Shown: piece by piece, positions 1-62,294 of the stretch | Layout of the letters: the number at the start of each line of letters is the position of its first letter | Numbering within the stretch: position 1 is the stretch's first letter | NCBI GenBank assembly: GCA_020354435.1 | Contig: CP070646.1 | Coordinates: 3,030,275-3,092,568, forward strand | Reading direction: 5' to 3' | Length of the DNA: 62,294 nucleotides | From: Gammaproteobacteria bacterium | GTDB lineage: Bacteria > Pseudomonadota > Gammaproteobacteria > GCA-001735895 | Notes under the pieces: generated by a model | Database searches by the model: none | What the model was told of the DNA's origin: nothing | The model's input: the letters and a program-made list of their open reading frames with translations, nothing else | Translations under genes and position numbers: made by a program

Positions 1-428
1 GGAACCGTGATGACCGCCTCGGTGACCTCTTCGCCGAGATAATCTTCCGCGGTTTTTTTCATTTTCTGCAGCACGCGCGCGGAAATCTCCGGCGGCGCCA
101 TCTTCTTGCCCCGGGCTTCGACCCAGGCGTCGCCATTGTCTGCCTTGAGAATCTTGTAAGGTACCAGGTCGATGTCTTTTTGCACCGCTGATTCGTCGAA
201 ACGACGCCCGATCAGGCGTTTTACCGCGTACAGGGTGTCGCTGGGATTGGTAACCGCCTGGCGCTTGGCCGGCTGGCCCACCAGGATTTCGTCATCGGCG
301 CCAAATGCGACGATGGAAGGGGTGGTACGATCGCCTTCCGCGTTTTCGATAACCTTGGGTTTGTCGCCCTCCATTACCGCTACGCACGAATTCGTGGTAC
401 CGAGGTCTATACCTATGATTCTGCCCAT
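1..428 (-). CDS. dnaK: Chaperone DnaK (N-terminal part; runs off window edge)
   Basis: Reverse strand reads [42 protein letters not shown], the Hsp70 phosphate-1 motif; downstream of grpE. Confidence 0.98.
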
Positions 429-470
429 TTAGATGCTCCCAAAAACTGTATCAGGTGAAACTTACACCAG

Positions 471-498
471 ATGTAGGGTTATTTTTTTTGCTTTCAAG
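471..498 (-). promoter_or_regulatory. sigma32 (RpoH)-type promoter of dnaK
   Basis: Minus strand CTTGAAA-N13-CCCTACAT, 43 nt upstream of the dnaK ATG. Confidence 0.75.
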
Positions 499-523
499 CT
501 TGTTAAACATTAATTTCAGGGGA

Positions 524-1108
524 TTATTTTGCGACCACGACCATGGCCGGACGCACCAGCCGATCGTTTAGCAGAAAGCCCTTTTGCATGACTTCGATGA
601 TGGCGTTGGATTCGGCGCCTTCGGATTCGATCATGCTGATCGCCTGGTGTTTTTCTGGATCGAATTTTTCTCCCAGGGGATCGATTTGCACCAGGCCGTT
701 TCTTTCCAGGACCTGGATAAACATATTCATCGTTAGCGCCGAGCCTTCGCGAATACTTTCCAGCGTGGCGTTTTCGGCAGCCGCGGCGGTCTGGCCCATC
801 TCCATGCTGTCGATGATCGGCAACAAATCTTCGATGAAATTCTTCAGCGCGTACTTGTGTGCACCTTCGATGTCACGCTCCGCGCGCTTACGATTGTTTT
901 CGATTTCGGCACGCAGGCGCATCATCTGGTCCCAGTAATCCTTGATCGTTTCCTGCGCTTTTTCGAGCTGTTGCTCTGGCGATTCTTCCGCTTCGGCTTC
1001 AGCCTCGGCGGCTTCGGGAACAACGTCTTCGAGATGCGCGTGTTCTTCGGGCTCGGTGGCCAGCGAATGCTCTTCCTCGGCTTCGACTTTGCTTTGTTCT
1101 GGCGACAT
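524..1108 (-). CDS. grpE: Nucleotide exchange factor GrpE
   Basis: RLRAEIENNRKR, FDPEKHQAI and QKGFLLNDRLVRPAMVVV motifs; lies between hrcA and dnaK. Confidence 0.97.
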   Translation of the reverse strand: MSPEQSKVEAEEEHSLATEPEEHAHLEDVVPEAAEAEAEAEESPEQQLEKAQETIKDYWDQMMRLRAEIENNRKRAERDIEGAHKYALKNFIEDLLPIIDSMEMGQTAAAAENATLESIREGSALTMNMFIQVLERNGLVQIDPLGEKFDPEKHQAISMIESEGAESNAIIEVMQKGFLLNDRLVRPAMVVVAK

Positions 1109-1193
1109 TAACTGCTCCGTTAGGTACGAATTGGCTTTAGTTCGAGTTGGATTTATGGCGGCCCGCGGGCCGGCATTGATTTGGTGGGCTACA

Positions 1194-1221
1194 ATGTAAG
1201 GATTATTTCGGAGTATTCAAG
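1194..1221 (-). promoter_or_regulatory. sigma32-type promoter of grpE (overlaps hrcA 3' end)
   Basis: Minus strand CTTGAAT-N13-CCTTACAT; same spacing and similar -10 box as the dnaK promoter. Confidence 0.65.
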
Positions 1222-2243
1222 GCCGAAGTCAATAATTTTGCGGTTATATCGACCACAGGAATAACCTGTTCATAAGCGATACGTGTCGGGCCGATCACAC
1301 CCAGCACACCGACGATCTCGCCCTTGACGTGATAAGGGGCGCCGACCACGGCACAGTCGCTCAGCACCGAGTAGCCGGATTCACTGCCAATAAAAATCTC
1401 CACACCGTCCGCCGAGGTGCATCCATCGAGCAGTTTAAGCAGGTCCGTTTTTTCATTAAATACATTAAAAAGATTACGTAACTTATTGATATCAGAGAGC
1501 TCTGCATATTCCAGTAAATTGGTTTCACCGCTCGTGATCAAGTCTTCGTGCGTATTCAGGCTGCACACCTCGTCCATCGCCTCGAGCACGGTATTCATGA
1601 TCGAGTTGACGTCGGTGCGCAGTTCGGAAAGCTCTTCGAGCAGCATCTTGCGTGCGCTTTCGAAACTGCGCCCGATCAGATAGTGACTCAGCGTTTGCGC
1701 CGCCTGCTGCAGCTCGATATCGCTGTAGTCGCGATCGACGTGGATCACCTTGTTGTGCACGTCGTCTTTGTTAATCACGAGGATCACCAGCACGCGACGT
1801 TCGGATAGCTTCATGAACTCTATGTGGCGCACCTCGGCAGGCGCGGTGTGCGTCAGGCTAACGATGCCCGTGAGCCGGGTGACCTGCGACAGGATATCGG
1901 TAGCGCTGTGAATCAGATCGCTGGAAGTTTTGTCCGTACTGAAGTTCCTGGAAATTTCCTGTTGAGCGGATTCACCGAGATTGTCGACTTCGAGCAGGCT
2001 GTCGATGAAGAAACGATAACCCGCTTCGGTGGGAATACGCCCGGCCGAGGTATGCGGCGAATCGACCAGGCCCATGTTTTCGAGCCTGGCCATGATATTG
2101 CGTATGGTTGCGGAGCTGACGTCGAGGCCCGATAACTGAGCCAGGTTTTTAGATCCAACCGGTTGCGCGTCTCGCGTATACGAGTTGATCAATTGGCGCA
2201 GTAATAGCTGGGCGCGTTCATCAAGTTCGTATTTTTCAGTCAT
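1203..2243 (-). CDS. hrcA: Heat-inducible transcription repressor HrcA
   Basis: PVGSK, SSATIRN, PHTSAGRIPTEAGYRFF and GVIGPTR motifs. Confidence 0.97.
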   Translation of the reverse strand: MTEKYELDERAQLLLRQLINSYTRDAQPVGSKNLAQLSGLDVSSATIRNIMARLENMGLVDSPHTSAGRIPTEAGYRFFIDSLLEVDNLGESAQQEISRNFSTDKTSSDLIHSATDILSQVTRLTGIVSLTHTAPAEVRHIEFMKLSERRVLVILVINKDDVHNKVIHVDRDYSDIELQQAAQTLSHYLIGRSFESARKMLLEELSELRTDVNSIMNTVLEAMDEVCSLNTHEDLITSGETNLLEYAELSDINKLRNLFNVFNEKTDLLKLLDGCTSADGVEIFIGSESGYSVLSDCAVVGAPYHVKGEIVGVLGVIGPTRIAYEQVIPVVDITAKLLTSALNTPK

Positions 2244-2358
2244 CGGGTCTGATATATTGTTGCCTTGCGGTAGTTTAGCGACAATTTTATTGCAGTAAAA
2301 TACCGGCCTGAAACGAAAAACCCCTTAAATCGGGAATTCCGGGTAAACAATCAGAACA

Positions 2359-3228
2359 ATGTCGGCCAAATTCAAATCAATCGGCCTGGTCGTGCGCAAC
2401 GACATGCAATCGCGCCAGGACAGCATTCGACAGGTTATCGACGTGCTTGCGCGCCATGCCGATGTCCTGGTGCACTGCCTCGATTTCGAGCAGCCGCTGG
2501 TCGAAATCTCGAGCGTCTCGCTGGAACATCTGGTGGATCGCGTCGACCTGGTTATTTCGCTGGGCGGGGACGGTACGCTGCTGACCGCGGCACGCGCCCT
2601 GGCCAACAAGAACACCCCTCTACTCGGAATTAACCTCGGCCGTCTCGGTTTCCTCGCCGATGTCTCCTTCGACGATTACGAGTCTTATATCGACGAGGTC
2701 GTGAATGGCCGTTACAGCGTCGAAAAGCGCTTCTTTATCGAGGGCAGTTTCTACCGCGGCGATGAACTCCTGTCGACCAATATTGCGCTGAATGACATCA
2801 TTTTGCACAGTCACGAGTCGGCTAACATGATCGAGTATGAAGTATCCAGCGGCGGCCACCTGATCCACATTCAGCGTTCCGATGGCGTCATCGTCAGCAC
2901 GCCAACCGGCTCGACCGCCTATGCAATGTCCGGTGGCGGGCCGATCATACATCCGTCGCTGGAAACCCTCGCCATCGTGCCCATATGCCCGCACACGCTC
3001 AGTAACCGTCCGATCGTTTTACCGGCGGATCAGCCGATCGAGGTACGCCTGGGGCAGGATTCACATATTGCCAAGGTCAGTTACGACGGGCATTCGACGA
3101 AAACGGTAGGGCCCGACAACCGGGTTCTGATCACGCGCTACAGCGAACCATTGACCCTGCTGCATCCGGAAGACTATGACTATTTCCAGGTGCTGCGGTC
3201 GAAACTCTTCTGGAGTACGAATTACTAG
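2359..3228 (+). CDS. nadK: NAD kinase
   Basis: GGDGT, GINLGRLGFL and STPTGSTAY motifs (ND in place of the usual NE short motif). Confidence 0.96.
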   Translation: MSAKFKSIGLVVRNDMQSRQDSIRQVIDVLARHADVLVHCLDFEQPLVEISSVSLEHLVDRVDLVISLGGDGTLLTAARALANKNTPLLGINLGRLGFLADVSFDDYESYIDEVVNGRYSVEKRFFIEGSFYRGDELLSTNIALNDIILHSHESANMIEYEVSSGGHLIHIQRSDGVIVSTPTGSTAYAMSGGGPIIHPSLETLAIVPICPHTLSNRPIVLPADQPIEVRLGQDSHIAKVSYDGHSTKTVGPDNRVLITRYSEPLTLLHPEDYDYFQVLRSKLFWSTNY

Positions 3229-4892
3229 TGCTCGACTCGATCCAGATCCAGAACTTCGCCATTATCGATTCGCTGCAGCTCGAACTCGAGGCGGGACTGA
3301 CCGCATTGACCGGTGAAACCGGTGCCGGCAAATCGATTCTGCTCGATGCGATCAAACTGGCCGCTGGCGACCGTGCCGACAGCGACAGTATTCGCGACGG
3401 AGCCGAACGTGCCGAGATTTCGGTCTGCTTCAATATCGACGATCAGGCACCTGCCGGCGCCTGGCTCGCCGACAATGAAATGAGCGCCGACGATGAATGT
3501 GTCATCCGTCGCGTACTTTACGCCAATGGTCGCAGCAAGGCCTTTATCAACGGCTATAGCGCAACCCTGGCGCAGTTGCGCAGCCTGTGCGACCTGTTGA
3601 TCGATATCCACGGTCAGCATGAACACCAGTCACTGCAAAAACCGCAGGTTCAGCGACAACTGCTGGACGCTTTTCTCGGTGAACCCGCCCTGCTCGCGGA
3701 AGTGGCGCAGAAATACCAGGCTTACCAGGCTTTGCGGCAACGCCTGCAGCAGGCGCGCTCCGGCTCGCAGGAACGGGAGCAGCGCATCGACCTGCTCGAG
3801 CTTTACTGCAGTGAATTGCAGCAACTGGATCTGGCCGACGGAGAATTCGATCAATTGCAGCAGGAGTATCGACGCCTGGCGAATGCGGGCAATCTGCTCG
3901 AAAAAACCGGCGAAGTACTCGAAATACTCTATGACAACGAGGAGCAGAACCTGCAATCGGCGCTGTCCCTTTGCGAACAGCGACTGCGCGAGTTGCTGGC
4001 AAGCGACAAAACACTGGGCAGCAGTCATGAAATGGTGAATGCCGCCCTGATCCAGGTACAGGAAGCGACTACCGAACTGCGCGATTACCGCGACAGCATC
4101 GAGCTCGACGGCGAGCGCCTGCAGGCTACCAATGAACGTATCGCCGGCACGCAGAACCTCGCGCGCAAGCATCATGTCGAGGTGGCGGCGTTACCGGCGC
4201 TGCGACTCGAGCTGGAACGGGAACTGGAAACGCTCAAGGGTGACAGTTTCGACGTATCGGCCATCGAGGCCGAGCTCGAAAAGGCGCAGGAGGATTTCCG
4301 CTTCAGCGCGCGCGAGTTGTCGCTTAAACGGCGGCAGACCGCTGCCAGCCTGTCCGAGCAAATCACCCAGGTGATGCAGCAGCTGGGCATGGAAAAAGGC
4401 CGCTTCATAATCGATGTCGAATCTGGCCAGGTCGAATCGGCCAACGGAATCGATAATATTCGCTACCTCGTCAGCGCCAATCCGGGACAGGCTCCGAAAC
4501 CGCTTTCCCGGGTTGCTTCGGGCGGTGAACTGTCGCGAATCAGCCTCGCAATCCAGGTCATCATGAGCGAATCTTCGCAAATTCCGAGCCTGATCTTCGA
4601 CGAGGTCGACAGTGGTGTCGGCGGCGGCGTGGCCGAAATCGTCGGCAAGAAGCTGCGCCTGCTGGGTCAGGGACGCCAGGTATTGTGCGTAACCCACCTG
4701 CCCCAGGTCGCTTCCCGGGCGCACCACCATTTTCGAGTCGAAAAAAGCAGCGTCGAGGATGACACCACGACCACGGTACTGGCGCTGGATGAAAGCGAGC
4801 GCCTGGAGGAAATTGCGCGTATGCTCGGCGGTCTCAGGATAACGGAACAATCGCGCGCGCACGCCAGCGAGATGATTGCCTCGCGGGATTAA
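3228..4892 (+). CDS. recN: DNA repair protein RecN
   Basis: Walker A GETGAGKS, long coiled coil, SGGELSR signature, Walker B LIFDEVD; GTG start overlaps the nadK stop. Confidence 0.97.
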   Translation: MLDSIQIQNFAIIDSLQLELEAGLTALTGETGAGKSILLDAIKLAAGDRADSDSIRDGAERAEISVCFNIDDQAPAGAWLADNEMSADDECVIRRVLYANGRSKAFINGYSATLAQLRSLCDLLIDIHGQHEHQSLQKPQVQRQLLDAFLGEPALLAEVAQKYQAYQALRQRLQQARSGSQEREQRIDLLELYCSELQQLDLADGEFDQLQQEYRRLANAGNLLEKTGEVLEILYDNEEQNLQSALSLCEQRLRELLASDKTLGSSHEMVNAALIQVQEATTELRDYRDSIELDGERLQATNERIAGTQNLARKHHVEVAALPALRLELERELETLKGDSFDVSAIEAELEKAQEDFRFSARELSLKRRQTAASLSEQITQVMQQLGMEKGRFIIDVESGQVESANGIDNIRYLVSANPGQAPKPLSRVASGGELSRISLAIQVIMSESSQIPSLIFDEVDSGVGGGVAEIVGKKLRLLGQGRQVLCVTHLPQVASRAHHHFRVEKSSVEDDTTTTVLALDESERLEEIARMLGGLRITEQSRAHASEMIASRD

Positions 4893-4944
4893 GCAAATGA
4901 CTCAGATTTTTCGAGGCCGTTGCGCTCGAGGGCAGTCGCGGAAT

Positions 4945-5349
4945 TTATTTTTTCTTGAAATGACCGTAAAGCACCATGGTGTGCTCGGTGATAGTGAAAT
5001 CGTAACTGTCTGCGATCTCTTTTTGACGCTGCTCGATAATTTCGTCGTAAAACTCGACCACCCTTCCGGTGGAAATATCGACCAGGTGATCGTGATGTTC
5101 GCCGTCGTTAATCTCGAAAACAGCGTGGCCCCCATCGAAATGATGCCGGGTAACCAGTCCCGCGGTTTCGAACTGGGTCAGAACCCGATAGACCGTGGCC
5201 AGCGCGATTTCCTCGCCCGAATCAAGCAGCATCTTGTAAATATCCTCCGCTTTCAGATGGCGGTCCGGTGAATGCTCCAGCAACTCCAGAATCTTCATAC
5301 GCGGCAGCGTTACCTTTAATCCCGCGTTTTTAATATCGGCTGTTTCCAT
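4945..5349 (-). CDS. fur: Ferric uptake regulator
   Basis: GLKVTLPR, ALATVYRVL and HHDHL motifs; divergent from bamE. Confidence 0.96.
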   Translation of the reverse strand: METADIKNAGLKVTLPRMKILELLEHSPDRHLKAEDIYKMLLDSGEEIALATVYRVLTQFETAGLVTRHHFDGGHAVFEINDGEHHDHLVDISTGRVVEFYDEIIEQRQKEIADSYDFTITEHTMVLYGHFKKK

Positions 5350-5423
5350 ATTTTAATTCTCAGTATTTACAGCAAACCGGCCCTGCCAGTATCATCGCGC
5401 CTTCACCCGAAACTGCTGGCAGC

Positions 5424-5747
5424 ATGAATTTACGCAAATTACAGACAGGCCTGATCGTAGGAGCAGTTATTGTAACACTGTCAGGCTGCGTGTATCGAAT
5501 GGATATCCCCCAGGGGAACCGGATCGACCCGGCACTGGTGGAACAGCTCGAGATCGGCATGTCGCGCAATCAGGTTGAATTCCTGCTCGGAACCCCTGCG
5601 GTCGTCGATCTTTATCAACCCAATAAATGGCAATACGTGTTTTACCTCAAAAACGGCGACAATGGCAGCATAGAAAAAAGTGTCATGACCCTGACTTTCA
5701 CGGACGACTTGCTGTCTGCAATCGAGGGCAACCTTACTCCGGGTTAA
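5424..5747 (+). CDS. bamE: Outer membrane assembly lipoprotein BamE
   Basis: Lipobox LSGC, QGN motif, GMSRNQVEFLLGTP. Confidence 0.95.
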   Translation: MNLRKLQTGLIVGAVIVTLSGCVYRMDIPQGNRIDPALVEQLEIGMSRNQVEFLLGTPAVVDLYQPNKWQYVFYLKNGDNGSIEKSVMTLTFTDDLLSAIEGNLTPG

Positions 5748-6054
5748 CTGCACCCCCGCCTTTTTTCATTTTCAGTCCCTGAGCCGCACGCTGTCGGCGT
5801 ATCTCCTTCGGATCCGCGATTAGCGGACGGTAAATTTCAATACGGTCTCCATCCTGTAGTTCGTAGTCCGCGGCTATGGCCTTGCCGAAGACGCCGAGGT
5901 CGCAACTATCCATGTCGATCTCGGGAAAATGCTGATCGATGCCGGACTGACGCACCGCATCCCTCGGCGCGGTTCCGGGTTCAATCCGGCATTTAAGAAT
6001 GATCTGCTTTTGCGGGGTTGCATAGGCAACTTCGATCAGCGTTTTATTTTCCAT
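5734..6054 (-). CDS. ratB: RnfH/RatB ubiquitin-like protein
   Basis: IEVAYA...GDRIEIYRPLIADPKEIRRQRA; start re-assigned to ATG 6054. Confidence 0.92.
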   Translation of the reverse strand: MENKTLIEVAYATPQKQIILKCRIEPGTAPRDAVRQSGIDQHFPEIDMDSCDLGVFGKAIAADYELQDGDRIEIYRPLIADPKEIRRQRAAQGLKMKKGGGAVNPE

Positions 6055-6478
6055 GGAGTTCCTGTGCGCGTTGACAAAACGAATCCACCAGGGTGTTGGC
6101 AATACGGGTAAACGCCGGCGCTATTACGGTTGCGGCAATACCGCGTTTGAATTCGAAGGCGAGTACCAGCTCTATTTTACAGCCCTCCTCGTGCAGCGGT
6201 GTAAACTTCCAGTGCCCCTGCAGCCGCTTGAACGGGCCATCCACCAGTTCGATCTCGATCGATTTACCTGGAACCATAGAATTACGCGTTTTAAACCATT
6301 GTTCGACACCGGCCACGCTGATTTTTATCGAAGCTTCGAGCGAAGTATCGTCCGCATGATGCAGCCTGGCGCCGCCGCACCAGGGTAGGAACTCGGGGTA
6401 ATCTTCGACCTGGTTTACGATGTCGTACATGAACCGGGCCGGATAGGGCAGCAAAGCGCTACGTGAGATTTCAGACAC
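6044..6478 (-). CDS. ratA: RatA / Coq10 START-domain protein
   Basis: YPEFLPWC and GPFKRLQGHWKF motifs; paired with ratB. Confidence 0.93.
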   Translation of the reverse strand: MSEISRSALLPYPARFMYDIVNQVEDYPEFLPWCGGARLHHADDTSLEASIKISVAGVEQWFKTRNSMVPGKSIEIELVDGPFKRLQGHWKFTPLHEEGCKIELVLAFEFKRGIAATVIAPAFTRIANTLVDSFCQRAQELHGK

Positions 6479-6479
6479 T

Positions 6480-7883
6480 TCAAATCAGTCCAAACGCAGC
6501 CAGGATTACGATCAGTAACAATACCGGAACGATATAGCGTATCAGGTAATTCCAGATTTCATAGATGTAGTTGCGCGACAGTGCGAATTCCTTGTGGCTG
6601 ATTTCGCGCGGGATTTTCCAGGCGACGAACAGACAGATAAATAACGCAACCAGGGGTTGTACCAGGTGGCTGGACATGAACACCAGTACATCGTGAAAAC
6701 CCGCATTGTTGACCAGGCGAACGGCCTGATCGCCGAAAAACAATGCAACCGTAAAGCCTTCCCCGTTCCAGACACTGTGTGCCAGCACGACGCCAAGACC
6801 AAACAACCAGACACCGAGCCCGAGCAAAACCGCGGCCTTGAGTCTCGATACCTTGCACTTTCGCTGAAAATAGGTAATCGGCGCTTCCAGCAATGCGATC
6901 GAAGTGGTCAGTGCTGCAATCGTCATCAGCAGGAAAAACAGCATGCTGTAAATGCCGCCGGAAGAAAAGTGGCTCAGAATCACGGGCATGATGCGAAACG
7001 CGAACTGGCTATCCGTACCGGGTTCATGGCCGGCGGACAGCATTAACGCGTTGATGGACAGTCCGGTAAAAATCGAGAACAGTAAATCGACGGTGATGAC
7101 CAGTGCAGCCGAATAGCCGATGGAGACGCCGCCAGGCAGGTAACGCCCAAAAGCAATCATGACCCCGATACCCAGCGCCAGCGTATAGAAAGCCCGTTGC
7201 AGGGCGAGTATCGGCGTATGCGAATCGATTGCAGAAAAATCGGTGTAAAGAATGTAACGAATGCTGTCGACAAAGCTACTGGAGGTTAACGCCAGGATAA
7301 GGCCAATCACTAGTAAAAACATCATGGCCGGCACCAGCACCAGCATGATGCGTTCGACACCCTGTTTGATCGGTTGCGCACTGATACTGACCAGTATGAT
7401 GACAAAAAGCGTATGCCACAGCGCCATGCGTTCGCTATCGATGGTCAACTCTTCGAACAGCAGCCTGGCCGACTCCAGTGTTGCGCCGTCGAATACGCCG
7501 GCCAGGGATCTGACCGCATAGGCCAGCGACCAGCCGGCAATCACGCTGAAGGTCGAAACGATCAGAAAGGCGGCAAACATCGAACCAAGGCCGGCCAGTT
7601 TCCAGTAAACCGAAGCCCGGTATTGTTCCGACAGTGTACGCAGGCAGGACGAAGGATCGCTACGAGTCAAGCGGCCGAGCATTAATTCGACCATCAATAG
7701 TGGTAAACCGAGCACGAAAAGGAATAACAGGTAGAGCAGCAGGAAGGCGCCGCCGCCGTTTTGACCGGCCAGTACGGGAAAGGTCAGGAAATCGTTCAGG
7801 CTAAGAGTCGCACCGACTGCAACAATGACAAAGGCGGATTGCGATCGCCAGATGAAACCGTTTTCAGTGTTACTCATAGCCAA
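6480..7883 (-). CDS. Neurotransmitter:sodium symporter (NSS/SNF) family transporter with degenerate TM1
   Basis: NGGGAFLLLY, ELMLGR, AFYTLALGIG and AALTTSIALLE motifs; about 11-12 hydrophobic segments. Confidence 0.88.
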   Translation of the reverse strand: MAMSNTENGFIWRSQSAFVIVAVGATLSLNDFLTFPVLAGQNGGGAFLLLYLLFLFVLGLPLLMVELMLGRLTRSDPSSCLRTLSEQYRASVYWKLAGLGSMFAAFLIVSTFSVIAGWSLAYAVRSLAGVFDGATLESARLLFEELTIDSERMALWHTLFVIILVSISAQPIKQGVERIMLVLVPAMMFLLVIGLILALTSSSFVDSIRYILYTDFSAIDSHTPILALQRAFYTLALGIGVMIAFGRYLPGGVSIGYSAALVITVDLLFSIFTGLSINALMLSAGHEPGTDSQFAFRIMPVILSHFSSGGIYSMLFFLLMTIAALTTSIALLEAPITYFQRKCKVSRLKAAVLLGLGVWLFGLGVVLAHSVWNGEGFTVALFFGDQAVRLVNNAGFHDVLVFMSSHLVQPLVALFICLFVAWKIPREISHKEFALSRNYIYEIWNYLIRYIVPVLLLIVILAAFGLI

Positions 7884-8059
7884 CCAGCTTAAGAGGGCTG
7901 CTCATTATGCGGAGAATCATGCTAGCAGTAAAACCTTTTCTCTTAAAACGAGAAAATTCAATAGGTTATTAAGTATAGTTAAGGTAAGTTATTGTGCAAT
8001 TGCGGTATCGATGCGTTGCGACCCGACGCAATCGACCGCCCTCGCCTGCGGCTGCGTTG

Positions 8060-9172
8060 CTATAACCAGTAACGCATAAACCTCGCCAGCCAGCCGAGTG
8101 GGCGTTGCAACCAGGGGGATTTATGCGGATTGCGCAGGCTGATCTCGGTGCTGTTTTCGAGATCTTGTTCGAAACGCGCCTGCAGCTGCGCTACAACCTC
8201 GTAATCGTCGGTTAACAGGTCGAGTTCACGGTCGTGGAACAGGCTGCGGTAGTTCAGATTGGTGCTGCCGACGAGCCCCTGATCGTCGATCACCATTGTT
8301 TTCGAATGCAGCACGCGTTCGTGGTACTCGAACACGCGAATCCCCGCCTGCAGCAGATCAACGTAAAAGCTGCGCGCCAGCAGCGGGAAAAATATGACGT
8401 CGGAACGCGCCGGCACGACCAGTTTTACCGAAACGCCGGCCCTGGCCTTGCGTTTCAGAATTTTCAGTACGCGGCGGGAGGGGTTGAAGTAGGCATTCGT
8501 GATCCAGATGCGTTGATGCGCGAGACCCAGCACATGCAGCAATTGCAGCTTGTGCTGATGACGGCGAGAAAATTCCCGATTACTCAGATAGTAGAGCGAA
8601 CGCTTACCGACGCTGCCGGTTTTTCGCTGCCAGACTTCGGAAAAATTGGCGGCAAGTAAATTGACGATCGGTCCGGTAACCCGGAGACCGGTGTCGTGCC
8701 AGTAATCCTCGGCACTCGCCGACTGATGGTTGAAGTGATCGTCGGTGATATTGTAACTACCGAGCCAGGCCGAACTGTCGTCGATAATACACAGCTTGCG
8801 GTGATCGCGGTGATTCAGCGCAGCGAAGAAGTACAGAATATTCGAGTACCAGCGCTCCGCGCTGAGCGCACGACGATAAAGCGAAAAATCCCAGGGCAGT
8901 GGATGAAATACTCTCAGTTCGCAGTTTAACCTGTCCAGCCGCGCGGCGATGGCGTTGGCATGTCGATAAGAACCGACGCCGTCGATTATCACTCGCAGCC
9001 GGACCTGGCGCGCTGCCGCGCGTTCCAGTGCTTCGAGCACGCGATTACCGATGTTATCCAGTTCGAATATATAGATCTCGAACAGGATTTCGTGTTGCGC
9101 CCGGTCCAGGTCCTTTATCAGCCCGTCGAAGTATGCATCGGGCGTGAAAAATAACCGCTGCCCTAATTGCAC
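8060..9172 (-). CDS. clsB: Cardiolipin synthase B-like phospholipase D
   Basis: Two HKD motifs (HRKLCIID, HSKTMVID); GTG start chosen 2 nt after the ybhP stop, matching the ybhP-clsB pairing. Confidence 0.85.
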   Translation of the reverse strand: MQLGQRLFFTPDAYFDGLIKDLDRAQHEILFEIYIFELDNIGNRVLEALERAAARQVRLRVIIDGVGSYRHANAIAARLDRLNCELRVFHPLPWDFSLYRRALSAERWYSNILYFFAALNHRDHRKLCIIDDSSAWLGSYNITDDHFNHQSASAEDYWHDTGLRVTGPIVNLLAANFSEVWQRKTGSVGKRSLYYLSNREFSRRHQHKLQLLHVLGLAHQRIWITNAYFNPSRRVLKILKRKARAGVSVKLVVPARSDVIFFPLLARSFYVDLLQAGIRVFEYHERVLHSKTMVIDDQGLVGSTNLNYRSLFHDRELDLLTDDYEVVAQLQARFEQDLENSTEISLRNPHKSPWLQRPLGWLARFMRYWL

Positions 9173-9174
9173 GT

Positions 9175-9918
9175 TCAGCTTAATGCGAAACGCGCGTACA
9201 GCGGCAGGTGGTCTGATAACTCGTTCCACGGATGTCGCTGCAGGCAAAAGGAATCGACCAGGTCGATACCGCGAAAGTAGATCCGGTCCATGCGTAACAT
9301 TGGCCGGTTTGAGGGGAAGGTTTTAGCATACTTGCCGGTCAGTTTACGAAAGGCTTCCTGCATACCCAGTTGCGATTCGATCAATCTGCCGACCCCGCCA
9401 TGCCAGTCGTTGAAATCACCTCCGAGGACGATCGGCTCAGCATAATCGATGCTCGAATCGATGTAATGTTTCAACTCGCGAATCTGGCGCTTGCGTTCGA
9501 AACCGATCAGGTCGAGGTGCACGCATAACAGGTGTAGTGGCCCCTTGTTATCGGGCAGCTCGATCCTGCCATGCAACAGGCTGCGGCTGGCGCGCTGGAA
9601 ACGAGACAGGTTCAGATTGTTCCACTCGACAATCAGGTATTTGCTCAGTATGGCATTGCCGTGATGCCCCTTTTCATATATTGCATTTTTGCCATAGGCA
9701 TAATGCGGCCAGATACTGTCGGCGAGGAATTCGAATTGACTCTCCTCCGGCCAGGCTGAAATCCGCGTTTCGTGGTGATAGTGGCGACCCTGGATTTCCT
9801 GCAGCAGGACGACATCGACCTCGGCATTTTGCAAATGTTCCTTGATCTTGTGCAGCACAAAGTCGCGATTGAAGCGATCGAATCCCTTGTGAATGTTGTA
9901 AGTCAGTATGTTAATCAT
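9175..9918 (-). CDS. ybhP: Endonuclease/exonuclease/phosphatase family protein (YbhP-like)
   Basis: LTYNIHKG, LQEIQG, GNAILS, GGDFNDW and SDHLPL motifs. Confidence 0.88.
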   Translation of the reverse strand: MINILTYNIHKGFDRFNRDFVLHKIKEHLQNAEVDVVLLQEIQGRHYHHETRISAWPEESQFEFLADSIWPHYAYGKNAIYEKGHHGNAILSKYLIVEWNNLNLSRFQRASRSLLHGRIELPDNKGPLHLLCVHLDLIGFERKRQIRELKHYIDSSIDYAEPIVLGGDFNDWHGGVGRLIESQLGMQEAFRKLTGKYAKTFPSNRPMLRMDRIYFRGIDLVDSFCLQRHPWNELSDHLPLYARFALS

Positions 9919-10104
9919 CGAAAAAAAGACCTGCCGGCAATCCAGGTTAACGCTCTGGCAGCAAAAATCTAACTTTAAAATATCAGTTTATCGCAATCCA
10001 AATTTCTCACAATGATCGGTGTCATAAGCCATGACGACTGCCAGCGATTATAGCGGCAATCGCGTGATAAACAGCGGCGTCACCGGTTAACATCGCCACT
10101 CGAA

Positions 10105-10935
10105 TCACGAGGATGCGCTCTGGCACTTCGGGCAGAAATACATCTTGCGCCCGCCGGCATTCGAACATTCGATGATTTGTCCACAGTAATAACAGGGTTC
10201 GCCGGCGCGGCCGTAAGTGTTAAAGCGATATTGCTCTCGCCGGTTTATGCCCTGCGTTCGCAGTCGCTTCACCAACGAAGGCGGATTGACGATGCCGCGG
10301 GTGCGGTAGGAGCGTTGCGTGAGTCGAATAATGCAGCGGGCGAGCTTGCGCAACTGTGCGGTGTTGCAATCGCTCGGCCTGTGCAGGGGATGCAACCCGG
10401 CTACAGTCAGTACTTCGGCGCGCAGATAATTGCCGAGGCCGGCGAGAAAACCCTGGTCCAGCAATAGCCCGGCCAGCTGGCGATTGCGGAACCTGTCCAT
10501 TTGCAGTCGCTCGACGATAGCGTCGACACCGGGTTTATCGGCGAGAACATCCGGGCCCATACGGGCGAGAAACGGATGGTCTCTCAGTTCACTCGATCGC
10601 AGGACGTCGATTTCTGAGGCGCTGTAGAGCAAGGCGCTGAAATCCCGGTTGTGAATCGCCAACCTGAGTTGTCGCCGGGTATCGGGCAATTCGCCTGCAT
10701 TGCTGATAAACCAGCGACCGTAAAGCTGATTGTGACTGTAAATGACCCAGTCATTGTCGAAGCAGGTCAACATTGCCTTGCCGTGAGTTTTGACTTCGGT
10801 TACTCGTTGCCCGGTCAGCAGGTCCTGGAATTTTCGCAGCTGCGCAAACGCGAAGTCGATTTTGATCACCTTGCGCCCGACCAAAGCGTTGGCGACTTCG
10901 TCAGCGGCTAAACGAATTTCAGGTCCTTCAGGCAT
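10105..10935 (-). CDS. nei: Endonuclease VIII (Fpg/Nei DNA glycosylase)
   Basis: N-terminal PEGPEI, H2TH GLGNYLRAE, C-terminal C4 zinc finger. Confidence 0.93.
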   Translation of the reverse strand: MPEGPEIRLAADEVANALVGRKVIKIDFAFAQLRKFQDLLTGQRVTEVKTHGKAMLTCFDNDWVIYSHNQLYGRWFISNAGELPDTRRQLRLAIHNRDFSALLYSASEIDVLRSSELRDHPFLARMGPDVLADKPGVDAIVERLQMDRFRNRQLAGLLLDQGFLAGLGNYLRAEVLTVAGLHPLHRPSDCNTAQLRKLARCIIRLTQRSYRTRGIVNPPSLVKRLRTQGINRREQYRFNTYGRAGEPCYYCGQIIECSNAGGRKMYFCPKCQSASS

Positions 10936-11145
10936 ACCCGGCGTACCAAATTAAGTTGCCCGCATATTAAGGCAAGCCTGTGGGAATAATGCAAACCCGC
11001 CTCAAACGAAGCTGAGATTGGACATAAAGATCTCCCCGGGCGGAGGTATTTTTATCGCATGGCGGCGATAAATCCCGGCAACCAGATTGCAAGGATGCAT
11101 GTGATATGGGATTGTCACGGATGTACCGGGCACGGGGGAACGAAG

Positions 11146-11490
11146 ATGAATATAAAAATTCTGGTTTTGACGGTGATGCTGGGAATCCTGGGGCGTGCAT
11201 ATGCTGCTGGAGGTTTCTATTCAGCCAGCGACATCTTGTCGGACTGCGAAAGTGAATCAGTGGAAAAGCAAAATTATTGCATGATGTATCTTGCCGGGAT
11301 TGCCGATACCACGAACGCCTGGGTCGCGTGGGGTGATTTATCAAGGCGGTATTGCGTCCCCTCCGGGGTTGATACGGGGCAATTGCGAAAAATCTATAAC
11401 CAGTACGCGAATAAACGCGGTGACAGACTGGGTGACAGTGCCAGCAGTATGGCTCTTGATGCATTTATCGAAAAATTTCCCTGTGAATAA
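11146..11490 (+). CDS. Rap1a/Tai4-like secreted immunity-family protein
   Basis: Signal peptide, then DILSDC..C.MYLAGIAD...YCVPSGV...QLRKI...DAFIEKFPC, the 4-Cys Rap1a pattern; start re-assigned to ATG 11146. Confidence 0.75.
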   Translation: MNIKILVLTVMLGILGRAYAAGGFYSASDILSDCESESVEKQNYCMMYLAGIADTTNAWVAWGDLSRRYCVPSGVDTGQLRKIYNQYANKRGDRLGDSASSMALDAFIEKFPCE

Positions 11491-11580
11491 AGAGAGCCAG
11501 GTCTCCTGTTCCGACTCGAGACCTTCACTCTCGGAAGCAGATCCTCAAAAAGCTCCTGTGTGGGGCAAACTTCGGCCAGT

Positions 11581-11784
11581 TTCGATGTTAAATCTTTGTC
11601 CTCCCTCTCGCGCTGGATCGAGGAAAACCACGAATAGCATAAGATCCACGCTGTTCTGATCGAGCACGCCGGTCATCTCGTCTATGAGGCTTATCTGAAA
11701 GGAAAAGACAATGGTTGGGGGAAATCTTTGGGTGACAGGGTTTTCAGCATCGATTCACTCCACGATTTGCGATCAGTCTCGAAT
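11581..11784 (+). pseudogene. Serine hydrolase (beta-lactamase class C-like) N-terminal fragment
   Basis: Frame reads ...*HKIHAVLIEHAGHLVYEAYLKGKDNGWGKSLGDRVFSIDSLHDLRSVSN; in-frame TAG at 11635; homology appears to stop at the SxxK position. Confidence 0.7.
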
Positions 11785-11839
11785 GGTGCAAACAGCGTAT
11801 CGCCGAAGTCCGTAAAGGGTCGTTCTACCACCGTCACCG

Positions 11840-12583
11840 CTAATCGAGTCTGGGAAGGATTTTTCGGATCTCCTCCGGCGTGTGTTCGCCCGCCAGCGGG
11901 GTTCCGGGCATCAGGTACTTCCCCATAACGAGCCCGCCGACCAGGACAGGCTCATAGCCGATATCACGGATCAGGCGTGAAGCGACTTCGACGGCTTGCG
12001 CATCGTTGCTCGCGATCGGCATGCCGATGCGTCCAGGATCCTGGTGTGCAGCAGCCATCCGCGCGGCGCCGATGGCATTGAAGGCGCGAACGATGCGGGC
12101 GCCCGGGAGCAATTCGGCCGAGGCGAGACCGGCGCCTTTTTCCCGAGCCCAGCTCGCGATGTCTCCGTCACGCCAGACAAACGGATTGCAGGTATCGATC
12201 ACAATCTTGCCATTGATCAGCGTTGCCAGTTTCTCGCCAACTTCGGGCAGTGCGCCGTACGGAACCGAGATCATTAACACTTCACCAAAGGCCGCGGCTT
12301 CCTGCGGCGTCCCGGCATGCGCGTTGGGCCCGAGCCTGGCGGCAAGTGCTTTATCGTTCTCGATATGGCGCGATGAAAACATGACTTCGTACCCGGCTTT
12401 TACCCACACGCTGCCGATCCCGCCACCGACTCTGCCCGAACCAACGATGCCAATCTTTGTTTTGCCGGCGTTTGCAGTGCCCACCGTCAGCGGCAGTCCA
12501 TCGAGCATCAGTGCCGTGGTGGCGGCACAGGCAACCCGTAAAAAGCGGCGACGGCTTTGTCTGTTGGCGGTTTTCATTTTCAT
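11840..12583 (-). CDS. Tat-signal NADP-dependent oxidoreductase (F420-dependent NADP reductase-like family)
   Basis: SRRRFL twin-arginine motif with ANA cleavage site, Rossmann GIVGSGRVG, IDTCNP, VRAFN; GGAG RBS before ATG 12583. Confidence 0.85.
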   Translation of the reverse strand: MKMKTANRQSRRRFLRVACAATTALMLDGLPLTVGTANAGKTKIGIVGSGRVGGGIGSVWVKAGYEVMFSSRHIENDKALAARLGPNAHAGTPQEAAAFGEVLMISVPYGALPEVGEKLATLINGKIVIDTCNPFVWRDGDIASWAREKGAGLASAELLPGARIVRAFNAIGAARMAAAHQDPGRIGMPIASNDAQAVEVASRLIRDIGYEPVLVGGLVMGKYLMPGTPLAGEHTPEEIRKILPRLD

Positions 12584-12783
12584 GGCGGATCTCCGTAGGA
12601 TGCGGATCTCGGATGGTCGGCAATCGTTAAAACAGGGCAGCAATTATAAAAACGATATTTCCGAATAACCAGCAAGTAAGGTTCGAGTGACAGTTAGGGG
12701 TTGTGATTCCAATCGGTCGATACAGCATCACCGCTGAATCACCATCCGGAAAGGCACCAACGACTCGAGTACGGCGCCGGATC

Positions 12784-12852
12784 TCGCGCGTGGAAGCCGC
12801 GGTGATGTATATCGAGCATAACCACCGCGTCGCGGATAACGTCGAGGAGTAA
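12784..12852 (+). pseudogene. Short coding remnant, copy A (SRVEAAVMYIEHNHRVADNVEE*)
   Basis: 50/69 nt and 14/22 aa identical to 19047-19115, with differences biased to third codon positions. Confidence 0.55.
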
Positions 12853-12969
12853 TCCCTTCTTCCCCGGCAAAATTTCCGGGGCCGTTATTCAGCCACCCCG
12901 GATCCGGGCGCGAATCATGCAAGTACGGGTGTGTCTCCGTAAAAATGCCTGGATTCAGACACAGGTCGA

Positions 12970-13740
12970 TCACCCTATGTATCGATTACTCAGGCGTCCG
13001 ACGCCTTCGATATTAACTTCGATCAATTGGCCGGGTTGCATGCTGTCGGCGCCAACCGACGTGCCGCATGCGATAAGGTCGCCGGGCAGCAGTTCGACTT
13101 CGCTGGAGATCATGCTGGTGATTTCGCGCGGTGAATAAATCATGTCATTTACCGGATAATCCTGCTTTTTTTCACCATCCAGAATAGCTTCTACCCGCAG
13201 GCCGTCGGGCTCGATATCCGTTGCTATCCAGGGCCCGATGGGACCGAAGCCGGGCAGGCTTTTGGATCGACACCACTGGTGAAATTCATCGTTTTCCTTG
13301 AGTTCTTTTGGCGCAGTGACGTCGTTTACACAGGTGTAGCCGAAAATATAATCGTCTATATCCTGTTCCGCGACCTGAAAACAGGGCTTTCCAATAACGA
13401 TTCCGATTTCGGCTTCAAACTTGACCGGGCTGGTAAAACCGCTCGGACGACAGATTTCATGCCCGTGCGCTGCTACGCTGCAGGCCAGCTTGGTGAAGTA
13501 AAGCGGGAAACCGGGGTGCCTGGTCCCTTCGAATTGCATTCGTTCGTGGAAATTGTTCCACAAGGCCAGGAATTGCCGCGGTTCTACCGGGGGCAACCAG
13601 TCTACCTGTTCGGCCGAGACAGTCGTTCCCGTTGCGGATTTGTTGCCCAGCATACTGCCCTGGTAGAGTTCGATCTGCCCGCCCTGATCGAGGCCCAGGT
13701 ATTCCTGGTTTTGATATTTGATAAGACACCAACGTTGCAC
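12970..13740 (-). CDS. Fumarylacetoacetate hydrolase family protein
   Basis: FEAEIGIVIGK, GYTCVNDVTA, PIGPWI and PGDLIACGT motifs; AAGGAG RBS before GTG 13740. Confidence 0.9.
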   Translation of the reverse strand: MQRWCLIKYQNQEYLGLDQGGQIELYQGSMLGNKSATGTTVSAEQVDWLPPVEPRQFLALWNNFHERMQFEGTRHPGFPLYFTKLACSVAAHGHEICRPSGFTSPVKFEAEIGIVIGKPCFQVAEQDIDDYIFGYTCVNDVTAPKELKENDEFHQWCRSKSLPGFGPIGPWIATDIEPDGLRVEAILDGEKKQDYPVNDMIYSPREITSMISSEVELLPGDLIACGTSVGADSMQPGQLIEVNIEGVGRLSNRYIG

Positions 13741-14079
13741 GTCGCACTCCTTAGCAATCAATTCTCGAGGGTCATCCATCATAAGTAGGCTCTGCGAAAA
13801 AGTCCACGTGAAGTGGTTTCGGCAATACGAAATCATGGATTCTCGCCCGCGACAGAATCAGCCTCGAGGCACGCATCGGAACGCGGTTTACTCCACTTCG
13901 CCAAAGGTCCAGTCCCTGCCTGCAATCGAGAATTGCCGCGATTTCGAGCAAGGCACCCGCTTATCAATGGCAGAGCAAAACGCATTCTAACCCGGAAGAA
14001 ATCGGAAAATAGTTCCTAATCGTCATTTCTTTGGGCACAATGTCGTCTGCCACCATACCAAAAAGAAGGGACCCTGCGT

Positions 14080-14811
14080 TTGTTCGATAGCCACCTGATC
14101 GAGCTGGTAATTAAGGCCACTCCAATAATTCTGATCGCTTATCTCGTTCGCGGCATTTGTGGGTTTGGCTCGGGCCTGATTGCCATCCCGGTTCTCAGCC
14201 TGATGCTGCCGTTGAAAGTTGCCGTACCCCTGGTGGTGATACTCGATTACCTTGCCTCCGCCGGACAAGGTGCGAGCCTGAGACAGAGTATTCAGTGGGG
14301 TGAAATCCGTCGCCTGATCATTCCCGCACTGTTTGGAGTGTGTGCCGGACTGCTGATATTCCATAGGGCCGACGCCGATTTGCTCGCCCGCCTGCTGGGC
14401 GGTTTTGTCTTATTGTATGCATTATATGCCTTGTGGGGGCCAGCGATGCCCAGGGCATCGAGTTGGTGGGCCATTCCCGCGGCCATTAGCGGCGGCACTA
14501 TCGGGACGCTGTTTGGTACCGGTGGTCCATTCTACGTCACATATCTGAAAGCCAGGCAGCTCGATGCAAACGCCTTCCGGGCAACTTTCGCCTGCATGTT
14601 TCTGCTCGACGGCGCCGCGCGGGTAACCGGCTACCTGGGCACCTCGGTTATCGACATAAAGCTGTTGGCGTTACTGGCCATGTCGCTTCCGGTGATGATA
14701 CTGGGCATGTATCTCGGCGGGAAGATTCACACCGGCCTGTCTGCCCAGGTCTTCACCCGGAGCATCAGCGTTTTGCTCATGGTCAGCGGCATATCCCTGA
14801 TGGTGCGCTAA
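14080..14811 (+). CDS. TSUP (TauE/SafE) family exporter
   Basis: GICGFGSGLIAIP and GTLFGTGGP internal repeat motifs; about 7-8 TM segments. Confidence 0.88.
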   Translation: MFDSHLIELVIKATPIILIAYLVRGICGFGSGLIAIPVLSLMLPLKVAVPLVVILDYLASAGQGASLRQSIQWGEIRRLIIPALFGVCAGLLIFHRADADLLARLLGGFVLLYALYALWGPAMPRASSWWAIPAAISGGTIGTLFGTGGPFYVTYLKARQLDANAFRATFACMFLLDGAARVTGYLGTSVIDIKLLALLAMSLPVMILGMYLGGKIHTGLSAQVFTRSISVLLMVSGISLMVR

Positions 14812-14830
14812 ATAAGTTCGGCCCGGTCAA

Positions 14831-15103
14831 TCACTTTCCGGGTTTCCCCTGGTAATCTTCCGGTTCTGTGCGCCAATCGACACCCAGGCGGGAAAGCGCG
14901 AAAACGGGCAAACCTATCGCCACTATCAGCAAGATCGCATCGATAAATCCGATATCCGTCAATACCGTGTCCAGCGGATAGCGTTGCAACATATCGAAAA
15001 CCAGCAGAATCAACGGCGTGCAAGCCGCTATCACAATAAATACATGCAGAAAAACCCTGTACATTTTCGATCTCGTGGTCCGTGGCCAGGTCAACGGTTC
15101 CAT
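14831..15103 (-). CDS. Small hypothetical membrane protein (2 TM); alternative start 15064
   Basis: Two hydrophobic stretches; ATG directly follows the stop of the GGDEF/EAL gene. Confidence 0.55.
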   Translation of the reverse strand: MEPLTWPRTTRSKMYRVFLHVFIVIAACTPLILLVFDMLQRYPLDTVLTDIGFIDAILLIVAIGLPVFALSRLGVDWRTEPEDYQGKPGK

Positions 15104-17872
15104 CTAATCGCTTACCGCCGTTGAAAGGGCCGGTAATTCCGCACGACCCTCTGTCCCGGGCGGACCCTCTTTTTCCGTTGCCGCGGCAAGCGGCAAAAGC
15201 TCCGACACCATGATCGGCTTCGAGATATGAAACCCCTGGACGAAATCGATTCCTATCGAATCCAGCGAATCCAGCGTTGCCGCGTCTTCGACCCATTCGG
15301 CGATGGTTTGCAGTTTCAGCACCTTGGCGACATCGTGGATGGTACGCACCATCGCAAGATCCACCGGGTCGTCCACCATATCGCGCACGAAAAGCCCGTC
15401 GATCTTGAGGAAGTCCAGCGGCAATCGCTTGAGATAACTGAAAGAACTCAAACCGCTGCCGAAATCATCGAGTGCGAAGCGGCAACCCAGCTCTCTGAGA
15501 CTATTGATAAAATCGATCGCAGTGGAAAAATTGGCGATTGCCACGGTCTCGGTCACTTCGAAACATATGGTTTTCGGATTAACCTCGTAGCGGCGCAGCT
15601 TACCAATGATGAAATCAGCCAGCGTAGGGTCGCAAACCGATTGCCCGGACAGGTTGATCGTGAACATCTGATTTTCGGGATATTTCAATTCGGCTTTCAA
15701 TTTGGGGACAACGGCCAGCGTATTTTCGATAACCCAGAGGTCGAGATCGCTCATCAGGTCGTAGCGTTCGGCGGAAGGAATAAATAACGACGGGGAAATG
15801 TAGCTGCCGTCATCCTGCGGCCAGCGCAGCAGGAACTCGTAGATGATCCGCGGATTGCTGCCGTCTTTCAGGGATTCCACCGGCTGTAACGCCAGTTCAA
15901 ACTCGTTACTCTTGATCGCCTCCCTGATACGCGGCAACCACTGCATCTGGCGGAATTTCGCGGCGATCTCGGCATCGTCGGCGTGGTAGAAATGCACCAC
16001 ATCGCGTCCGGCATCCTTGGCGGCGTAGCAGGCCAGGTCGGCCGCACTCATAAGTTCGGACAGGCTGCCGCTCATGCGGTTGATCATGACCAGGCCGATG
16101 CTGCCACTTACATCGAAGATCTTGTCTTTCCATCTGAAGCGCATTTCGTGCAGCGCCTCGCGCGTCCTTTCGGCCATTTTCTTCGCATGATCCTGGTCGC
16201 AATCATGCAGCAGTATGCCGAACTCGTCGCCGCCCAGGCGGGCCACGACATCTTCCTTGCGGATCTGCGCTTGCAGGACGCCTGCCAGCCGCTTCAACAG
16301 TTCGTCACCGGCCCCGTGACCGCAGGTATCATTGACCAGTTTGAACTGATCGAGGTCTATATAAAACAGCGCGTTTTGCCTGTTTTGCTGGCGGCTCAGC
16401 TCGAGCGATTCCTTGACCCGGTTTTCGAACTCGCTTCGATTCATCAACCCGGTCAGCGAATCGTGACTGGCCTGGTACACCAGTTGATTGGTCAGTTCCT
16501 GCTCGAGACTGACATCGCGCAGCACCAGCATCGAGCCGATCAATTCGCCTTGCGAATCCAGCAACGGCGAAGCGTTGCCATCGACGGACAGGCGGCTGGT
16601 GCCGACCTTGAGCACGATATCGATCCCGGTTTGACGCAGGTTGGTTTGGGTCATGTCGATATAAAAACCGATGGGATCGGGTATTTCCTCGCCCATTGGC
16701 TGGAACTCGAGCCTGACCAGTTCCGTTATGTGGCGGCCATGGACATCTTGCAGGCGGCAACCGAGCATATGTTCCGCAACCGGATTCATGTAAATGATAT
16801 CTTGATCGATATCGGTCGTGATCACGGCGTCGCCGATCGAACGTAATGCAACCTCGGCGCGTTCGCGTTCCCTGTAGAGCTGCGATTGCGCCCGGTTCTT
16901 GTCTCGTTGCAGCAGGTAACGGCTGCGCAGCTCGAGTATGGTAACCGTATACACGATCACGCTCAGCAAACCGGCCAGTAAAACCCACCAAAACGTGTCC
17001 TGTGTCGGCTCTGACAGATACCGGGCTTTGACCGTGAGCAGGATATTACCCGCTTCGATACTGGTCTCGTTCTCGTTGGTAAACTTCCGTTCCTGATGCG
17101 CAAAAAGCTCACCGCCTTCGGTTATCAGGCTGAAGTCCACCGCGAGCGGGTTTTTACCCTCGTGGTGCGAAAAACCGGTTAACAGGTCCCAGTCGAGAAC
17201 GATGGCGAACATGCCGCTGACCTGTTCGAATCGGTCCGCGGCGTCGCTCTGTACCGAACGGCCGAAGTAAGTCGGTTTCAGCAAAATCAGGTGGCGGGAT
17301 TTCTCCAGTAGGCGGGGTGCGGAAATCAGCTGGCTCATGTTTTCACTCGCCGCTCTGAGGAAAGCCTGTTCTACCTTGCCGCTTGCCAGCCAGTCCATGC
17401 CCATCTGGTTCGCCGACGACGGTGTCAGCGGCTCGAGGAAACTGGTGACCAGGTAGTAGTCGGAATCCATTAACCCGGCATTTTCGACTCCGCTACGCTT
17501 TATCGAAAACTGGCTGAAACCGGCTTCGTGCATTTCGTCGATGAGTTGCTGTTTCTCGCCGCGGGTGATATAGGTCTGATATTGCAGCGAGTCTATGAAT
17601 CGGTAATCCTGCAGAATTTCCTCGCTGAATGGCGTGAACAAGGCCGCGTCCATCTCGTCGCTGGCCTGGTAAAGACCCACCAGGGCATCCAGCGAAGCCT
17701 GGGCGATTACCAGGCGCTGGCCTATTGCCTGCAGAGTCCTGTCGATTTGCGTCTCGTAGCGAGCGCTCTGCTGGCTGGATTTCAGGCTGAAAACCGACCA
17801 GCAAACCAGCGCAGTGATTACCGCGCCCGACAACAGGAATACCAGTCGGAACCTGTCCTCCGAAATAGTCAA
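15104..17872 (-). CDS. Membrane CHASE-PAS-GGDEF-EAL c-di-GMP signalling protein
   Basis: TM-CHASE-like-TM; PAS (ITTD..YMNPVAE); RKED I-site then GGDEF; EAL domain (EFLLRW, INLS, EVTE, DDFGSG, KID, AEWVE, QGF). TTG start 9 nt after GGAG. Confidence 0.92.
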   Translation of the reverse strand: MTISEDRFRLVFLLSGAVITALVCWSVFSLKSSQQSARYETQIDRTLQAIGQRLVIAQASLDALVGLYQASDEMDAALFTPFSEEILQDYRFIDSLQYQTYITRGEKQQLIDEMHEAGFSQFSIKRSGVENAGLMDSDYYLVTSFLEPLTPSSANQMGMDWLASGKVEQAFLRAASENMSQLISAPRLLEKSRHLILLKPTYFGRSVQSDAADRFEQVSGMFAIVLDWDLLTGFSHHEGKNPLAVDFSLITEGGELFAHQERKFTNENETSIEAGNILLTVKARYLSEPTQDTFWWVLLAGLLSVIVYTVTILELRSRYLLQRDKNRAQSQLYRERERAEVALRSIGDAVITTDIDQDIIYMNPVAEHMLGCRLQDVHGRHITELVRLEFQPMGEEIPDPIGFYIDMTQTNLRQTGIDIVLKVGTSRLSVDGNASPLLDSQGELIGSMLVLRDVSLEQELTNQLVYQASHDSLTGLMNRSEFENRVKESLELSRQQNRQNALFYIDLDQFKLVNDTCGHGAGDELLKRLAGVLQAQIRKEDVVARLGGDEFGILLHDCDQDHAKKMAERTREALHEMRFRWKDKIFDVSGSIGLVMINRMSGSLSELMSAADLACYAAKDAGRDVVHFYHADDAEIAAKFRQMQWLPRIREAIKSNEFELALQPVESLKDGSNPRIIYEFLLRWPQDDGSYISPSLFIPSAERYDLMSDLDLWVIENTLAVVPKLKAELKYPENQMFTINLSGQSVCDPTLADFIIGKLRRYEVNPKTICFEVTETVAIANFSTAIDFINSLRELGCRFALDDFGSGLSSFSYLKRLPLDFLKIDGLFVRDMVDDPVDLAMVRTIHDVAKVLKLQTIAEWVEDAATLDSLDSIGIDFVQGFHISKPIMVSELLPLAAATEKEGPPGTEGRAELPALSTAVSD

Positions 17873-17894
17873 TTCTTGTAACTCCGGGTTCCGC

Positions 17895-18869
17895 TCAGTT
17901 AACCTTTTTTGCCTTGCGCACAAACTTGCGCGGTAGTGTTATCCGGGTCGATTCCAGGTGGGACGTGTTAATCCATAAATCCCAGTCCCGGTTGGCGACG
18001 ATGGGGATCTCACCCGGCGATTTGCCATTCAGGATTTCGATCGCGGTCTGCGCTGCCCATTCGCCGTGTTCCTGTGGAATCTTGGTAAAGCCGATAGTGC
18101 TGAAGGGCATCATCCAGTCATGGTTGGTGACGACCAGTTTCTTTGCGTGTTCTAGCGCAAACGCGGCCATCTCGGTTTTGTCCCAGTCGCTAATGCCCGA
18201 ATAACTGCCCATGACGATAAAACCCGCATTCTCCTGTGCTGCCTTGTAGCTGGCCTTCCATTCGCTGGCGTTCGGCACCAGAATACCTTCGAGCTCGATA
18301 CCGAGTTTTTGCGAGGCCTGGGCGACACGGTCGAGGTTCTTCTTTTCGGTCAGGGTGTCGGCGCCGAGATAAATCGCCTTTTTCGACCCGCCGGAGTACT
18401 TGATCGCATGGGTCAGCATCGCCTCGAGAGGCGCCACCTCGATAATGCCGGTCACATTGCTGTAGGGAAACCCATACTCTTTCACGGTCCAGTTGACGCC
18501 ACTGAAGACGAAAGGTATGTCGGCATCCCGGTAGTACTGCTCGACCACGTACTTGGCCGCGTTGTCGTCCGATACGATGACCACGTCTGGCTGCCAGGAT
18601 TCGATTTCCTGCTTGACCTTGACTGCCGCAGCCTGCTTGAACTCCACGCTCTTGTTGCGCTTGGTATCCATATCGATCTGGCGGATTTCGCAGTGACCGG
18701 TGAGCACATCGCGCAACCCCTGTTCCAGGGCGTCTGACCAGGCATAACCCCGGTGATAAGAAGATACGTAAAGGCATTTACTGGCGCCGGAACTGGCCGC
18801 AAAAGGAACAAAAAGACCCGATAAAAACAGGCTCGCGGCAGAAACCGCAATTAAGTGCTTGTATTTCAT
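17895..18869 (-). CDS. Stand-alone ABC-type substrate-binding (ABC_sub_bind-like) periplasmic protein
   Basis: Signal peptide; SSYHRGYAWSD...DMDTKR, VFSGVN, VTGIIE and GEWAAQTAIEILNGKSPGEIPI motifs; no permease or ATPase nearby. Confidence 0.8.
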   Translation of the reverse strand: MKYKHLIAVSAASLFLSGLFVPFAASSGASKCLYVSSYHRGYAWSDALEQGLRDVLTGHCEIRQIDMDTKRNKSVEFKQAAAVKVKQEIESWQPDVVIVSDDNAAKYVVEQYYRDADIPFVFSGVNWTVKEYGFPYSNVTGIIEVAPLEAMLTHAIKYSGGSKKAIYLGADTLTEKKNLDRVAQASQKLGIELEGILVPNASEWKASYKAAQENAGFIVMGSYSGISDWDKTEMAAFALEHAKKLVVTNHDWMMPFSTIGFTKIPQEHGEWAAQTAIEILNGKSPGEIPIVANRDWDLWINTSHLESTRITLPRKFVRKAKKVN

Positions 18870-19019
18870 GATGGCTTTCTATAAATGGTCGTAGACTCTG
18901 GAGTATAGGAGGAATTCTCGATTTAGTGAGATAGTTCGCGTATTTTCATCCTATGCCAATCAACGGCATACGCGAGCGGGAGCCTGAAGGAGCCTGGCCC
19001 GCCGCCCGGACCCGGCGTC

Positions 19020-19115
19020 ATGTTGAATCCCAGTGCCAATGAGCATTCGCGCGTGGAAGCGGCGATGAGGTATATCGCGTACAATCACCTGGTTACCGAC
19101 CAAGTCGAAAAATAG
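19020..19115 (+). pseudogene. Short ORF / coding remnant, copy B (MLNPSANEHSRVEAAMRYIAYNHLVTDQVEK*)
   Basis: Homologous to 12784-12852; no clear RBS. Confidence 0.5.
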
Positions 19116-19144
19116 ACCCGGGACTGTCATCCTTCGACTCACTG

Positions 19145-19405
19145 ATGCATACGATCTGTCATCGGGTCGCCGGATATCTGGAGCGAGAGGGGATCCTGGA
19201 ACGCGATGACGAAAACAGTTACCTGACACTGGATGACGGCGACGAAGACCCGATGCGGCAGGTTCTGGGTTGCTCGGTCAGCTACAGGATAGCCATCGGC
19301 CCGCAGCAGGGGCGGAAAGTGTTCACGCTACAGACCATTCCGTCCTGGGAAGATGATGATCGATTTGCTCAAGTAGCGAAAGTGTCCGGGTTCAGCCTGC
19401 CTTAA
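19145..19405 (+). mobile_element. IS91/ISCR-family transposase internal fragment
   Basis: HTICHRVAGYLEREGILERDDENSYL...SVSYRIAIGPQQGRKVFTLQTIP...VAKVSGFSL matches ISCR/IS91 transposases; stops where FSLHAG is expected. Confidence 0.85.
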
Positions 19406-19585
19406 CTAATAGCTCAAAGAGTTCCAGCGGTAACGCCTCGCTACAGACATCAAATCCACCCGCTTTTGACATATTGAGCAGGTATTTGCAAACCCGCTAG
19501 CCCCTGATTTCTGGGTATCTGCTATTCGAGGAAATTGCTATTCGGCTAGATTGAGACTCGGGCATATCTTTCCTATCATCAGGCA

Positions 19586-19876
19586 ATGCCCCGAATCCGC
19601 CGACAAATCCCTGCCGTAAAGATTGAGTACGTCTGTGACAGGTGTGAACAGGGTGTTTATCGGTTTGTAAGCAAGCGACCAATCTCAACAGATTACGTTC
19701 ACAAGTGGCAGCATCGCTGTACGAGCTGCGGTGACCTGGCGGATTTCACCGTTCCCTATCCATTGATTGAGGTCGATGGTAAGCCCGTTAGCCGAATGTT
19801 CATCCAGCGAGAGGCGCTACCGACACCGACCGGGCCAAGTTCACAGGCATTTAGGGTTGGGAAAGCAGTGGAATAG
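19586..19876 (+). CDS. Small zinc-ribbon protein, probably phage-derived
   Basis: EYVCDRCEQG...HRCTSCG...YPLIE: two CxxC pairs. Confidence 0.6.
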   Translation: MPRIRRQIPAVKIEYVCDRCEQGVYRFVSKRPISTDYVHKWQHRCTSCGDLADFTVPYPLIEVDGKPVSRMFIQREALPTPTGPSSQAFRVGKAVE

Positions 19877-20032
19877 GCCTTTTGTCGGTTTTGTCAGTTC
19901 CACATTTAGGGATGTTTATGATTTTTTTGGCGTGATGCAGGAAAATATACGTTATCACCACTACCCGCAAAATTGCCCAGTTTTTAGAATACAGGGGTAT
20001 GCCAAGGCGTAGGCCAATCTAACCAAAGAAAT

Positions 20033-20065
20033 AAAAAAGCCTTAACTATCAGTCAGTTAAGGCTT
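20033..20065 (-). terminator. Intrinsic terminator downstream of tRNA-Ser
   Basis: Perfect 11-bp inverted repeat AAGCCTTAACT/AGTTAAGGCTT (20037-20065) followed by a T run on the minus strand. Confidence 0.75.
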
Positions 20066-20070
20066 ATATG

Positions 20071-20158
20071 TGGCGGAGAGCGAGGGATTCGAACCCCCGG
20101 AGGGTTTCCCCTCAACGGTTTTCAAGACCGCCGCTTTCGACCACTCAGCCAGCTCTCC
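20071..20158 (-). tRNA. serT: tRNA-Ser (anticodon TGA)
   Basis: GGAGAGCTGGCTGAGTGGTCGAAAGCGGCGGTCTTGAAAACCG...long variable arm...GGTTCGAATCCC...CTCTCCGCCA, 88 nt with encoded CCA. Confidence 0.97.
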
Positions 20159-20257
20159 CGAAATCTGATTTTGAAGCATGTTTTTAATATGCCCGAAACG
20201 CTGGCGTATTATAGTCATTTATGCCCTTGAGTCATTAGTAAATGTTGAGAATCGAAA

Positions 20258-20285
20258 CTTGAAATTTCGCGTTTGAGCCCTATTT
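20258..20285 (+). promoter_or_regulatory. sigma32-type promoter of yccA
   Basis: CTTGAAA-N13-CCCTATTT. Confidence 0.75.
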
Positions 20286-20354
20286 CTGGAGCATTAGTGG
20301 CTAAGCGTAGCGACCTAATAACCCTGCCCGGAATGACTTGATATCGCCGGAAGG

Positions 20355-20383
20355 GGAACTTAGAATGTTGCGCATCAGTCAAA
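20355..20383 (+). promoter_or_regulatory. sigmaE (RpoE/AlgU)-type promoter of yccA
   Basis: GGAACTT-N16-GTCAAA, an exact match to the RpoE consensus, 27 nt before the ATG. Confidence 0.75.
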
Positions 20384-20410
20384 TCGACGTATTAAGAAAC
20401 GGAGAAAGTA

Positions 20411-21070
20411 ATGCAAATGAACACTGCCGTAACGCGCTCTCAAGAAGCGATTCTGGCGACCAACAAGGTAATTAAAAATACCTATATCCTGCTGTCGATG
20501 GCACTCATCTTCAGCGGATTCACCGCTTTTCTGGGTGTCGCCTCGGGGATTGGCCACGGCGCAGCGCTAGTGGCGGACATCGTCGCTATCGCCATTCTCT
20601 GGTTCGTATTGCCGAGAACAGCCAATACCGCCGCGGGTATCCCGGTTCTATTCGCCTTTACCGGATTGCTCGGTTTTGGTCTGGGTCCAGTGCTGAACTA
20701 TTACCTGTCGGTTAATCCGAGCATCGTCATGACCGCCCTCGGCGGCACCGGCGTGATTTTCCTCGGCCTGTCGGGATATGCACTGACCACGCGCAAGGAC
20801 TTCAGCTTCCTTGGCGGCTTCGTCATGATCGGTATGCTGGTGGTGCTGGCTGCCGCGATTCTGAATATTTTCCTCGGCGTGCCGGCGCTTTTCCTCGCGC
20901 TGAATGCAGCGATCATACTGATCATGAGCGCGTTCATCCTGTGGGAAACGTCGTCGCTCATTCACGGCGGTGAAACCAATTACATCATGGCTGCCGCCGG
21001 GCTTTTCCTGTCGATTCTGAACCTTTTCCAGGCGTTGCTGCATCTGCTGGGTGCATTTAACAACGAATAG
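20411..21070 (+). CDS. yccA: Bax inhibitor-1/YccA family membrane protein (FtsH modulator)
   Basis: NKVIKNTYILLS, TTRKDFSFLGGF and GGETNYI motifs; 7 TM; adjacent to tRNA-Ser. Confidence 0.95.
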   Translation: MQMNTAVTRSQEAILATNKVIKNTYILLSMALIFSGFTAFLGVASGIGHGAALVADIVAIAILWFVLPRTANTAAGIPVLFAFTGLLGFGLGPVLNYYLSVNPSIVMTALGGTGVIFLGLSGYALTTRKDFSFLGGFVMIGMLVVLAAAILNIFLGVPALFLALNAAIILIMSAFILWETSSLIHGGETNYIMAAAGLFLSILNLFQALLHLLGAFNNE

Positions 21071-21093
21071 CCCGAGGCCGATAACTTGACTGG

Positions 21094-21122
21094 AATAGGC
21101 CCCGTTATCGGGGCCTATTTTT
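21094..21122 (+). terminator. Intrinsic terminator after yccA
   Basis: AATAGGCCCCG-ttat-CGGGGCCTATT followed by TTT. Confidence 0.85.
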
Positions 21123-21147
21123 ATCCGCGAACTTTCATGAGTATGAT

Positions 21148-21327
21148 ATGGATTGGGTAAAAATCGGTTCAGCAGTTTTGCTGGCGGCAATGCTGATTTA
21201 TCTGTTCCCGCGTGCCAAACAGGCCGTTCAGAATTCGCCCAAAGGCAGCGCCTCGGACTGGATGGGATTCGTCATCCCTATCGTTGCGGTTGTGTTATTC
21301 GTTATTCTGCTGATTTCGCTGGTCTAG
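21148..21327 (+). CDS. 59-aa two-TM hypothetical membrane protein (missed by ORF track)
   Basis: MDWVKIGSAVLLAAMLIYLFPRAKQAVQNSPKGSASDWMGFVIPIVAVVLFVILLISLV*. Confidence 0.7.
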   Translation: MDWVKIGSAVLLAAMLIYLFPRAKQAVQNSPKGSASDWMGFVIPIVAVVLFVILLISLV

Positions 21328-22014
21328 CCAGATTTTCTCAGCCAGCGCCAGGTCTCCCGGCCTCGTGATCTTGAAATTTTCCTCGCTCCCCGCGACCAGG
21401 GCAGGACTGTAGCCGGCCAGTTCTACCGCCTGCGCATCGTCGGTGATCGCCTGCTCGGCATCGATCACCTGCTTCAACGCGTTCAACAATACCGGCAGGT
21501 GAAATACCTGCGGGGTCAGCGCTCGCCATAATCCCTGTCTCGGCACCGTAGCTGCGATTTCCATGTCATCGCTTTGCTTTTTCAGCGTATCGCTGACCGG
21601 TGCTGCCAGAATAGCTCCTGCGGTGTGTTCCCGCGCGGCCGCAATCACGCGGCTGAGGTCGTCGTGGCTGACCAGCGGGCGCACCGCGTCATGTACCAGC
21701 GCGATCGCATCGTTGCCACAGCGATACTGCAGCGTCGTCAGTCCGCTATAGACCGAATGCTGCCTGTGTGCGCCGCCGTCGGTGATAAAGACCGGTTTAT
21801 CCGCCTGATAATCGAGTTCCTGCCAGAAGCGGTCGTCGGCTTGTAGTGCAAGTACGGCTCCGTCGATCGCCGGATGGGACAATAGACGGTCGAGGCAGTG
21901 TTCGAGAATGGTTTTGCCCTGGAAAGAGAGATACTGCTTGGGTTTATCCTGCTGCATACGGCTACCGCTGCCGGCGGCCGGGATAACCGCCCAGACCGGA
22001 ATATCACTGGCCAT
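21295..22014 (-). CDS. ispD: 2-C-methyl-D-erythritol 4-phosphate cytidylyltransferase
   Basis: PAAGSGSRM, HDAVRP, LTPQVF and NFKITRPGD motifs. Confidence 0.96.
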   Translation of the reverse strand: MASDIPVWAVIPAAGSGSRMQQDKPKQYLSFQGKTILEHCLDRLLSHPAIDGAVLALQADDRFWQELDYQADKPVFITDGGAHRQHSVYSGLTTLQYRCGNDAIALVHDAVRPLVSHDDLSRVIAAAREHTAGAILAAPVSDTLKKQSDDMEIAATVPRQGLWRALTPQVFHLPVLLNALKQVIDAEQAITDDAQAVELAGYSPALVAGSEENFKITRPGDLALAEKIWLDQRNQQNNE

Positions 22015-22300
22015 CGGCGGAATCCGCTGTTTTCGGTATCAGCTGGATGAAGGTTTCGCCTTTTTTGATCATGCCGAGATCGTTGCGCGCCTTTTCCTCG
22101 AAGGCATCAAGTCCGTTTTGCAGATCCAGCACCTGCGCCTCGAGTATGCGATTGCGCTCTTCGAGCTCGCGCAGCCGTTTTTTCTGGATTTCCAGCTCAC
22201 GCGACAGCTGCACCACTTCCGACAGGCTGCCATCGCCGAACCACAACTTGTATTGCAAACCGATCAGAATCAGTATCAATGCTGCCAGCAGAATCTTCAT
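22004..22300 (-). CDS. ftsB: Cell division protein FtsB
   Basis: TM, LQYKLWFG, coiled coil, EEKARNDLGMIK. Confidence 0.95.
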   Translation of the reverse strand: MKILLAALILILIGLQYKLWFGDGSLSEVVQLSRELEIQKKRLRELEERNRILEAQVLDLQNGLDAFEEKARNDLGMIKKGETFIQLIPKTADSADGQ

Positions 22301-22317
22301 CGGTACACGGCCGTGGA

Positions 22318-26271
<3,954 letters not shown>

Positions 26272-26362
26272 CTAATTATCGAAAATAATCCGGTCTACCG
26301 GGATTAGCTAATCATCGCATACTGCACCATTTCTGCTGCTGACTCGCTAGCGAATGTGTCGC

Positions 26363-27322
26363 TCAAGAGCCCGGTTTTTCCGCCAGGATCACTGCGCGAC
26401 GCGGCGCCGGCAACCCCTCTACCGTCAATTCCGGATTATCCGGATCAAGGCATTGTGCCAGAGATTCGAACTGCATCCATTCGGTCGAGCGTTGCTCCTC
26501 GACACGGGTCAGACCTTCATCGACGATTCGTAGGTTGACGAATCCGCAGCGCTCGAGCCAGAGCGCGAGTTCTGCCGCCGACGGAATGAACCAGACATTG
26601 CGCATCCGCGCATAGCGTTGCCGCGGCAGTAGCACCCTGCCCGCCTCAGCGTCGATCACGAGGGTTTCCAGGCATAACTCACCACCGGCGACAAGAAAGC
26701 TTTTCAGCTGATATAGATGGTCGATAGGACTTTTGCGGTGATACAAAACGCCCATCGAAAATACGCTGTCGAACCAGTTCATCTCGGCGGGCATGTCCTC
26801 GATCCCGATTGGCAATAAATGGACGTCCTCTCGTTGCAGGTATTTATTTAGCGCCATGTACTGCATGTTGAACAGCACCGAGGGTTCGATGCCGAGCACC
26901 AGTTCGGGCGACTGCGCCAGCATGCGCCAGCAGTGGTAGCCATTGCCGCAGCCTATATCGAGGACGCGACGGCCTGCCAATGGCGCCAGGTGCGGCAAAA
27001 TACGATCCCATTTGTAGTCCGAGCGCCACTCGCAGTCGATATAAACATCGGCTATTCGGTAGGGCCCCTTGCGCCAGGGCATCAGGCCTTTTAATGCTTC
27101 GCGCAACTGCACCGAATCATCGCAATCACCATTGACGCAAACCGCCGCCTGGTCGAAGGCGGCTTCGATATTATGCATTGGCGGTAGCGCTTCCAGCGCC
27201 TGCGCCCAGCGCGAATAATCACCGTGTCCGACCAGCCAGCCGGCGCTCTGCGCTCGTAGTTGTTGGGCCCACTGATTAAGCCCGTGTTGGCACAGGTAAG
27301 CGAACAGCGCGTCCCGAATCAC
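26363..27322 (-). CDS. cmoB: tRNA U34 carboxymethyltransferase
   Basis: LMPWRKGP, DCEWRSDYKW, SMGVLYHRKSP and RYARMRNVWF motifs; GTG start overlaps the cmoA stop. Confidence 0.95.
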   Translation of the reverse strand: MIRDALFAYLCQHGLNQWAQQLRAQSAGWLVGHGDYSRWAQALEALPPMHNIEAAFDQAAVCVNGDCDDSVQLREALKGLMPWRKGPYRIADVYIDCEWRSDYKWDRILPHLAPLAGRRVLDIGCGNGYHCWRMLAQSPELVLGIEPSVLFNMQYMALNKYLQREDVHLLPIGIEDMPAEMNWFDSVFSMGVLYHRKSPIDHLYQLKSFLVAGGELCLETLVIDAEAGRVLLPRQRYARMRNVWFIPSAAELALWLERCGFVNLRIVDEGLTRVEEQRSTEWMQFESLAQCLDPDNPELTVEGLPAPRRAVILAEKPGS

Positions 27323-28050
27323 GTCTTGATCGCCAGATATGAGACAAAATTGAAGCCGCGGAAACACGGGTAGATCTCGCTAAATCCGGCGTCTACGAGA
27401 CGTTGCCGGTGCTGTTGCTCGCTATCCGGAATCAGCACGTTTTCCAGAGCGTTGCGTTTCTGGCTAATTTCGAGATCGCTATAGCCCATGGTTTTTTTGA
27501 AGCCCTGGTACAGCTGCAGCATGCATTCGTTCTCGGCTTCGTCTTCGAACACGACTTTTTCGGACAGCACCAGTACACCACCTGGATTTAGTCCGGTATA
27601 AATTTTTTTCAGCATGGGCAGTCTTTCCTTCGGTGGCAAAAACTGCAGGGTCAGGTTGAGCACGACCATTGACGCCTGGTCGATCGGTATTTGCCGTATA
27701 TCCTCGCAATGCCATTCGATCAGGTCCGGCGAAATATTGTGCTGGCGGCATTTTTCGATCATTGCCGAGGAATTGTCGACAGCGATGATCCGGCATTCGG
27801 CATCACGGACCTGTTCGGCAATCACGAGACTGGCCTCGCCCAGCGAACAGCCGAGGTCGTAAACCCGACTGCCGGCGGTGACAAAAAGATCGGCGTACAG
27901 ACCGATCATGCGTAGCAGTAACGCATAACCGGGAACCGAGCGTGAAATCATGTCCTGAAACACGTGGGCGACGGATTCGTTGAATTCGAATGCCTTGACC
28001 TCGCTCAACGGGCGGGCAAAGACCCTGTCCTTACGATCGCCGGCAGTCAC
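27319..28050 (-). CDS. cmoA: Carboxy-S-adenosyl-L-methionine synthase
   Basis: FQDMISRSVPGY, YDLGCSLG and SQKRNALEN motifs. Confidence 0.95.
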   Translation of the reverse strand: MTAGDRKDRVFARPLSEVKAFEFNESVAHVFQDMISRSVPGYALLLRMIGLYADLFVTAGSRVYDLGCSLGEASLVIAEQVRDAECRIIAVDNSSAMIEKCRQHNISPDLIEWHCEDIRQIPIDQASMVVLNLTLQFLPPKERLPMLKKIYTGLNPGGVLVLSEKVVFEDEAENECMLQLYQGFKKTMGYSDLEISQKRNALENVLIPDSEQQHRQRLVDAGFSEIYPCFRGFNFVSYLAIKT

Positions 28051-29264
28051 AGCAGCAAGCCCTCGAGACGGCCATCGAGATAAACCTGCGCCGTGCCGTC
28101 ACGTTCCCAGGGTGGCACACGGTGTCTTTGGAACAGTCGCTTGAGTCGATGACTGTCGGGATTCGGCTCGCCTTGCTGGCGAAACCTCAGCATTAGCGAT
28201 TGTCCCCGATCCTCGATTTCCAGGCGGGCAAAAATTTCTTCTCGCGCAAGCCGCATATCCAGCGTTTCAATTTCTACAAAGGGCTGTTGGCCAAAGTCGA
28301 AATCTCCGCTGCAAGATCCGACCTCACGATTTCTCACCAGAAATAATTGCTGGTCGTAAACCCGGATCGAATAACCTGGCATGGCGATTTCCGGCAAGGC
28401 GTCGATACGCGATTGCATCTGCAGCAGCAATTGCTGTAGCCGCGCATGCGGTAGTGCCTCGAGTTCTGCCATTTCGATCCAGTGGCGAATCAGGTTTTTT
28501 TGCCGGGGCTGTGACAGGCGTAATAATCCGCCAAGATCGATCCTGCCGTCACCCGCAGGATCCGTGATCTGCAGTTCGGCGTAATCCTGAGCAGCAATTT
28601 CGTCGAGTAAAGCCTGGGTTTCGGCCTGAATTTCGCAGGTGGTCGTAAACGCTTCGGCATATCCTGACCAGCGTTTTCCGAGCATCGGCATAACCTGACT
28701 GCGCAGGTAGTTACGATCGAACCTGAGATTCTGGTTACTCGGATCGTTAAACCAGGCAATTTCATTCTCGTTGGCGTAGGTTTCCAGCCGTGCGCGGCTG
28801 AAATCGAGTAGCGGCCGTAACAGCAGGGTTTCACCCAACCAGCGTCGTCGGGCAATTCCACGCAGGCCTGCGACGCCAGAACCGCGCAACGCGTTGAGTA
28901 AAAAAGTTTCTGCCTGGTCGTCGGCATGATGGGCAGTCAGGATGCAGTCGCCGGCAACGGTCTTTCGAGCAAACAACTGGTAACGCCGGCGCCGCGCTTC
29001 CGCTTCGATATTACTGTCGATACCGCCGAGGTCGAGCCGGTCTATGCGCAACTCGAGGCCATAGGCGCTGGCCTGGTCGACACAAAACTGTTCCATTTGC
29101 GCCGCATTGTCGACCAGACCGTGATTGATATGCCACGCGATCACGGGGTATTCAGACCGTTGGCTCAACAACAGGTGCAACAACACGCTGGAGTCAAGGC
29201 CACCGCTATAGGCCACCAACACACGCTTGGTATCGTCGGGAATCGCTTCCAGGCAGGATTGCAT
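28047..29264 (-). CDS. tilS: tRNA(Ile) lysidine synthetase
   Basis: SGGLDS PP-loop, TAHHADDQAET, DPSN...RNYLR. Confidence 0.96.
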   Translation of the reverse strand: MQSCLEAIPDDTKRVLVAYSGGLDSSVLLHLLLSQRSEYPVIAWHINHGLVDNAAQMEQFCVDQASAYGLELRIDRLDLGGIDSNIEAEARRRRYQLFARKTVAGDCILTAHHADDQAETFLLNALRGSGVAGLRGIARRRWLGETLLLRPLLDFSRARLETYANENEIAWFNDPSNQNLRFDRNYLRSQVMPMLGKRWSGYAEAFTTTCEIQAETQALLDEIAAQDYAELQITDPAGDGRIDLGGLLRLSQPRQKNLIRHWIEMAELEALPHARLQQLLLQMQSRIDALPEIAMPGYSIRVYDQQLFLVRNREVGSCSGDFDFGQQPFVEIETLDMRLAREEIFARLEIEDRGQSLMLRFRQQGEPNPDSHRLKRLFQRHRVPPWERDGTAQVYLDGRLEGLLL

Positions 29265-29285
29265 CTGACCGTGAGTTAAATCCCG

Positions 29286-30245
29286 TCAGCCTTCCCTGTA
29301 CTGCCCAAAGGCCATCAGCTTTTGATAGCGCTGATCGAGTAACTTGTCGATGGAGACGCTTTCCAGCGCTTCGAGACCCTCGATCAGGTTTTCCTTTAAT
29401 GACTCGGCAATCTGATCATAGTTGCGATGCGCGCCGCCAAGGGGTTCGCGGATGATGTTGTCTATCAGATTCAGTGAAAACAGCCGTTCGGCCGTAATGC
29501 CCATGGCCTCCGCCGCCTGGGACGCCTTATCGGCACTCTTCCACAGAATCGAAGCACAACCTTCGGGCGAAATGACCGAATAGGTCGCATATTGCAGCAT
29601 GTTGATACGATCGCCGACACAAATCGCGAGTGCGCCACCGGAGCCGCCCTCGCCGATAACGGTACAGATGATCGGTGTTTTCAGTTCGGCCAGGGTATAC
29701 AGGTTTCTTGCGATTGCCTCGCTTTGGCCGCGCTCTTCCGCACCGATGCCGGGATAGGCACCCGGGGTGTCGACCAGTGTTAACAGCGGCATTTTGAACT
29801 TTTCCGCGAGCTTCATCAGGCGCAGTGCCTTACGGTAACCTTCCGGCCGGGGCATGCCGAAATTACGCTTGATTTTTTCCCGGGTATCGCGTCCTTTTTG
29901 CTGACCGATGACAACCACGGGTTTGCCCTCCAGTCGGCCGATACCGCCAACGATGGGATGATCGTCGGCGAAGGCGCGATCGCCATGCAGGTATTCGAAA
30001 TCGGTAAAAATACGTTCGATGTAGTCGATCGAATACGGCCGGTTCGGATGCCGCGACAGCTGCGAGATTTGCCACGCCGACAGTTTCGAGAATATCGACG
30101 TGGTCAGTGATTCGGCCTTGCGTTCCAGGGTCTGGATTTCCTGGCTGATATTGATGTCCGAATCGTCGGTGACATAACGCAACTCCGAAATCTTTGCCTG
30201 AAGTTCGGCAATCGGCTGTTCAAATTCTAGGAAATTGGGATCCAT
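29286..30245 (-). CDS. accA: Acetyl-CoA carboxylase carboxyltransferase alpha
   Basis: DTPGAYPG and GEGGSGGAL motifs. Confidence 0.98.
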
Positions 30246-30324
30246 TGATAAGCGTGAAATATTTCGAATCTGGCGATAGTTTAACCATTCGCCATATGGC
30301 TGTCATCCGCGCCAGCCCGGTTGT

Positions 30325-31017
30325 TCACGAAATCGATTGCGTTATTCGTCGCAATGCCTCGGCCGGATCCGGATGTTGCGTAACAGGCCGGCCGATAACG
30401 AGGTAGCTGGCGCCATCGGCCAGCGCCTGTTGCGGCGTTACGATACGCTGCTGATCGTTTGCTGCAGCCCAGTCCGGACGGATTCCGGGGGTTACCAGCA
30501 GAGCCGATTGACCGACGCTGGCGCGCAAGGCCGGCACTTCCCGTGCCGAGCAGACCACACCGTCGAGCCCGCAGTCGAGCGCGCTGTGGGTCAGGCGCTC
30601 GACCATTTGCGGCAGCGGAGTTTCGATTCCGAGCGCCTGCAAGTCGTCGGCAGACATGCTGGTCAACACCGTGACTGCGATCAGAAAAGGCCGTTGGGCG
30701 ACGCTTTCGACGCCTTCACGCGCGGCCCGCATCATTGCCGCGCCGCCGAGCGCATGCACGTTCAGCATCCAGACCCCAAGCCTTGCCGCGGCGGCGGCGG
30801 CCCGCTCGACCGTGTTCGGAATATCGTGATACTTCAGATCGAGAAAGACGTCGTAGCCGCTGTCTATCAAAGCTTCCACAAGCGCGGGACCGGCGCTGGT
30901 GAACAGTTCCTTGCCGACCTTGAGGCGGCATTGCTGTGGCGTTGTTTTTTGGGAAAACTCCAGGGCCTGCTGCGTATCGGGGAAGTCGAGCGCTACGATT
31001 ATCCTGGGATCGTTCAT
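30325..31017 (-). CDS. pyrF: Orotidine 5'-phosphate decarboxylase
   Basis: [12 protein letters not shown] and VTPGIR motifs. Confidence 0.97.
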
Positions 31018-32168
31018 GATCTAACCGGTTTCATCGACGCCCAGTTGCGGCAACTGGGGCAAAGCCATTGTATGGCATGACTTTCATAACCACAACGGGA
31101 ACAGCTGTACTCGTTTTTCTTATCCTGCAGCGACTTCAAAAAAGTCGACAGGGTCGCCCAGGTTTCACCAAGCTGATCAGGATTGGACTTGAGGAATCGA
31201 AGCGCGAACTCGAATGCCTCGAATGAAGGTGATTTGTGCAGGATATCGGACAGGAATTGTCGCGCCTTTTCGATTTCATCGTTACGCGCATAGTGCTCGA
31301 GCAGCGCTATAGCAAGCCGGGTAGACGGGTGTTTCTGATACTGGTTCTGCAGAAATTCCTGGTAGGTGGAAATTTCCCGGCCGAGGTAAATCTGGCGTGC
31401 AGGTTCGATGTAAAGCGGCATGTATTGCGGGCTTTCTCGCGTAAGACGCTGAAAAATCCGCTTGGCCGCCGATGGATTGTCGCTATCCAGGTTCAATCGG
31501 ATCAGCAACAGCGCTGCTCGCACGCATGCGGGATCGACCTCGAGCGCAAGATCGAGGTTTTTGCGCGCCAGCCGCTTGTTACCGGCATTTATAGCTTCGC
31601 TGGCGGCCTCGCACAGGCACTGACTGTAAGTAACAGCAGCCTCAGGCTCGCCTTTCTGGTACAGCACCCGCGCACACTCGACTGCCTCTTCCCAGGACTT
31701 TTCGGTAATGTACAAATCCAGCAGCCGCCGGTAGGCATGTATGGCATCGGCATCGAGATCGATCATTTCACGATACAGTTTCTCCGCTCGATCGAGCAGG
31801 CCCGCCTTGAGGTAATCACTGGCCAGTTCAGCAATCGCCATGTGTCGCTGACGGCGCGTCAGGTTCGGCCGCGCCAGCAGATTCTGGTGTACCTTGATGG
31901 CCCGATCCACCTCGCCCTTGGAACGGAACAGATTACCGAGCGCAATGTGTATCTCGATCGTATCCCTGTTGACTTCGATCAGGTCGGTAAAGATCTTGAT
32001 CGCGTTATCGGAATCATCCGCCAACAGATAGTTGAGGCCGCGCGCGTAACGTTCGGAAAATTGATCGTGGTGGAATTCGTCTTTTTTCTTTTTGAAGGGT
32101 TGCCAACGACCGAGCAACCAGCCGATGATGACGGCAGCCAGTACCAGCAGGAAGAGCCAGATATCCAT
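31014..32168 (-). CDS. lapB: Lipopolysaccharide assembly protein B (TPR + rubredoxin)
   Basis: N-terminal [22 protein letters not shown]-terminal CxxC...CxxC. Confidence 0.92.
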
Positions 32169-32207
32169 AATCAGGTGACCATGCCTGGCCGCGCGGAATG
32201 AAAAAAT

Positions 32208-32492
32208 CTATTTCTGGTTATTGGCGCGATCGCGCAACTCCTTGCCGGGTTTGAAATGCGGGACGTACTTGCCGGGCAAGTCGACCTTGGCGCCTGACTT
32301 GGGATTGCGCCCGGTGCGTGGCGGGCGGTAATGCAGGCTGAAACTGCCGAACCCCCGGATTTCGATGCGCTCGCCATTGGACAGTGCGCTGCTCATCATT
32401 TCGATCAGACTCTTGACCGCCAGCTCAACATCCTTGTACGCCAGGTGTCCCTGATTTTTTGCCAGGTTATCGATCAGGTCCGATTTGGTCAT
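32208..32492 (-). CDS. ihfB: Integration host factor beta
   Basis: MTKSDLI...[10 protein letters not shown]...GRNPKSG; start re-assigned to ATG 32492. Confidence 0.96.
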
Positions 32493-32576
32493 CGAGGGTA
32501 CGAATTCTGCATCTTTCATTACTTGGTCCGATAATCTAGTTGGGTGGCGGACTCACGTCCGCCACCCGATTGTGGA

Positions 32577-34250
32577 TCAGGAATCCATTTTTTCCTTGAG
32601 CAGGTCACCAAAACTGGTGGTTGCCGCCCTGGAATCACTACTCGCCGCGTAATCTTTCAGCGCTTCCTGCTCTTCATCACTGTCCTTGGCCTTGATCGAC
32701 AGGTAGATACTGCGTCCCTTACGATCCATGCCGGTAATCTTGGCTTCGATCTGATCGCCTTCGTTGAGGAACGTGCGTGCATCTTCGACTCGATCCTTGG
32801 CCATCTCGGAAGCCCGCAACAGGCCTTCGATACCGTCACCGAGATCAACGACCGCTGCCTTGGCGTCAACCGAGACCACCGTTCCGGATACTATACTACC
32901 CTTCGGCTTGTCGGCGATAAAGCTTGCAAACGGATCTTTTTCGATTTGTTTGATACCGAGCGAGATACGTTCGCGCTCGGGATCGATCGACAATACCATG
33001 GCTTCGACTTCCTGGCCTTTTTGATACTCACGCACCGCTTCCTCGCCGGGCTTGTTCCAGGACAGGTCGGTGAGATGGATCAGGCCGTCGATATTGCCTT
33101 CGAGACCGATAAAAATACCGAAATCGGTAATCGACTTGATCTTGCCGGAAATGATATCGCCCTTGTTGTTGCTGGCGCCGAACTCTTCCCAGGGATTTGG
33201 CTTGCACTGCTTCATACCCAGTGAAATTCGGCGGCGCTCTTCGTCGATTTCGAGAATAACGACTTCGACTTCGTCACCCAGGGTAACGACCTTGTTCGGA
33301 TTGACGTTCTTGTTGGTCCAGTCCATTTCGGAGACGTGAACCAGGCCCTCGACGCCGTCTTCGATTTCGACAAAGCAGCCGTAGTCGGTGATGTTGCTGA
33401 CATGGCCGAACAGGCGGGTGCCCTCGGGATAACGACGCATGAGGTTTTCCCAGGGATCGTCGCCCATTTGCTTGAGGCCCAGCGAAACGCGGTTCTTTTC
33501 ACGGTCGAACTTGAGCACGACGACATCGATTTCCTGGCCGATTTCGACCACCTCCGAGGGGTGCTTGACGCGCTTCCAGGCCATATCGGTAATATGCAAC
33601 AGGCCGTCGATACCACCCAGGTCGAGAAAGGCACCGTAATCGGTCAGATTCTTGACGATACCGCGTACGCGTTCGCCCTCTTTCAGGGTTTCCAGCAGCT
33701 TTTCACGCTCTTCGCTGAATTCCTTCTCGACCACGGCACGACGTGAAACGACGACGTTATTGCGCTTCTGATCGAGCTTGATGATCTTGAATTCGAGTTC
33801 CTTTTCTTCGAGATAAGCGGTGTCGCGAACCGGGCGCACATCGACCAGCGAACCGGGCAGAAAAGCGCGGATCTCGCCGATATCGACGGTAAAGCCGCCC
33901 TTGACCTTGCCGGTGAAACGACCGGTGACGATTTCGTCGGCCTGCTGGGCCTGCTCGAGACGGGTCCAGGCGCGAGCGCGCTTGGCTTTTTCGCGTGACA
34001 GCCGGGATTCGCCGTAACCGTCCTCGAAGGAGTCGAGCGCGACTTCTACGGTATCGCCGATCTTGACATCGAGCTCACCGTTTTCGTCGTAAAACTGCTC
34101 GACCGGGATAACGCCCTCGGATTTGAGGCCGGCATTGACGATAACCACATCGCGGTTGATATCGACAACCTCGCCGGTGATGATTTCGCCGGGACGCATA
34201 TTCATTTTGCTAATGCTTTGCTCAAACATTTCCGCAAAGTTTTCAGACAT
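32577..34250 (-). CDS. rpsA: 30S ribosomal protein S1
   Basis: Six S1 repeats; [10 protein letters not shown] start. Confidence 0.98.
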
Positions 34251-34311
34251 GGAAGGATCCTAAAAGAGTTTAATGACAGCTATTCTGAATGAGTAACTAT
34301 CTGGTTTAGTT

Positions 34312-34343
34312 AAAAAAACCCTGGAGACAATGCGTCTACAGGG
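34312..34343 (-). promoter_or_regulatory. Hairpin plus U7 tract in the cmk-rpsA spacer (terminator or S1 autoregulatory leader element)
   Basis: Minus strand CCCTG-t-AGAC-gcatt-GTCT-c-CAGGG-TTTTTTT. Confidence 0.5.
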
Positions 34344-34364
34344 GCCTGAATCAAGTTGTGGTTT

Positions 34365-35039
34365 CTACTTTCCCCGAATATGGCTCAGCACGAGTTCCGT
34401 AACCTGCGCCAGATCGAGCATACTGGTTTCCACAACCAGCGCATCTTCCGCGGGCTTTAGCGGTGACGCGCTGCGACCCTGGTCGCGTTCGTCACGTTCG
34501 GCTATGTCCGCCTGAAGCTGGGCGATATTAGCGGATAATCCCATATTAATCAACTGCTTATATCGTCTTTGCGCACGAATTTCGGGACTGGCGTACAAAA
34601 AAAACTTAAACCGGGCCCGCGGAAACACGACCGTGCCCATATCGCGTCCGTCGGCCACCAGCCCCGGAGGGCGAAAAAAGCTTCTCTGCAACCCGAGCAA
34701 ACCCTGGCGTACCTTTGCGTGACGTGCAACCCTCGAGGCCGCGTCGCCGGTCGCTTCCTGGCGCAATTCAGACGAAACATCGACGCCGTCGAGGTATGGC
34801 ACGGCCAGCTCGTCGCCCGCTTCGAAACGGATATCGAAAACATCGAGTAGGTCGACCAGTCCGGCTTCGTCGTCGAGATCGACACCCAGCTGCAGGGCCT
34901 TCAGCGCCAGCAGGCGGTAGATCGCGCCGCTGTCGAGCATGTGAAAGCCGAGTTCGCGGGCGACGTTGAACGCGAGCGAGCCTTTGCCCGAACCGCTGGG
35001 GCCATCGATGGCGACGACAAAAGGATCCTTATTCGGCAT
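34365..35039 (-). CDS. cmk: Cytidylate kinase
   Basis: IDGPSGSGKG, DSGAIYR and DGRDMGT motifs. Confidence 0.97.
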   Translation of the reverse strand: MPNKDPFVVAIDGPSGSGKGSLAFNVARELGFHMLDSGAIYRLLALKALQLGVDLDDEAGLVDLLDVFDIRFEAGDELAVPYLDGVDVSSELRQEATGDAASRVARHAKVRQGLLGLQRSFFRPPGLVADGRDMGTVVFPRARFKFFLYASPEIRAQRRYKQLINMGLSANIAQLQADIAERDERDQGRSASPLKPAEDALVVETSMLDLAQVTELVLSHIRGK

Positions 35040-36333
35040 CGAGCGCGATCCTGATTCCGGCCCGCTGCGCTAGTTCGGCAAAACCCGGGAAAGACGTATT
35101 GACATTGGCGCAGTCACGAATGCGAATCTCGTTGCGTGCCGCCAGCGATGCCACGGCGAACGCCATTGCAATACGGTGGTCACCGTGCGAATCGACCGTA
35201 CCGCCATCTATGCTTCCGCCATGGATGACGATGCCGTCTGCCTGAACCTGGTTATCGATACCGAGTATCGTCAGTCCATCCGCCATGACCTGGATACGGT
35301 CGCTCTCCTTGACGCGCAGTTCCTCTGCTCCACTCAGGCGAGTAACACCATCGGCACAGGCCGCGGCCACGAACAGTACCGGAAACTCGTCGATTGCGAG
35401 CGGCACCAGTTCAGGGGGTATTTCGATGCCGCGCAATTTCGAGCAGCGCAGCAGAATATCCGCCACCGGTTCACCGCCGATTTCGCGGCGATTCAGGATT
35501 TCGATATCGGCGCCCATCATTCTGAGGATATCGATGACGCCGGTACGGGTCGGATTGACGCCGACATGCTGCAGCCTGATTTCACCCTCGCCGGCGATCG
35601 CCGCGGCCACCATGAAGAATGCTGCCGACGAAATATCCGCCGGCACATCGATATCGCAGGCGCGTAAAACCTGTCCGCCGCGCATTCGGATTTCACCGTC
35701 AGCCGATACCACCTCGCAACCAAAACCGCTTAACATGCGTTCGCTATGGTCGCGCGTCGGTGCCGGTTCGCGCACGACGGTTTCGCCCTCGGCGTAAATT
35801 CCCGCCAGTAACAGGCAGGACTTGACCTGTGCCGACGCCACCGGCATGTCGTATTCGATCGCCTTGAGTCGCTGTCCGCCCCTGACCTGCAGCGGCGCGC
35901 GACCTCCGGTTTCGCTTTCGATAATCGCACCCATTTTCTGCAGCGGCTCGATGACCCGCTGCATCGGCCTCGACGACAGCGAGCGATCTCCCACCAGGCG
36001 CGCATCGAATGGCTGCCCCGCGAGCAAGCCCAGCAGCAGGCGCATTGCCGTACCGGAGTTACCCATATCGAGATCTGCGGTTGGCGCCCGCAGACCATTC
36101 AGGCCCGCGCCGTTTACTCGAACCCGGCCCCCTTCTCGTTCGATTTCGACACCCATTTGCTGAAACGCGCGGATCGTATTGAGGCTATCCTCGCCCCGCA
36201 GAAACCCCGTGACCTGGCTGACGCCAACGGCAATCGAAGCCAGGATCACCGAGCGATGCGAAATCGATTTGTCGCCAGGCACACGCAGTTCACCGCGAAT
36301 ACTGCCACCGGGTTGGCAAATAAATTGAGTCAC
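35029..36333 (-). CDS. aroA: 3-phosphoshikimate 1-carboxyvinyltransferase
   Basis: PGDKSISHRS, GNSGTAMRL, SAQVKS, KESDR and DHRIAM motifs; GTG start overlaps the tyrA TAG. Confidence 0.97.
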   Translation of the reverse strand: MTQFICQPGGSIRGELRVPGDKSISHRSVILASIAVGVSQVTGFLRGEDSLNTIRAFQQMGVEIEREGGRVRVNGAGLNGLRAPTADLDMGNSGTAMRLLLGLLAGQPFDARLVGDRSLSSRPMQRVIEPLQKMGAIIESETGGRAPLQVRGGQRLKAIEYDMPVASAQVKSCLLLAGIYAEGETVVREPAPTRDHSERMLSGFGCEVVSADGEIRMRGGQVLRACDIDVPADISSAAFFMVAAAIAGEGEIRLQHVGVNPTRTGVIDILRMMGADIEILNRREIGGEPVADILLRCSKLRGIEIPPELVPLAIDEFPVLFVAAACADGVTRLSGAEELRVKESDRIQVMADGLTILGIDNQVQADGIVIHGGSIDGGTVDSHGDHRIAMAFAVASLAARNEIRIRDCANVNTSFPGFAELAQRAGIRIALDAE

Positions 36334-37196
36334 TAACAGTTTCCTATCAGGGAATCGCGTTCCGATTTGGCCCGGCCGAACAGCTTGAGCAACTCGTCGG
36401 CATCGCCGTTGCGAATAGCCGTTGCGATTCGATCCAGCTCCTGCTGATACTGTTCGATCAAATCGATCAGCGCATCCCCGTTCGACAGGCAGATATCGCG
36501 CCACATGACGGGGTCGCTGGACGCAATCCGGGTGAAATCGCGAAAGCCGCCGGCAGCATAACGAAAGATTTCCTCGTGCTCGTTCATGTGCGACAGGTGG
36601 TGCACCAGCGCGTAGGCGAGCATGTGCGGCAAATGCGAGGTCGCCGCGAGCACCTTGTCGTGGTGCTCGACATCGAGATACTCGAGGATTGCGCCGCAAT
36701 GCCGCCACATCTGCTCAACCACCTCGATCGCGTCGGCATCGGTTTGCTCGAGCGGGGTCAGGATGACACGGCGACCCTGGTATAAAGTGGCGAATCCCGC
36801 CTCGACGCCGCTTTTTTCGTTACCCGCGATCGGATGACCCGGGACAAAACGGCATAACAGGTCTCCCAGACCGGCCTGCGCCGCCGAAACCACGGAACTC
36901 TTGGCACTACCGACGTCGGTAATTACGGCGGTCGGACTGACGCCTGGTTTCAATTCGGCGAAAACACCCTGCATCGCACCCAGCGGAACCGCAACCACGA
37001 TTACGTCCGCGTCGCGCACGCAGTCGGCGATGTCCGTACCGAAGCCATCGAGCACGCCGAGTTCGACGCCCTTTTCCAGGTTTTGCCGATTGCGGCCATA
37101 GCCGATAACCTGTCCGACTGCGCCCGCCTGTTTCAGCGCCAGCGACAGCGAGCTGCCGATCAGCCCGACGCCGATTATGGCAAGCCTGTCTATCAT
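36333..37196 (-). CDS. tyrA: Prephenate/arogenate dehydrogenase
   Basis: IIGVGLIGSS, TDVGSAK, GHPIAG, SHLPH and GGFRDFTRIA motifs. Confidence 0.94.
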   Translation of the reverse strand: MIDRLAIIGVGLIGSSLSLALKQAGAVGQVIGYGRNRQNLEKGVELGVLDGFGTDIADCVRDADVIVVAVPLGAMQGVFAELKPGVSPTAVITDVGSAKSSVVSAAQAGLGDLLCRFVPGHPIAGNEKSGVEAGFATLYQGRRVILTPLEQTDADAIEVVEQMWRHCGAILEYLDVEHHDKVLAATSHLPHMLAYALVHHLSHMNEHEEIFRYAAGGFRDFTRIASSDPVMWRDICLSNGDALIDLIEQYQQELDRIATAIRNGDADELLKLFGRAKSERDSLIGNC

Positions 37197-38302
37197 AGAA
37201 TTTCTCCCAGCGACCGATATAGCTGCTGCAACTGATCCTCGGTGCCGACGCTGATGCGTAGAAATTCGGGCATATCGTAATTGGCCACGGGCCTGACGAT
37301 GACACCGCGCTGCAGCAGATCCTGATAAACCTGCGAACTGTTGTCGCCGAACCTGACCGTGAGGAAGTTTCCGACCGACGGAATGTATTCGATACCCCTG
37401 CGGTCGAACCAATGCTGCATCGACAGCAGACCCTGGCTGTTGCACTGGCGGCTTCTCTCGACGAATTCGTCGTCATCGAGCGCGGCCTGCGCCGCCGCCA
37501 GCGCCAGGCTGTTGCCATTGAACGGCTGGCGCACGCGATTAAACAGCTCACAAAGCTCCGGGCTGGAAACAGAATAACCGACACGCAAACCGGCCAGGCC
37601 GTAAATCTTGGAAAAGGTGCGGGTGACGACCAGGTTGTCGAAACGATCCAGCCACTGCAACGTGTCCGGGTATTGCGCCAGGTCGACATACTCGAAATAG
37701 GCCTCATCGACGACAACTGCAATCGATTCGGGCACGGCCTCGATAAAGGCACGCAAATCATCGCCGCGTAACCAGGTGCCCGTCGGATTGTTCGGATTGG
37801 CGATAAAAATCACGCGCGTCCTGTCGTTGATCAGGTCAGCCATGGCGTCGAGATCGTGGCCATAGCTGGAATCGCCGTTATTCGCGGACGCCGGTGCAAC
37901 GCGGGCGGTTGCGCCGCAGGCCTGGGTCACCATGGCATAAACCATGAAGGCGTATTGTGAAAAAATTGCCTCCGTGCCGGCATCGAGAAAGCTGCGCGCG
38001 ACCAGGTCGAGCACGTCGTTGGAGCCATTGCCGATCGTGATCTGGTTGTCGCCGATGCCAAGTTTCTGGCACAGCTTTTGTTTCAAATAGTAAGCGTTGG
38101 CATCCGGGTAGAGTTCGTTGTGCTCTCCGGCCTTTTCCAGCGCAGCCCTTGCCAGCGGCGAGCAGCCCAACGGATTCTCGTTTGACGCGAGCTTGATCGC
38201 ATTATTGATACCGAGCTCACGTTCGAGTTCTTCGATCGGTTTACCAGGAGAATAAGGGTGCAACTGCCTGATTTGCACCAGTGCGGAATCGATAATCGAC
38301 AT
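37193..38302 (-). CDS. hisC: Histidinol-phosphate / aromatic aminotransferase
   Basis: KLASNENPLG, NPNNPTG, DEAY and RTFSKIYGLAGLRVGY motifs. Confidence 0.95.
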   Translation of the reverse strand: MSIIDSALVQIRQLHPYSPGKPIEELERELGINNAIKLASNENPLGCSPLARAALEKAGEHNELYPDANAYYLKQKLCQKLGIGDNQITIGNGSNDVLDLVARSFLDAGTEAIFSQYAFMVYAMVTQACGATARVAPASANNGDSSYGHDLDAMADLINDRTRVIFIANPNNPTGTWLRGDDLRAFIEAVPESIAVVVDEAYFEYVDLAQYPDTLQWLDRFDNLVVTRTFSKIYGLAGLRVGYSVSSPELCELFNRVRQPFNGNSLALAAAQAALDDDEFVERSRQCNSQGLLSMQHWFDRRGIEYIPSVGNFLTVRFGDNSSQVYQDLLQRGVIVRPVANYDMPEFLRISVGTEDQLQQLYRSLGEIL

Positions 38303-39397
38303 TTACAGTGAAGCTTTCGGATAAGAACCGAGTATTTTAAACAACGCGGCCTGTTGTTTCAGCTCATTTAGAGCCTTAATTACGGCGCTATCCTGTTGAT
38401 GGCCGTCGATATCGATAAAAAAAACATAGGCCCATTTGCGCCCTGGCGACGGACGCGACTCGATCTTGTTCATGCTGATGCCATGATCGGCCAGCGGCTG
38501 CAGCAGGCCGAGCAATGCGCCGGGCACGTTTTTAGTCGAAATCAGCAGTGAAGTCTTGTCGTTACCGCTGGGGTCGACGTCGTGTTTGCCGATAATCACG
38601 AAACGGGTTGTATTGTCGGACAGGTCTTCGATATTTTCGTAGCAAATCTTGAGTTCGAAAATCTCGACTGCCGGCAAACCGCAGATGGCGGCCGCATCGG
38701 TTTCGAGTCCGGCCAGGCGTGCGGCCTCGGCATTGCTACTGACCGGAATGCGTTCGACGCCGGGAAAGTTCTGGTCGAGCCAGCGGCGACACTGCGCGAA
38801 TGACTGCTGGTGCGAATAAATATGCTTGATCTGGAAAACATCGCCCGAGCGCGTGGCCAGGTGGTGGTGTATCGGAATTTCGACTTCACCGCAAACCTTG
38901 AGATGCGAATCCATGAACATGTCGAGGGTATGGCTGATCACCCCCTCGGTCGAATTTTCCACCGGAACCAGGCCATAGTCTGCATGACCGGATTCGACCG
39001 AGTTGAAAACGTCCGGGATACTGCTCATCGGTATGGTCGAGACCGAGTGGCCGAAATGTTTCAGCGCCGCGCTCTGGGTAAAGGTTCCTTCAGGACCGAG
39101 GTAAGCGATCTTCAGCGGCTGTTCCAGCGCCAGGCAGGCTGACATGACTTCGCGGATCAGTCGACCAACCTCGTCGTCGCTGAGCGGCCCCTGGTTGAGC
39201 GATTTAATTCGCTTGATAACCTGGGCCTCACGATCCGGGCGAAAAAAGGGGACGCTCTCGTCTGCCGTCTCATTTAATGCACGCTTGACCTCGGCGACTT
39301 CGACCGCGCAGCTTGCGCGTTGGTTAAACAGTTCGAGCAATTGCTCGTCGATAGCATCAATTCTGGCGCGCAGTTTTTCCAGGGAATCGTCGCTCAT
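38303..39397 (-). CDS. pheA: Chorismate mutase / prephenate dehydratase
   Basis: LRARIDAID, LGPEGTF, NTTRF and ESRPS motifs; start re-assigned to ATG 39397. Confidence 0.96.
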   Translation of the reverse strand: MSDDSLEKLRARIDAIDEQLLELFNQRASCAVEVAEVKRALNETADESVPFFRPDREAQVIKRIKSLNQGPLSDDEVGRLIREVMSACLALEQPLKIAYLGPEGTFTQSAALKHFGHSVSTIPMSSIPDVFNSVESGHADYGLVPVENSTEGVISHTLDMFMDSHLKVCGEVEIPIHHHLATRSGDVFQIKHIYSHQQSFAQCRRWLDQNFPGVERIPVSSNAEAARLAGLETDAAAICGLPAVEIFELKICYENIEDLSDNTTRFVIIGKHDVDPSGNDKTSLLISTKNVPGALLGLLQPLADHGISMNKIESRPSPGRKWAYVFFIDIDGHQQDSAVIKALNELKQQAALFKILGSYPKASL

Positions 39398-39404
39398 GCG
39401 GACC

Positions 39405-41960
39405 TCAGTCCTCGTCGTCGACGTCATCGTCGACGCTCGCGGCCACCGGTTCGATCTGCACCAGCTGTTCGTTTTCGCCAAGCCTGATCAGCTTAACCCC
39501 CTGGGTATTACGGCCCAGGATCGAAATATCCTGTGACGGCGTGCGCACCAGCGTGCCGCTGTTGCTGATCAGCATGACTTCTTCGTCGCCGGTGGTTCGG
39601 ATCGCGCCAATAACGGCGCCGTTGCGTTTCGACGTCTGGATCGAAATCACGCCCTGGCCGCCACGTCCCTGTACGGAAAAGTCACCGATGCGCGTGCGCT
39701 TGCCATAACCGTTTTCGGTGGCAAACAGAATCTGGCCCTCGTCGGAATCGACCGCGATCAACGAGATTACCTCGTCCTTGCCCTTGATCTTGATGCCGCG
39801 CACGCCGGCGGCAGTACGACCCATTGCGCGTACATCGTTTTCATCGATGCGAATACCCTTACCGCCGCTGGTAAACAGCATCAGGTCGGAGTGACCGTCG
39901 GTTAACTGCACACCGATCAGGCTGTCTTCGTCGCGCAGATCGAGCGCGATAATACCGTTGGCGCGCGGGCGCGAGAAATTAGACAACGCCGTGCGCTTGA
40001 CCTTGCCGCTGGCGGTGGCGAAGAAAATAAACTTGTCGTCCGGATACTCGCGCACCGGCAGAATCGCGGTGATACGTTCGTTTTCTTCCAGCGGCAACAG
40101 ATTGACCATCGGCCGACCGCGCGCGGCACGGCTACCGATCGGCAGTTGATAAACCTTTTGCCAGTAAACCTTGCCGCGGGTGGAAAAACACAGCAGGGTA
40201 TCGTGGGTCGAGGCGGCAAACATCTGCTCGACAAAGTCCTCGTCCTTGACCCGGGTCGCCGCCTTGCCCTTGCCGCCACGGCGCTGGGCACTGTAAGACT
40301 CCAACGGTTGCGCCTTGGCGTAACCGAGATGCGAGATGGTGACGACCACGTCTTCCTCGCTGATCAGATCCTCGACCGTCAGGTCGGAATGGTCGACGAT
40401 GATATCGGTGCGACGAGGGTCGGCGAATTCCTCTCTAACCTGTTCGAGTTCCTGGCGAATTTCCTGTTTCAATCGCTCGTCGCGGTTGAGGATGTCGAGC
40501 AGGTCTTCGATTTTATCGAGGATTTCACGGTACTCGGAAATGATCTTGCCCTGCTCCAGACCGGTTAACTTGTGCAGCCGCAGATCGAGAATAGCCTGAG
40601 CCTGCTTTTCGGTTAAATGGTACTGCTCGTCGATCAGTCCGTATTGATCGCCGATACCGTCCGGCCGTGAAGACTCGGCGCCCGCACGCTGCAGCATTTC
40701 CATGACCACGCCCGGAGACCAGGGCTTTTCCAGCAGGCCGGCTTTGGCTACCGCCGGACTTTCCGACTTTTTGATCAACTCGATGATTTCGTCGATGTTC
40801 GATAACGCAACCGCGAGACCTTCGAGAATATGCGCCCGATCCCGTGCCTTGCGCAAATCGAAGATGGTGCGCCTGGAGACGACTTCGCGACGATGCAGGA
40901 TAAAGGCTTGCAGAATTTCCTTCAGGTTCAGAATGCGCGGCTGACCGTTGACCAGCGCCACCATATTGATACCGAACACGTTCTGCATCTGCGTCTGCTT
41001 GTACAGGTTGTTCAGGATAACGTCGGCAATTTCGCCGCGGCGCAGTTCGATGACCATGCGCATGCCTTCCTTGTCGGATTCGTCGCGCAGCCCGGTAATG
41101 CCCTCGAGCCGCTTTTCCTTGACCAGCTCGGCGATTTTTTCCAGCAGCCTCGCCTTGTTGACCTGGTACGGCAGCTCGGTGACGATGATGCTCTGCTTGC
41201 CCGACTTGTCTTCCTCGTAGTGGGTTTTCGCCCGCAGGTAAATCTTGCCCCTGCCGCTACGATAGGCTTCGCGGATACCGCGAGCTCCGTTGATGTGGCC
41301 CGCGGTCGGGAAATCCGGACCCGGAATGCATTCCATCAATTGCTCGATACCGGCTTCCGGCTCATCCAAGAGCAGGATACAGGCGTTAATCACTTCGCCG
41401 AGGTTGTGCGGCGGAATGTTGGTTGCCATACCAACCGCGATACCCGAGGAACCGTTGACCAGCAGGTTCGGCACGCGCGTCGGCAGCACCAGCGGTTCCT
41501 TCTCCGATTCGTCGTAATTGGGGATGTAATCGACGGTTTCCTTTTCCAGGTCGGCCAGCAATTCGTGCGCGATCTTCGACATGCGTACTTCGGTATAACG
41601 CATGGCCGCCGGTGAATCGCCGTCGACCGAGCCGAAGTTACCCTGGCCGTCGACCAGCAGGTGGCGCATTGCAAACGGTTGCGCCATGCGTACGATGGTG
41701 TCGTATACCGCGGTATCGCCGTGCGGGTGATACTTACCGATCACATCACCGACAATGCGTGCCGATTTCTTGTAGGGTTTGTTATAGTCGTTGCCGAGTT
41801 CGTTCATCGCGTAAAGAACGCGCCGATGCACCGGCTTGAGGCCGTCGCGCACGTCCGGCAGCGCACGACCGACGATGACGCTCATGGCGTACTCGAGATA
41901 CGACTGGCGCATCTCGTCTTCTAGATTGACAGGAAATATTTCCTTGGCGATATCAGCCAT
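39405..41960 (-). CDS. gyrA: DNA gyrase subunit A
   Basis: [21 protein letters not shown] catalytic Tyr, GyrA-box QRRGGKG. Confidence 0.98.
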
Positions 41961-42187
41961 AAAAGCAGAATCTCAACGGTAAGAAATGTCGCAGGAATGA
42001 TTTATTTACGATCTGCGGGATTTTATCACAAACCTCGGGGTCAGGACCACTGCTAAGATCGCCTCTCCAGCGCGAAAATAAACCGATTTACGGGTTTTCA
42101 ACAAAGATTGTCAGGAATCTTTCCGACGCCATGACGAATGCCGCAATATCCATTTTAAGTCGCGCTCAAATCTTGTAAGGTTGGGCT

Positions 42188-43507
42188 ATGCAACATCGAT
42201 ATCAAATCATCCAGGCCGACTGGACAGTCACCGTCAATGCCGACTTCGAAGTCCTGCACGACTTCTCCGTGGTCGTCGAGGATAATCGCATCCAGACGCT
42301 GATCGCCAACGACCAGGTCATGGAACTGCCCTGTTATACGCAGGCCGAAATCATCAGCCTGCCAGGTTGCGCGCTGATGCCGGGTCTGGTCAACAGTCAT
42401 ACGCACGCGTCGATGAGCCTGTTTCGCGGACTGGCCGACGACCTGCCGTTGATGCAATGGCTGACCGATCATATCTGGCCCGCCGAGGCACGCTGGGTCG
42501 ATGCCGAATTCACCGCCGACGGATTCCGCCTGGCCGCGGCCGAAATGATTCGTTCCGGCACGACCTGTCTCAGCGACATGTTTTATTGCCCCGATGAAGC
42601 CGCGCGCTGCGCACAGCAAATCGGCATGCGCAGCGTTATCGGCCTGATCGTGCTCGACTTCCCCAGCGTATGGGCGCAAAACGCCGACGAGTATCTGCAC
42701 AAGGCGCTTGCGGTACATGACGAAATCCGCGAACTGCCGCTGGTCAGTAGCGCTTTTGCGCCGCACGCACCCTATACGGTTTCCGACGAACCGCTACGCC
42801 AGATCGCGATGTACAGCAGCGAACTCGACGTACCGGTGCACATGCACGTACATGAAACCGCGGCCGAAGTCGCCGAGGCACAGCAAAAGACCGGCCAGCG
42901 TCCGCTCGAACGACTCGATCAGTTGAATTTGCTCAATCCGAACCTGATCGCGGTGCACATGACCGAACTCGACGAGTTCGAAATCGAACGCGTTGCCGAG
43001 GCCGGCGTCAATATCGCCCACTGCCCGGAATCGAACCTGAAGCTCGCCAGCGGTATCTGCCCGGTGTCGACCTTGCTCGATCGCGGTGTCAACGTCTGCC
43101 TCGGCACCGATGGCGCCGCCAGCAACAACGATCTCGACCTGCTGGGCGAAATGCGTACGGCGGCCATGCTGGCCAAGGGCAGCAGCGGCAATGCCAGCGC
43201 CTGTAACGCTCGCCAGGCGATCGAAATGGCGACTATCAACGGCGCCCGCGCGCTTGGTATGGCGGATCAGATCGGCAGCATCGAGCCCGGCAAGCTGGCC
43301 GATCTGATCGCGCTCGATCTCACCAGTCTCAATACGCAGCCGCTATACGATCCGGTTGCGCAAATTGCCTACGCGGCCTCCAGCCGCCAGGTTTCGCATG
43401 TCTGGATCGACGGCGTACCACAGTTGCGCGACTTCGAATTCTGCCAGCTGGATAGCGATGAAATTATCGCCACAGCCGCCGGCTGGGCCAACAAGATAAA
43501 GAGTTAG
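42188..43507 (+). CDS. mtaD: MTA/SAH deaminase (TRZ/ATZ amidohydrolase)
   Basis: NSHTH, PHAPY, HCPESNLKL and GTDGAASNN motifs; conserved gyrA-divergent cluster with ubiG. Confidence 0.85.
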   Translation: MQHRYQIIQADWTVTVNADFEVLHDFSVVVEDNRIQTLIANDQVMELPCYTQAEIISLPGCALMPGLVNSHTHASMSLFRGLADDLPLMQWLTDHIWPAEARWVDAEFTADGFRLAAAEMIRSGTTCLSDMFYCPDEAARCAQQIGMRSVIGLIVLDFPSVWAQNADEYLHKALAVHDEIRELPLVSSAFAPHAPYTVSDEPLRQIAMYSSELDVPVHMHVHETAAEVAEAQQKTGQRPLERLDQLNLLNPNLIAVHMTELDEFEIERVAEAGVNIAHCPESNLKLASGICPVSTLLDRGVNVCLGTDGAASNNDLDLLGEMRTAAMLAKGSSGNASACNARQAIEMATINGARALGMADQIGSIEPGKLADLIALDLTSLNTQPLYDPVAQIAYAASSRQVSHVWIDGVPQLRDFEFCQLDSDEIIATAAGWANKIKS

Positions 43508-43510
43508 CCT

Positions 43511-44221
43511 ATGTCCCTGGAAACAAACGTGGATGCGGCCGAGATTGACAAGTTCCAGTCGATCGCGAGCCGCTGGTGGGATCGCGACAGCGAATTCAAA
43601 CCGCTGCATGAAATCAATCCGCTGCGCGTCGCCTATATCGAAAAACAGGCGCAAAGCCTGGCCGGCAAAGAGATTCTCGATGTCGGTTGCGGCGGCGGTA
43701 TTCTGGCCGAGGCGCTGGCGCAGAGGCAGGCAAAAGTGACCGGTATCGATATGGCCGAGCTGTCGCTCAAGGTAGCCAGGCTGCACCTGCACGAGTCCGG
43801 GCTGCAAATCGATTACCGGCAATCCACGGTGGAGGCCTTCGCGGAAAAAAATGCGGCCCGTTTCGACATCGTCACCTGCCTCGAAATGCTAGAACATGTA
43901 CCCGACCCGGCCTCGGTGATTGCAGCCGCCTGTCGTTTGCTCAAGCCGGACGGCCTGCTGATTCTGTCGACGCTCAACCGCAATCCGAAATCTTTTGCAC
44001 TGGCGATAATCGGTGCCGAATACGTTCTCGGCCTGCTGCCGCGCGGCACGCACGAATATAAAAAATTTATCAAGCCGTCGGAGCTGGCCGCGGTGCTTCG
44101 CGCCAACGGCATGCGGCTCTGTGATACCACCGGCCTGAGCTATAACCCGATTACGCGAAGTTATTCGCTGGGTCGGGATATCGACGTCAACTACCTGATG
44201 ACTGCATGCCTCGATGACTGA
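43511..44221 (+). CDS. ubiG: Ubiquinone biosynthesis O-methyltransferase
   Basis: WWD..SEFKPLHEINP, LDVGCGGG and CLEMLEHVPDP motifs. Confidence 0.96.
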   Translation: MSLETNVDAAEIDKFQSIASRWWDRDSEFKPLHEINPLRVAYIEKQAQSLAGKEILDVGCGGGILAEALAQRQAKVTGIDMAELSLKVARLHLHESGLQIDYRQSTVEAFAEKNAARFDIVTCLEMLEHVPDPASVIAAACRLLKPDGLLILSTLNRNPKSFALAIIGAEYVLGLLPRGTHEYKKFIKPSELAAVLRANGMRLCDTTGLSYNPITRSYSLGRDIDVNYLMTACLDD

Positions 44222-44888
44222 TTCGAGGGTTGAAGCCGTCCTATTCGATCTCGACGGCACGCTGATCGACACCGCGCCTGACATGGGTGGGGCGTTGAAT
44301 GATTTGCTGATCGAGGAAAACCTGGAACCCCTGCCGCTGGAAAAAATCCGCCCTTACGTTTCACAGGGTGGTCTGGTTCTGACCCGGCTGGGATTCGATG
44401 GCAAGGTACCGGAGTCACAAATCGAACCCCTGCGGCAAAGGTTTTTACACCACTATCGCGCAACCGTGGCCGACAATTCGCGCCTGTTCGACGGTTACGA
44501 TGCGATACTCGACGATCTGGAATCACGCCAGGTACCCTGGGGAATCGTGACCAACAAGCCCGAATGGCTGACACAGCCGCTGCTCGAACAGCTGGATCTT
44601 GGCAAGCGCTGCGCGGTCGTCATAGGTGGCGATACGCTGGCTCAGCGCAAACCGCATCCACTGCCGCTGCAGGTCGCCGCCGAGCGCATAGGTGTCAACT
44701 GCGATCGCTGCGTTTACGTCGGCGATGACGAGCGTGATATCGTCGCCGGCAAGGCTGCCAACATGAAAACCCTGGTAGCGGCATACGGCTATATCGAAAA
44801 TGCCGCCGATATCGAGCGCTGGGGCGCCGACGGCGTCATCGATAAACCCGCTGATCTGTTACGTCATCCGTTCCTGGCCCAGACATGA
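44214..44888 (+). CDS. mupP: HAD phosphatase (MupP / Gph-like)
   Basis: DLDGTLIDT, VTNK, KPHP and VGDDERD motifs; follows ubiG as in Pseudomonas mupP. Confidence 0.75.
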   Translation: MTDSRVEAVLFDLDGTLIDTAPDMGGALNDLLIEENLEPLPLEKIRPYVSQGGLVLTRLGFDGKVPESQIEPLRQRFLHHYRATVADNSRLFDGYDAILDDLESRQVPWGIVTNKPEWLTQPLLEQLDLGKRCAVVIGGDTLAQRKPHPLPLQVAAERIGVNCDRCVYVGDDERDIVAGKAANMKTLVAAYGYIENAADIERWGADGVIDKPADLLRHPFLAQT

Positions 44889-45634
44889 CCCGGATTCCCG
44901 ATCACTTCTCCCCCGCAACCGATTTACTGCAGGACAAGATCGTGCTCGTCACCGGTGCCACCGGCGGCTTCGGCAAGCCGGTATCGCAGGCGCTGGCGCG
45001 ACACGGCGCAACCGTGATTTTGCTGGCGCGCAACCTGCGCACGGTCGAAGCGCTTTACGACGAAATCGAACAGGACGGTTTTCCGACTCCGGCCATCTAC
45101 CCGATGAATCTCGAGGGTGCGACCGAGCACGACTACCAGGATCTCGCCAATAATATTGGCGATCAGCTCGGTCGGCTGGACGGCCTGATTCACTGCGCCG
45201 CGATACTCGGCGCGCCCACGGTATTCGCCCAGAGCGATGCCGAGACCTGGTACCAGGTGTTCCAGGTCAACCTGCATGCCCCCTATTTATTGACTCGTGC
45301 CTGCCTGCCGTTGCTGGAGCAGTCTGGCCAAGCCTCGATTCTATTCATGATCGATGATAAACCCGGTGCCTACTGGGACGCCTACCAGGTTAGCAAACAG
45401 GGACTGACGGCGATGGCCGGATTGCTCGCGCGCGAGTACGAAGGTACCGGTATCCGCGTGAACTGCTTCAATCCCGGCAAGACACGCACCAGCCTGCAGC
45501 TGCGCGCCTACCCGGCCGCCGACGAAAACGAGCGGCTACCATCGCCACAGGACCATGTCGATACTTTCCTCTACCTGATGTCGGACCTGTCTACGGAAAA
45601 CGGCGAAACCTTCACGCCCAATCTGTCCCGTTGA
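44885..45634 (+). CDS. yciK: YciK-like short-chain dehydrogenase
   Basis: VTGATGGFG and YQVSK (YxxxK) motifs; conserved synteny. Confidence 0.85.
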   Translation: MTRIPDHFSPATDLLQDKIVLVTGATGGFGKPVSQALARHGATVILLARNLRTVEALYDEIEQDGFPTPAIYPMNLEGATEHDYQDLANNIGDQLGRLDGLIHCAAILGAPTVFAQSDAETWYQVFQVNLHAPYLLTRACLPLLEQSGQASILFMIDDKPGAYWDAYQVSKQGLTAMAGLLAREYEGTGIRVNCFNPGKTRTSLQLRAYPAADENERLPSPQDHVDTFLYLMSDLSTENGETFTPNLSR

Positions 45635-45657
45635 TGCGCCTGACCTGCGACTTCGGT

Positions 45658-45760
45658 GTCATTGCGAGGACCGCGAGGCCGAAGGCCGCGGCGGGACGAA
45701 GCAATCTTGTAAGAATAGCTCCCGAAAATAACAAGATTGCTACGCTCCGCTCGCAATGAC
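45658..45760. repeat. 103-bp palindromic element (GTCATTGCGAG...CTCGCAATGAC type)
   Basis: 11-bp terminal IR, inner IR GCAATCTTGT/ACAAGATTGC and side hairpin CCGCG-AGGCC-gaa-GGCC-GCGG; lies between convergent genes. Confidence 0.85.
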
Positions 45761-45781
45761 AAGGCATCACGAAACCTGGTT

Positions 45782-46453
45782 TTATTTGTATCGGATCAGG
45801 AAAGCGGTCAACGAATAGCGATACAGGATCTTGAGGAAAATCATCAATACGATACGCTGGTAGAGTTCCACCAGACCGCGTAACCAGGGACTGCGCCCTT
45901 CGGGCTGCTTCCACAAATAGGATGAAACCCATCGCCCCGGTTCGCCGGTTTCGGTTTTCTTCATCGCCTCGCGGTATTCGCCGCAGACTTCCGGGTGGGC
46001 CTCGAGGCCGCTGACGATGTAGCCCAGGTATTCGTCGGTCGGTTTCAGGCCCGGGGTGGAACGGTTGGTCTGGTAATAATACAGCCGTTCACCATCCTGC
46101 TCGACCCAGGTACGCCGGTAACGCCTGATGATCGGTACCGCCTCGTAAAAATCCATGCGCGCCGCGTCCCTGAGTGAAAGCGTGTAGAGAAAACCGTAAA
46201 CCGACTCGCCAATGGCGGGCTCGACCGAAGCATAGGCGCAGCCGATCCAGGGCCCGGGGTGATCGAAACGCAGGCCATGATCGCGTAAGGTAAAGGGTTT
46301 CATCGCGAACGGTCTGATACGCCGCTCGTTCATGATTGCCTCGCTCAGGTTGGCACCGAAAGCCAGGTATTGCACTCGCTCACTGCCGTGACCCAGCAGG
46401 CGCCACAGATTGCAAAGCTCGAACAGCAGTCGCCAGACAATGTATCGCAGCAT
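45782..46453 (-). CDS. Gamma-glutamylcyclotransferase family protein
   Basis: YLAFGANL (YFAYGSNL-like), VYGFLYTL and MDFYE motifs; alternative start 46483. Confidence 0.75.
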   Translation of the reverse strand: MLRYIVWRLLFELCNLWRLLGHGSERVQYLAFGANLSEAIMNERRIRPFAMKPFTLRDHGLRFDHPGPWIGCAYASVEPAIGESVYGFLYTLSLRDAARMDFYEAVPIIRRYRRTWVEQDGERLYYYQTNRSTPGLKPTDEYLGYIVSGLEAHPEVCGEYREAMKKTETGEPGRWVSSYLWKQPEGRSPWLRGLVELYQRIVLMIFLKILYRYSLTAFLIRYK

Positions 46454-46532
46454 GACGGATACGAGATATCTAAAGGCCGGCAAGATACTGGGATATCAAT
46501 TGCCGGTCAATTGGTGAACATGAGGATCCGCG

Positions 46533-49500
46533 TTACTGATACTCGAAATAAAACTCGGATTGATCGAGGCAGCGCTGCAGCGCCAACAGGCAAGCTTCGT
46601 CCGCCTGCAGCGACCAGCCGCCATTGGTGCGTAACTGGCACTGGTATCCGTCATGACACAGGTGAAACACGACCGGCATCGCATCGCTTGAACTGTGCCG
46701 GTCGAGCAGATCGATGATCTGGTCGATCTCGTCACTGGCATGCCCGTTCAATCGGATATGCAGCGCACGTGCATTTTCGCTGCGGTAATCGTCCAGCAGT
46801 TGTACCCGATCAGCGCGCAGCTTTACGCCATTGTTAAAGTCATCGTAGGCGATCCCGCCATCGACCACCCAGACCAGGTCCTTTTGCAGAATCGATTCGA
46901 TGCGGGCCAGCAGATCGGGGAAGATGCGCACGTCCACCCGCCCGCTGCGGTCGTCCAGGGTAACGAAGGCCTCGCGCCCGCGAAAACTGTTACGCATGCG
47001 GATATCGACAACCAGGCCACAAACGCGGGCATCCTGTTCCTTCTGGCGGAATCGCTCACCGTTACCGCCGGTATCGAGACGCTCCAGCCACTGGGCCAGC
47101 GTGGTCGGCGCAATTTGCCGAATTTCTCTGTCGACCATGGCCAGCGGATGTCCCGTCAAAAACAGACCGAGGGCCTCTTTTTCCAGCATCAAGCGCTGTT
47201 TCTCGTCCCAGGCCTCGCAATCCGGCAGGTCGTGCGATTCTGCACCGGCCGGTGTAATGCTGCCGAACATATCGGTCATACCGGCGTTGAGGTTATTCTG
47301 CTGTTGCTCTGCAGCCTGCAGTGCACGGGGCAAATGCTGCATCAACGCCGCCCGGTTCGGGCTAAAGCAATCCATCGCGCCGCCCTTGATCAGCGCCTCG
47401 ATAACCTTGCGACCGGCCTTCGACGAATCGACGCGGGCACAAAAATCGTCTAGCGAGCGATATTCCTGTTCTCCGCGGCTGTCGACAATACTGTCGATCG
47501 CGCCCTGGCCGACACCCTTGATAGCACCGAGACCATAGTAAATTCGCTTTTCGTCGCCGGCGGTAAACTGATAGCCAGAGCGATTGACATCAGGCGGCCT
47601 TATGTCGAGGCGCATTTCGCGGCAGTCGTCGATCAGGGTGACAATCTTGTCAGTATTGTCCATATCCGCCGACAGCACCGCCGCCATGAATTCAGCCGGG
47701 TAATGCCGCTTCAGCCAGGCAGTCTGGTAAGACACCAGCGCATAACCGGCGGAGTGAGACTTGTTAAAGCCATAACCGGCGAACTTTTCCATCAGGTCGA
47801 AGATGTAGGTTGCGGTCGCCGCTTCGACCTGGTTGGCGACCGCGCCGTCGGTGAATATGGCGCGCTGCTTCTCCATTTCCTCGGGTTTCTTCTTGCCCAT
47901 CGCGCGTCGCAACATGTCGGCGCCACCGAGGGTGTATCCAGCCAGTACCTGCGCAATCTGCATGACCTGCTCCTGGTACAGTATGACGCCATAGGTCGGT
48001 TTCAGAATCGCCTCCAGTGCCGGGTGCGGGTACTCGACACGGGCGCGGCCGTGCTTGCGGTCGATGAAGTCGTCGACCATGCCGGATTGCAACGGACCCG
48101 GGCGAAACAGCGCCACCAGCGCGATGATGTCTTCGAAACTGTCCGGCTGCAGGCGGCGGATCAGGTCTTTCATGCCGCGAGATTCGAGCTGGAACACCGC
48201 GGTAGTCTGGTAAGCCTGCAGCAGCTCGAAGGTTTCCGCATCGTCCAGCGGAATACGTTCGATTTCGAGCCTGTCCTCGGGCGCGCGATTGCGGTTAATC
48301 GCCCGTACCGCCCAGTCGATGATGGTCAGGGTGCGCAGACCCAGGAAATCGAACTTGACCAGGCCGACCGCCTCGACGTCATCCTTGTCGTACTGCGATA
48401 CCAGCCCGGAACCACCGGCCTCGCAGTAAAGCGGAGTGAAATCAGTCAGATGACTCGGCGAAATCACGACCCCACCAGCATGTTTGCCGACGTTACGTGT
48501 CAGGCCTTCGAGCGAACGCGCCATGTCGATCAGCATGGTGACCTCTTCTTCCTGCTGGTACAGCTCGAGCAGTGCTTCCTCCTGTTCCAGCGCCTTGTCC
48601 AGCGTCATACCGACTTCGAAAGGCACCAGCTTGGCGATACGATCGACAAAACCATAGGGATGCGACATGACGCGGCCAACGTCGCGGATGACGGCCTTGG
48701 CGGCCATGCTGCCGTAAGTGATGATCTGCGATACCTGGTCGCGGCCGTAGTGATCGGCGACGTAGTCGATCACCTCGTCGCGCCGATCCATGCAAAAGTC
48801 GATATCGAAGTCCGGCATCGATACCCGTTCGGGATTGAGAAATCGTTCGAACAGCAGTTCGTAGGCCAGCGGGTCCAGGTCGGTAATATTCAGCGCGTAG
48901 GCCACCAGCGACCCCGCACCCGAGCCACGCCCGGGTCCAACCGGTATCTGGTGGTTCTTGGCCCATTCGATAAAGTCCATGACGATCAGGAAGTAACCCG
49001 GGAAACCCATCTCGATGATGACGTCGAGTTCGAGCTGCAGGCGCTCGTAATAAGGTTCACTTTCGAGCGTCTCGCCCTCGGCTAATTGTTGCCGCAAAAA
49101 CTCGAGGCGTCGCTCTAGTCCCTCTTCGGAAACGTGGCGAAAATAGGTGTCGGTGGTGTAACCATCGGGCACCGGGTATTCGGGCAGACAGGCTTCGCCG
49201 AGCGTCAAACGCAGGTTACAGCTCTCGGCAATGGCAACTGAATTCTGAATCGCCTGGGGAATGTCGCTGAACAGTTCGATCATTTCATCGGCGGATCGCA
49301 GATACTGCTGCGGCGAATACAGCTTCGGCCGACGCTCGTCTTCGAGTGTAAATCCGGTACAGATGCAGACCCGTACCTCGTGTGCCTCGAAATCAGCCTC
49401 GTCGATGAAGCGTACATCGTTGGTTGCGACCACCGGCACCTGCAATGCTTGCGACCACGCCACCGCTTGGCTGATATAGGCTTCTTCATGGGCACGACCG

Positions 49501-50018
49501 GTGCGCTGCAGTTCGAGAAAAAAGCGTGGACCGAACAAGTCGAGCCACTGCCGCAGGCAAGCTTCGGCAAGTTCGGTGTTCTGTATACGCAACGCCAGCC
49601 CGATATCGCCCTCGAGGCAGGCCGAAAGTGCAATCAGGCCATCGCTGGACTCACGCAGCCAGTCGATATCGATCGTCGCCCGGTCGGCGGCTTGTCCCTC
49701 CAGGTAGGCTCGCGATACCAGTCGTTTCAGATTCAGGTAACCCTGTTCGTTCTGGCACAAAAGCACCAGGCGACTGAGCGGCTCGGTGCGCTCGTCGTGT
49801 CTGATCCAGACATCGGCGCCGAAAATCGGCTTGACTCCCATCGCGGTCGCCGTCTTGTAATGCTTGACCACGGCAAACATGTTGTTCAGGTCGGTCAGCG
49901 CAAAAGCGCCCATACCGCGGGCGCGCACCTGTTCTACCAGCGGCTTGAGCCGGACCGTGCTGTCCTGCAGCGAATACTCGCTGTGCAGGTGCAAATGGAC
50001 GAAACGGTCAGTTCGCAT
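46533..50018 (-). CDS. dnaE: DNA polymerase III alpha subunit
   Basis: PHP HLHLHSEYS, GPGRGSGAGS, SMPDFDIDF, KFDFLGL and GFNKSH motifs. Confidence 0.98.
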   Translation of the reverse strand: MRTDRFVHLHLHSEYSLQDSTVRLKPLVEQVRARGMGAFALTDLNNMFAVVKHYKTATAMGVKPIFGADVWIRHDERTEPLSRLVLLCQNEQGYLNLKRLVSRAYLEGQAADRATIDIDWLRESSDGLIALSACLEGDIGLALRIQNTELAEACLRQWLDLFGPRFFLELQRTGRAHEEAYISQAVAWSQALQVPVVATNDVRFIDEADFEAHEVRVCICTGFTLEDERRPKLYSPQQYLRSADEMIELFSDIPQAIQNSVAIAESCNLRLTLGEACLPEYPVPDGYTTDTYFRHVSEEGLERRLEFLRQQLAEGETLESEPYYERLQLELDVIIEMGFPGYFLIVMDFIEWAKNHQIPVGPGRGSGAGSLVAYALNITDLDPLAYELLFERFLNPERVSMPDFDIDFCMDRRDEVIDYVADHYGRDQVSQIITYGSMAAKAVIRDVGRVMSHPYGFVDRIAKLVPFEVGMTLDKALEQEEALLELYQQEEEVTMLIDMARSLEGLTRNVGKHAGGVVISPSHLTDFTPLYCEAGGSGLVSQYDKDDVEAVGLVKFDFLGLRTLTIIDWAVRAINRNRAPEDRLEIERIPLDDAETFELLQAYQTTAVFQLESRGMKDLIRRLQPDSFEDIIALVALFRPGPLQSGMVDDFIDRKHGRARVEYPHPALEAILKPTYGVILYQEQVMQIAQVLAGYTLGGADMLRRAMGKKKPEEMEKQRAIFTDGAVANQVEAATATYIFDLMEKFAGYGFNKSHSAGYALVSYQTAWLKRHYPAEFMAAVLSADMDNTDKIVTLIDDCREMRLDIRPPDVNRSGYQFTAGDEKRIYYGLGAIKGVGQGAIDSIVDSRGEQEYRSLDDFCARVDSSKAGRKVIEALIKGGAMDCFSPNRAALMQHLPRALQAAEQQQNNLNAGMTDMFGSITPAGAESHDLPDCEAWDEKQRLMLEKEALGLFLTGHPLAMVDREIRQIAPTTLAQWLERLDTGGNGERFRQKEQDARVCGLVVDIRMRNSFRGREAFVTLDDRSGRVDVRIFPDLLARIESILQKDLVWVVDGGIAYDDFNNGVKLRADRVQLLDDYRSENARALHIRLNGHASDEIDQIIDLLDRHSSSDAMPVVFHLCHDGYQCQLRTNGGWSLQADEACLLALQRCLDQSEFYFEYQ

Positions 50019-50234
50019 ATCTCACCGGTTTACCTAGCGAGGGCGTCGCAAAGACGCTGCGGCGGTCTGCACAACCCGATGTGCCAAAGGCACATCGGGG
50101 GAAAGGCCCGCGTAGGCGTAGTCCAATACTACGTTGAGTGGGCCGTCGAACCCGATGTGCTAAAGCACATCGGGGTAGGCCGTCACAGTGCGCTTTGCGA
50201 CGTCCGCAGCAGGAAACCGGTGAGATATGCGAGC
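50011..50234. repeat. 224-nt structured MITE-like element with 19-bp perfect terminal IR and three internal hairpins
   Basis: TCGCATATCTCACCGGTTT (50013-50031) / AAACCGGTGAGATATGCGA (50214-50232); inner arms 50041-50070 / 50175-50205; twin hairpins 50075-50099 and 50151-50174; central hairpin 50105-50144. Confidence 0.85.
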
Positions 50235-50848
50235 TAATCATTCAGCAATTCCCTGACCGGCTTGAAGCTGCGCCGGTGTACCGCCGAAACGCCATGCTTC
50301 TTCAGCATTTCCCTATGCAACGCGGTCGGGTAACCCTTGTGTTGCGCAAAGCAGTACTCGGGAAAGCGACGATCGAGCTCCAGCATTTGCCGATCGCGAT
50401 AATTCTTGGCCAGAATCGATGCCGCAGAAATACAGGGTTCGTAAAGATCGCCCTTGACGATGGCATACAGCTGATAACCCTCGACCACGGGTAATCGGTT
50501 GCCGTCGACCAGCACTTCGTCCGGCTTCGGCTGCAGGTTCAGCAAAGCGCGTTTCATCGCCAGCAAGCTGGCCTGCAGGATATTGATGTCATCGACTTCC
50601 CGGTGGCTGGCCTCGGCGATTGCCCAGGCGCGCGCTTTTTGCTTTATTTCGGATTCGAGCGAGAGACGCTGACGCTCTGAGAGTTTCTTGGAATCGGTCA
50701 GGCCTGCGACCGGGCGGGCCTCGTCGAGTATCACCGCGGCGGCGACAACCGAGCCCGCCAGCGGACCGCGGCCGGCCTCGTCGATACCGGCAACAAGCCG
50801 GGACTTCTGAGCAGGACAGGCTTGCTTCGCAATTGGGTTTTCAAGCAT
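50234..50848 (-). CDS. rnhB: Ribonuclease HII
   Basis: [26 protein letters not shown] and HKGYPT motifs. Confidence 0.97.
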
Positions 50849-50884
50849 ATATAATGCGCCGTTTGAAATTTACCCCTGCCACTT

Positions 50885-51829
50885 ATGTCTCAATTACTCA
50901 AGGTTGCCGTTGTTGGTGCAGGTCACCTCGGCAAATGGCATGCTGACAAATACGCCGCCTGCGCCGATTGTGAACTGGTTGCAGTGGTGGATACCAACGC
51001 CGAAAACGCGGGTGCGATCGCGGACAAACATGGTGCCGAGCCGTTTGCCGATTATCGCGATATCATTTCAATGGTCGACGCGATCAGCCTGGTGGTTCCA
51101 ACCAGCCTGCATTATAAAATCGGGCGCGAGTTTCTGGAAGCGGGAATTCACTGTTTGATCGAAAAACCGGTCACCGAAACGGCCGACGAAGCCGAAACCC
51201 TGATTCGGATCGCGGCCGAACAGGGCGCCGTACTGCAGGTTGGACATATCGAACGCTTTAACAGCGTCATGCTCGGCATTACCCCGCACCTGCACCAACC
51301 GCAATTCATCGAATCCACCCGACTGGCACCCTTCACCCTGCGCGCGACCGATGTCAGCGTTATCCTCGACCTGATGATTCACGATATCGATATCATCCTG
51401 GACCTGGTCGATAGTCCGATTGCGCGGGTTTCGGCCAGCGGCATTTCGGTGCTGTCCGATACCATCGATATCGCCAATGCGCGCATCGAGTTCGAGAATC
51501 ACTGCGTAGCCAACGTCACCGCGAGCCGCATCAGTCGTAAACGCGAACGTAAGCTGCGAATTTTCCAGAAGGACGCCTATCTTTCCGCAGATTTCCAGGA
51601 AAAGATCCTGGCGATTAATCGCAAGGGTGAAACAGACAATCCCGAGGGTTACAAGGATATCTCCCACCAGGAGCTGAACTTCGAGGATAACGATGCGTTA
51701 AACCTCGAAGTGCTGGATTTCGTCAACGCGATCAAGACCGGAGGGCGCCCGCTGGTGGATGGCGCCGACGGCAAGCGTGCACTGGAAACTGCAATCGAAA
51801 TTACGTCACAGATCAAGCAATCGTTATGA
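50885..51829 (+). CDS. gnnA: Gfo/Idh/MocA oxidoreductase, probable UDP-GlcNAc 3-dehydrogenase
   Basis: VVGAGHLGKWH, IEKP, VGHIERFN and DLMIHDID motifs; followed by a DegT aminotransferase and lpxB. Confidence 0.8.
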   Translation: MSQLLKVAVVGAGHLGKWHADKYAACADCELVAVVDTNAENAGAIADKHGAEPFADYRDIISMVDAISLVVPTSLHYKIGREFLEAGIHCLIEKPVTETADEAETLIRIAAEQGAVLQVGHIERFNSVMLGITPHLHQPQFIESTRLAPFTLRATDVSVILDLMIHDIDIILDLVDSPIARVSASGISVLSDTIDIANARIEFENHCVANVTASRISRKRERKLRIFQKDAYLSADFQEKILAINRKGETDNPEGYKDISHQELNFEDNDALNLEVLDFVNAIKTGGRPLVDGADGKRALETAIEITSQIKQSL

Positions 51830-52917
51830 ATATACCCATGGTTGACCTGAAGGGTCAGTACGAAACTATCAAAACCGAAATCGACAGCGCCATCCTGCAG
51901 GCGCTCGGCGAAACCCGTTTCATCCTCGGCCCCAACGTGCAGGCTTTCGATCAGGAAGCGGCCGAGTATCTCGGCGTGCAGCATGCGATCAGTTGCGCCA
52001 ACGGCACCGACGCATTACATCTCGCCCTGCTCGCCAGCGGGATTCAACCGGGAGACGAGGTAATAACCAGCGCATTCACGTTCATCGCCACCGCCGAAGC
52101 CATTAGCTTTATCGGTGCAACGCCTGTTTTTGTCGATATTCAGCCGCATAGCTTCAATATCGATCCCGACCAGATCAGGGCCGCCATCACCGACAAAACC
52201 AGGGCCATACTGCCGGTTCACCTGTTTGGCCAGCCTGCCGATATGAAGGAAATTCTCGCACTGGCGGAAGAATTCGATTTGCTGGTCATCGAAGACTGCG
52301 CGCAATCCTTCGGCAGTCGCTATGCCGGCAGTGCTACCGGGAATATTGGATTGGCGGGGGCGTTCAGCTTTTTTCCGAGCAAGAACCTCGGCTGCTACGG
52401 CGATGGCGGCATGGTGACCACCAATGATGATGATACGGCGACCCAGATCAAAATGTTGCGTAACCATGGCAGCAGCCAGCAGTACCATCACGACGTTATC
52501 GGGGTTAATAGTCGCCTCGACGAACTGCAGGCCGTTATCCTGCGCATAAAACTCAGACATATCGACGAGTACAATCGTAAACGCCTCGATGTTGCCAGGG
52601 CCTATAACGACAGACTGGCCGGCAGCCGCTTCGAAGCGCCAGCGATCCCTGATGATCGCGATCACGTGTTCCACCAGTACACGCTGTTGTGCGACGGACG
52701 CGACGCGGTGCGCGAAGCGGTACTCGCCAAAGGCGTCGCCTGTGCGATCTACTACCCGATTCCGCTGCATATGCAAAAAGCTTTTGCCGATACCGAGCAG
52801 CCCCGGCTGCCGATCACCGAAGCCACCGCGAAACGTTGCCTGTCCTTGCCGATATTTCCGGAAATGACCGGGCAACAAATCGACACCGTGTGCGAGGCCG
52901 TATTGAGCGCGGCATGA
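51826..52917 (+). CDS. gnnB: DegT/DnrJ/EryC1/StrS aminotransferase, probable UDP-3-keto-GlcNAc transaminase
   Basis: ANGTDAL, EDCAQ, SFFPSKNLG (PLP Lys) and NSRLDELQA motifs; overlaps gnnA and lpxB. Confidence 0.8.
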   Translation: MNIPMVDLKGQYETIKTEIDSAILQALGETRFILGPNVQAFDQEAAEYLGVQHAISCANGTDALHLALLASGIQPGDEVITSAFTFIATAEAISFIGATPVFVDIQPHSFNIDPDQIRAAITDKTRAILPVHLFGQPADMKEILALAEEFDLLVIEDCAQSFGSRYAGSATGNIGLAGAFSFFPSKNLGCYGDGGMVTTNDDDTATQIKMLRNHGSSQQYHHDVIGVNSRLDELQAVILRIKLRHIDEYNRKRLDVARAYNDRLAGSRFEAPAIPDDRDHVFHQYTLLCDGRDAVREAVLAKGVACAIYYPIPLHMQKAFADTEQPRLPITEATAKRCLSLPIFPEMTGQQIDTVCEAVLSAA

Positions 52918-54053
52918 GCCAGGCTCATGTCATGATTCTTGCGGGGGAAGCCTCCGGCGACGCACACGCGGCCGAGCTGGCCGAGCAGCTCAGGCTGTTG
53001 CAGCCGCAAATCAAGCTAACCGGCATGGGCAGCCAGGAAATGCAAAATGCCGGCGTAGAGGTGTTCTTCGATTCCAGGATTATCGCGGTCGTTGGACTAA
53101 TCGAGGTGCTGCGACACTGGGGTGATATTAAAAAGGCGATGGCCATCGTCAAACAGCGCCTGAGGCAAACACGCCCCGACCTGCTGATCCTCGTCGATTA
53201 TCCTGAATTCAACCTGAAGATGGCGCGCTATGCGGGCGAGCTCGGTATCAAGGTGCTGTTTTACATCAGTCCGCAGGTCTGGGCCTGGCGGCCAAAGCGC
53301 ATTCACAAGATTGGAAGCCTGATCGATCATATGGCGGTCATCTTCAAGTTCGAACAGCAGTACTACGAAAATGCCGGTATTCCGGTCAGTTTCGTTGGCC
53401 ATCCGCTGGTCGACAAGGTCAGGGTCGGCGAGCAGCGTGACAACCTGCGTGCCGCTCTCGGCATCGCTTCCACGGAGCGCGTCGTCGGCCTGTTTCCGGG
53501 CAGCCGTCACAGCGAAGTTTCCCGGCTGTTACCGCTGATGTTCGAAACCGCACGGTTGATGCGCGAACGCGATCCTGCAATCAGGTTTCTACTGCTGGTC
53601 GCACCGACCCTCGACTTTGACCATATTTCCCGGCAGTGTGCGGACAAGGGACTCGATATTATCGTTACCAGCGGAGATACCTATGAAACCATTGTTTGCT
53701 GTGACGTGATCGCGACCTGCTCCGGTACCGTCACGCTGGAAATAGGACTCCTCGGCGTGCCCATGTGCATCGTCTACAAGGTATCACCGCTGTCCTACGC
53801 AATCCTGAAACGTTTGGTCACGATTCCGCATATCGGGCTGGCCAACATCGTTGCCGGCGATAGCATAGTGCGCGAATTTCTGCAGTCCGATGCAAATCCC
53901 GAGGCGGTGAGCGCGGAGTTGTTTGAACTGCTCGATAACGCCGAGTATCGTGCGCGGGTTAAAACGGGACTCGAGAACGTGCGCGAAAACCTCGGAGAGG
54001 GTGGCGGCTCACGCAATATGGCACAATTGGTTTTATCCTTGATCGAAAAATAA
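52914..54053 (+). CDS. lpxB: Lipid A disaccharide synthase
   Basis: AGEASGD, VDYPEFN, SPQVWAWR, VGHPL, PGSR and LANIVAG motifs; ATG overlaps the gnnB stop. Confidence 0.96.
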   Translation: MSQAHVMILAGEASGDAHAAELAEQLRLLQPQIKLTGMGSQEMQNAGVEVFFDSRIIAVVGLIEVLRHWGDIKKAMAIVKQRLRQTRPDLLILVDYPEFNLKMARYAGELGIKVLFYISPQVWAWRPKRIHKIGSLIDHMAVIFKFEQQYYENAGIPVSFVGHPLVDKVRVGEQRDNLRAALGIASTERVVGLFPGSRHSEVSRLLPLMFETARLMRERDPAIRFLLLVAPTLDFDHISRQCADKGLDIIVTSGDTYETIVCCDVIATCSGTVTLEIGLLGVPMCIVYKVSPLSYAILKRLVTIPHIGLANIVAGDSIVREFLQSDANPEAVSAELFELLDNAEYRARVKTGLENVRENLGEGGGSRNMAQLVLSLIEK

Positions 54054-54069
54054 CCAGCGGGAGGGCGAG

Positions 54070-55176
54070 ATGACAAATCGAGGACATTCAGAAGGCATAA
54101 CCATGAGCGGTGGCGGCCTCTACTCGCTTGCAACCCTGGGCGCAAAACACGTCATCGACGCTGCCACGCCAATGGTGCTGGATGCCATTGCCAGTATGCC
54201 ACAGGAATCGATCGCCAACGGATTCACGCTGTCCGACATGGGTACCGCCGACGCCGGCACTTCACTGACCATGGTCGGCAGTGTGATCGACGCGATTCGC
54301 CAGCGCGCGCCGCAAGCACCGATCTCGATCGTCTACTCCGACCAGCCGCGTAACGACTTCAACGCGTTAATCGCCAACGTTTACGGACTCGGGCCGTTCG
54401 AGACTTACCTCGACAAGCACGAAAATCTTTTTCCGCTGGTTTCGGGGACAACCTTCTACAAGCAGATATTACCCGCGGGCACTCTCGACGTCGGCTTCTC
54501 GGCAACCGCGATGCACTGGATGAGTCGCAAGGTTTGCAACATCTCGAACCATGTGCAGGCGGTCGGCGCAGAGGGTGAGGAACTGGATAGATTTCGTGCA
54601 CAGGCGCGGCAGGACTGGCGCCAGATCCTGCTGCATCGGGCGGTCGAACTGAAACCCGGCGGCAAGCTGGTACTGATCAACTTCGGCTGCGATGAACAGG
54701 GGCGCTACCTGGGCAACACCGGTGGCGTCAACATGTTCGACACCTTTAACCGGATCTGGCAATCCTTTCTCGAGCAGGGTCGAATCGAGCGACATGAATA
54801 CGAGAACATGACCCTGCCGCAGTACTACAATACCGTCGAGGAGTTCAGTGCCCCGCTCACCGATACCTCAGATGCCGTATACCAGGCTGGTCTGCGCCTG
54901 GAGCATATCGACACGCGCATCGTCAAATGCCCGTTTGCAGAATCCTTTGCAGAACACGGCGACGCGGAGAAATTTGCCGAGGAATACATCCCGACGATAC
55001 GCACCTGGAACGAGAGCATCTATTTCAACGGACTGTCGGAGCAACGCCCGCTCGAGGAACGCCGGGAAATCATCGAAGACTACTACGGAACCTACCGCGA
55101 CCTGGTGCGCGACAATCCCGAAGGCCACGGCATGGACTACGTCCACGCCTACATGGTCATCTCCAAACAGGCGTAA
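54070..55176 (+). CDS. SAM-dependent carboxyl methyltransferase (SABATH / Methyltransf_7 family)
   Basis: SDMGTADAGTS, SDQPRNDFN, GTTFYKQILP and SATAMHWMS correspond to the SABATH motifs DLGCSSG, NDLP.NDFN, GSFY.RLFP and S...HWLS. Confidence 0.85.
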   Translation: MTNRGHSEGITMSGGGLYSLATLGAKHVIDAATPMVLDAIASMPQESIANGFTLSDMGTADAGTSLTMVGSVIDAIRQRAPQAPISIVYSDQPRNDFNALIANVYGLGPFETYLDKHENLFPLVSGTTFYKQILPAGTLDVGFSATAMHWMSRKVCNISNHVQAVGAEGEELDRFRAQARQDWRQILLHRAVELKPGGKLVLINFGCDEQGRYLGNTGGVNMFDTFNRIWQSFLEQGRIERHEYENMTLPQYYNTVEEFSAPLTDTSDAVYQAGLRLEHIDTRIVKCPFAESFAEHGDAEKFAEEYIPTIRTWNESIYFNGLSEQRPLEERREIIEDYYGTYRDLVRDNPEGHGMDYVHAYMVISKQA

Positions 55177-55189
55177 TTTTCCCGCGTCC

Positions 55190-55371
55190 CTTCGAAGGGG
55201 TCAGAGCCCGGTTTCGGAACTTTGATTCGTCGGATTAAACAGCGATAGCGAAACCGGAGTCCGACCCCGGCCTTCCCAAAGTTGGGAAGGTTGGGGTCAG
55301 ACTCCAATTTTCGCGATAATCTGTCCTATAGCCTCGGTAGTACCGAAAATTGGGCTCTGACCCCCTCGAAG
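55190..55371. repeat. Tandem REP-like palindrome doublet (GGGGTCAGA...CTGACCCC)
   Basis: Unit 1 55197-55268, unit 2 55293-55364, spacer hairpin CCTTCCC/GGGAAGG, outer IR CTTCGA/TCGAAG; lies between convergent genes. Confidence 0.85.
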
Positions 55372-55401
55372 AGAGCCGGGATCATCCCAAACCACAGAAG
55401 C

Positions 55402-56439
55402 TCAGGTTTCGACCGGGTAGCCGGCCTTTTCCCAGTCGGGCATGCCGCTGTGGCTGATGCAGGTGATGTGATTGAGGCCCTGGAAGTTGAGATTGGTGGT
55501 AGCCGTCTGCGCACGCCGGCCCGAACGGCAATAAAGGTAAATCTGATCGTATTGACGCAGCTCATCGACATGCCCGCTCTCGGTGCCCATCGGAATATTG
55601 CGACTGCCCGGCACATGACCTTTGGCAAATTCTTCAGGCGACCGGTTATCCATGATCAACGTGTTTGCCGGCAGATCCTGCCAGACTTCGTGCAGGTCAT
55701 TCATATCGAAATCGCGCAACAGGTAGCGGTTGGCGTCAAAATCGATACCAACGCTCATATTGGCCGGCACCGCCTCGTTGATGCGTTTCGGCATATCCAG
55801 GTTCAGATTATTCATCAAATCGATGAATTGCTGGCGCGATCGATGGCCGGCGAGGCGGGGATTCCAGGCTTTTTCCTCGCCGATCGTCGACGAGGTCCGG
55901 CCGTTGTAATCGTGTGCCGGGTAGACAAGGGTGTCGTCGCTAAGCACGAACAGCTTTTGCGTGATGCTGTCGTATAATTGCCCGGGGTCGCCAAACTGGA
56001 AATCGGTGCGCCCGCAACCCCGAATCAACAGGGTATCACCGCTGAACAGCATACCGTCGCAAAAATAGCAGGTACAGCCATTGGTATGGCCCGGCGTCGA
56101 GATCGCGCTAATCTGGTAATGCCCGAGAGGGATGCTGTCACCATCCTTTAGCGATATATCGATCGCCTCGATGCCGGAAGTCTCACCGTATACCAGTTTG
56201 GCACCGGTGCTTTCACGGATCTTGCCGGCCGCGGTGATATGGTCGGCATGGGCGTGGGTTTCGATGGCATAGAGTAATTCCACGCCAAGTTCGTTGATGA
56301 TCTGCATATCGCGATCGTAGGTTTCGAGTACCGAATCGATGATCGCACCCTCGCCGGTGTCGCTATCGATCAACAGATAGGTATAGGTGCAGCTTTCGCG
56401 ATCGAACAGTTGTTTTACCCTCAGATGTGGCGTGGTCAT
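55402..56439 (-). CDS. Persulfide dioxygenase (ETHE1-like MBL) - rhodanese fusion
   Basis: SCTYTYL, ETHAHADH, TPGHT, GCGRTDF and YPAHDY motifs; C-terminal rhodanese YCRSGRR; GGAG RBS before ATG 56439. Confidence 0.9.
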   Translation of the reverse strand: MTTPHLRVKQLFDRESCTYTYLLIDSDTGEGAIIDSVLETYDRDMQIINELGVELLYAIETHAHADHITAAGKIRESTGAKLVYGETSGIEAIDISLKDGDSIPLGHYQISAISTPGHTNGCTCYFCDGMLFSGDTLLIRGCGRTDFQFGDPGQLYDSITQKLFVLSDDTLVYPAHDYNGRTSSTIGEEKAWNPRLAGHRSRQQFIDLMNNLNLDMPKRINEAVPANMSVGIDFDANRYLLRDFDMNDLHEVWQDLPANTLIMDNRSPEEFAKGHVPGSRNIPMGTESGHVDELRQYDQIYLYCRSGRRAQTATTNLNFQGLNHITCISHSGMPDWEKAGYPVET

Positions 56440-56541
56440 CGAGACAGGCTCCAAAAATGACAAATTCAAGTGTAATTTTTACGTTTGACGAAGGCAATCG
56501 TCGGTGGCAATTTGGCGATCTTCGGATATTATCTTTTCGCA

Positions 56542-57156
56542 ATGGATTACGAAACTCTCTTAAACCAGCTCAACCTGCAATCGGAACTCGTTGCGATGGT
56601 AATCGTCGTACTGGCGCTGGCATTGATCGTCTTTGTCAATCGCAAGCGAATTCAAATGCGCTGGGGCGAATGGCGCACCCAGCGATGCCTGAAACGAATC
56701 GGCAGCGAGCAGATTCGCGACCTCGTCTGCGCCGACGGCCTGGATGGTTTCTACCGCATCGACAGGCTAGCACTGACACCTCATGCAATACTGCTGATCA
56801 GTTACAAACCCTATGGCGGCAATATTTATTGCGCCGAACGCATTTCGGAATGGACCCAGGTAATCGGGAAAAAGAGTTACAAGTTCGAAAACCCCCTGTT
56901 CGAGCTGGATAACCAGCTGGCCGCCCTCAGGCTGTTAATCGGCAGTGCGCCGCTCGAGGGATACCTGTTTTTTAACCGCAGCGCATTGTTTCCCAAGGGG
57001 CACCCCGATTCGGTGCTGAATCCGGATAACATTCCGCAACAATTCATCAGCAAAAATCGCGAACCGCCCAAACCTGAAATCCAGGCTGCCTGGGATATTC
57101 TCAAATCACAGAAAAGTAACGCCTCGACCGCGGGGCAGATCGGCGTTAAAACTTGA
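56542..57156 (+). CDS. Membrane-anchored NERD (nuclease-related domain) protein
   Basis: N-terminal TM; ID.L...IS-YK.Y.G.I....WTQ...K.F.NP pattern; start re-assigned to ATG 56542. Confidence 0.75.
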   Translation: MDYETLLNQLNLQSELVAMVIVVLALALIVFVNRKRIQMRWGEWRTQRCLKRIGSEQIRDLVCADGLDGFYRIDRLALTPHAILLISYKPYGGNIYCAERISEWTQVIGKKSYKFENPLFELDNQLAALRLLIGSAPLEGYLFFNRSALFPKGHPDSVLNPDNIPQQFISKNREPPKPEIQAAWDILKSQKSNASTAGQIGVKT

Positions 57157-57271
57157 AAAGTTAGGGTAGAAAGACCAGAATGGCATCCTTGTAAGAAGGG
57201 GTCCGCATGCTAGTCCCCCGACCACTATAAAAATTATCAGGCAATATCCATAATAACGGAGAGAATCAGCA

Positions 57272-58363
57272 ATGAAACGTCGTGATGTACTCAAAGGTGG
57301 CGTCGCCGCCGCACTCGCAACCGGAGCAGGCGCAGTATCGGCACCCGCTATCGCGCAGGGCCGTCAAGAAATTACCATGGTATCAACCTGGCCGCGAGAC
57401 TTTCCGGGCCTCGGCACCGGCGCCCAGCGCTTTGCCGAGCGCCTCACCGCCATGACCGATGGTCGTATCAAGGTTAATTATTTTGCCGCCGGCGAACGCG
57501 TCAAGGCGTTCGACTCATTCGACGAGGTCGCCTCCGGTAACGCACAAATGTACCACGCCGCCGATTACTACTGGAAAGGCAAGCATCCCGGCTGGGCCTA
57601 TTTCACGGGGGTTCCTTTCGGCATGACCTACACCGAGGTCAACGCCTGGACTCAGTTCGGCGGTGGACAGGAGCTTTGGGATGAACTGGCTGCTGGTTAC
57701 GGCCTCAAATGTATCCCCTGCGGTAACACCGGCGTCCAGATGGGTGGCTGGTTCCGCAAGGAAATGCGTTCGGCCGCCGATTTCAAAGGCCTGAAAATGC
57801 GCATCCCGGGTCTCGGTGGTGACGTAATCGCCAAGCTCGGTGCCTCCTCGGTAACCCTGCCTGGCGGACAAATCTACGAAAACCTGGTATCCGGCGCTAT
57901 CGATGCAACCGAGTGGGTCGGTCCGTGGAACGACAGCTTCCTGAAATTCTACGAAGCAGCCAAGTTCTACTACTACCCGGGTATGCACGAGCCGGGCTCG
58001 ATGCTGGCCCTGGGCATGAACAAGAAGTGGTGGGATAGCCAGAGCAAGTCCGACCAGGCCATTATCATGGCAGCCGCCGAAACCGAAAACTCGATCATGA
58101 TGTCGGAGTACAACGCCAAGAACGGTGCAGCGCTGCAAAGCCTGCTGTCGGATCAGGGCGTCAAGCTGCGCCAGTTCAGTGACGACACCTACGATGCGTT
58201 CGGTGACGCCGCGGCAGAAGTGTTCGAGGAAGTTCGCCAGCACAGCCCGCTGGCCAAGAAAATCCACGACAGCTTCAAGTCATCGCGTGACGAAGTTGGC
58301 GCCTGGGTCAAGATATCCGACCAGGCTTACGTGGCGCAACGCAACCGCGTACTGGGGCTTTAA
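57272..58363 (+). CDS. dctP: TRAP transporter solute-binding protein (TakP-like, Tat signal)
   Basis: KRRDVL Tat motif, STWPRDFPG, GNTGVQMGGWF, KMRIPGLGG and EWVGP motifs. Confidence 0.92.
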   Translation: MKRRDVLKGGVAAALATGAGAVSAPAIAQGRQEITMVSTWPRDFPGLGTGAQRFAERLTAMTDGRIKVNYFAAGERVKAFDSFDEVASGNAQMYHAADYYWKGKHPGWAYFTGVPFGMTYTEVNAWTQFGGGQELWDELAAGYGLKCIPCGNTGVQMGGWFRKEMRSAADFKGLKMRIPGLGGDVIAKLGASSVTLPGGQIYENLVSGAIDATEWVGPWNDSFLKFYEAAKFYYYPGMHEPGSMLALGMNKKWWDSQSKSDQAIIMAAAETENSIMMSEYNAKNGAALQSLLSDQGVKLRQFSDDTYDAFGDAAAEVFEEVRQHSPLAKKIHDSFKSSRDEVGAWVKISDQAYVAQRNRVLGL

Positions 58364-58384
58364 TACCCGCGTCGTAACCCAGGG

Positions 58385-58414
58385 AAAACGGAGTCTTCGG
58401 ACTCCGTTTTCTTT
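58385..58414 (+). terminator. Intra-operon terminator/stabilising hairpin between dctP and dctQ
   Basis: AAAACGGAGTC-ttcg-GACTCCGTTTT-CTTT with a cUUCGg tetraloop. Confidence 0.85.
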
Positions 58415-58435
58415 CGTCCGTGTCATGTCTAGCCG

Positions 58436-59482
58436 ATGATGAAGAATAATCTGCCACTGCTAACGCGTGCATTTTCCTACGCGATGGTGAGCGCGGTATT
58501 TCTTTATTTACTGAACAATTATCTGGTCTACTGGCAGGGCATGCCCGGAACCTACGGACTGTCGTTGCATTACGGCTGGTTCGGACTCGAAGTCGATGAA
58601 CTGGCCGAGGGCAAGGTCGGCCAGGCCTGGTTCCAGCTAATATTTTATCTGCTGGTCATTTTCGCCAGCATCGGTTACGTAATCAAAACCCCGATGCGAA
58701 AGCTCGAGGACGACAGCGTCCGCTTCGCCCGGGTATCCGCCTATATCGTCCGCCTGTCTTTCTGGTCGGTGCTGCTGATCGGTATCGTCGATATGCTGAT
58801 TTCGTTACTGCGGATCGAAAACCTGCTCGAACACATAATCGGCGAATGGCTTACACAACAGCTGGGGCGTTCTATATTTCGCGGCACCTGGGTGCACTAC
58901 CCGTTAGTCGGCATCTCCATGATCATCGCCGCCAGGTGGCGCGATATCAGTTTTACCTGGCTTGCGCTGATGTGCGTGCTGGCCGAATTCCTGATCGTGG
59001 TTTCGCGTTTCGTATTTTCCTACGAACAGGCCTACATGGGTGACCTGGTGCGTTTCTGGTACGCGGCGTTATTCCTGTTTGCCAGCGCGCATACGCTGGT
59101 CGAGGAAGGCCACGTGCGCGTCGACGTACTCTATACCGGGTTCAGGCGACGCAAGAAGGCCCTGTACGATTCAATCGGCTGCCTGATCCTGGGCATACCT
59201 ATTTGCTGGGTCATCCTGATGCAGGGCATGGGCGGACGCGGCAACAGCATCAACAGCCCGCTGCTCTCCTTCGAGGTATCGCAAAGCGGCTACGGTATGT
59301 ACGTCAAGTACATCATGGCGGCTTTTCTGATCGTGTTCGCGGTGACGATGATAGTCCAGTTCGTCAGCTACCTGCTGTACAACGTCGGTCAGCTGATCGA
59401 CCACGGCGAGCACGAGGAGCGCTTGACTTATCACCAGCTGATCTCGGGTGATAAAACCGTGGCCCCGGGGGGCGGCCACTAG
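58436..59482 (+). CDS. dctQ: TRAP small permease DctQ with N-terminal membrane extension
   Basis: C-terminal half has the HVRVD DctQ motif; 348 aa with about 4 extra hydrophobic segments in front. Confidence 0.85.
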   Translation: MMKNNLPLLTRAFSYAMVSAVFLYLLNNYLVYWQGMPGTYGLSLHYGWFGLEVDELAEGKVGQAWFQLIFYLLVIFASIGYVIKTPMRKLEDDSVRFARVSAYIVRLSFWSVLLIGIVDMLISLLRIENLLEHIIGEWLTQQLGRSIFRGTWVHYPLVGISMIIAARWRDISFTWLALMCVLAEFLIVVSRFVFSYEQAYMGDLVRFWYAALFLFASAHTLVEEGHVRVDVLYTGFRRRKKALYDSIGCLILGIPICWVILMQGMGGRGNSINSPLLSFEVSQSGYGMYVKYIMAAFLIVFAVTMIVQFVSYLLYNVGQLIDHGEHEERLTYHQLISGDKTVAPGGGH

Positions 59483-59483
59483 C

Positions 59484-62147
59484 ATGGAATTATATTTTCT
59501 CGTCCTGCTGATCGCGCTGATGGTGTTCGCCCTGACGGCGGGCTTCCCGGTCGCGTTCGCGCTGCCGGGATCGGCGGTACTGGCGATCGCGATCGCCGCC
59601 CTCTGCGGCTGGCTGTTCGAAGGTAATCCGGACGCCTATTTCGCGCTCGGCGGCCCCAACCAGTGGCTTAGCGCCGGGGTCACTAACTACCGAAGTCTCT
59701 ACTGGGTGGCGGAACGCGACACCCTGATCGCGATACCGCTGTTCATTTTCATGGGCATCATGCTGCAGCGCTCGCGCATCGCCGAAGACCTGCTGGTGGC
59801 GATGGCGCAGTTGTTCGGACCGATTCCCGGAGGCCTCGGCATTTCAGTGGTTTTCGTCGGCGCCTTACTCGCCGCGACCACCGGCATTGTCGGCGCCACG
59901 GTCATCGCGATGGGCCTGATCTCGCTGCCGGCGATGCTGCGCAATAATTATTCGAAGTCGCTCGCCTGCGGCACGATTTGCGCGTCGGGCACGCTGGGGC
60001 AAATCATTCCGCCGTCGATCGTGCTGATTATCCTCGCCGACCAGTTATCCAACGCAGCCGACCAGGCCGCGACCACGCGTAAGGCCGAATACAAAGAGGC
60101 TACCGGCGAGTTCTCCATGCCGGGCGATTTCGACGTGGTTACCGCGAGCGCCGGCGACATGTTCATGGGCGCCTTCATACCAGGCCTTATCCTGGTCGGC
60201 ATCTATATGCTCTACATCCTGATTTCTGCCCTGATCAAGCCGGCTAATGCGCCGCCGGTACCGTTCGAGGGCGAATACGACCGCAAGTTCGTGCTGCGGG
60301 TACTGCTCGCGCTGGTGCCGCCGTTAACGCTGATATTCATCGTGCTCGGCTCGATCATCCTCGGTGTCGCCACGGTAAACCAGGCCGGCGCTATCGGTGC
60401 CATCGGCGCGATGATCATGGGCAGTTACCGCCTGATGGAAGGCAAAAAACGCGCCTACTACCCCGCCATTCTGACGATTGGTTCGGTCGTCGCCATTGTC
60501 ATATTGCTGAGTCTTTTTGACCTGAATATCAAAAACATCAAAAGCGGCTACGACGCGTTCGGCATCGGCCTCGCCTGCATCGCTACAGCGGTGCTGGTTT
60601 ATGCGATCTCGTGGGCCGCGTGGCGCGCCTACAAGATCGACAATACGCTGCACAGCGTTATGATGGATACCGCCAAAACCACGTCGATGGTATTCATCAT
60701 CCTGCTCGGCGCGGCGATGCTGACGTCGGCGTTTCGCGGTTTCGGCGGAGAAGAACTGGTCAAGGAGCACCTGACCGCCCTGCCCGGCGGTTTCTGGACC
60801 CAGTTCATCGTCGTCATGGCGGTTATCTTTTTTCTCGGATTTTTTCTCGACTTTCTCGAGATAGCCGTGGTCGTGGTGCCGATCGTGGCGCCGATTCTGC
60901 TGGCCGACCCGAGCGCCAACGTCAGCGCGGTCTGGTTCGGCGTCATGGTTGGCCTCAACATCCAGACATCGTTTCTAACACCACCGTTCGGCTTTTCTTT
61001 ATTCTATTTACGCGGGGTTGCGCCCAAGGATGTGCGAACGCTACAGATCTACAAGGGAGCAGCCGCGTTTATCGTTCTGCAGCTCCTCGGACTGGCCATT
61101 GCCGGCGCATTTCCGAGCCTGGTCAATTACCTGCCGAACAAAACCCATTTGGTCTCCGAAACCGCGCCGCCGCCGAGCAACCCGAAGCTGCAGGAATGCC
61201 TGGAGGAATACCAGTTCGTCGTTTACGATCGGGACAAGGAGGTAATCCAGGCGGCAGTCGAACGTATTCAGACGGCAAACATCGCCTACTTGCCCGACGA
61301 ATACCAGGAACGCCTGAACCAAAGCTACAAACAGGCTGGCGCAACCTTTGCACTAATCGAAGACGTTCGCTCCGCGGAAATAAAGCTCGACAACTACTCG
61401 CAGGATTATCGCCCGCTGCACATCAAGGTGCGCCAGATACAAAAAGACGTTCGCAGGCTGGAAAAGGATATCGAGGAACTCGACGAAGAACGTCAGCGGG
61501 TAAGATTCGAGGAACCTGTCGATCAAAGCAGGCTCGATCGGATCCAGGCAAGAATCAGCGGCCTCGAAACCGAGCGGGATGCGCTGGCGGCGACCGTCCC
61601 GGAAAACTGGAAGGACGCGCGTGCCGAGTTCGAGCAGCTGGCCAAAGCCGAGACTACCGCGCGACGTAAATATCGCCAGAACGTCGACGAAAGCTATGAC
61701 ATGATCAGGACCATGCGCAAGATGATTGCCGAATCCGATGCACTCGCTGCGCTGCAGGAGCGTTACGACCCGTTAATCGAGCTGATCCGCAAGAAAACTG
61801 CAAAGGAAAGTACCGAGGCTATCAAGGCACTCGAGTCAGAACTCGACGCGTTAACCGAGACACACCGTATCAAGTCGAAGCTGTCGCGCGCCAGGCGCGC
61901 CCTGCGTGGCGATAATCCCGACCAGCAAAAGGCGATCGAGGAGGTCATGCAAAGTGCGGAAATCCTGCAAAACGAGATCGTCTGGCACCAGCGTGCCGCC
62001 GACGATCTGCGCGCCGATCTCGACGAGTACCACGAGGCGGTCAAGCTGACCATCGGCATGCGCATGCAGGAGCGCCTGACCGGCGATCAGGCCGAGGCCA
62101 TCGCCGAATGCAAGTCAGTGCATAAAGATCTGACCCTGTTCTTCTAG
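59484..62147 (+). CDS. dctM: TRAP large permease DctM with ~336-aa soluble C-terminal extension
   Basis: LIAIPLFIFMG, ASGTLGQIIPPS and LTPPFGFSLFYL motifs; the DctM core ends at about aa 551 of 887. Confidence 0.92.
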   Translation: MELYFLVLLIALMVFALTAGFPVAFALPGSAVLAIAIAALCGWLFEGNPDAYFALGGPNQWLSAGVTNYRSLYWVAERDTLIAIPLFIFMGIMLQRSRIAEDLLVAMAQLFGPIPGGLGISVVFVGALLAATTGIVGATVIAMGLISLPAMLRNNYSKSLACGTICASGTLGQIIPPSIVLIILADQLSNAADQAATTRKAEYKEATGEFSMPGDFDVVTASAGDMFMGAFIPGLILVGIYMLYILISALIKPANAPPVPFEGEYDRKFVLRVLLALVPPLTLIFIVLGSIILGVATVNQAGAIGAIGAMIMGSYRLMEGKKRAYYPAILTIGSVVAIVILLSLFDLNIKNIKSGYDAFGIGLACIATAVLVYAISWAAWRAYKIDNTLHSVMMDTAKTTSMVFIILLGAAMLTSAFRGFGGEELVKEHLTALPGGFWTQFIVVMAVIFFLGFFLDFLEIAVVVVPIVAPILLADPSANVSAVWFGVMVGLNIQTSFLTPPFGFSLFYLRGVAPKDVRTLQIYKGAAAFIVLQLLGLAIAGAFPSLVNYLPNKTHLVSETAPPPSNPKLQECLEEYQFVVYDRDKEVIQAAVERIQTANIAYLPDEYQERLNQSYKQAGATFALIEDVRSAEIKLDNYSQDYRPLHIKVRQIQKDVRRLEKDIEELDEERQRVRFEEPVDQSRLDRIQARISGLETERDALAATVPENWKDARAEFEQLAKAETTARRKYRQNVDESYDMIRTMRKMIAESDALAALQERYDPLIELIRKKTAKESTEAIKALESELDALTETHRIKSKLSRARRALRGDNPDQQKAIEEVMQSAEILQNEIVWHQRAADDLRADLDEYHEAVKLTIGMRMQERLTGDQAEAIAECKSVHKDLTLFF

Positions 62148-62153
62148 CGCCTG

Positions 62154-62294
62154 ATGTCACAGGTAGACTTAATCTATCGCATATTTGCGATTATCTTTCC
62201 TGTCTTCAGCATCGTCGCGGTAGGTTACCTGTATGCGCGTCACCGCCACGAAACCGACATGGCGTCCGGTAATCGCATCAATATGGATATCTTC
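62154..62294 (+). CDS. AEC (auxin efflux carrier) family transporter, N-terminal part
   Basis: IFAIIFPVFSIVAVGYLYAR...NRINMDIF; truncated by window edge. Confidence 0.75.
   Translation, partial: MSQVDLIYRIFAIIFPVFSIVAVGYLYARHRHETDMASGNRINMDIF

What the first reader, a model, noticed from the sequence alone, without database searches (positions are those of the whole stretch)
50011..50234. 224-nt cloverleaf element whose terminal repeat contains the dnaE RBS and start codon
The whole rnhB-dnaE gap folds back on itself. A perfect 19-bp IR (50013-50031 / 50214-50232) continues through about 28 more pairs (50041-50070 / 50175-50205) and is capped by three hairpins. Two of these are near-identical direct repeats (CCCGATGTGC...GCACATCGGG) with a compensatory C-G/T-A change; the central one is CGTAGT/ACTACG inside GGCCCGC/GTGGGCC. 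The left IR arm supplies GGTGAG-ATATG-CGA, the SD-like sequence, ATG and second codon of the essential replicase. The right arm abuts the rnhB stop. On the mRNA, the upstream arm is an exact anti-RBS/anti-start sequence. Non-Watson-Crick positions are G-U on the + strand in about 6 places versus 1 on the mRNA strand, which suggests selection on the antisense/ssDNA fold. Interpretation: a MITE-like element co-opted as the dnaE translation-initiation region, possibly giving translational coupling (ribosomes ending rnhB would open the stem) or antisense control of Pol III.
Basis: partly seen in the sequence, partly recalled or inferred. Interest (0 to 1): 0.8.

Follow-up and report, generated by a model that had tools for sequence, protein, structure and literature searches.

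The report
Jumping element supplies dnaE's start codon
A 224-bp non-coding transposon (an IS1380-type MITE) landed on the overlapping rnhB stop and dnaE start, and its end now provides the ribosome-binding site and start codon of the essential replicase gene; this element family does the same at many other genes.

Summary
Window 50011-50234 is one long fold-back with three capping hairpins. It fills the rnhB-dnaE gap, and its terminal repeat contains dnaE's GGTGAG and ATG.

It is a non-autonomous transposon (MITE). Its ends, GGTGAGAWATGCGGGY|TA, are those of 1.7-kb IS1380-family insertion sequences. Related species carry up to about 200 copies. This genome has two large copies and no transposase.

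51 of 53 relatives have rnhB and dnaE abutting, overlapping or separated by a short non-MITE spacer (ATGnnTAA in the closest). Removing the element restores ATG ATT AAC CGT (M I N R F) with an rnhB TAA stop. The element therefore cut dnaE from its own start. Its end supplies a new in-frame ATG (M R T D R F) and the G that completes rnhB's TAG.

This recurs across the family:
- Among 173 element ends, long outward ORFs lie in the repeat's ATG frame 20:7:5.
- The old ATG is still visible upstream in 8 of 12 such cases.

The new start is locked in the stem (about 35 kcal/mol to open, versus about 10 in relatives). My inferred mechanism is a relay. The old ATG still overlaps the rnhB stop and opens a 77-codon frame through the element, ending at TGA on the new ATG.

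The G-U strand bias is a family trait, not local dnaE control.

The parts
50011..50234 (.). IS1380-type MITE, 224 bp (GTTCGCATATCTCACC...GGTGAGATATGCGAGC). The CCC..GGG core as defined in other copies is 50012-50233.
   Evidence: The family ends were defined from about 25 copies. The same ends occur on 1.7-kb elements that encode an IS1380 transposase. Relatives have empty sites.
50235..50236 (.). Target-site duplication TA on the rnhB side. With the element's first base it forms rnhB's stop codon TAG (50234-50236, minus strand).
50009..50010 (.). Target-site duplication on the dnaE side, now CA on the + strand (TG on the mRNA; originally TA). It forms the end of dnaE codon 3 and the start of codon 4, and is part of the TGA stop of the read-through frame.
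   Evidence: The reconstructed empty site ATG ATT AAC CGT matches the relatives' ATG nnT AAC CGn.
50016..50018 (-). Present dnaE start codon ATG, inside the terminal repeat.
   Evidence: It is the first start after an in-frame TGA. NCBIfam DnaE profile position 2 aligns with residue 2. It lies one codon from the position of the relatives' starts.
50021..50026 (-). GGTGAG, the Shine-Dalgarno-like part of the terminal repeat, 3 nt before the ATG after GGTGA. It contains an in-frame TGA (50024-50022) that closes the dnaE frame two codons upstream of the ATG.
   Evidence: Read directly from the sequence. The repeat is conserved across copies and phyla.
50239..50241 (-). Ancestral dnaE start codon ATG, still overlapping the rnhB stop (ATGATTAG).
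   Evidence: Relatives have ATGnnTAA at this position.
50008..50241 (-). 77-codon read-through frame ('relay ORF'). It runs from the ancestral ATG through the whole element to a TGA that overlaps the new start (ATGCGAACTGA).
   Evidence: Listed, translated. The same geometry is seen at other start-donating copies.
50013..50031 (.). Terminal stem arm on the dnaE side. On the mRNA it is the 3' arm and holds the SD-like site, the ATG and codon 2.
50214..50232 (.). Terminal stem arm on the rnhB side. On the mRNA it is the 5' arm, an exact anti-SD and anti-start sequence.
   Evidence: The opening energy is 34.8 kcal/mol.
50075..50099 (.). Optional hairpin module 1 (CCCGATGTGCC AAA GGCACATCGGG).
   Evidence: It is present only in a subset of family copies.
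50105..50144 (.). Conserved central hairpin of the family (GGCCCGC..GGCGTAGT..ACTACG..GTGGGCC).
   Evidence: compensatory changes.
50151..50174 (.). Optional hairpin module 2 (CCCGATGTGCT AA AGCACATCGGG).
   Evidence: An identical solo copy lies elsewhere in the genome.
46533..50018 (-). dnaE (DNA polymerase III alpha, 1161 aa, the only copy found in the genome). Its N-terminus is MRTDRFVHLHLHS.
50234..50848 (-). rnhB (RNase HII, 204 aa).

Best explanation
SHOWN
1. Window 50011-50234 is a non-autonomous transposon (MITE). Its terminal repeats are those of IS1380-family insertion sequences.
2. It inserted into the TA of the rnhB stop codon TAA. In the ancestral arrangement that TAA overlapped dnaE codons 2-3 (ATG ATT AAC CGT).
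3. The insertion separated dnaE from its own start codon.
4. The outward-facing end of the repeat, GGTGAGAT-ATG-CGr-rC|T.., carries an ATG that falls in frame. dnaE now begins M-R-T-D-R-F instead of M-I-N-R-F.
5. At the other end, the repeat's first G turns the duplicated TA into a TAG stop for rnhB.
6. This repair of a gene boundary is a general property of the family. In related genomes its ends start TruB, RNase T, LpxD, RluC, GlcE, XdhB, a tartrate dehydrogenase, RnhB and others, and the old ATG usually remains visible just upstream of the element.

INFERRED
1. On the rnhB-dnaE mRNA the new SD-like site and ATG are one strand of a 19-bp perfect stem, about 45 bp when the imperfect part is counted. 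Free 30S binding should therefore be negligible.
2. Ribosomes finishing rnhB restart at the surviving ancestral ATG (AUGAUUAG overlap, as in relatives).
3. They translate a 77-codon frame through the entire element, unwinding it.
4. They stop at UGA, the former target duplication, which overlaps the new start (AUGCGAACUGA), and reinitiate there.

My odds are about 0.9 for element identity and start donation, and about 0.45 for the two-step relay as the main route of dnaE translation.
For: Identity as a MITE
- A second copy and a solo hairpin occur in the own genome.
- 13 of 61 related genomes carry copies, some more than 20. Exact or near-exact repeat ends reach about 100 per strand in G005.
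- The ends are TA|RCCCGCATATCTCACC ... GGTGAGATATGCGGGY|TA.
- The same ends flank 1.7-kb elements in three phyla that encode transposases matching PF13701 (E = 1e-151 to 1e-162) and NF033539, the IS1380 family (E = 6e-124).
- The own genome has no such transposase.

Insertion site
- Of 53 relatives' rnhB-dnaE junctions, none has this element. 51 are compact, with overlapping or adjacent genes or a short non-MITE spacer. The closest read ...ATGACTAAC CGC and ...ATGGATAAC CGA.
- Joining the window's flanks gives ATG ATT AAC CGT, with rnhB ending in TAA.
- One relative (G074) has a degenerate 47-nt mini-element at the same TA, with a GTG at the position of the repeat's ATG.

Start codon
- The ATG is the first start after an in-frame TGA.
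- DnaE profile position 2 aligns with residue 2.

Recurrence in the family
- Among 173 ends, flanking ORFs open for at least 199 codons are in the repeat's ATG frame 20 times, against 7 and 5 in the other frames (binomial p = 7e-4).
- NCBIfam profile positions 1-5 align to residues 2-13 of eight such proteins.
- An ancestral ATG lies within 4 codons upstream of the element in 8 of 12 fused cases against 6 of 84 others (Fisher p = 9e-6).

Need for coupling
- The opening energy of -15..+12 around the new AUG is 34.8 kcal/mol. It is 9.3-10.6 for the native starts of six relatives.
- No sigma-70-like promoter or terminator lies inside the element.

Relay
- The 77-codon frame 50241..50008 is open.
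- In 10 of 13 fused cases elsewhere, the read-in frame first stops at -6 or +8 relative to the repeat's ATG, against 38 of 85 other ends.
Against: - There are no expression data.
- The openness of the 77-codon frame is not statistically remarkable. 4 of 9 family copies of the same length class are open in that frame, and only 5 of 25 overall. It may be chance rather than selected.
- The stop near the ATG follows automatically from the repeat's sequence, so the 10/13 versus 38/85 contrast is weak evidence for selection.
- GGTGA is not the canonical GGAGG core, and the genome's 16S 3' end is masked, so it could not be checked.
- A perfect 19-bp stem inside a longer helix is also a plausible RNase III substrate, which would give a different route to an open start.
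Confidence: 0.6

Rival explanations
1. The ribosome terminating at the rnhB UAG sits at the 5' base of the stem. It melts the first roughly 10 bp, exposes the AUG on the opposite arm (physically adjacent, although 215 nt away in sequence), and dnaE is initiated there without any translation of the element.
For: The stop codon straddles the first base of the stem. The new start is otherwise inaccessible. The ancestral arrangement was also a stop/start overlap.
Against: About 10 nt of unwinding would free the AUG but not GGUGAG (50021-50026). A ribosome releasing at UAG meets the ancestral AUG 5 nt upstream, in the native coupling geometry, and that is the simpler fate. There is no direct test.
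Confidence: 0.2
2. RNA processing or a shorter transcript frees the start. Either RNase III cuts the long perfect stem, as it does Correia elements in Neisseria mRNAs, or transcription starts inside the element. In both cases the dnaE mRNA lacks the 5' arm and is translated independently of rnhB.
For: The stem is 19 bp perfect within a helix of about 45 bp. RNase III cleavage at the inverted repeats of MITE-containing transcripts is documented for Correia elements (PMC10969869, PMC2649163).
Against: No promoter-like site was found in the element on the mRNA strand. After cleavage the two arms would still be base-paired unless they are degraded. There are no data for this organism.
Confidence: 0.15
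3. The fold of the + strand (antisense to dnaE) is the functional one at this locus. An antisense RNA or a single-stranded DNA structure controls Pol III alpha synthesis or replication through this site.
For: The + strand folds 30 kcal/mol better than the mRNA strand, with 9 G-U pairs against 1.
Against: The same polarity is found in 25 of 25 family copies at unrelated loci, with G-U cells outnumbering A-C cells 118 to 22. It therefore came with the element. No promoter drives the + strand across the element. There is no Rfam match.
Confidence: 0.05
4. dnaE starts at another codon (for example TTG, codon 9), or the locus is an assembly artefact, so the repeat's ATG is irrelevant.
For: An in-frame TTG exists at codon 9. 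Genome completeness is scored at only 84.8%.
Against: A start at codon 9 would remove the RFVH residues conserved in all 53 relatives. The element has intact ends and a recognisable target duplication, and it keeps both reading frames closed and opened exactly as other copies do. The genome is a single 3.72-Mb contig.
Confidence: 0.04

Closest known systems
IS1380-family insertion sequences (ISEcp1, IS1247, ISPme1 and similar; transposase NF033539 / PF13701)
   Same: The terminal repeat is identical: TA|RCCCGCAT(A/T)TCTCACC on 1.7-kb transposase-bearing copies and on the window element. The TA-centred YTAR target is also shared. IS1380 transposases are used as the prokaryotic outgroup of piggyBac, which targets TTAA (PMC10813416).
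   Different: The window element has no transposase, and its interior is not a deletion remnant of the IS. It is a long, covarying hairpin with optional hairpin modules. ISEcp1 is known, from my own knowledge, for an outward promoter, not for an outward start codon.
Correia repeat-enclosed elements (CREE/NEMIS) of Neisseria
   Same: Both are small elements with terminal inverted repeats, inserted at TA, co-transcribed with neighbouring genes. They fold into hairpins on mRNA that affect downstream expression (PMC2649163, PMC10969869).
   Different: Correia ends create promoters, an IHF site and RNase III sites. They are not reported to supply the start codon and first codons of the downstream gene. 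Their repeat sequence is different, and no IS1380 partner is known.
Rickettsia palindromic elements (RPE) and other intragenic MITEs
   Same: These are palindromic mobile elements tolerated inside protein-coding genes because they respect the reading frame (PMC10969869).
   Different: RPEs add an in-frame peptide inside the protein. Here the element replaces the gene's start (new M-R-A/V/T N-terminus) and leaves the old start upstream as a separate short frame.
Translational coupling by termination-reinitiation at overlapping stop/start codons
   Same: The ancestral rnhB/dnaE junction (ATGnnTAA) and both present junctions (AUGAUUAG and AUGCGAACUGA) have the overlap geometry described for coupled gene pairs (PMC6728339, PMC10666635, PMC12548453).
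   Different: Here two such junctions would act in series, connected by a 77-codon non-genic frame through a transposon hairpin. This is inferred, not tested.

Membership tests
MITE (miniature inverted-repeat transposable element) | Small size and no transposase gene | tested here: met
   The element is 224 bp. Its only long frame is the 77-codon read-through, a Cys/Arg-rich product with no transposase features.
MITE (miniature inverted-repeat transposable element) | Terminal inverted repeats shared by dispersed copies | tested here: met
   The same ends are seen in about 25 aligned copies and in hundreds of pattern hits in related genomes.
MITE (miniature inverted-repeat transposable element) | Target-site duplication and an empty site in relatives | tested here: met
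   TA is present on the rnhB side and has decayed to TG (mRNA strand) on the dnaE side. 51 of 53 relatives have an uninterrupted junction that matches the joined flanks.
MITE (miniature inverted-repeat transposable element) | Multiple copies in the same genome | tested here: inconclusive
   The own genome has only 2 large copies plus about 4 mini repeat pairs. Copies are abundant only in sister species.
IS1380-family derived element | Terminal repeats match those of elements encoding an IS1380 transposase | tested here: met
   L164, L168 and L186 are 1704-1754-bp elements with the same ends. Their transposases match NF033539 (413.9 bits, cut-off 180) and PF13701.
IS1380-family derived element | 4-5 bp direct target repeat (family description in ISfinder, recalled from memory; Paracoccus IS1247 has a 5-bp repeat in PMC3281130) | tested here: inconclusive
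   In 54 copies the 4-mers are CTAG/CTAG in 18 cases. Among 33 non-palindromic cases, 4 are direct 4-bp repeats, and in 24 the bases flanking the TA are complementary. That second pattern fits a 2-bp TA duplication plus a repeat starting with R.
IS1380-family derived element | A cognate transposase in the same genome, making the element mobilisable now | tested here: not met
   tblastn of an IS1380 transposase against the whole genome found nothing. The copy is probably immobile here.
Structured RNA family (Rfam) | Match to a curated covariance model | tested here: not met
   No Rfam 15 hit at E <= 1 over 49500-50800. The family does have its own covarying structure: 30 of 65 pairs carry double changes, and 0 of 500 shuffles reach that.
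Translationally coupled gene pair (termination-reinitiation) | Stop of the upstream frame overlapping or within a few nt of the downstream start | tested here: met
   ATGATTAG joins rnhB to the relay frame, and ATGCGAACTGA joins the relay frame to dnaE.
Translationally coupled gene pair (termination-reinitiation) | Downstream translation depends on upstream translation | not testable with these tools
   This needs reporters or ribosome profiling.

The most novel reading that the evidence does not exclude
The ends of this phylum-spanning IS1380-type MITE family act as a portable gene-boundary cassette. At one end, the first base (G) rebuilds a TAG stop from the duplicated TA. At the other end, the repeat presents stops in two frames (TGA at -6, TAR at +8) around an SD-like GGTGA-N3-ATG in the third frame. 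Any ribosome reading in from an interrupted gene is therefore released right at a ready-made restart site. This would let the element colonise the first codons of genes and stop/start overlaps in operons without killing them, including the essential replicase gene. It would also put those genes under obligatory translational coupling through a hairpin. The interior would be a polarity-conserved structured RNA or ssDNA module with its own, still unknown, function.
Probability: 0.3. Interest if true: 0.8.

Novelty: new variant of a known kind. Interest (0 to 1): 0.6.

Why it matters
MITEs are known to bring promoters, terminators, RNase sites and in-frame peptides. A family whose terminal repeat routinely replaces the start codon and ribosome-binding site of host genes, and rebuilds the upstream stop, is not in the 2024 review of prokaryotic MITEs, which does not mention 'start codon', 'IS1380' or 'ribosome'. 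My literature searches did not find it either.

It matters in three ways:
- Annotation. Proteins beginning MRA, MRV or MRT next to such elements have transposon-derived N-termini, and the old start is left behind as a short upstream frame.
- Transposon tolerance. It shows how a transposon can sit inside an essential operon.
- A natural test case. An essential gene's initiation site is sealed in a 19-bp perfect stem about 35 kcal/mol strong, so translation must be driven by upstream ribosomes or by RNA processing.

The same repeat occurs from Gammaproteobacteria to Planctomycetota and Acidobacteriota, so the effect may be widespread.

Tried and rejected
- Rfam scan of the region: no family.
- Sigma-70 promoter and intrinsic-terminator scan: nothing inside the element. 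I found no support for an internal promoter or a terminator role.
- 16S 3' end, to check the anti-SD: not found. The genome copy holds 45,700 N, and the rRNA is presumably masked.
- Is the 77-codon frame kept open by selection? The test was negative or indecisive. The read-in frame is open in only 5 of 25 large copies and in 4 of 9 of the same length class.
- Does the stable strand have a preferred orientation relative to the gene it starts? Too few orientable cases: 4 against 1.
- 2-bp versus 4-bp target duplication: unresolved.
- Autonomous partner in the own genome: none.
- I first suspected an IS630- or IS5-type origin because of the TA/CTAG target. I rejected that once the 1.7-kb copies proved to encode IS1380 transposases.
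- Organism name: the nearest named record is only 'Gammaproteobacteria bacterium isolate Cli_6' (78.7% identity over 4.5 kb).
Full report
1. THE OBSERVATION

dnaE is 46533..50018 on the minus strand, and rnhB is 50234..50848 on the minus strand. The 215-nt gap between them, together with a few coding bases on each side, forms one fold-back.
- A perfect 19-bp inverted repeat lies at 50013-50031 / 50214-50232. Imperfect pairing extends it, and a second long helix follows inside it.
- Three hairpins cap the structure. Two are near-identical (50075-50099 and 50151-50174), and one is central (50105-50144).
- The + strand folds at -165.1 kcal/mol (z = -16.8) and the mRNA strand at -135.4 kcal/mol (z = -12.1).

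2. WHAT IT IS

The element is a member of a dispersed repeat family.
- The own genome has a second copy (C1:1957963-1958163, about 72% identical, lacking one hairpin module). It also has a solo copy of the hairpin module.
- 13 of 61 related genomes, all in the same genus, carry copies, several with more than 20 BLAST-level matches.
- Aligning about 25 copies with their flanks defines the ends as TA|RCCCGCATATCTCACCG...CGGTGAGATATGCGGGY|TA, usually in a CTAG, TTAA or CTAA context.
- The repeat end occurs about 100 times per strand in G005, and is also abundant in G023 and G006.
- Element sizes run from about 45 to 360 bp, and interiors are modular.

A scan of 185,579 species genomes for GGTGAGAWATGCGGGYTA hit many phyla: Gammaproteobacteria, Alphaproteobacteria, Planctomycetota, Acidobacteriota, Verrucomicrobiota, Gemmatimonadota and Nitrospirota. 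Where two ends lie about 1.7 kb apart (L164, L168, L186) they enclose one ORF. That ORF matches PF13701 (E = 1e-151 to 1e-162) and NCBIfam NF033539, 'IS1380 family transposase'.

The window element is therefore an IS1380-type MITE. The own genome has no IS1380 transposase, so this copy is probably stranded.

3. WHERE IT LANDED

I recovered the rnhB-dnaE junction of 53 related genomes.
- In 51 of them there is no such element, and the genes overlap, abut or are separated by a short non-MITE spacer.
- In the closest relatives the junction reads ...GAT GAC TAA with ATG ACT AAC CGC (M T N R F), or ...AAT GGA TAA with ATG GAT AAC CGA. The rnhB stop lies inside dnaE codons 2-3.

In the window the mRNA strand reads:
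...CTG AAT GAT TA|G CTCGCATATC ... GGTGAGAT ATG CGA AC|TG|AC CGT TTC.

Removing the element and one copy of the duplicated TA gives CTGAATGATTAACCGT. This reads as rnhB ...L N D TAA and dnaE ATG ATT AAC CGT (M I N R F V H), exactly the relatives' pattern.

So the element inserted into the TA of the rnhB stop, which is also the dnaE codon 2/3 boundary. Three consequences follow directly from the sequence:
- (a) rnhB keeps its length. Its stop is now TAG, made of the target TA plus the element's first G.
- (b) dnaE lost its own ATG, which still sits at 50241-50239.
- (c) The ATG inside the repeat (50018-50016) is in frame with dnaE.

The consensus repeat would give M R A N R F. The present sequence gives M R T D R F, after substitutions in the last bases of the repeat and in the duplicated TA. 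An in-frame TGA inside GGTGAG closes the frame two codons upstream, so this ATG is the first possible start. The NCBIfam DnaE profile aligns from its position 2 to residue 2.

One relative (G074) has a degenerate 47-nt mini-element at the very same TA, with GTG where the repeat has ATG. This is either an independent hit at a permissive site or an old shared one.

4. THIS IS A FAMILY HABIT

I collected 173 element ends from three related genomes. For each, I asked in which frame the outward flank stays open for at least 199 codons.
- 20 were in the frame of the repeat's ATG, against 7 and 5 in the other two frames (binomial p = 7e-4).
- Ten such proteins were scanned against NCBIfam. In TruB, RNase T, LpxD, RluC, a tartrate dehydrogenase, GlcE, XdhB and DNA-deoxyinosine glycosylase, profile positions 1-5 align with residues 2-13. 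The repeat's ATG therefore sits at the true N-terminus.
- In 8 of 12 fused cases an ATG lies within four codons upstream of the far end of the element in the matching frame (for example ATG GCT A|, ATG ACT A|, ATG ATT A|). The figure is 6 of 84 for other ends (Fisher p = 9e-6).

These are insertions into the first codons of genes that leave the old start stranded, just as at dnaE. Two further examples seen in passing are rnhB itself in G033 and folA in G005.

5. STRUCTURE AND POLARITY

- An 18-copy alignment gives a consensus of 65 pairs. 30 of them carry compensatory double changes, against 8.7 +/- 2.2 in shuffles (0 of 500 reach the observed value). 93.9% of cells are paired, against 30-45% when partners are slid.
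- All 25 orientable copies fold more stably on the strand that corresponds to the window's + strand, by a mean of 13 kcal/mol.
- G-U cells outnumber A-C cells 118 to 22.

It says nothing specific about dnaE. What the polarity is for remains open: it could be a single-stranded DNA form during transposition or an element-borne RNA. No Rfam family matches.

6. HOW DNAE IS PROBABLY TRANSLATED NOW (INFERENCE)

On the mRNA, making positions -15..+12 around the new AUG single-stranded costs 34.8 kcal/mol. The native starts of six relatives cost 9.3-10.6. No promoter-like or terminator-like site lies in the element. An essential gene cannot depend on spontaneous opening of such a stem.

The ancestral AUG still overlaps the rnhB stop (AUGAUUAG), the same geometry as in relatives. 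It opens a 77-codon frame (50241..50008) that crosses the entire element and ends at UGA 50010-50008. That UGA is the former TAA of the duplicated target, and it overlaps the new start (AUGCGAACUGA).

I therefore propose a relay. Termination at rnhB is followed by reinitiation at the old AUG. Translation through the hairpin unwinds it. Termination on top of the new AUG is followed by reinitiation on GGUGA-N3-AUG.

The repeat's own sequence explains why this geometry recurs. Read outward, one frame ends at the target TAR (+8), one ends at TGA (-6), and the third carries the ATG. In 10 of 13 fused cases elsewhere the read-in frame first stops at -6 or +8.

Caveats:
- The openness of the interior is not unusual: 4 of 9 copies of the same length class are open.
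- The stop positions follow automatically from the repeat.
- There are no expression data.

7. COMPARISON WITH WHAT IS KNOWN, AND NOVELTY

By repeat sequence and by partner, the element belongs to the IS1380 family. That family's transposases are used as the prokaryotic outgroup of piggyBac (PMC10813416). It behaves like other bacterial MITEs that are co-transcribed and fold on mRNA (Correia, ERIC), and like RPEs in being tolerated inside genes.

The mode is different. It does not add an in-frame peptide or a promoter. It replaces the translation start and restores the upstream stop.

I found no description of IS1380-derived MITEs or of start-codon donation by MITEs in the searchable literature. 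That is absence in a limited library, not proof.

Earlier notes of this scan, which I read after my own identification, report the same family donating a tatD start, splitting an ATGA overlap and sitting in frame in genes in other phyla. These are unchecked AI notes and are not counted as evidence, but my data agree with them.

8. VERDICT

- The MITE identity and the donated start are well supported.
- The regulatory interpretation is only partly supported.
- The specific locus is one clear instance, in an essential gene, of a recurrent and apparently undescribed property of a widespread MITE family.

Noticed in passing
L005:1501-1716 (G033:C30:15060-15275): The copy most similar to the window element (81% identity, and the only other copy with both CCCGATGTGC hairpin modules) sits in a sister species about 0.6 kb away in the same operon, at the start of rnhB. 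Its repeat ATG now begins RnhB (ATG CCT AAG CTT GTT GCT GGT ATC GAC GAG), truncating the N-terminal extension seen in the window's RnhB. This could reflect a local hop of a cut-and-paste element, or coincidence.
   Followed up: partly
L040:1446-1500 (G074:C251): A degenerate 47-nt mini-element lies at exactly the same TA of the rnhB stop / dnaE start as in the window. The start is now GTG, and an 18-codon read-in frame from the old ATG ends at the duplicated TAA. It is either an independent insertion at the same site or an old shared one.
   Followed up: partly
G000:C1:116478-116505 (L004:1501-1528): A solo copy of hairpin module 2 (AACCCGATGTGCTAAAGCACATCGGGG, 28/28 identical) lies far from any repeat end. 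The hairpin modules may move or be copied independently of the MITE.
   Followed up: no
L002:1497-1697 (G000:C1:1957963-1958163): The second large copy in this genome lies between divergent ilvA-like and rpiA-like genes. On the rpiA side the repeat's ATG opens a 6-codon frame (ATG CAG GTT ATA AAT CCA TGA) whose TGA overlaps the rpiA ATG (ATGA).
   Followed up: partly
G000:C1:2958910-2958982, 1999501-1999592, 1924026-1924116, 1001652-1001751: Four mini-elements of about 70-100 bp consist of little more than two facing repeat ends. They are relics of the same family in a genome that has no IS1380 transposase.
   Followed up: no
L011, L021, L030 (G005); L027 (G033); L078, L081 (G006): A subset of copies carries an extra module of about 50 nt (CACGACTGCATGGAYGCAGGAGGTAGAGCAATGCAGGAGCAATTGCCGAG) inserted in the right arm just before the terminal repeat. 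The family is built from exchangeable modules.
   Followed up: no
L187 (CBDCDS010000003.1, Gammaproteobacteria MAG): 2676, 4943, 7210: Three repeat ends on the same strand at an exact 2,267-nt period suggest a tandem array of an IS1380-type unit.
   Followed up: no
window 50849-50884: Only 36 nt separate the rnhB start codon from the divergent + strand ORF that starts at 50885. The promoters of both must overlap or lie inside the neighbouring genes. The scan's only promoter-like hit (50826-50855, + strand) lies here.
   Followed up: no
Completeness is scored at 84.8% although the genome is a single 3.72-Mb contig.
   Followed up: partly

What the first reader, a model, noticed from the sequence alone, without database searches (positions are those of the whole stretch)
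54070..55176. Plant-type SABATH methyltransferase directly behind lpxB
All four SABATH motifs are recognisable. The family is known mainly from plants (salicylate, jasmonate, IAA and xanthine methylation), and bacterial members are poorly characterised. The gene starts 16 nt after lpxB, so it is probably co-transcribed with the lipid A genes. Speculative options are carboxyl methylation of an envelope precursor (for example Kdo or an acyl chain) or production of a volatile methyl ester.
Basis: partly seen in the sequence, partly recalled or inferred. Interest (0 to 1): 0.55.

Follow-up and report, generated by a model that had tools for sequence, protein, structure and literature searches.

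The report
Methyltransferase tied to keto-acid importer
The gene behind lpxB is a genuine SABATH-type methyltransferase, but its conserved partner in marine bacteria is a keto-acid uptake transporter, not the lipid A genes, so it most likely methylates a small imported acid.

Summary
ORF 54070-55176 encodes a 368-aa PF03492 methyltransferase (101.9 bits). Its model has a SABATH fold, closest to mycobacterial fatty-acid O-methyltransferase. It starts 16 nt after lpxB and is followed by a strong hairpin.

The lipid A reading does not hold.
- lpxB adjacency arose once, in a single GTDB genus (26 of 67 tree rows, one change).
- In other lineages (SAR324, Arenicellales, sponge symbionts, Granulosicoccaceae) the ortholog sits beside a TakP-type dctPQM TRAP transporter, in three different gene orders.
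- The window has the same transporter 2 kb downstream. Its binding protein keeps all six pyruvate/Na+ ligands of TakP.
- In two near-complete genus members (G157, G210), the methyltransferase and the cognate TRAP have decayed together while gnnA-gnnB-lpxB stay intact.
- Three Acidimicrobiales MAGs carry the ortholog but gave no LpxB match.

Best reading: an optional accessory of a 2-oxo-acid importer that methylates a small imported carboxylate. The substrate is unknown. The Trp of the carboxylate clamp is kept; the Gln is replaced by an invariant Ala.

This scan reached the same transporter link earlier on another genome (e1-2231559). I found no paper on this clade. Interest is moderate.

The parts
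50826..50855 (+). Sigma-70-like promoter candidate upstream of gnnA (TTCGCA-18-TATAAT); possible start of the gnnA-gnnB-lpxB-methyltransferase transcript
   Evidence: Consensus scan, 10 of 12 matches. This is a pattern match only.
50885..51829 (+). GnnA-like Gfo/Idh/MocA oxidoreductase (candidate UDP-GlcNAc 3-dehydrogenase)
   Evidence: PF01408/PF22725. NF040723 scores 205.7 bits, below its equivalog cut-off.
51826..52917 (+). GnnB-like DegT/DnrJ/EryC1 aminotransferase; overlaps gnnA by 4 nt
   Evidence: PF01041, 415 bits.
52932..54053 (+). lpxB, lipid-A-disaccharide synthase. The listed 454-aa ORF starting at GTG 52689 overlaps gnnB; homologs align only from about 52929-52932.
   Evidence: PF02684 matches residues 82-436 of the long ORF; TIGR00215; tblastn to relatives.
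54058..54063 (+). Shine-Dalgarno sequence GGGAGG of the methyltransferase gene
   Evidence: Read directly from the sequence.
54070..55176 (+). SABATH-fold SAM-dependent methyltransferase ('SAB'), 368 aa, soluble
   Evidence: PF03492 101.9 bits; AlphaFold2 pLDDT 87.9; Foldseek FAMT TM 0.78-0.80; no hydrophobic segment.
55256..55313 (+). 22-bp hairpin followed by AATTTTCG; likely terminator closing the operon, shared with the convergent MBL-rhodanese gene
   Evidence: RNA fold of 55170-55330 gives -75 kcal/mol, z -5.9. The arms are unique in the window and in the genome, so this is not a REP family.
55402..56469 (-). Metallo-beta-lactamase-fold plus rhodanese protein (persulfide dioxygenase-like). 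It lies between the methyltransferase and the TRAP genes only in this genus.
   Evidence: PF00753 + PF00581; gene orders.
56485..57156 (+). NERD-domain protein, also a genus-specific insert
   Evidence: PF08378; gene orders.
57272..58363 (+). DctP, TakP-type solute-binding protein of the TRAP transporter; predicted 2-oxo-acid/cation binder
   Evidence: PF03480. PDB matches: 5cm6, TakP 2hzk/2hzl, 7ug8 (alpha-ketovalerate + Ca) at E 1e-72 to 1e-75 and TM 0.83-0.93. TakP ligands Y100, Q156, R177, E214, W215 and E240 are conserved here and invariant in 20 orthologs.
58436..59482 (+). DctQ-like small membrane subunit with a 180-aa N-terminal extension that has no Pfam match
   Evidence: PF04290 matches residues 185-311; the N-terminal part has no family.
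59448..62147 (+). DctM large membrane subunit (residues 1-560) plus a 340-aa hydrophilic helical tail
   Evidence: PF06808; hydropathy profile.

Best explanation
The gene encodes a cytoplasmic SAM-dependent small-molecule methyltransferase with the SABATH fold. Its functional partner is the TakP-type TRAP transporter (dctPQM, 57272-62147), not lpxB. The proposed mechanism has three steps. First, the periplasmic DctP captures a small 2-oxo acid (or a close 2-hydroxy analogue) together with a cation, and DctQM imports it; this step is inferred from the conserved TakP ligand set. Second, the methyltransferase holds the acid's carboxylate against the conserved Trp150/His149 pair next to SAM and transfers the methyl group, giving a neutral methyl ester; this is inferred by analogy with SAMT, IAMT and FAMT. 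Third, the ester either leaves the cell (relief of acid overload, or an infochemical) or is a masked intermediate; this step is speculative. Adjacency to lpxB is a single juxtaposition in one genus. It probably places the gene on the gnnA-gnnB-lpxB transcript in this genome without tying it to lipid A chemistry.
For: (1) Family and fold are established. (2) Outside the window's genus, 23 of 41 orthologs in the tree lie directly next to cognate dctPQM. The arrangements are PQM>SAB (gaps 0-115 nt in 13 of 14 loci, 299 nt in the fourteenth), SAB>PQM and divergent. The linked DctP proteins are 62-82% identical to the window's. (3) In 3 of 5 genomes where the two are not adjacent, a 74-75% identical DctP lies elsewhere, in one case about 9 kb away. 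(4) On the methyltransferase tree, lpxB adjacency needs one change. It is nested among TRAP-linked branches. (5) Joint decay within the genus: G157 (99% complete) has intact gnnA-gnnB-lpxB, MBL-rhodanese and NERD genes. Its methyltransferase is a stop-interrupted fragment lacking residues ~188-318, and dctP, dctQ and most of dctM are deleted. G210 (97% complete) keeps about 45 codons of the methyltransferase and has only a 50%-identical TRAP paralog. (6) My tally of 60 genus genomes: 34 have methyltransferase and cognate DctP, 12 have DctP only, 10 have neither or remnants, and 4 have methyltransferase only. Those last four are all 71-91% complete assemblies. (7) DctP keeps all six TakP pyruvate/Na+ ligands. 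Its nearest structures bind 2-oxo acids or lactate with a cation. (8) Where TRAP is absent, neighbours are Liv-type ABC importers and class I, class III and DegT aminotransferases. Lrp plus alanine dehydrogenase genes lie beside three TRAP-linked loci (L058, L071, L079). All of these fit 2-oxo-acid/amino-acid metabolism. (9) All eight residues aligned to the SAMT pocket are invariant across 28 orthologs from several phyla, which implies one conserved substrate.
Against: No substrate has been shown. The Gln of the canonical SABATH carboxylate clamp (SAMT Gln25; PMC10193983) is an invariant Ala here. O-methylation of a carboxylate is therefore not assured, and the family also contains N-methyltransferases. 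About 40% of non-genus loci lack a nearby TRAP, and two checked genomes (G003, G005) have no cognate DctP. In a sample of 200 families of the class, about 8 genomes have the cognate DctP without the methyltransferase, so the enzyme is dispensable for transport. No physiological role for methyl esters of 2-oxo acids is known to me, and none turned up in the literature search. Genomes of one genus are not independent samples.
Confidence: 0.5

Rival explanations
1. One reading: the enzyme methylates a lipid A or LPS precursor (Kdo carboxylate, an acyl chain or a 3-hydroxyacyl intermediate) as part of the gnnA-gnnB-lpxB operon.
For: A 16-18-nt spacing to lpxB is typical across the genus loci, with probable co-transcription. 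The closest solved structure, FAMT, was crystallised with 3-hydroxydecanoate, a lipid-A-like acyl unit.
Against: The adjacency has a single origin in one genus. Only 2 of 200 other families of the class have the gene, although lpxB is general in the class. The gene is absent or decayed in 22 of 60 genus members, with lpxB confirmed intact in G157, G210, G215 and G222. Orthologs with the same invariant pocket occur in three Acidimicrobiales MAGs that gave no LpxB match.
Confidence: 0.03
2. It is a FAMT-like fatty-acid O-methyltransferase making methyl esters of medium-chain or 3-hydroxy fatty acids, unrelated to the transporter.
For: FAMT is the best sequence and fold match (E 2.5e-26; TM 0.78-0.80). 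The aligned pocket positions are largely hydrophobic or aromatic (F205, M222, F223, Y252).
Against: Identity to FAMT is only 25-26%. FAMT Gln154, the residue mutated in 5f2o, is His149 here. The repeated linkage to, and joint loss with, a small-2-oxo-acid TRAP is unexplained by this reading. No fatty-acid metabolism genes recur as neighbours.
Confidence: 0.1
3. It is an N- or S-methyltransferase acting on an imported 2-substituted carboxylate, for example a pyridine-2-carboxylate giving a homarine-type betaine, or a thiol acid. It would then be a biosynthetic enzyme for an osmolyte or signal.
For: The SABATH family includes N-methyltransferases (xanthine and theobromine enzymes among the fold matches). 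The carboxylate-clamp Gln is lost. Hosts include symbionts of worms, sponges and bryozoans. From memory only, unverified here: one TakP-family structure (4yic) was deposited with picolinate bound.
Against: The clamp Trp is retained, which argues for a carboxylate sitting at the methyl-acceptor site. No direct evidence exists. The PDB titles shown were truncated, so the ligand could not be checked. The literature search found nothing.
Confidence: 0.1
4. The adjacency to the TRAP genes is phylogenetic inertia of a mobile block and carries no functional meaning. The enzyme would then have an unrelated housekeeping or detoxifying role.
For: The TRAP system often occurs without the enzyme. The enzyme is patchily distributed and appears horizontally spread.
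Against: Three different gene orders keep the adjacency across distant lineages. There are two separate joint decays within one genus. Spacers in PQM>SAB operons are very short.
Confidence: 0.15

Closest known systems
Mycobacterium marinum fatty acid O-methyltransferase (FAMT; PDB 5f2k, 5f2n, 5f2o)
   Same: Bacterial, soluble, about 368 aa, SABATH fold (TM 0.78-0.80). SAM-binding blocks are shared, and so is the Trp that follows the residue mutated in 5f2o.
   Different: Identity is 25-26%. FAMT Gln154 is His149 here. The genomic context is a keto-acid TRAP transporter, not lipid metabolism. The substrate is unknown.
Plant SABATH carboxyl methyltransferases (SAMT 1m6e, IAMT 3b5i, LAMT 6c8r)
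   Same: Same Pfam family PF03492 and same fold. The Trp151 equivalent (W150) and the SAM-contact blocks are conserved.
   Different: Identity is 15-20%. The Gln25 clamp residue is replaced by an invariant Ala25. Pocket residues differ (Y147T, M150H, L210F, I225M, W226F). The protein is more distant from plant enzymes than from FAMT, so it is not 'plant-type' in the sense of a recent plant origin.
TakPQM, the 2-oxo-acid TRAP transporter of Rhodobacter sphaeroides (TakP, PDB 2hzk/2hzl; PMC1839085), and the Synechococcus keto-acid receptor 7ug8
   Same: The window's DctP is 37-41% identical to these, with TM 0.83-0.93. It keeps all six pyruvate/Na+ ligands.
   Different: No methyltransferase partner is mentioned in the TakP paper read here or in my literature searches. 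The window's DctM carries a 340-aa helical tail and its DctQ a 180-aa extension.
E. coli trans-aconitate methyltransferase Tam (from general knowledge)
   Same: A precedent for a SAM-dependent enzyme that esterifies a small metabolic carboxylate, possibly to blunt its toxicity.
   Different: Tam is a different class I methyltransferase family, not PF03492, and is not transporter-linked. The analogy is functional only and was not tested here.

Membership tests
SABATH / Pfam PF03492 (Methyltransf_7) | Profile match above the curated gathering score over most of the domain | tested here: met
   101.9 bits against a cut-off of 29.8; profile positions 12-331 of 335.
SABATH / Pfam PF03492 (Methyltransf_7) | SABATH fold (class I SAM core plus helical cap) | tested here: met
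   Model pLDDT 87.9. The top 28 Foldseek ranks are all SABATH or FAMT entries, TM 0.65-0.81.
SABATH / Pfam PF03492 (Methyltransf_7) | SAM-binding sequence blocks (DxGxxxGxxS, DxPxNDFN, sFY) | tested here: met
   D56-S65, D91-N98 and F129-Y130 align to IAMT, LAMT and SAMT. The core residues are invariant in 28 orthologs.
SABATH carboxyl methyltransferases | Carboxylate-clamp Trp (SAMT Trp151) | tested here: met
   W150 aligns to SAMT W151 and is invariant. The role of the clamp is taken from PMC10193983, which prints it as 'Trp115'.
SABATH carboxyl methyltransferases | Carboxylate-clamp Gln (SAMT Gln25) | tested here: not met
   SAMT Q25 and LAMT Q38 align to Ala25, which is invariant together with Gly24.
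SABATH carboxyl methyltransferases | SAM-dependent methyl ester formation on a small acid | not testable with these tools
   Needs an enzyme assay.
FAMT-type fatty acid O-methyltransferase | Orthology-level similarity and the Gln154 site | tested here: not met
   25-26% identity. Gln154 aligns to His149. The two are related but not orthologous.
Lipid A biosynthesis or modification gene set | Linkage to lpx genes conserved across independent lineages | tested here: not met
   lpxB adjacency needs one change on the tree and is confined to one genus.
Lipid A biosynthesis or modification gene set | Occurrence restricted to, and retained with, lipid A producers | tested here: not met
   No LpxB match in three Acidimicrobiales MAGs that carry the ortholog; their completeness is unknown. 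The gene is lost or decayed while lpxB stays intact in G157, G210, G215 and G222.
TakP-type 2-oxo-acid TRAP transporter (the neighbouring genes) | TakP ligand set Tyr100, Gln156, Arg177, Glu214, Trp215, Glu240, and the TakP fold | tested here: met
   All six residues are conserved at the same numbering and invariant in 20 orthologs. TM is 0.83-0.93 to 5cm6, 7ug8 and 2hzk/2hzl.

The most novel reading that the evidence does not exclude
The TRAP transporter and the methyltransferase form a horizontally spread two-part 'import-and-methylate' module. It would convert a scavenged marine 2-oxo acid or 2-substituted acid into a previously unrecognised methylated metabolite: a volatile keto-acid methyl ester, or an N-methyl betaine of the homarine type. 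Such a product could serve as an osmolyte, an infochemical or a relief valve in SAR324 and in worm and sponge symbionts.
Probability: 0.2. Interest if true: 0.65.

Novelty: new variant of a known kind. Interest (0 to 1): 0.38.

Why it matters
The lipid A idea can be set aside, so annotation of this operon should not infer a modified lipid A from this gene. What remains is an uncharacterised and strongly conserved bacterial branch of the SABATH methyltransferases (57-87% identity across phyla, with an invariant pocket). It travels with a high-affinity 2-oxo-acid importer in abundant marine lineages: SAR324, Arenicellales, sponge-associated Poriferihabitaceae, Granulosicoccaceae and relatives of the gutless-worm Gamma3 symbiont. 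If the enzyme esterifies imported keto acids, that adds a new fate for a labile class of marine dissolved organic carbon. It would also be a new bacterial source of volatile esters, and a small, soluble, substrate-specific carboxyl methyltransferase is of biocatalytic interest. The pairing is directly testable, because both the binding protein and the enzyme are soluble and can be screened against one ligand panel.

Tried and rejected
- NCBIfam has no model for the protein.
- The ESM Atlas returned only generically named PF03492 clusters.
- Literature searches found no paper on this clade or on a TRAP-SABATH pairing. The queries covered SABATH with bacteria and TRAP, Methyltransf_7/PF03492, homarine and picolinate, the PDB codes, and methyl 2-oxo-acid esters.
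- The FAMT and SAMT primary papers are not held. Pocket residue roles therefore rest on PMC10193983, on alignment, and partly on memory.
- No riboswitch or other Rfam element lies near the gene in the window or in 11 TRAP-linked loci.
- The hairpin after the gene is not a repeated REP-type element.
- The MBL-rhodanese neighbour suggested thiol or sulfur chemistry, but that gene is a genus-specific insert and not part of the conserved module.
- folE, 5'-3' exonuclease and DUF1318 genes recur upstream in some lineages. They look like lineage synteny, as an earlier agent of this scan also concluded.
- The SahR-like/MetF pair overlapping the gene in Arenicellales hints at SAM-cycle co-regulation, but it occurs in only two loci.
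- Distant paralogs (41-49% identity) sit in other contexts, for example a small biosynthetic cluster in L096. I did not use them to infer this protein's function.

Full report
**1. What is at the coordinates**

The + strand ORF 54070-55176 (ATG start, 368 aa) begins 16 nt after the lpxB stop and has a GGGAGG ribosome-binding site. It matches Pfam PF03492 (Methyltransf_7, the SABATH family) at 101.9 bits, against a cut-off of 29.8, over almost the whole profile. NCBIfam has no model for it.

An AlphaFold2 model built on 28 orthologs has pLDDT 87.9 and pTM 0.88. Foldseek places it closest to Mycobacterium marinum fatty-acid O-methyltransferase (5f2n/5f2k, TM 0.78-0.80, 25-26% identity). Plant SABATH O- and N-methyltransferases follow. 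By sequence it is also nearer to FAMT (E 2.5e-26) than to any plant structure (E 5e-12 or weaker).

The protein has no hydrophobic segment and is single-copy in the 3.72-Mb genome. The qualifier is that the protein belongs to a large microbial branch of the family: 1618 clusters at 90% identity and 1991 representatives at 50% identity.

**2. The local transcription unit**

- The upstream genes are a GnnA-like oxidoreductase, a GnnB-like DegT aminotransferase (4-nt overlap with gnnA) and lpxB.
- The 454-aa 'lpxB' ORF starting at 52689 overlaps gnnB. Homologs align only from about 52932.
- A promoter-like site lies before gnnA.
- After the methyltransferase comes a 22-bp hairpin with a short U run. 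Folding 55170-55330 gives -75 kcal/mol, z -5.9. The hairpin is unique in the genome.
- Co-transcription of gnnA-gnnB-lpxB-methyltransferase is thus likely in this genome. This is inferred from the layout and has not been shown experimentally.

**3. Is the lpxB linkage conserved?**

I fetched 80 loci encoding relatives of 57-87% identity from one genome per species. I mapped the window's neighbours onto them and clustered all their ORFs.

- lpxB lies directly upstream in 26 loci. All of these are in the 70-87% identity band and show the same block: dnaE, rnhB, gnnA, gnnB, lpxB, methyltransferase, MBL-rhodanese, NERD, dctPQM.
- Genome searches show this band is the window's own GTDB genus.
- On a maximum-likelihood tree of 67 methyltransferases, lpxB adjacency needs a single change (SH-aLRT 91). 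It is nested among branches that are TRAP-linked.
- In a sample of 200 other families of the class, only one other family had an intact copy; the second match was a broken copy in the window's own genus.

**4. The conserved partner**

Outside the genus, the recurrent neighbour is a TRAP transporter. Its DctP is 62-82% identical to the window's DctP at 57272-58363.

- Twenty-three of 41 non-genus tree rows are directly adjacent to dctPQM.
- Three arrangements occur: PQM>methyltransferase (spacers 0-115 nt in 13 of 14 loci), methyltransferase>PQM, and divergent.
- The lineages include SAR324, Arenicellales, Poriferihabitaceae, Granulosicoccaceae and Thiolinea.
- Of five genomes without adjacency, three have the cognate DctP elsewhere, one of them about 9 kb away.
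- In the window's genus the same transporter follows 2 kb downstream, after two genus-specific inserted genes.

**5. Natural loss experiments inside the genus**

| Genome | Completeness | Methyltransferase | Cognate dctPQM | gnnA-gnnB-lpxB |
|---|---|---|---|---|
| G157 | 99% | Stop-interrupted fragment lacking residues ~188-318 | Deleted except the last 160 codons of dctM | Intact |
| G210 | 97% | About 45 codons remain | Replaced by a 50%-identical, inverted TRAP paralog | Intact |
| G222 | 74% | Absent | Present | lpxB intact |
| G215 | 92% | Absent; an island of about 17 kb occupies the site | Present | lpxB intact |

I tallied 60 genus genomes by hand:

- 34 have both the methyltransferase and the cognate DctP.
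- 12 have the DctP only.
- 10 have neither, or only remnants.
- 4 have the methyltransferase only. All four are fragmented assemblies, 71-91% complete.

These genomes are related and so are not independent samples. The pattern is still consistent: the enzyme is an optional add-on to the transporter, and its retention does not track lpxB. In addition, three Acidimicrobiales MAGs that encode an ortholog gave no LpxB match (their completeness is unknown).

**6. What the transporter carries**

The window's DctP matches TakP of Rhodobacter sphaeroides, 5cm6, 4pet and the Synechococcus receptor 7ug8, which is bound to alpha-ketovalerate and Ca. E-values are 1e-72 to 1e-75. Its model (pLDDT 87.3) superposes on these at TM 0.83-0.93.

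The TakP paper names six residues that hold sodium pyruvate: Tyr100, Gln156, Arg177, Glu214, Trp215 and Glu240 (PMC1839085). All six are present at the same numbering in the window's protein and are invariant in 20 orthologs. A 2-oxo acid, or a close 2-hydroxy analogue, bound with a cation is therefore the likely cargo. TakP itself prefers C4-C6 2-oxo acids.

**7. Other contexts agree with this theme**

Where TRAP is absent, the methyltransferase lies in or next to:

- Liv-type ABC importers (L051, L055, L081);
- a class III aminotransferase (L040, L036, L069);
- a class I/II aminotransferase together with a 2OG oxygenase (L066);
- DegT aminotransferases (L062, L069).

In three TRAP-linked loci (L058, L071, L079), Lrp and alanine dehydrogenase genes lie just downstream. 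In two Arenicellales loci the gene overlaps a SahR-like regulator followed by metF (L038, L039).

**8. The active site**

By alignment to SAMT, the eight mapped pocket positions are as follows. All are invariant in the 28 orthologs.

| SAMT residue | Residue here |
|---|---|
| Q25 | A25 |
| Y147 | T146 |
| M150 | H149 |
| W151 | W150 |
| L210 | F205 |
| I225 | M222 |
| W226 | F223 |
| Y255 | Y252 |

SABATH carboxyl methyltransferases are described as using Gln25 and a Trp to position the carboxylate. The source is PMC10193983, which prints the Trp as 'Trp115'; from the SAMT alignment I take it to be Trp151. Here the Trp is kept and the Gln is lost.

His149 occupies the position of FAMT Gln154, the residue mutated in the 5f2o structure with 3-hydroxydecanoate. 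It could contact a 2-oxo or 2-hydroxy group, but that is inference. The invariant pocket across phyla implies one conserved substrate. The lost Gln keeps N- or S-methylation open as alternatives.

**9. Verdict**

- The lipid A interpretation is not supported.
- The best reading is a transporter-linked small-acid methyltransferase. I give about 0.8 to the transporter link and about 0.35-0.4 to a 2-oxo-acid carboxyl as the methyl acceptor.
- I found no paper on this clade.
- An earlier agent of this scan reached the same transporter link from another genome (e1-2231559). I re-derived it here independently and added three things: the single-origin tree, the joint-decay cases, and the ligand-residue and pocket maps.

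Noticed in passing
window 61125-62144 and 58436-58975: DctM ends in a 340-aa hydrophilic, charged, helical tail and DctQ starts with a 180-aa extension. Neither has a Pfam match, and both are conserved in the linked TRAP systems (median M length 886 aa). Another agent of this scan has already reported the tail (e1-5227086).
   Followed up: partly
window 55402-57156: An MBL-fold plus rhodanese gene (minus strand) and a NERD-domain gene sit between the methyltransferase and dctP only in this genus. In G210 only the rhodanese part of the first gene remains.
   Followed up: partly
L090:1433-12000 and L091:1-8544 (G215 contig C23): In one genus member the methyltransferase site between lpxB and the MBL-rhodanese gene holds an island of about 17 kb. 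It encodes Usp, a flavin reductase, a ketopantoate-reductase-like protein, a formyltransferase, a family III CoA-transferase, a TPP enzyme, GntR and TctA. This looks like an oxalate/formyl-CoA-type catabolic set.
   Followed up: partly
L038:7092-9064 and L039 (Arenicellales): The methyltransferase stop overlaps the start of an ArsR-HTH plus methyltransferase-domain protein (SahR-like), which is followed directly by metF. This may indicate co-regulation with the SAM cycle.
   Followed up: no
G259:C23:83837-84937: The genus ortholog is matched in four consecutive pieces that overlap at their ends on one contig, which looks like frameshifts. It is either a decaying gene or assembly errors. The cognate dctP is intact in that genome.
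   Followed up: no
L096:1-10483: A 41%-identical paralog lies in a different cluster: aldehyde dehydrogenase, class III aminotransferase, MFS transporter, D-Ala-D-Ala-ligase-like ATP-grasp enzyme, two further methyltransferases and an EamA exporter. It looks like a small-molecule biosynthetic set.
   Followed up: no
window 52689-52931: The longest lpxB ORF (GTG 52689) overlaps gnnB by 229 nt. This extension is probably not translated; the real start is about 52929-52932.
   Followed up: partly
window 46533-50848: dnaE and rnhB lie divergently upstream of gnnA, so this cluster does not have the usual gammaproteobacterial lpxB-rnhB-dnaE order.
   Followed up: no

What the first reader, a model, noticed from the sequence alone, without database searches (positions are those of the whole stretch)
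61137..62147. TRAP DctM fused to a ~336-aa helical domain clasped by two cysteines
After the normal DctM end (...FPSLVNYLP) the ORF continues with a hydrophilic, heptad-rich sequence (e.g. VRQIQKDVRRLEKDIEELDEERQR). Its only two Cys lie near the start (LQECLEE) and the end (IAECKSVH), consistent with a disulfide closing a long helical hairpin or bundle in the periplasm. The core also has an extra 2-TM insert and an enlarged loop. With the double-size DctQ and a Tat-exported TakP-like SBP, this looks like a distinct augmented TRAP class. The stalk could tether or recapture the SBP, reach the outer membrane, or scaffold partners. I know of no described function for such a domain.
Basis: partly seen in the sequence, partly recalled or inferred. 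Interest (0 to 1): 0.7.

Follow-up and report, generated by a model that had tools for sequence, protein, structure and literature searches.

The report
TRAP permease with periplasmic helical domain
A nutrient-uptake (TRAP) membrane transporter carries a conserved, undescribed 336-residue helical domain on its outer (periplasmic) side, found in over 500 bacterial species and most likely helping the transporter handle its soluble binding protein.

Summary
Window 59484..62147 (+) is one 887-aa ORF: a DctM permease core (aa 1-551) plus a 336-aa tail (aa 552-887) with no Pfam, NCBIfam, PDB-sequence or Foldseek match.

The fusion is not an artefact. Hundreds of homologues are 886-887 aa long, and at least 528 species genomes encode the tail (Gamma- and Alphaproteobacteria, SAR324).

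The tail folds confidently on its own (AlphaFold2 pLDDT 92, pTM 0.82) as an all-helical bundle. Covariation shows it is built on a ~70-residue antiparallel hairpin.

C572 and C876 are invariant, and 64/64 genome-derived tails have exactly two Cys. Residues flanking the two Cys co-vary, so the tail's N- and C-terminal ends meet.

Published TRAP topology and charge bias place the tail in the periplasm; this was not measured.

The tail always comes with a ~350-aa DctQ (about four extra predicted TM helices) and a 2-TM insert in DctM. Ordinary TakP-type relatives have Q ~180 aa and M ~460 aa. The "enlarged loop" is not specific to this class.

The function is inferred. The most likely role is a binding-protein-contacting accessory module, analogous to the TAXI-TRAP "claw" or MalF-P2. 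I rate it a new variant of a known kind.

The parts
57272..58363 (+). dctP: TakP-like solute-binding protein (363 aa) with a twin-arginine signal
   Evidence: Pfam DctP E 3e-51 and a TAT_signal hit. Best PDB matches are 5cm6 (E 1e-75) and TakP 2hzk (E 2e-75). It sits directly upstream in 58 of 70 related loci.
58436..59482 (+). Enlarged dctQ (348 aa). The canonical DctQ domain is aa 185-311. The N-terminal ~178 aa (58436-58969) are an extension with about four hydrophobic segments and no family match.
   Evidence: Pfam DctQ covers only aa 185-311, and the N-terminal half has no Pfam hit. hhalign of the N half against the C half gives probability 0.7%. A ~350-aa Q accompanies the tail in 60 of 70 loci. 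Ordinary and insert-only relatives match only the C-terminal half of this Q; ordinary Q is 177-183 aa, insert-only Q is variable (182 to ~270 aa).
59484..61136 (+). DctM permease core (aa 1-551) of the 887-aa ORF
   Evidence: Pfam DctM E 2e-62. The AF2 model matches the PpSiaM structure 7qha_B with TM-score 0.79 normalised to the target. The core is 50-57% identical to ordinary ~460-aa permeases over aa 7-313 and 388-551.
60423..60644 (+). Two-TM insert (about aa 314-387) between the two halves of DctM
   Evidence: It is absent from ~460-aa relatives, which align only to aa 7-313 and 388-551, and present in a 522-562-aa intermediate class. AF2 predicts helices 326-344 and 355-384. The K/R-rich flanks suggest it enters from and returns to the cytoplasmic side.
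61053..61121 (+). Last TM helix of DctM (aa 524-546), from which the tail emerges
   Evidence: AF2 predicts helix 519-542. K/R are enriched before it (mean 2.6 in 15 residues, plus K524) compared with after it (2.0 in 25). It aligns with the C-terminal helix of SiaM/SiaQM, whose C-terminus the authors place on the periplasmic side, inferred from function rather than observed directly.
61137..61196 (+). Conserved Pro-rich linker N-K-T-H-L-V-S-E-T-A-P-P-P-S-N-P-K-L-Q-E (aa 552-571)
   Evidence: A561, P562-P564, N566, P567 and Q570 are invariant and L569 is >=90% conserved in 64 genome-derived tails. The motif [SA][ED][TN]APPPxNP alone retrieved 528 confirmed relatives.
61197..61199 (+). Codon of Cys572 (tail residue 21)
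   Evidence: TGC in the sequence. It is invariant in A1, A3 and A4 and 99% conserved in 166 tails.
61296..61730 (+). Long antiparallel helical hairpin (aa 605-749, tail residues 54-198), with its turn at tail 124-129. The distal tip (tail ~100-155) is charged, variable and carries indels.
   Evidence: AF2 tail model predicts helices 54-68/70-123 and 130-151/158-198 with pLDDT >90. Covariation bands with i+j of about 255 cover 53-123 against 134-203. The tip is variable and gapped in alignment A2.
61731..62048 (+). C-terminal helical sub-bundle (aa 750-855, tail 199-304)
   Evidence: AF2 predicts helices 200-207, 210-219, 222-237, 243-256, 263-290 and 292-302. Covariation bands have i+j of about 479-488, and 329-344 against helix 1.
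62049..62144 (+). Highly conserved C-terminal motif TIGxRxQxRL...QAxxIAxCxSxH[RK]D[IV]SLxF-COOH (aa 856-887), which includes Cys876
   Evidence: G858, R860, Q862, C876, H880, D882 and F887 are invariant and L885 is >=90% conserved in the 64 tails of alignment A4. The same ending occurs in nearly all of the 150 representative hits.
62109..62111 (+). Codon of Cys876 (tail residue 325)
   Evidence: TGC in the sequence. It is invariant. Flanking residues co-vary with the region around Cys572: 26-326 (Z 5.8), 8-327 (Z 7.0), 6-333 (Z 6.0).
62154..62294 (+). Start of a downstream AEC-family (Mem_trans) transporter gene, cut off by the window end and a run of N in the assembly
   Evidence: The translation MSQVDLIYRIFAIIFP... 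matches the 296-aa AEC gene that follows dctM in 11 related loci, which hits Pfam PF03547. The run of N is seen in L002.

Best explanation
The 336-aa extension is a real, independently folding, all-helical domain. It is exported to the periplasm at the C-terminus of a TakM-type TRAP permease.

Shown here:
- The fusion, its length and its sequence motifs are conserved in at least 528 species.
- It folds confidently as a bundle organised around a ~70-residue antiparallel hairpin.
- The N-terminal helix and the C-terminal segments pack together.
- Exactly two Cys, both invariant, sit in these two segments.
- No known fold or family matches.
- It always co-occurs with a ~350-aa DctQ and a 2-TM insert in DctM, both absent from ordinary TakP-type systems.

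Inferred:
(a) The domain is periplasmic. The DctM C-terminus is periplasmic in characterised TRAP permeases, and the insert adds an even number of helices.
(b) C572 and C876 form a structural disulfide that staples the chain ends.
(c) The conserved base of the domain lies just above the periplasmic face of the transporter. That base comprises the linker, YRPLH, P706/W709, Y730-R731-D735-Y738 and the C-terminal CxSxHRDxSLxF motif. The variable hairpin tip points away from it.
(d) The domain hangs from a helix of the moving (elevator) bundle, next to where the binding protein docks. Together with the six extra TM helices, it most likely forms an accessory platform. That platform would contact the TakP-like, probably dimeric, binding protein, to retain or orient it or to couple its closing to elevator movement. 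This would work like the periplasmic 'claw' of TAXI-TRAP VcGluQM or the MalF-P2 loop of the maltose ABC importer.
For: - Continuous ORF, with the DctM core ending at aa ~551.
- 278 homologues in one search, nearly all 886-887 aa; 489 representative hits, nearly all of them C-terminal pieces of the same fusion; 528 confirmed loci among species genomes.
- In a 121-genome sample of the class, 6 genomes carry the tail.
- AF2 of the tail alone gives pLDDT 92 and pTM 0.82. Mean-field covariation (226 tails, Neff 160) independently recovers the hairpin (i+j ~255), helix 1 against the spine (i+j ~108), helix 1 against residues 292-319 (i+j 329-344), and N-to-C contacts 8-327, 6-333 and 26-326.
- Exactly two Cys in 64/64 and 164/166 tails.
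- Topology: the DctM N-terminus is described as periplasmic (PMC5812351), and the FnSiaQM authors place its C-terminus on the periplasmic side by inference, without direct observation (PMC11801797). Natural M-P fusions exist (PMC9352664). K/R bias around the last TM helix and the insert fits this.
- TM10/11 belong to the elevator bundle (PMC9352664).
- The binding protein is TakP-like (E 2e-75 to 2hzk). TakP is a helix-swapped dimer (PMC1839085), and such dimers can dock with the second monomer pointing away from the membrane (PMC9352664).
- A predicted SBP-contacting periplasmic extension is a precedent in TAXI-TRAP (PMC11574862).
- The P, large Q and M-tail genes are linked in 58-60 of 70 loci, while the other neighbours vary.
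- Ordinary TakP-type loci have Q 177-183 aa, M ~460 aa and no tail.
Against: - No direct evidence for location, disulfide or partner.
- In the full-length AF2 model the tail is not confidently docked on the membrane part (pTM 0.54; the last 8 residues have pLDDT <50).
- Ordinary TakP-like binding proteins (41-51% identical) work with plain Q/M, so a dimeric binding protein does not by itself require the tail.
- Binding proteins of tail-bearing systems show many subgroup-specific residues but no insertion or obvious docking element.
- C572, C876, H880 and D882 could instead form a metal site.
- One covariation band (tail 121-141 against 157-177) does not fit the one-chain hairpin.
Confidence: 0.45

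Rival explanations
1. The tail is a periplasmic sensor or gate. It senses a signal and restrains or releases the elevator helix it hangs from, so transport is regulated from the outside without any role in docking the binding protein. The signal could be a small ligand at the conserved Y/H/R/D/W cluster, a metal at Cys572/Cys876/His880/Asp882, or redox state through the Cys pair.
For: Invariant polar and aromatic residues lie on single helix faces (Y642-H646-R650 and Y730/R731-D735-Y738), and a C...CxxxHxD constellation is present. The tail is attached to an elevator-bundle helix. The C-terminal motif is predicted with lower confidence, as expected for a mobile or partner-bound element. An unexplained covariation band could reflect a second conformation.
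Against: No match to any known periplasmic sensor fold or family (4HB_MCP, HBM, TarH and others are in Pfam; Foldseek). Exactly two Cys, both invariant, in an exported domain is the usual signature of a structural disulfide. No regulator gene is consistently linked.
Confidence: 0.2
2. The tail is an oligomerisation or envelope scaffold. The rods of two transporters would pair, dimerising an otherwise monomeric elevator. Alternatively the rod would anchor the transporter to peptidoglycan or another envelope component.
For: The covariation band i+j ~298 (tail 121-141 against 157-177) cannot be satisfied within the one-chain hairpin and could be an intermolecular antiparallel contact. The long charged hairpin resembles coiled-coil oligomerisation elements (weak Spectrin/SMC/Lpp-like hits). 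Six extra TM helices could form a membrane interface.
Against: That band is only slightly above the noise bands (mean Z 1.83 against 1.4-1.6). The hairpin tip is the least conserved part and varies in length, which is unusual for a specific interface. AF2 predicts a confident monomeric bundle. The link point at mid-hairpin leaves only ~45-60 A of projection, too short to reach the outer membrane.
Confidence: 0.15
3. The tail is cytoplasmic: a coiled-coil regulatory or partner-binding domain, with the Cys/His/Asp residues forming a zinc clasp.
For: Cys2-His-Asp zinc sites are typical of cytoplasmic proteins. The tail is rich in K/R as well as D/E.
Against: The core aligns end to end with SiaM, whose C-terminus its authors place on the periplasmic side (inferred, not observed). 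The insert is two helices, an even number. Natural M-P fusions place a periplasmic protein at this same terminus. K/R bias is on the other side of the last TM helix. The tail's net charge is -13.
Confidence: 0.05
4. The fusion is an assembly or annotation artefact: read-through of two genes or a lost stop codon.
For: None beyond the unusual length.
Against: The same 886-887-aa frame recurs in hundreds of independent assemblies. These include complete chromosomes and distant lineages whose tails are only 26-40% identical.
Confidence: 0.01

Closest known systems
TakPQM-type (COG4663-4665) DctP-type TRAP transporters, e.g. TakP of Rhodobacter sphaeroides
   Same: The binding protein is TakP-like (E 2e-75 to 2hzk), with a Tat signal and the long C-terminal helix region. 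The DctM core is 50-57% identical to ordinary ~460-aa permeases of this subfamily. The C-terminal half of DctQ is homologous.
   Different: Ordinary members sampled here have Q 177-183 aa and M ~460 aa. This class adds ~170 aa (about four predicted TM helices) to Q, a 2-TM insert to M, and the 336-aa periplasmic tail. Its binding proteins form a separate, very conserved subgroup. The membrane subunits of R. sphaeroides TakP itself were not examined here.
C-terminal extension with periplasmic 'claw' domain (DUF3394) of the TAXI-TRAP permease VcGluQM (Davies et al. 2024, PMC11574862)
   Same: It is also an extra periplasmic domain appended to the C-terminal, transport-domain end of a TRAP permease, and it is predicted to contact the binding protein. 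It also occurs only in one subclade.
   Different: The claw is mainly beta-sheet, sits in a loop between two extra TM helices, and belongs to TAXI systems. The tail here is all-helical, terminal, has no Pfam match, and belongs to a DctP-type system. That paper states that such an extension had not been reported for DctP-type TRAPs.
Natural M-P fusions (Acidaminococcus intestini G4Q5D7; Peter et al. 2022, PMC9352664)
   Same: A periplasmic protein domain is fused to the C-terminus of the M domain, which shows this terminus is periplasmic and next to the docking site.
   Different: In those proteins the fused domain is the binding protein itself. Here the tail has no DctP similarity, and a separate dctP gene is present.
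MalF P2 loop of the maltose ABC importer MalFGK2
   Same: It is a large periplasmic domain of a membrane subunit that contacts the binding protein. Davies et al. cite it as the analogue of the claw.
   Different: It belongs to a different transporter superfamily, has a different fold, and is internal to the chain. The comparison rests on my own knowledge plus that paper and was not tested here.

Membership tests
TRAP large permease DctM (PF06808 / TIGR00786) | Sequence match to the DctM profile over the whole core | tested here: met
   Pfam E 2e-62 (211.7 bits against a cut-off of 23.8). TIGR00786 scores 260.6 bits, just under its 268.45 cut-off because of the inserts.
TRAP large permease DctM (PF06808 / TIGR00786) | Elevator-type fold as in solved SiaM/SiaQM structures | tested here: met
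   Foldseek of the AF2 model: 7qha_B E 1.4e-9, TM-score 0.79 normalised to the target; then 9pym, 8thi, 7qe5 and 8y4w.
TRAP large permease DctM (PF06808 / TIGR00786) | Operon with DctQ and a DctP-family binding protein | tested here: met
   dctP-dctQ-dctM order in the window and in 58-60 of 70 related loci.
TakP-type (2-oxo-acid) TRAP subfamily | Binding protein closely similar to TakP | tested here: met
   E 2e-75 to 2hzk (TakP) and 1e-75 to 5cm6.
TakP-type (2-oxo-acid) TRAP subfamily | Binds pyruvate or 2-oxo acids | not testable with these tools
   About 50 subgroup-specific residues differ from ordinary TakP-like proteins, e.g. YYPGMHEPG against YYPGWHEPG. Ligand screening is needed.
TakP-type (2-oxo-acid) TRAP subfamily | Ordinary-size membrane subunits (Q ~180 aa, M ~460 aa) | tested here: not met
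   Q is 348 aa and M is 887 aa here. Ordinary loci have Q 177-183 aa and M 461-462 aa.
TAXI-TRAP C-terminal 'claw' extension (DUF3394) | Match to DUF3394; beta-rich domain between extra C-terminal TM helices | tested here: not met
   No DUF3394 hit in Pfam scans of the protein or of 64 tails. The tail is all-helical with no TM segment after aa 546.
M-P fusion TRAP permeases | C-terminal domain is a DctP/TAXI binding-protein fold | tested here: not met
   No PF03480 or other SBP hit in the tail. Foldseek gives no SBP match.
Known periplasmic helical sensor domains (4HB_MCP, HBM, TarH and similar) | Profile or structural match | tested here: not met
   No such Pfam family at E <=0.01 in 64 members. 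Foldseek against PDB: best E 0.066, TM-score <=0.3.
Generic coiled-coil families (SMC arm, spectrin repeat, Lpp) | Score above the family threshold | tested here: not met
   Spectrin 17.8 bits against 29.9; SMC_prok_B 22.9 against 567; Lpp E 0.13-0.26. These are composition-level similarities only.
Tandem-duplicated DctQ | The N-terminal half is homologous to the C-terminal DctQ half | tested here: not met
   hhalign of 56-sequence half-alignments gives probability 0.7%. The N-terminal half has no Pfam hit.

The most novel reading that the evidence does not exclude
The tail, the four extra DctQ helices and the two extra DctM helices together form an added module. This module would keep the TakP-like binding-protein dimer permanently engaged on the permease, or would mechanically couple its closure to the elevator stroke. 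That would make this a 'captive-receptor' DctP-type TRAP transporter, a mode of operation not described for this family.
Probability: 0.3. Interest if true: 0.75.

Novelty: new variant of a known kind. Interest (0 to 1): 0.6.

Why it matters
TRAP transporters are a major route for organic-acid uptake in marine and soil bacteria. Their mechanism is currently modelled on plain Q/M permeases with a freely diffusing binding protein.

This is a widespread class: at least 528 species, and about 5% of sampled genomes of the window's class. It has about six extra TM helices and a 336-residue periplasmic domain attached to the moving elevator bundle.

That gives a natural system for asking how the binding protein is recruited, held and coupled to the elevator. 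A 2024 paper states that no periplasmic extension had been reported for DctP-type TRAPs, and databases annotate these proteins only as 'TRAP transporter large permease'. The domain also deserves its own family entry.

Tried and rejected
- **Known family or fold for the tail.** Pfam, NCBIfam, PDB sequence (single and profile) and Foldseek against PDB returned only sub-threshold coiled-coil noise.
- **Free-standing or differently fused tail homologues.** Nearly all of the 150 representative hits are C-terminal fragments of the same fusion. P0270 has a signal-peptide-like start, but it sits 40 nt from the edge of a 1.1-kb contig and cannot be interpreted.
- **DctQ duplication.** Rejected.
- **Second copy of the tail in the own genome.** None. 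Another 883-aa DctM-containing frame has no tail homology.
- **Substrate clues from gene neighbourhood.** Apart from P-Q-M, the neighbours differ between lineages and are often housekeeping genes.
- **Docking signature in the binding protein.** There are about 50 subgroup-specific residues but no indel except a ~4-residue C-terminal extension. I could not map them without coordinates.
- **First covariation run.** It was dominated by gap artefacts from partial sequences, so I redid it with full-length tails only.
- **Alignment A2.** It was too diverse for the search for related loci, so I replaced it with A3.
- **Direct Cys-Cys distance.** Model coordinates are not exposed to scripts.
- **Outer-membrane reach.** Judged unlikely from the hairpin length and the mid-hairpin attachment point.
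Full report
**1. The observation**

ORF listing shows one uninterrupted frame from 59448 (GTG) or 59484 (ATG) to 62147 on the + strand. Homologues begin MELYFL, so the start is ATG 59484, two bases after the dctQ stop, giving 887 aa.

Pfam finds only DctM, ending near aa 550. The remaining 336 aa (window 61137-62144) give only sub-threshold coiled-coil hits (Spectrin 17.8 bits against a cut-off of 29.9).

The protein's cysteines are at 41, 162, 166, 365, 572 and 876, so the tail has exactly two, in LQECLEE and IAECKSVH. Upstream lie a Tat-signal DctP-family binding protein (57272..58363) and a 348-aa DctQ (58436..59482). The description is correct.

**2. Not an artefact, and widespread**

- A search with the tail region returned 278 proteins, almost all 886-887 aa, 54-81% identical in the tail.
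- An exhaustive HMMER search of 1.84 billion representatives gave 489 hits. Nearly all of the 150 inspected end in ...CxSxHRDISLNF, and where the N-terminus is present it continues from ...LVNYLPNRxxLxSETAPPPxNPxLQxC. They are pieces of the same fusion, and no clearly independent version was seen.
- A more distant member (P0204) led to alphaproteobacterial members, including Breoghania corrubedonensis and a Pacificispira species.
They span Gammaproteobacteria, Rhodospirillales and relatives, SAR324 and others.
- In an even sample of 121 genomes of the window's class, 6 carry the tail.
- The window's own genome has a single copy.

**3. What distinguishes this class**

The class sample splits relatives of the core into three groups:

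| Group | M length | Match to this core |
|---|---|---|
| Tail-bearing | 886-901-aa frames | >=70% identical |
| Intermediate | 522-562 aa | whole core aa 1-551, 44-51% identical, no tail |
| Ordinary (common) | ~460 aa | aa 7-313 and 388-551 only, 50-57% identical |

So aa ~314-387 is an insert, which AF2 predicts as two helices (326-344 and 355-384). The loop at 186-222 is shared with ordinary permeases and is not a special feature.

In 24 fetched ordinary or intermediate loci, only the C-terminal half of this Q finds a match. Ordinary Q is 177-183 aa; intermediate Q is variable, from 182 to about 270 aa. Neither the Q N-terminal extension nor the tail is present. The adjacent binding proteins are TakP-like, 41-51% identical to this one.

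In tail-bearing loci, P (~363 aa), large Q (~350 aa) and M-tail (887 aa) occur together in 58-60 of 70 loci, while the other neighbours vary. The Q extension has about four hydrophobic segments. It has no Pfam match and no detectable similarity to the DctQ half (hhalign probability 0.7%).

**4. Anatomy of the tail**

Conservation. Across 64 genome-derived tails (34-63% identical to the window's tail), the following positions are invariant or at least 90% conserved:
- the linker A561-P-P-P-x-N-P-x-L-Q-x-C572-x-E
- L603-P604
- Y642-x-P644-x-H646-xxx-R650
- P706 and W709
- Y730-R731-xxx-D735-xx-Y738
- W834
- G858-x-R860-x-Q862
- C876-xxx-H880-x-D882-xx-L885-x-F887

Structure prediction. AF2 of the full protein gives a core that superposes on SiaM (TM-score 0.79 normalised to 7qha_B). 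The tail is confident in that model but not confidently placed relative to the core (pTM 0.54). AF2 of the tail alone gives pLDDT 92 and pTM 0.82. It predicts helices at tail residues 16-45, 54-123, 130-151, 158-198 and seven shorter ones up to 326.

Covariation. It recovers:
- an antiparallel hairpin of about 70 residues (53-123 against 130-203, i+j ~255);
- helix 1 antiparallel to the first half of the spine (i+j ~108);
- helix 1 against residues 292-319 (i+j 329-344);
- top-ranked contacts 8-327 (Z 7.0), 6-333 (Z 6.0) and 26-326 (Z 5.8).

So the chain ends, which carry Cys21 and Cys325 in tail numbering (C572 and C876), are neighbours. The linker joins the bundle near the middle of the hairpin. 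Most invariant residues lie around this junction, and the variable hairpin tip points away.

One band (121-141 against 157-177) does not fit a single-chain hairpin and remains unexplained.

**5. Cysteines**

All 64 genome-derived tails and 164 of 166 tails from the protein searches have exactly two Cys, at the same two positions. Together with the covariation result, this fits a structural disulfide stapling the ends. A Cys2-His-Asp metal site is the alternative. Neither was measured.

**6. Which side of the membrane**

- The core aligns to the very C-terminus of SiaM/SiaQM.
- The literature describes the DctM N-terminus as periplasmic (PMC5812351). The FnSiaQM authors place its C-terminus on the periplasmic side, noting this was not directly observed (PMC11801797).
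- Natural M-P fusions carry a periplasmic binding protein on this terminus (PMC9352664).
- The insert adds two helices, and its flanks are K/R-rich. The segment before the last TM helix is richer in K/R than the segment after it.
- The tail's net charge is -13.

I put a periplasmic location at roughly 85-90%. It is inferred, not shown.

**7. Comparison with known folds and families**

Foldseek of the tail model against PDB gives nothing (best E 0.066, TM-score <=0.3, rmsd >20 A). Profile searches of Pfam (64 members) and PDB give only scattered coiled-coil noise.

The literature search found no description of this domain. Davies et al. 2024 describe a beta-rich periplasmic 'claw' (DUF3394) in a C-terminal extension of the TAXI permease VcGluQM, predicted to contact the binding protein. 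[quoted passage not shown]

**8. Mechanism**

TM10 and TM11 of the M domain belong to the elevator bundle, so the tail hangs from the moving part, beside the docking site of the binding protein. The binding protein here is TakP-like. TakP is a helix-swapped dimer, and such dimers can dock with the second monomer pointing away from the membrane.

The best-supported reading is an accessory periplasmic module. With the six extra TM helices, it would contact the binding protein to retain or orient it, or to couple its closure to the elevator.

Weaknesses of this reading:
- Ordinary TakP-like proteins work with plain Q/M.
- No docking-specific insertion exists in this subgroup's binding proteins.
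- AF2 did not dock the tail onto the core.

Rivals are a sensor or gate (ligand, metal or redox), an oligomerisation or envelope scaffold, and a cytoplasmic location.

**9.

An earlier follow-up on another genome (e1-1377839) reached the same general conclusion: periplasmic helical domain, at least 540 species, TakP-type. I treated it as a lead. The conservation, distribution, fold, topology argument and class comparison reported here were all redone independently.

**10. Verdict**

- This is a real, conserved, undescribed periplasmic helical domain.
- It marks an augmented subclass of TakP-type TRAP transporters.
- The anatomy is well supported; the function is inferred.
- I rate it a new variant of a known kind, with interest 0.6.

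Noticed in passing
window 54070-55176 (+): This is a SABATH-type SAM-dependent carboxyl methyltransferase (PF03492, E 5e-29), a family best known from plants. Homologues lie next to the tail-bearing TRAP operon in 8 related loci from different lineages, including SAR324 (L074) and Acidiferrobacterales (L077). This may hint that the imported carboxylate is methylated.
   Followed up: partly
window 62154-62294 (+), continuing beyond the window: An AEC-family (PF03547) transporter gene starts 7 nt after the dctM stop and is cut by the window end and a run of N in the assembly. In 11 related loci a 296-aa AEC gene follows dctM, often followed by an MFS gene. An uptake system sits directly beside putative exporters.
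   Followed up: partly
window 56485-57156 (+): A NERD-domain protein (PF08378) with an N-terminal hydrophobic segment lies directly upstream of dctP. It is conserved at that position in 12 loci of the close clade.
   Followed up: no
window 55402-56469 (-): A metallo-beta-lactamase plus rhodanese fusion (persulfide-dioxygenase-like) is conserved next to the NERD gene in 11 related loci.
   Followed up: no
tail residues 121-141 and 157-177 (window about 61497-61559 and 61605-61667): A covariation band with i+j of about 298 is incompatible with the one-chain hairpin register (i+j ~255). It could be noise, an intermolecular antiparallel contact, or a second conformation.
   Followed up: partly
own genome G000:C1:2322849-2324447 (+): A second DctM-containing open frame of 883 aa shows no similarity to this tail. 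It may be a fused TAXI-type QM permease with its own extension.
   Followed up: no
L083 (ENA metagenome contig, 1142 bp), gene 41-760: P0270 (239 aa) joins a signal-peptide-like start (MLARVLTLLGLLAGPGLAQT...) to the C-terminal ~200 residues of the tail. It might be a free-standing secreted half-domain, but it lies 40 nt from a contig edge and may be a miscall or a chimera.
   Followed up: partly
related loci L003-L082 (dctP genes); window 57272-58363: Binding proteins of tail-bearing systems are far more conserved across Gamma-, Alphaproteobacteria and SAR324 than the tail itself. They carry about 50 subgroup-specific residues (for example YYPGMHEPG instead of YYPGWHEPG) and a short C-terminal QRNRVLG extension. 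This suggests one specific substrate that differs from that of ordinary TakP-like proteins.
   Followed up: partly
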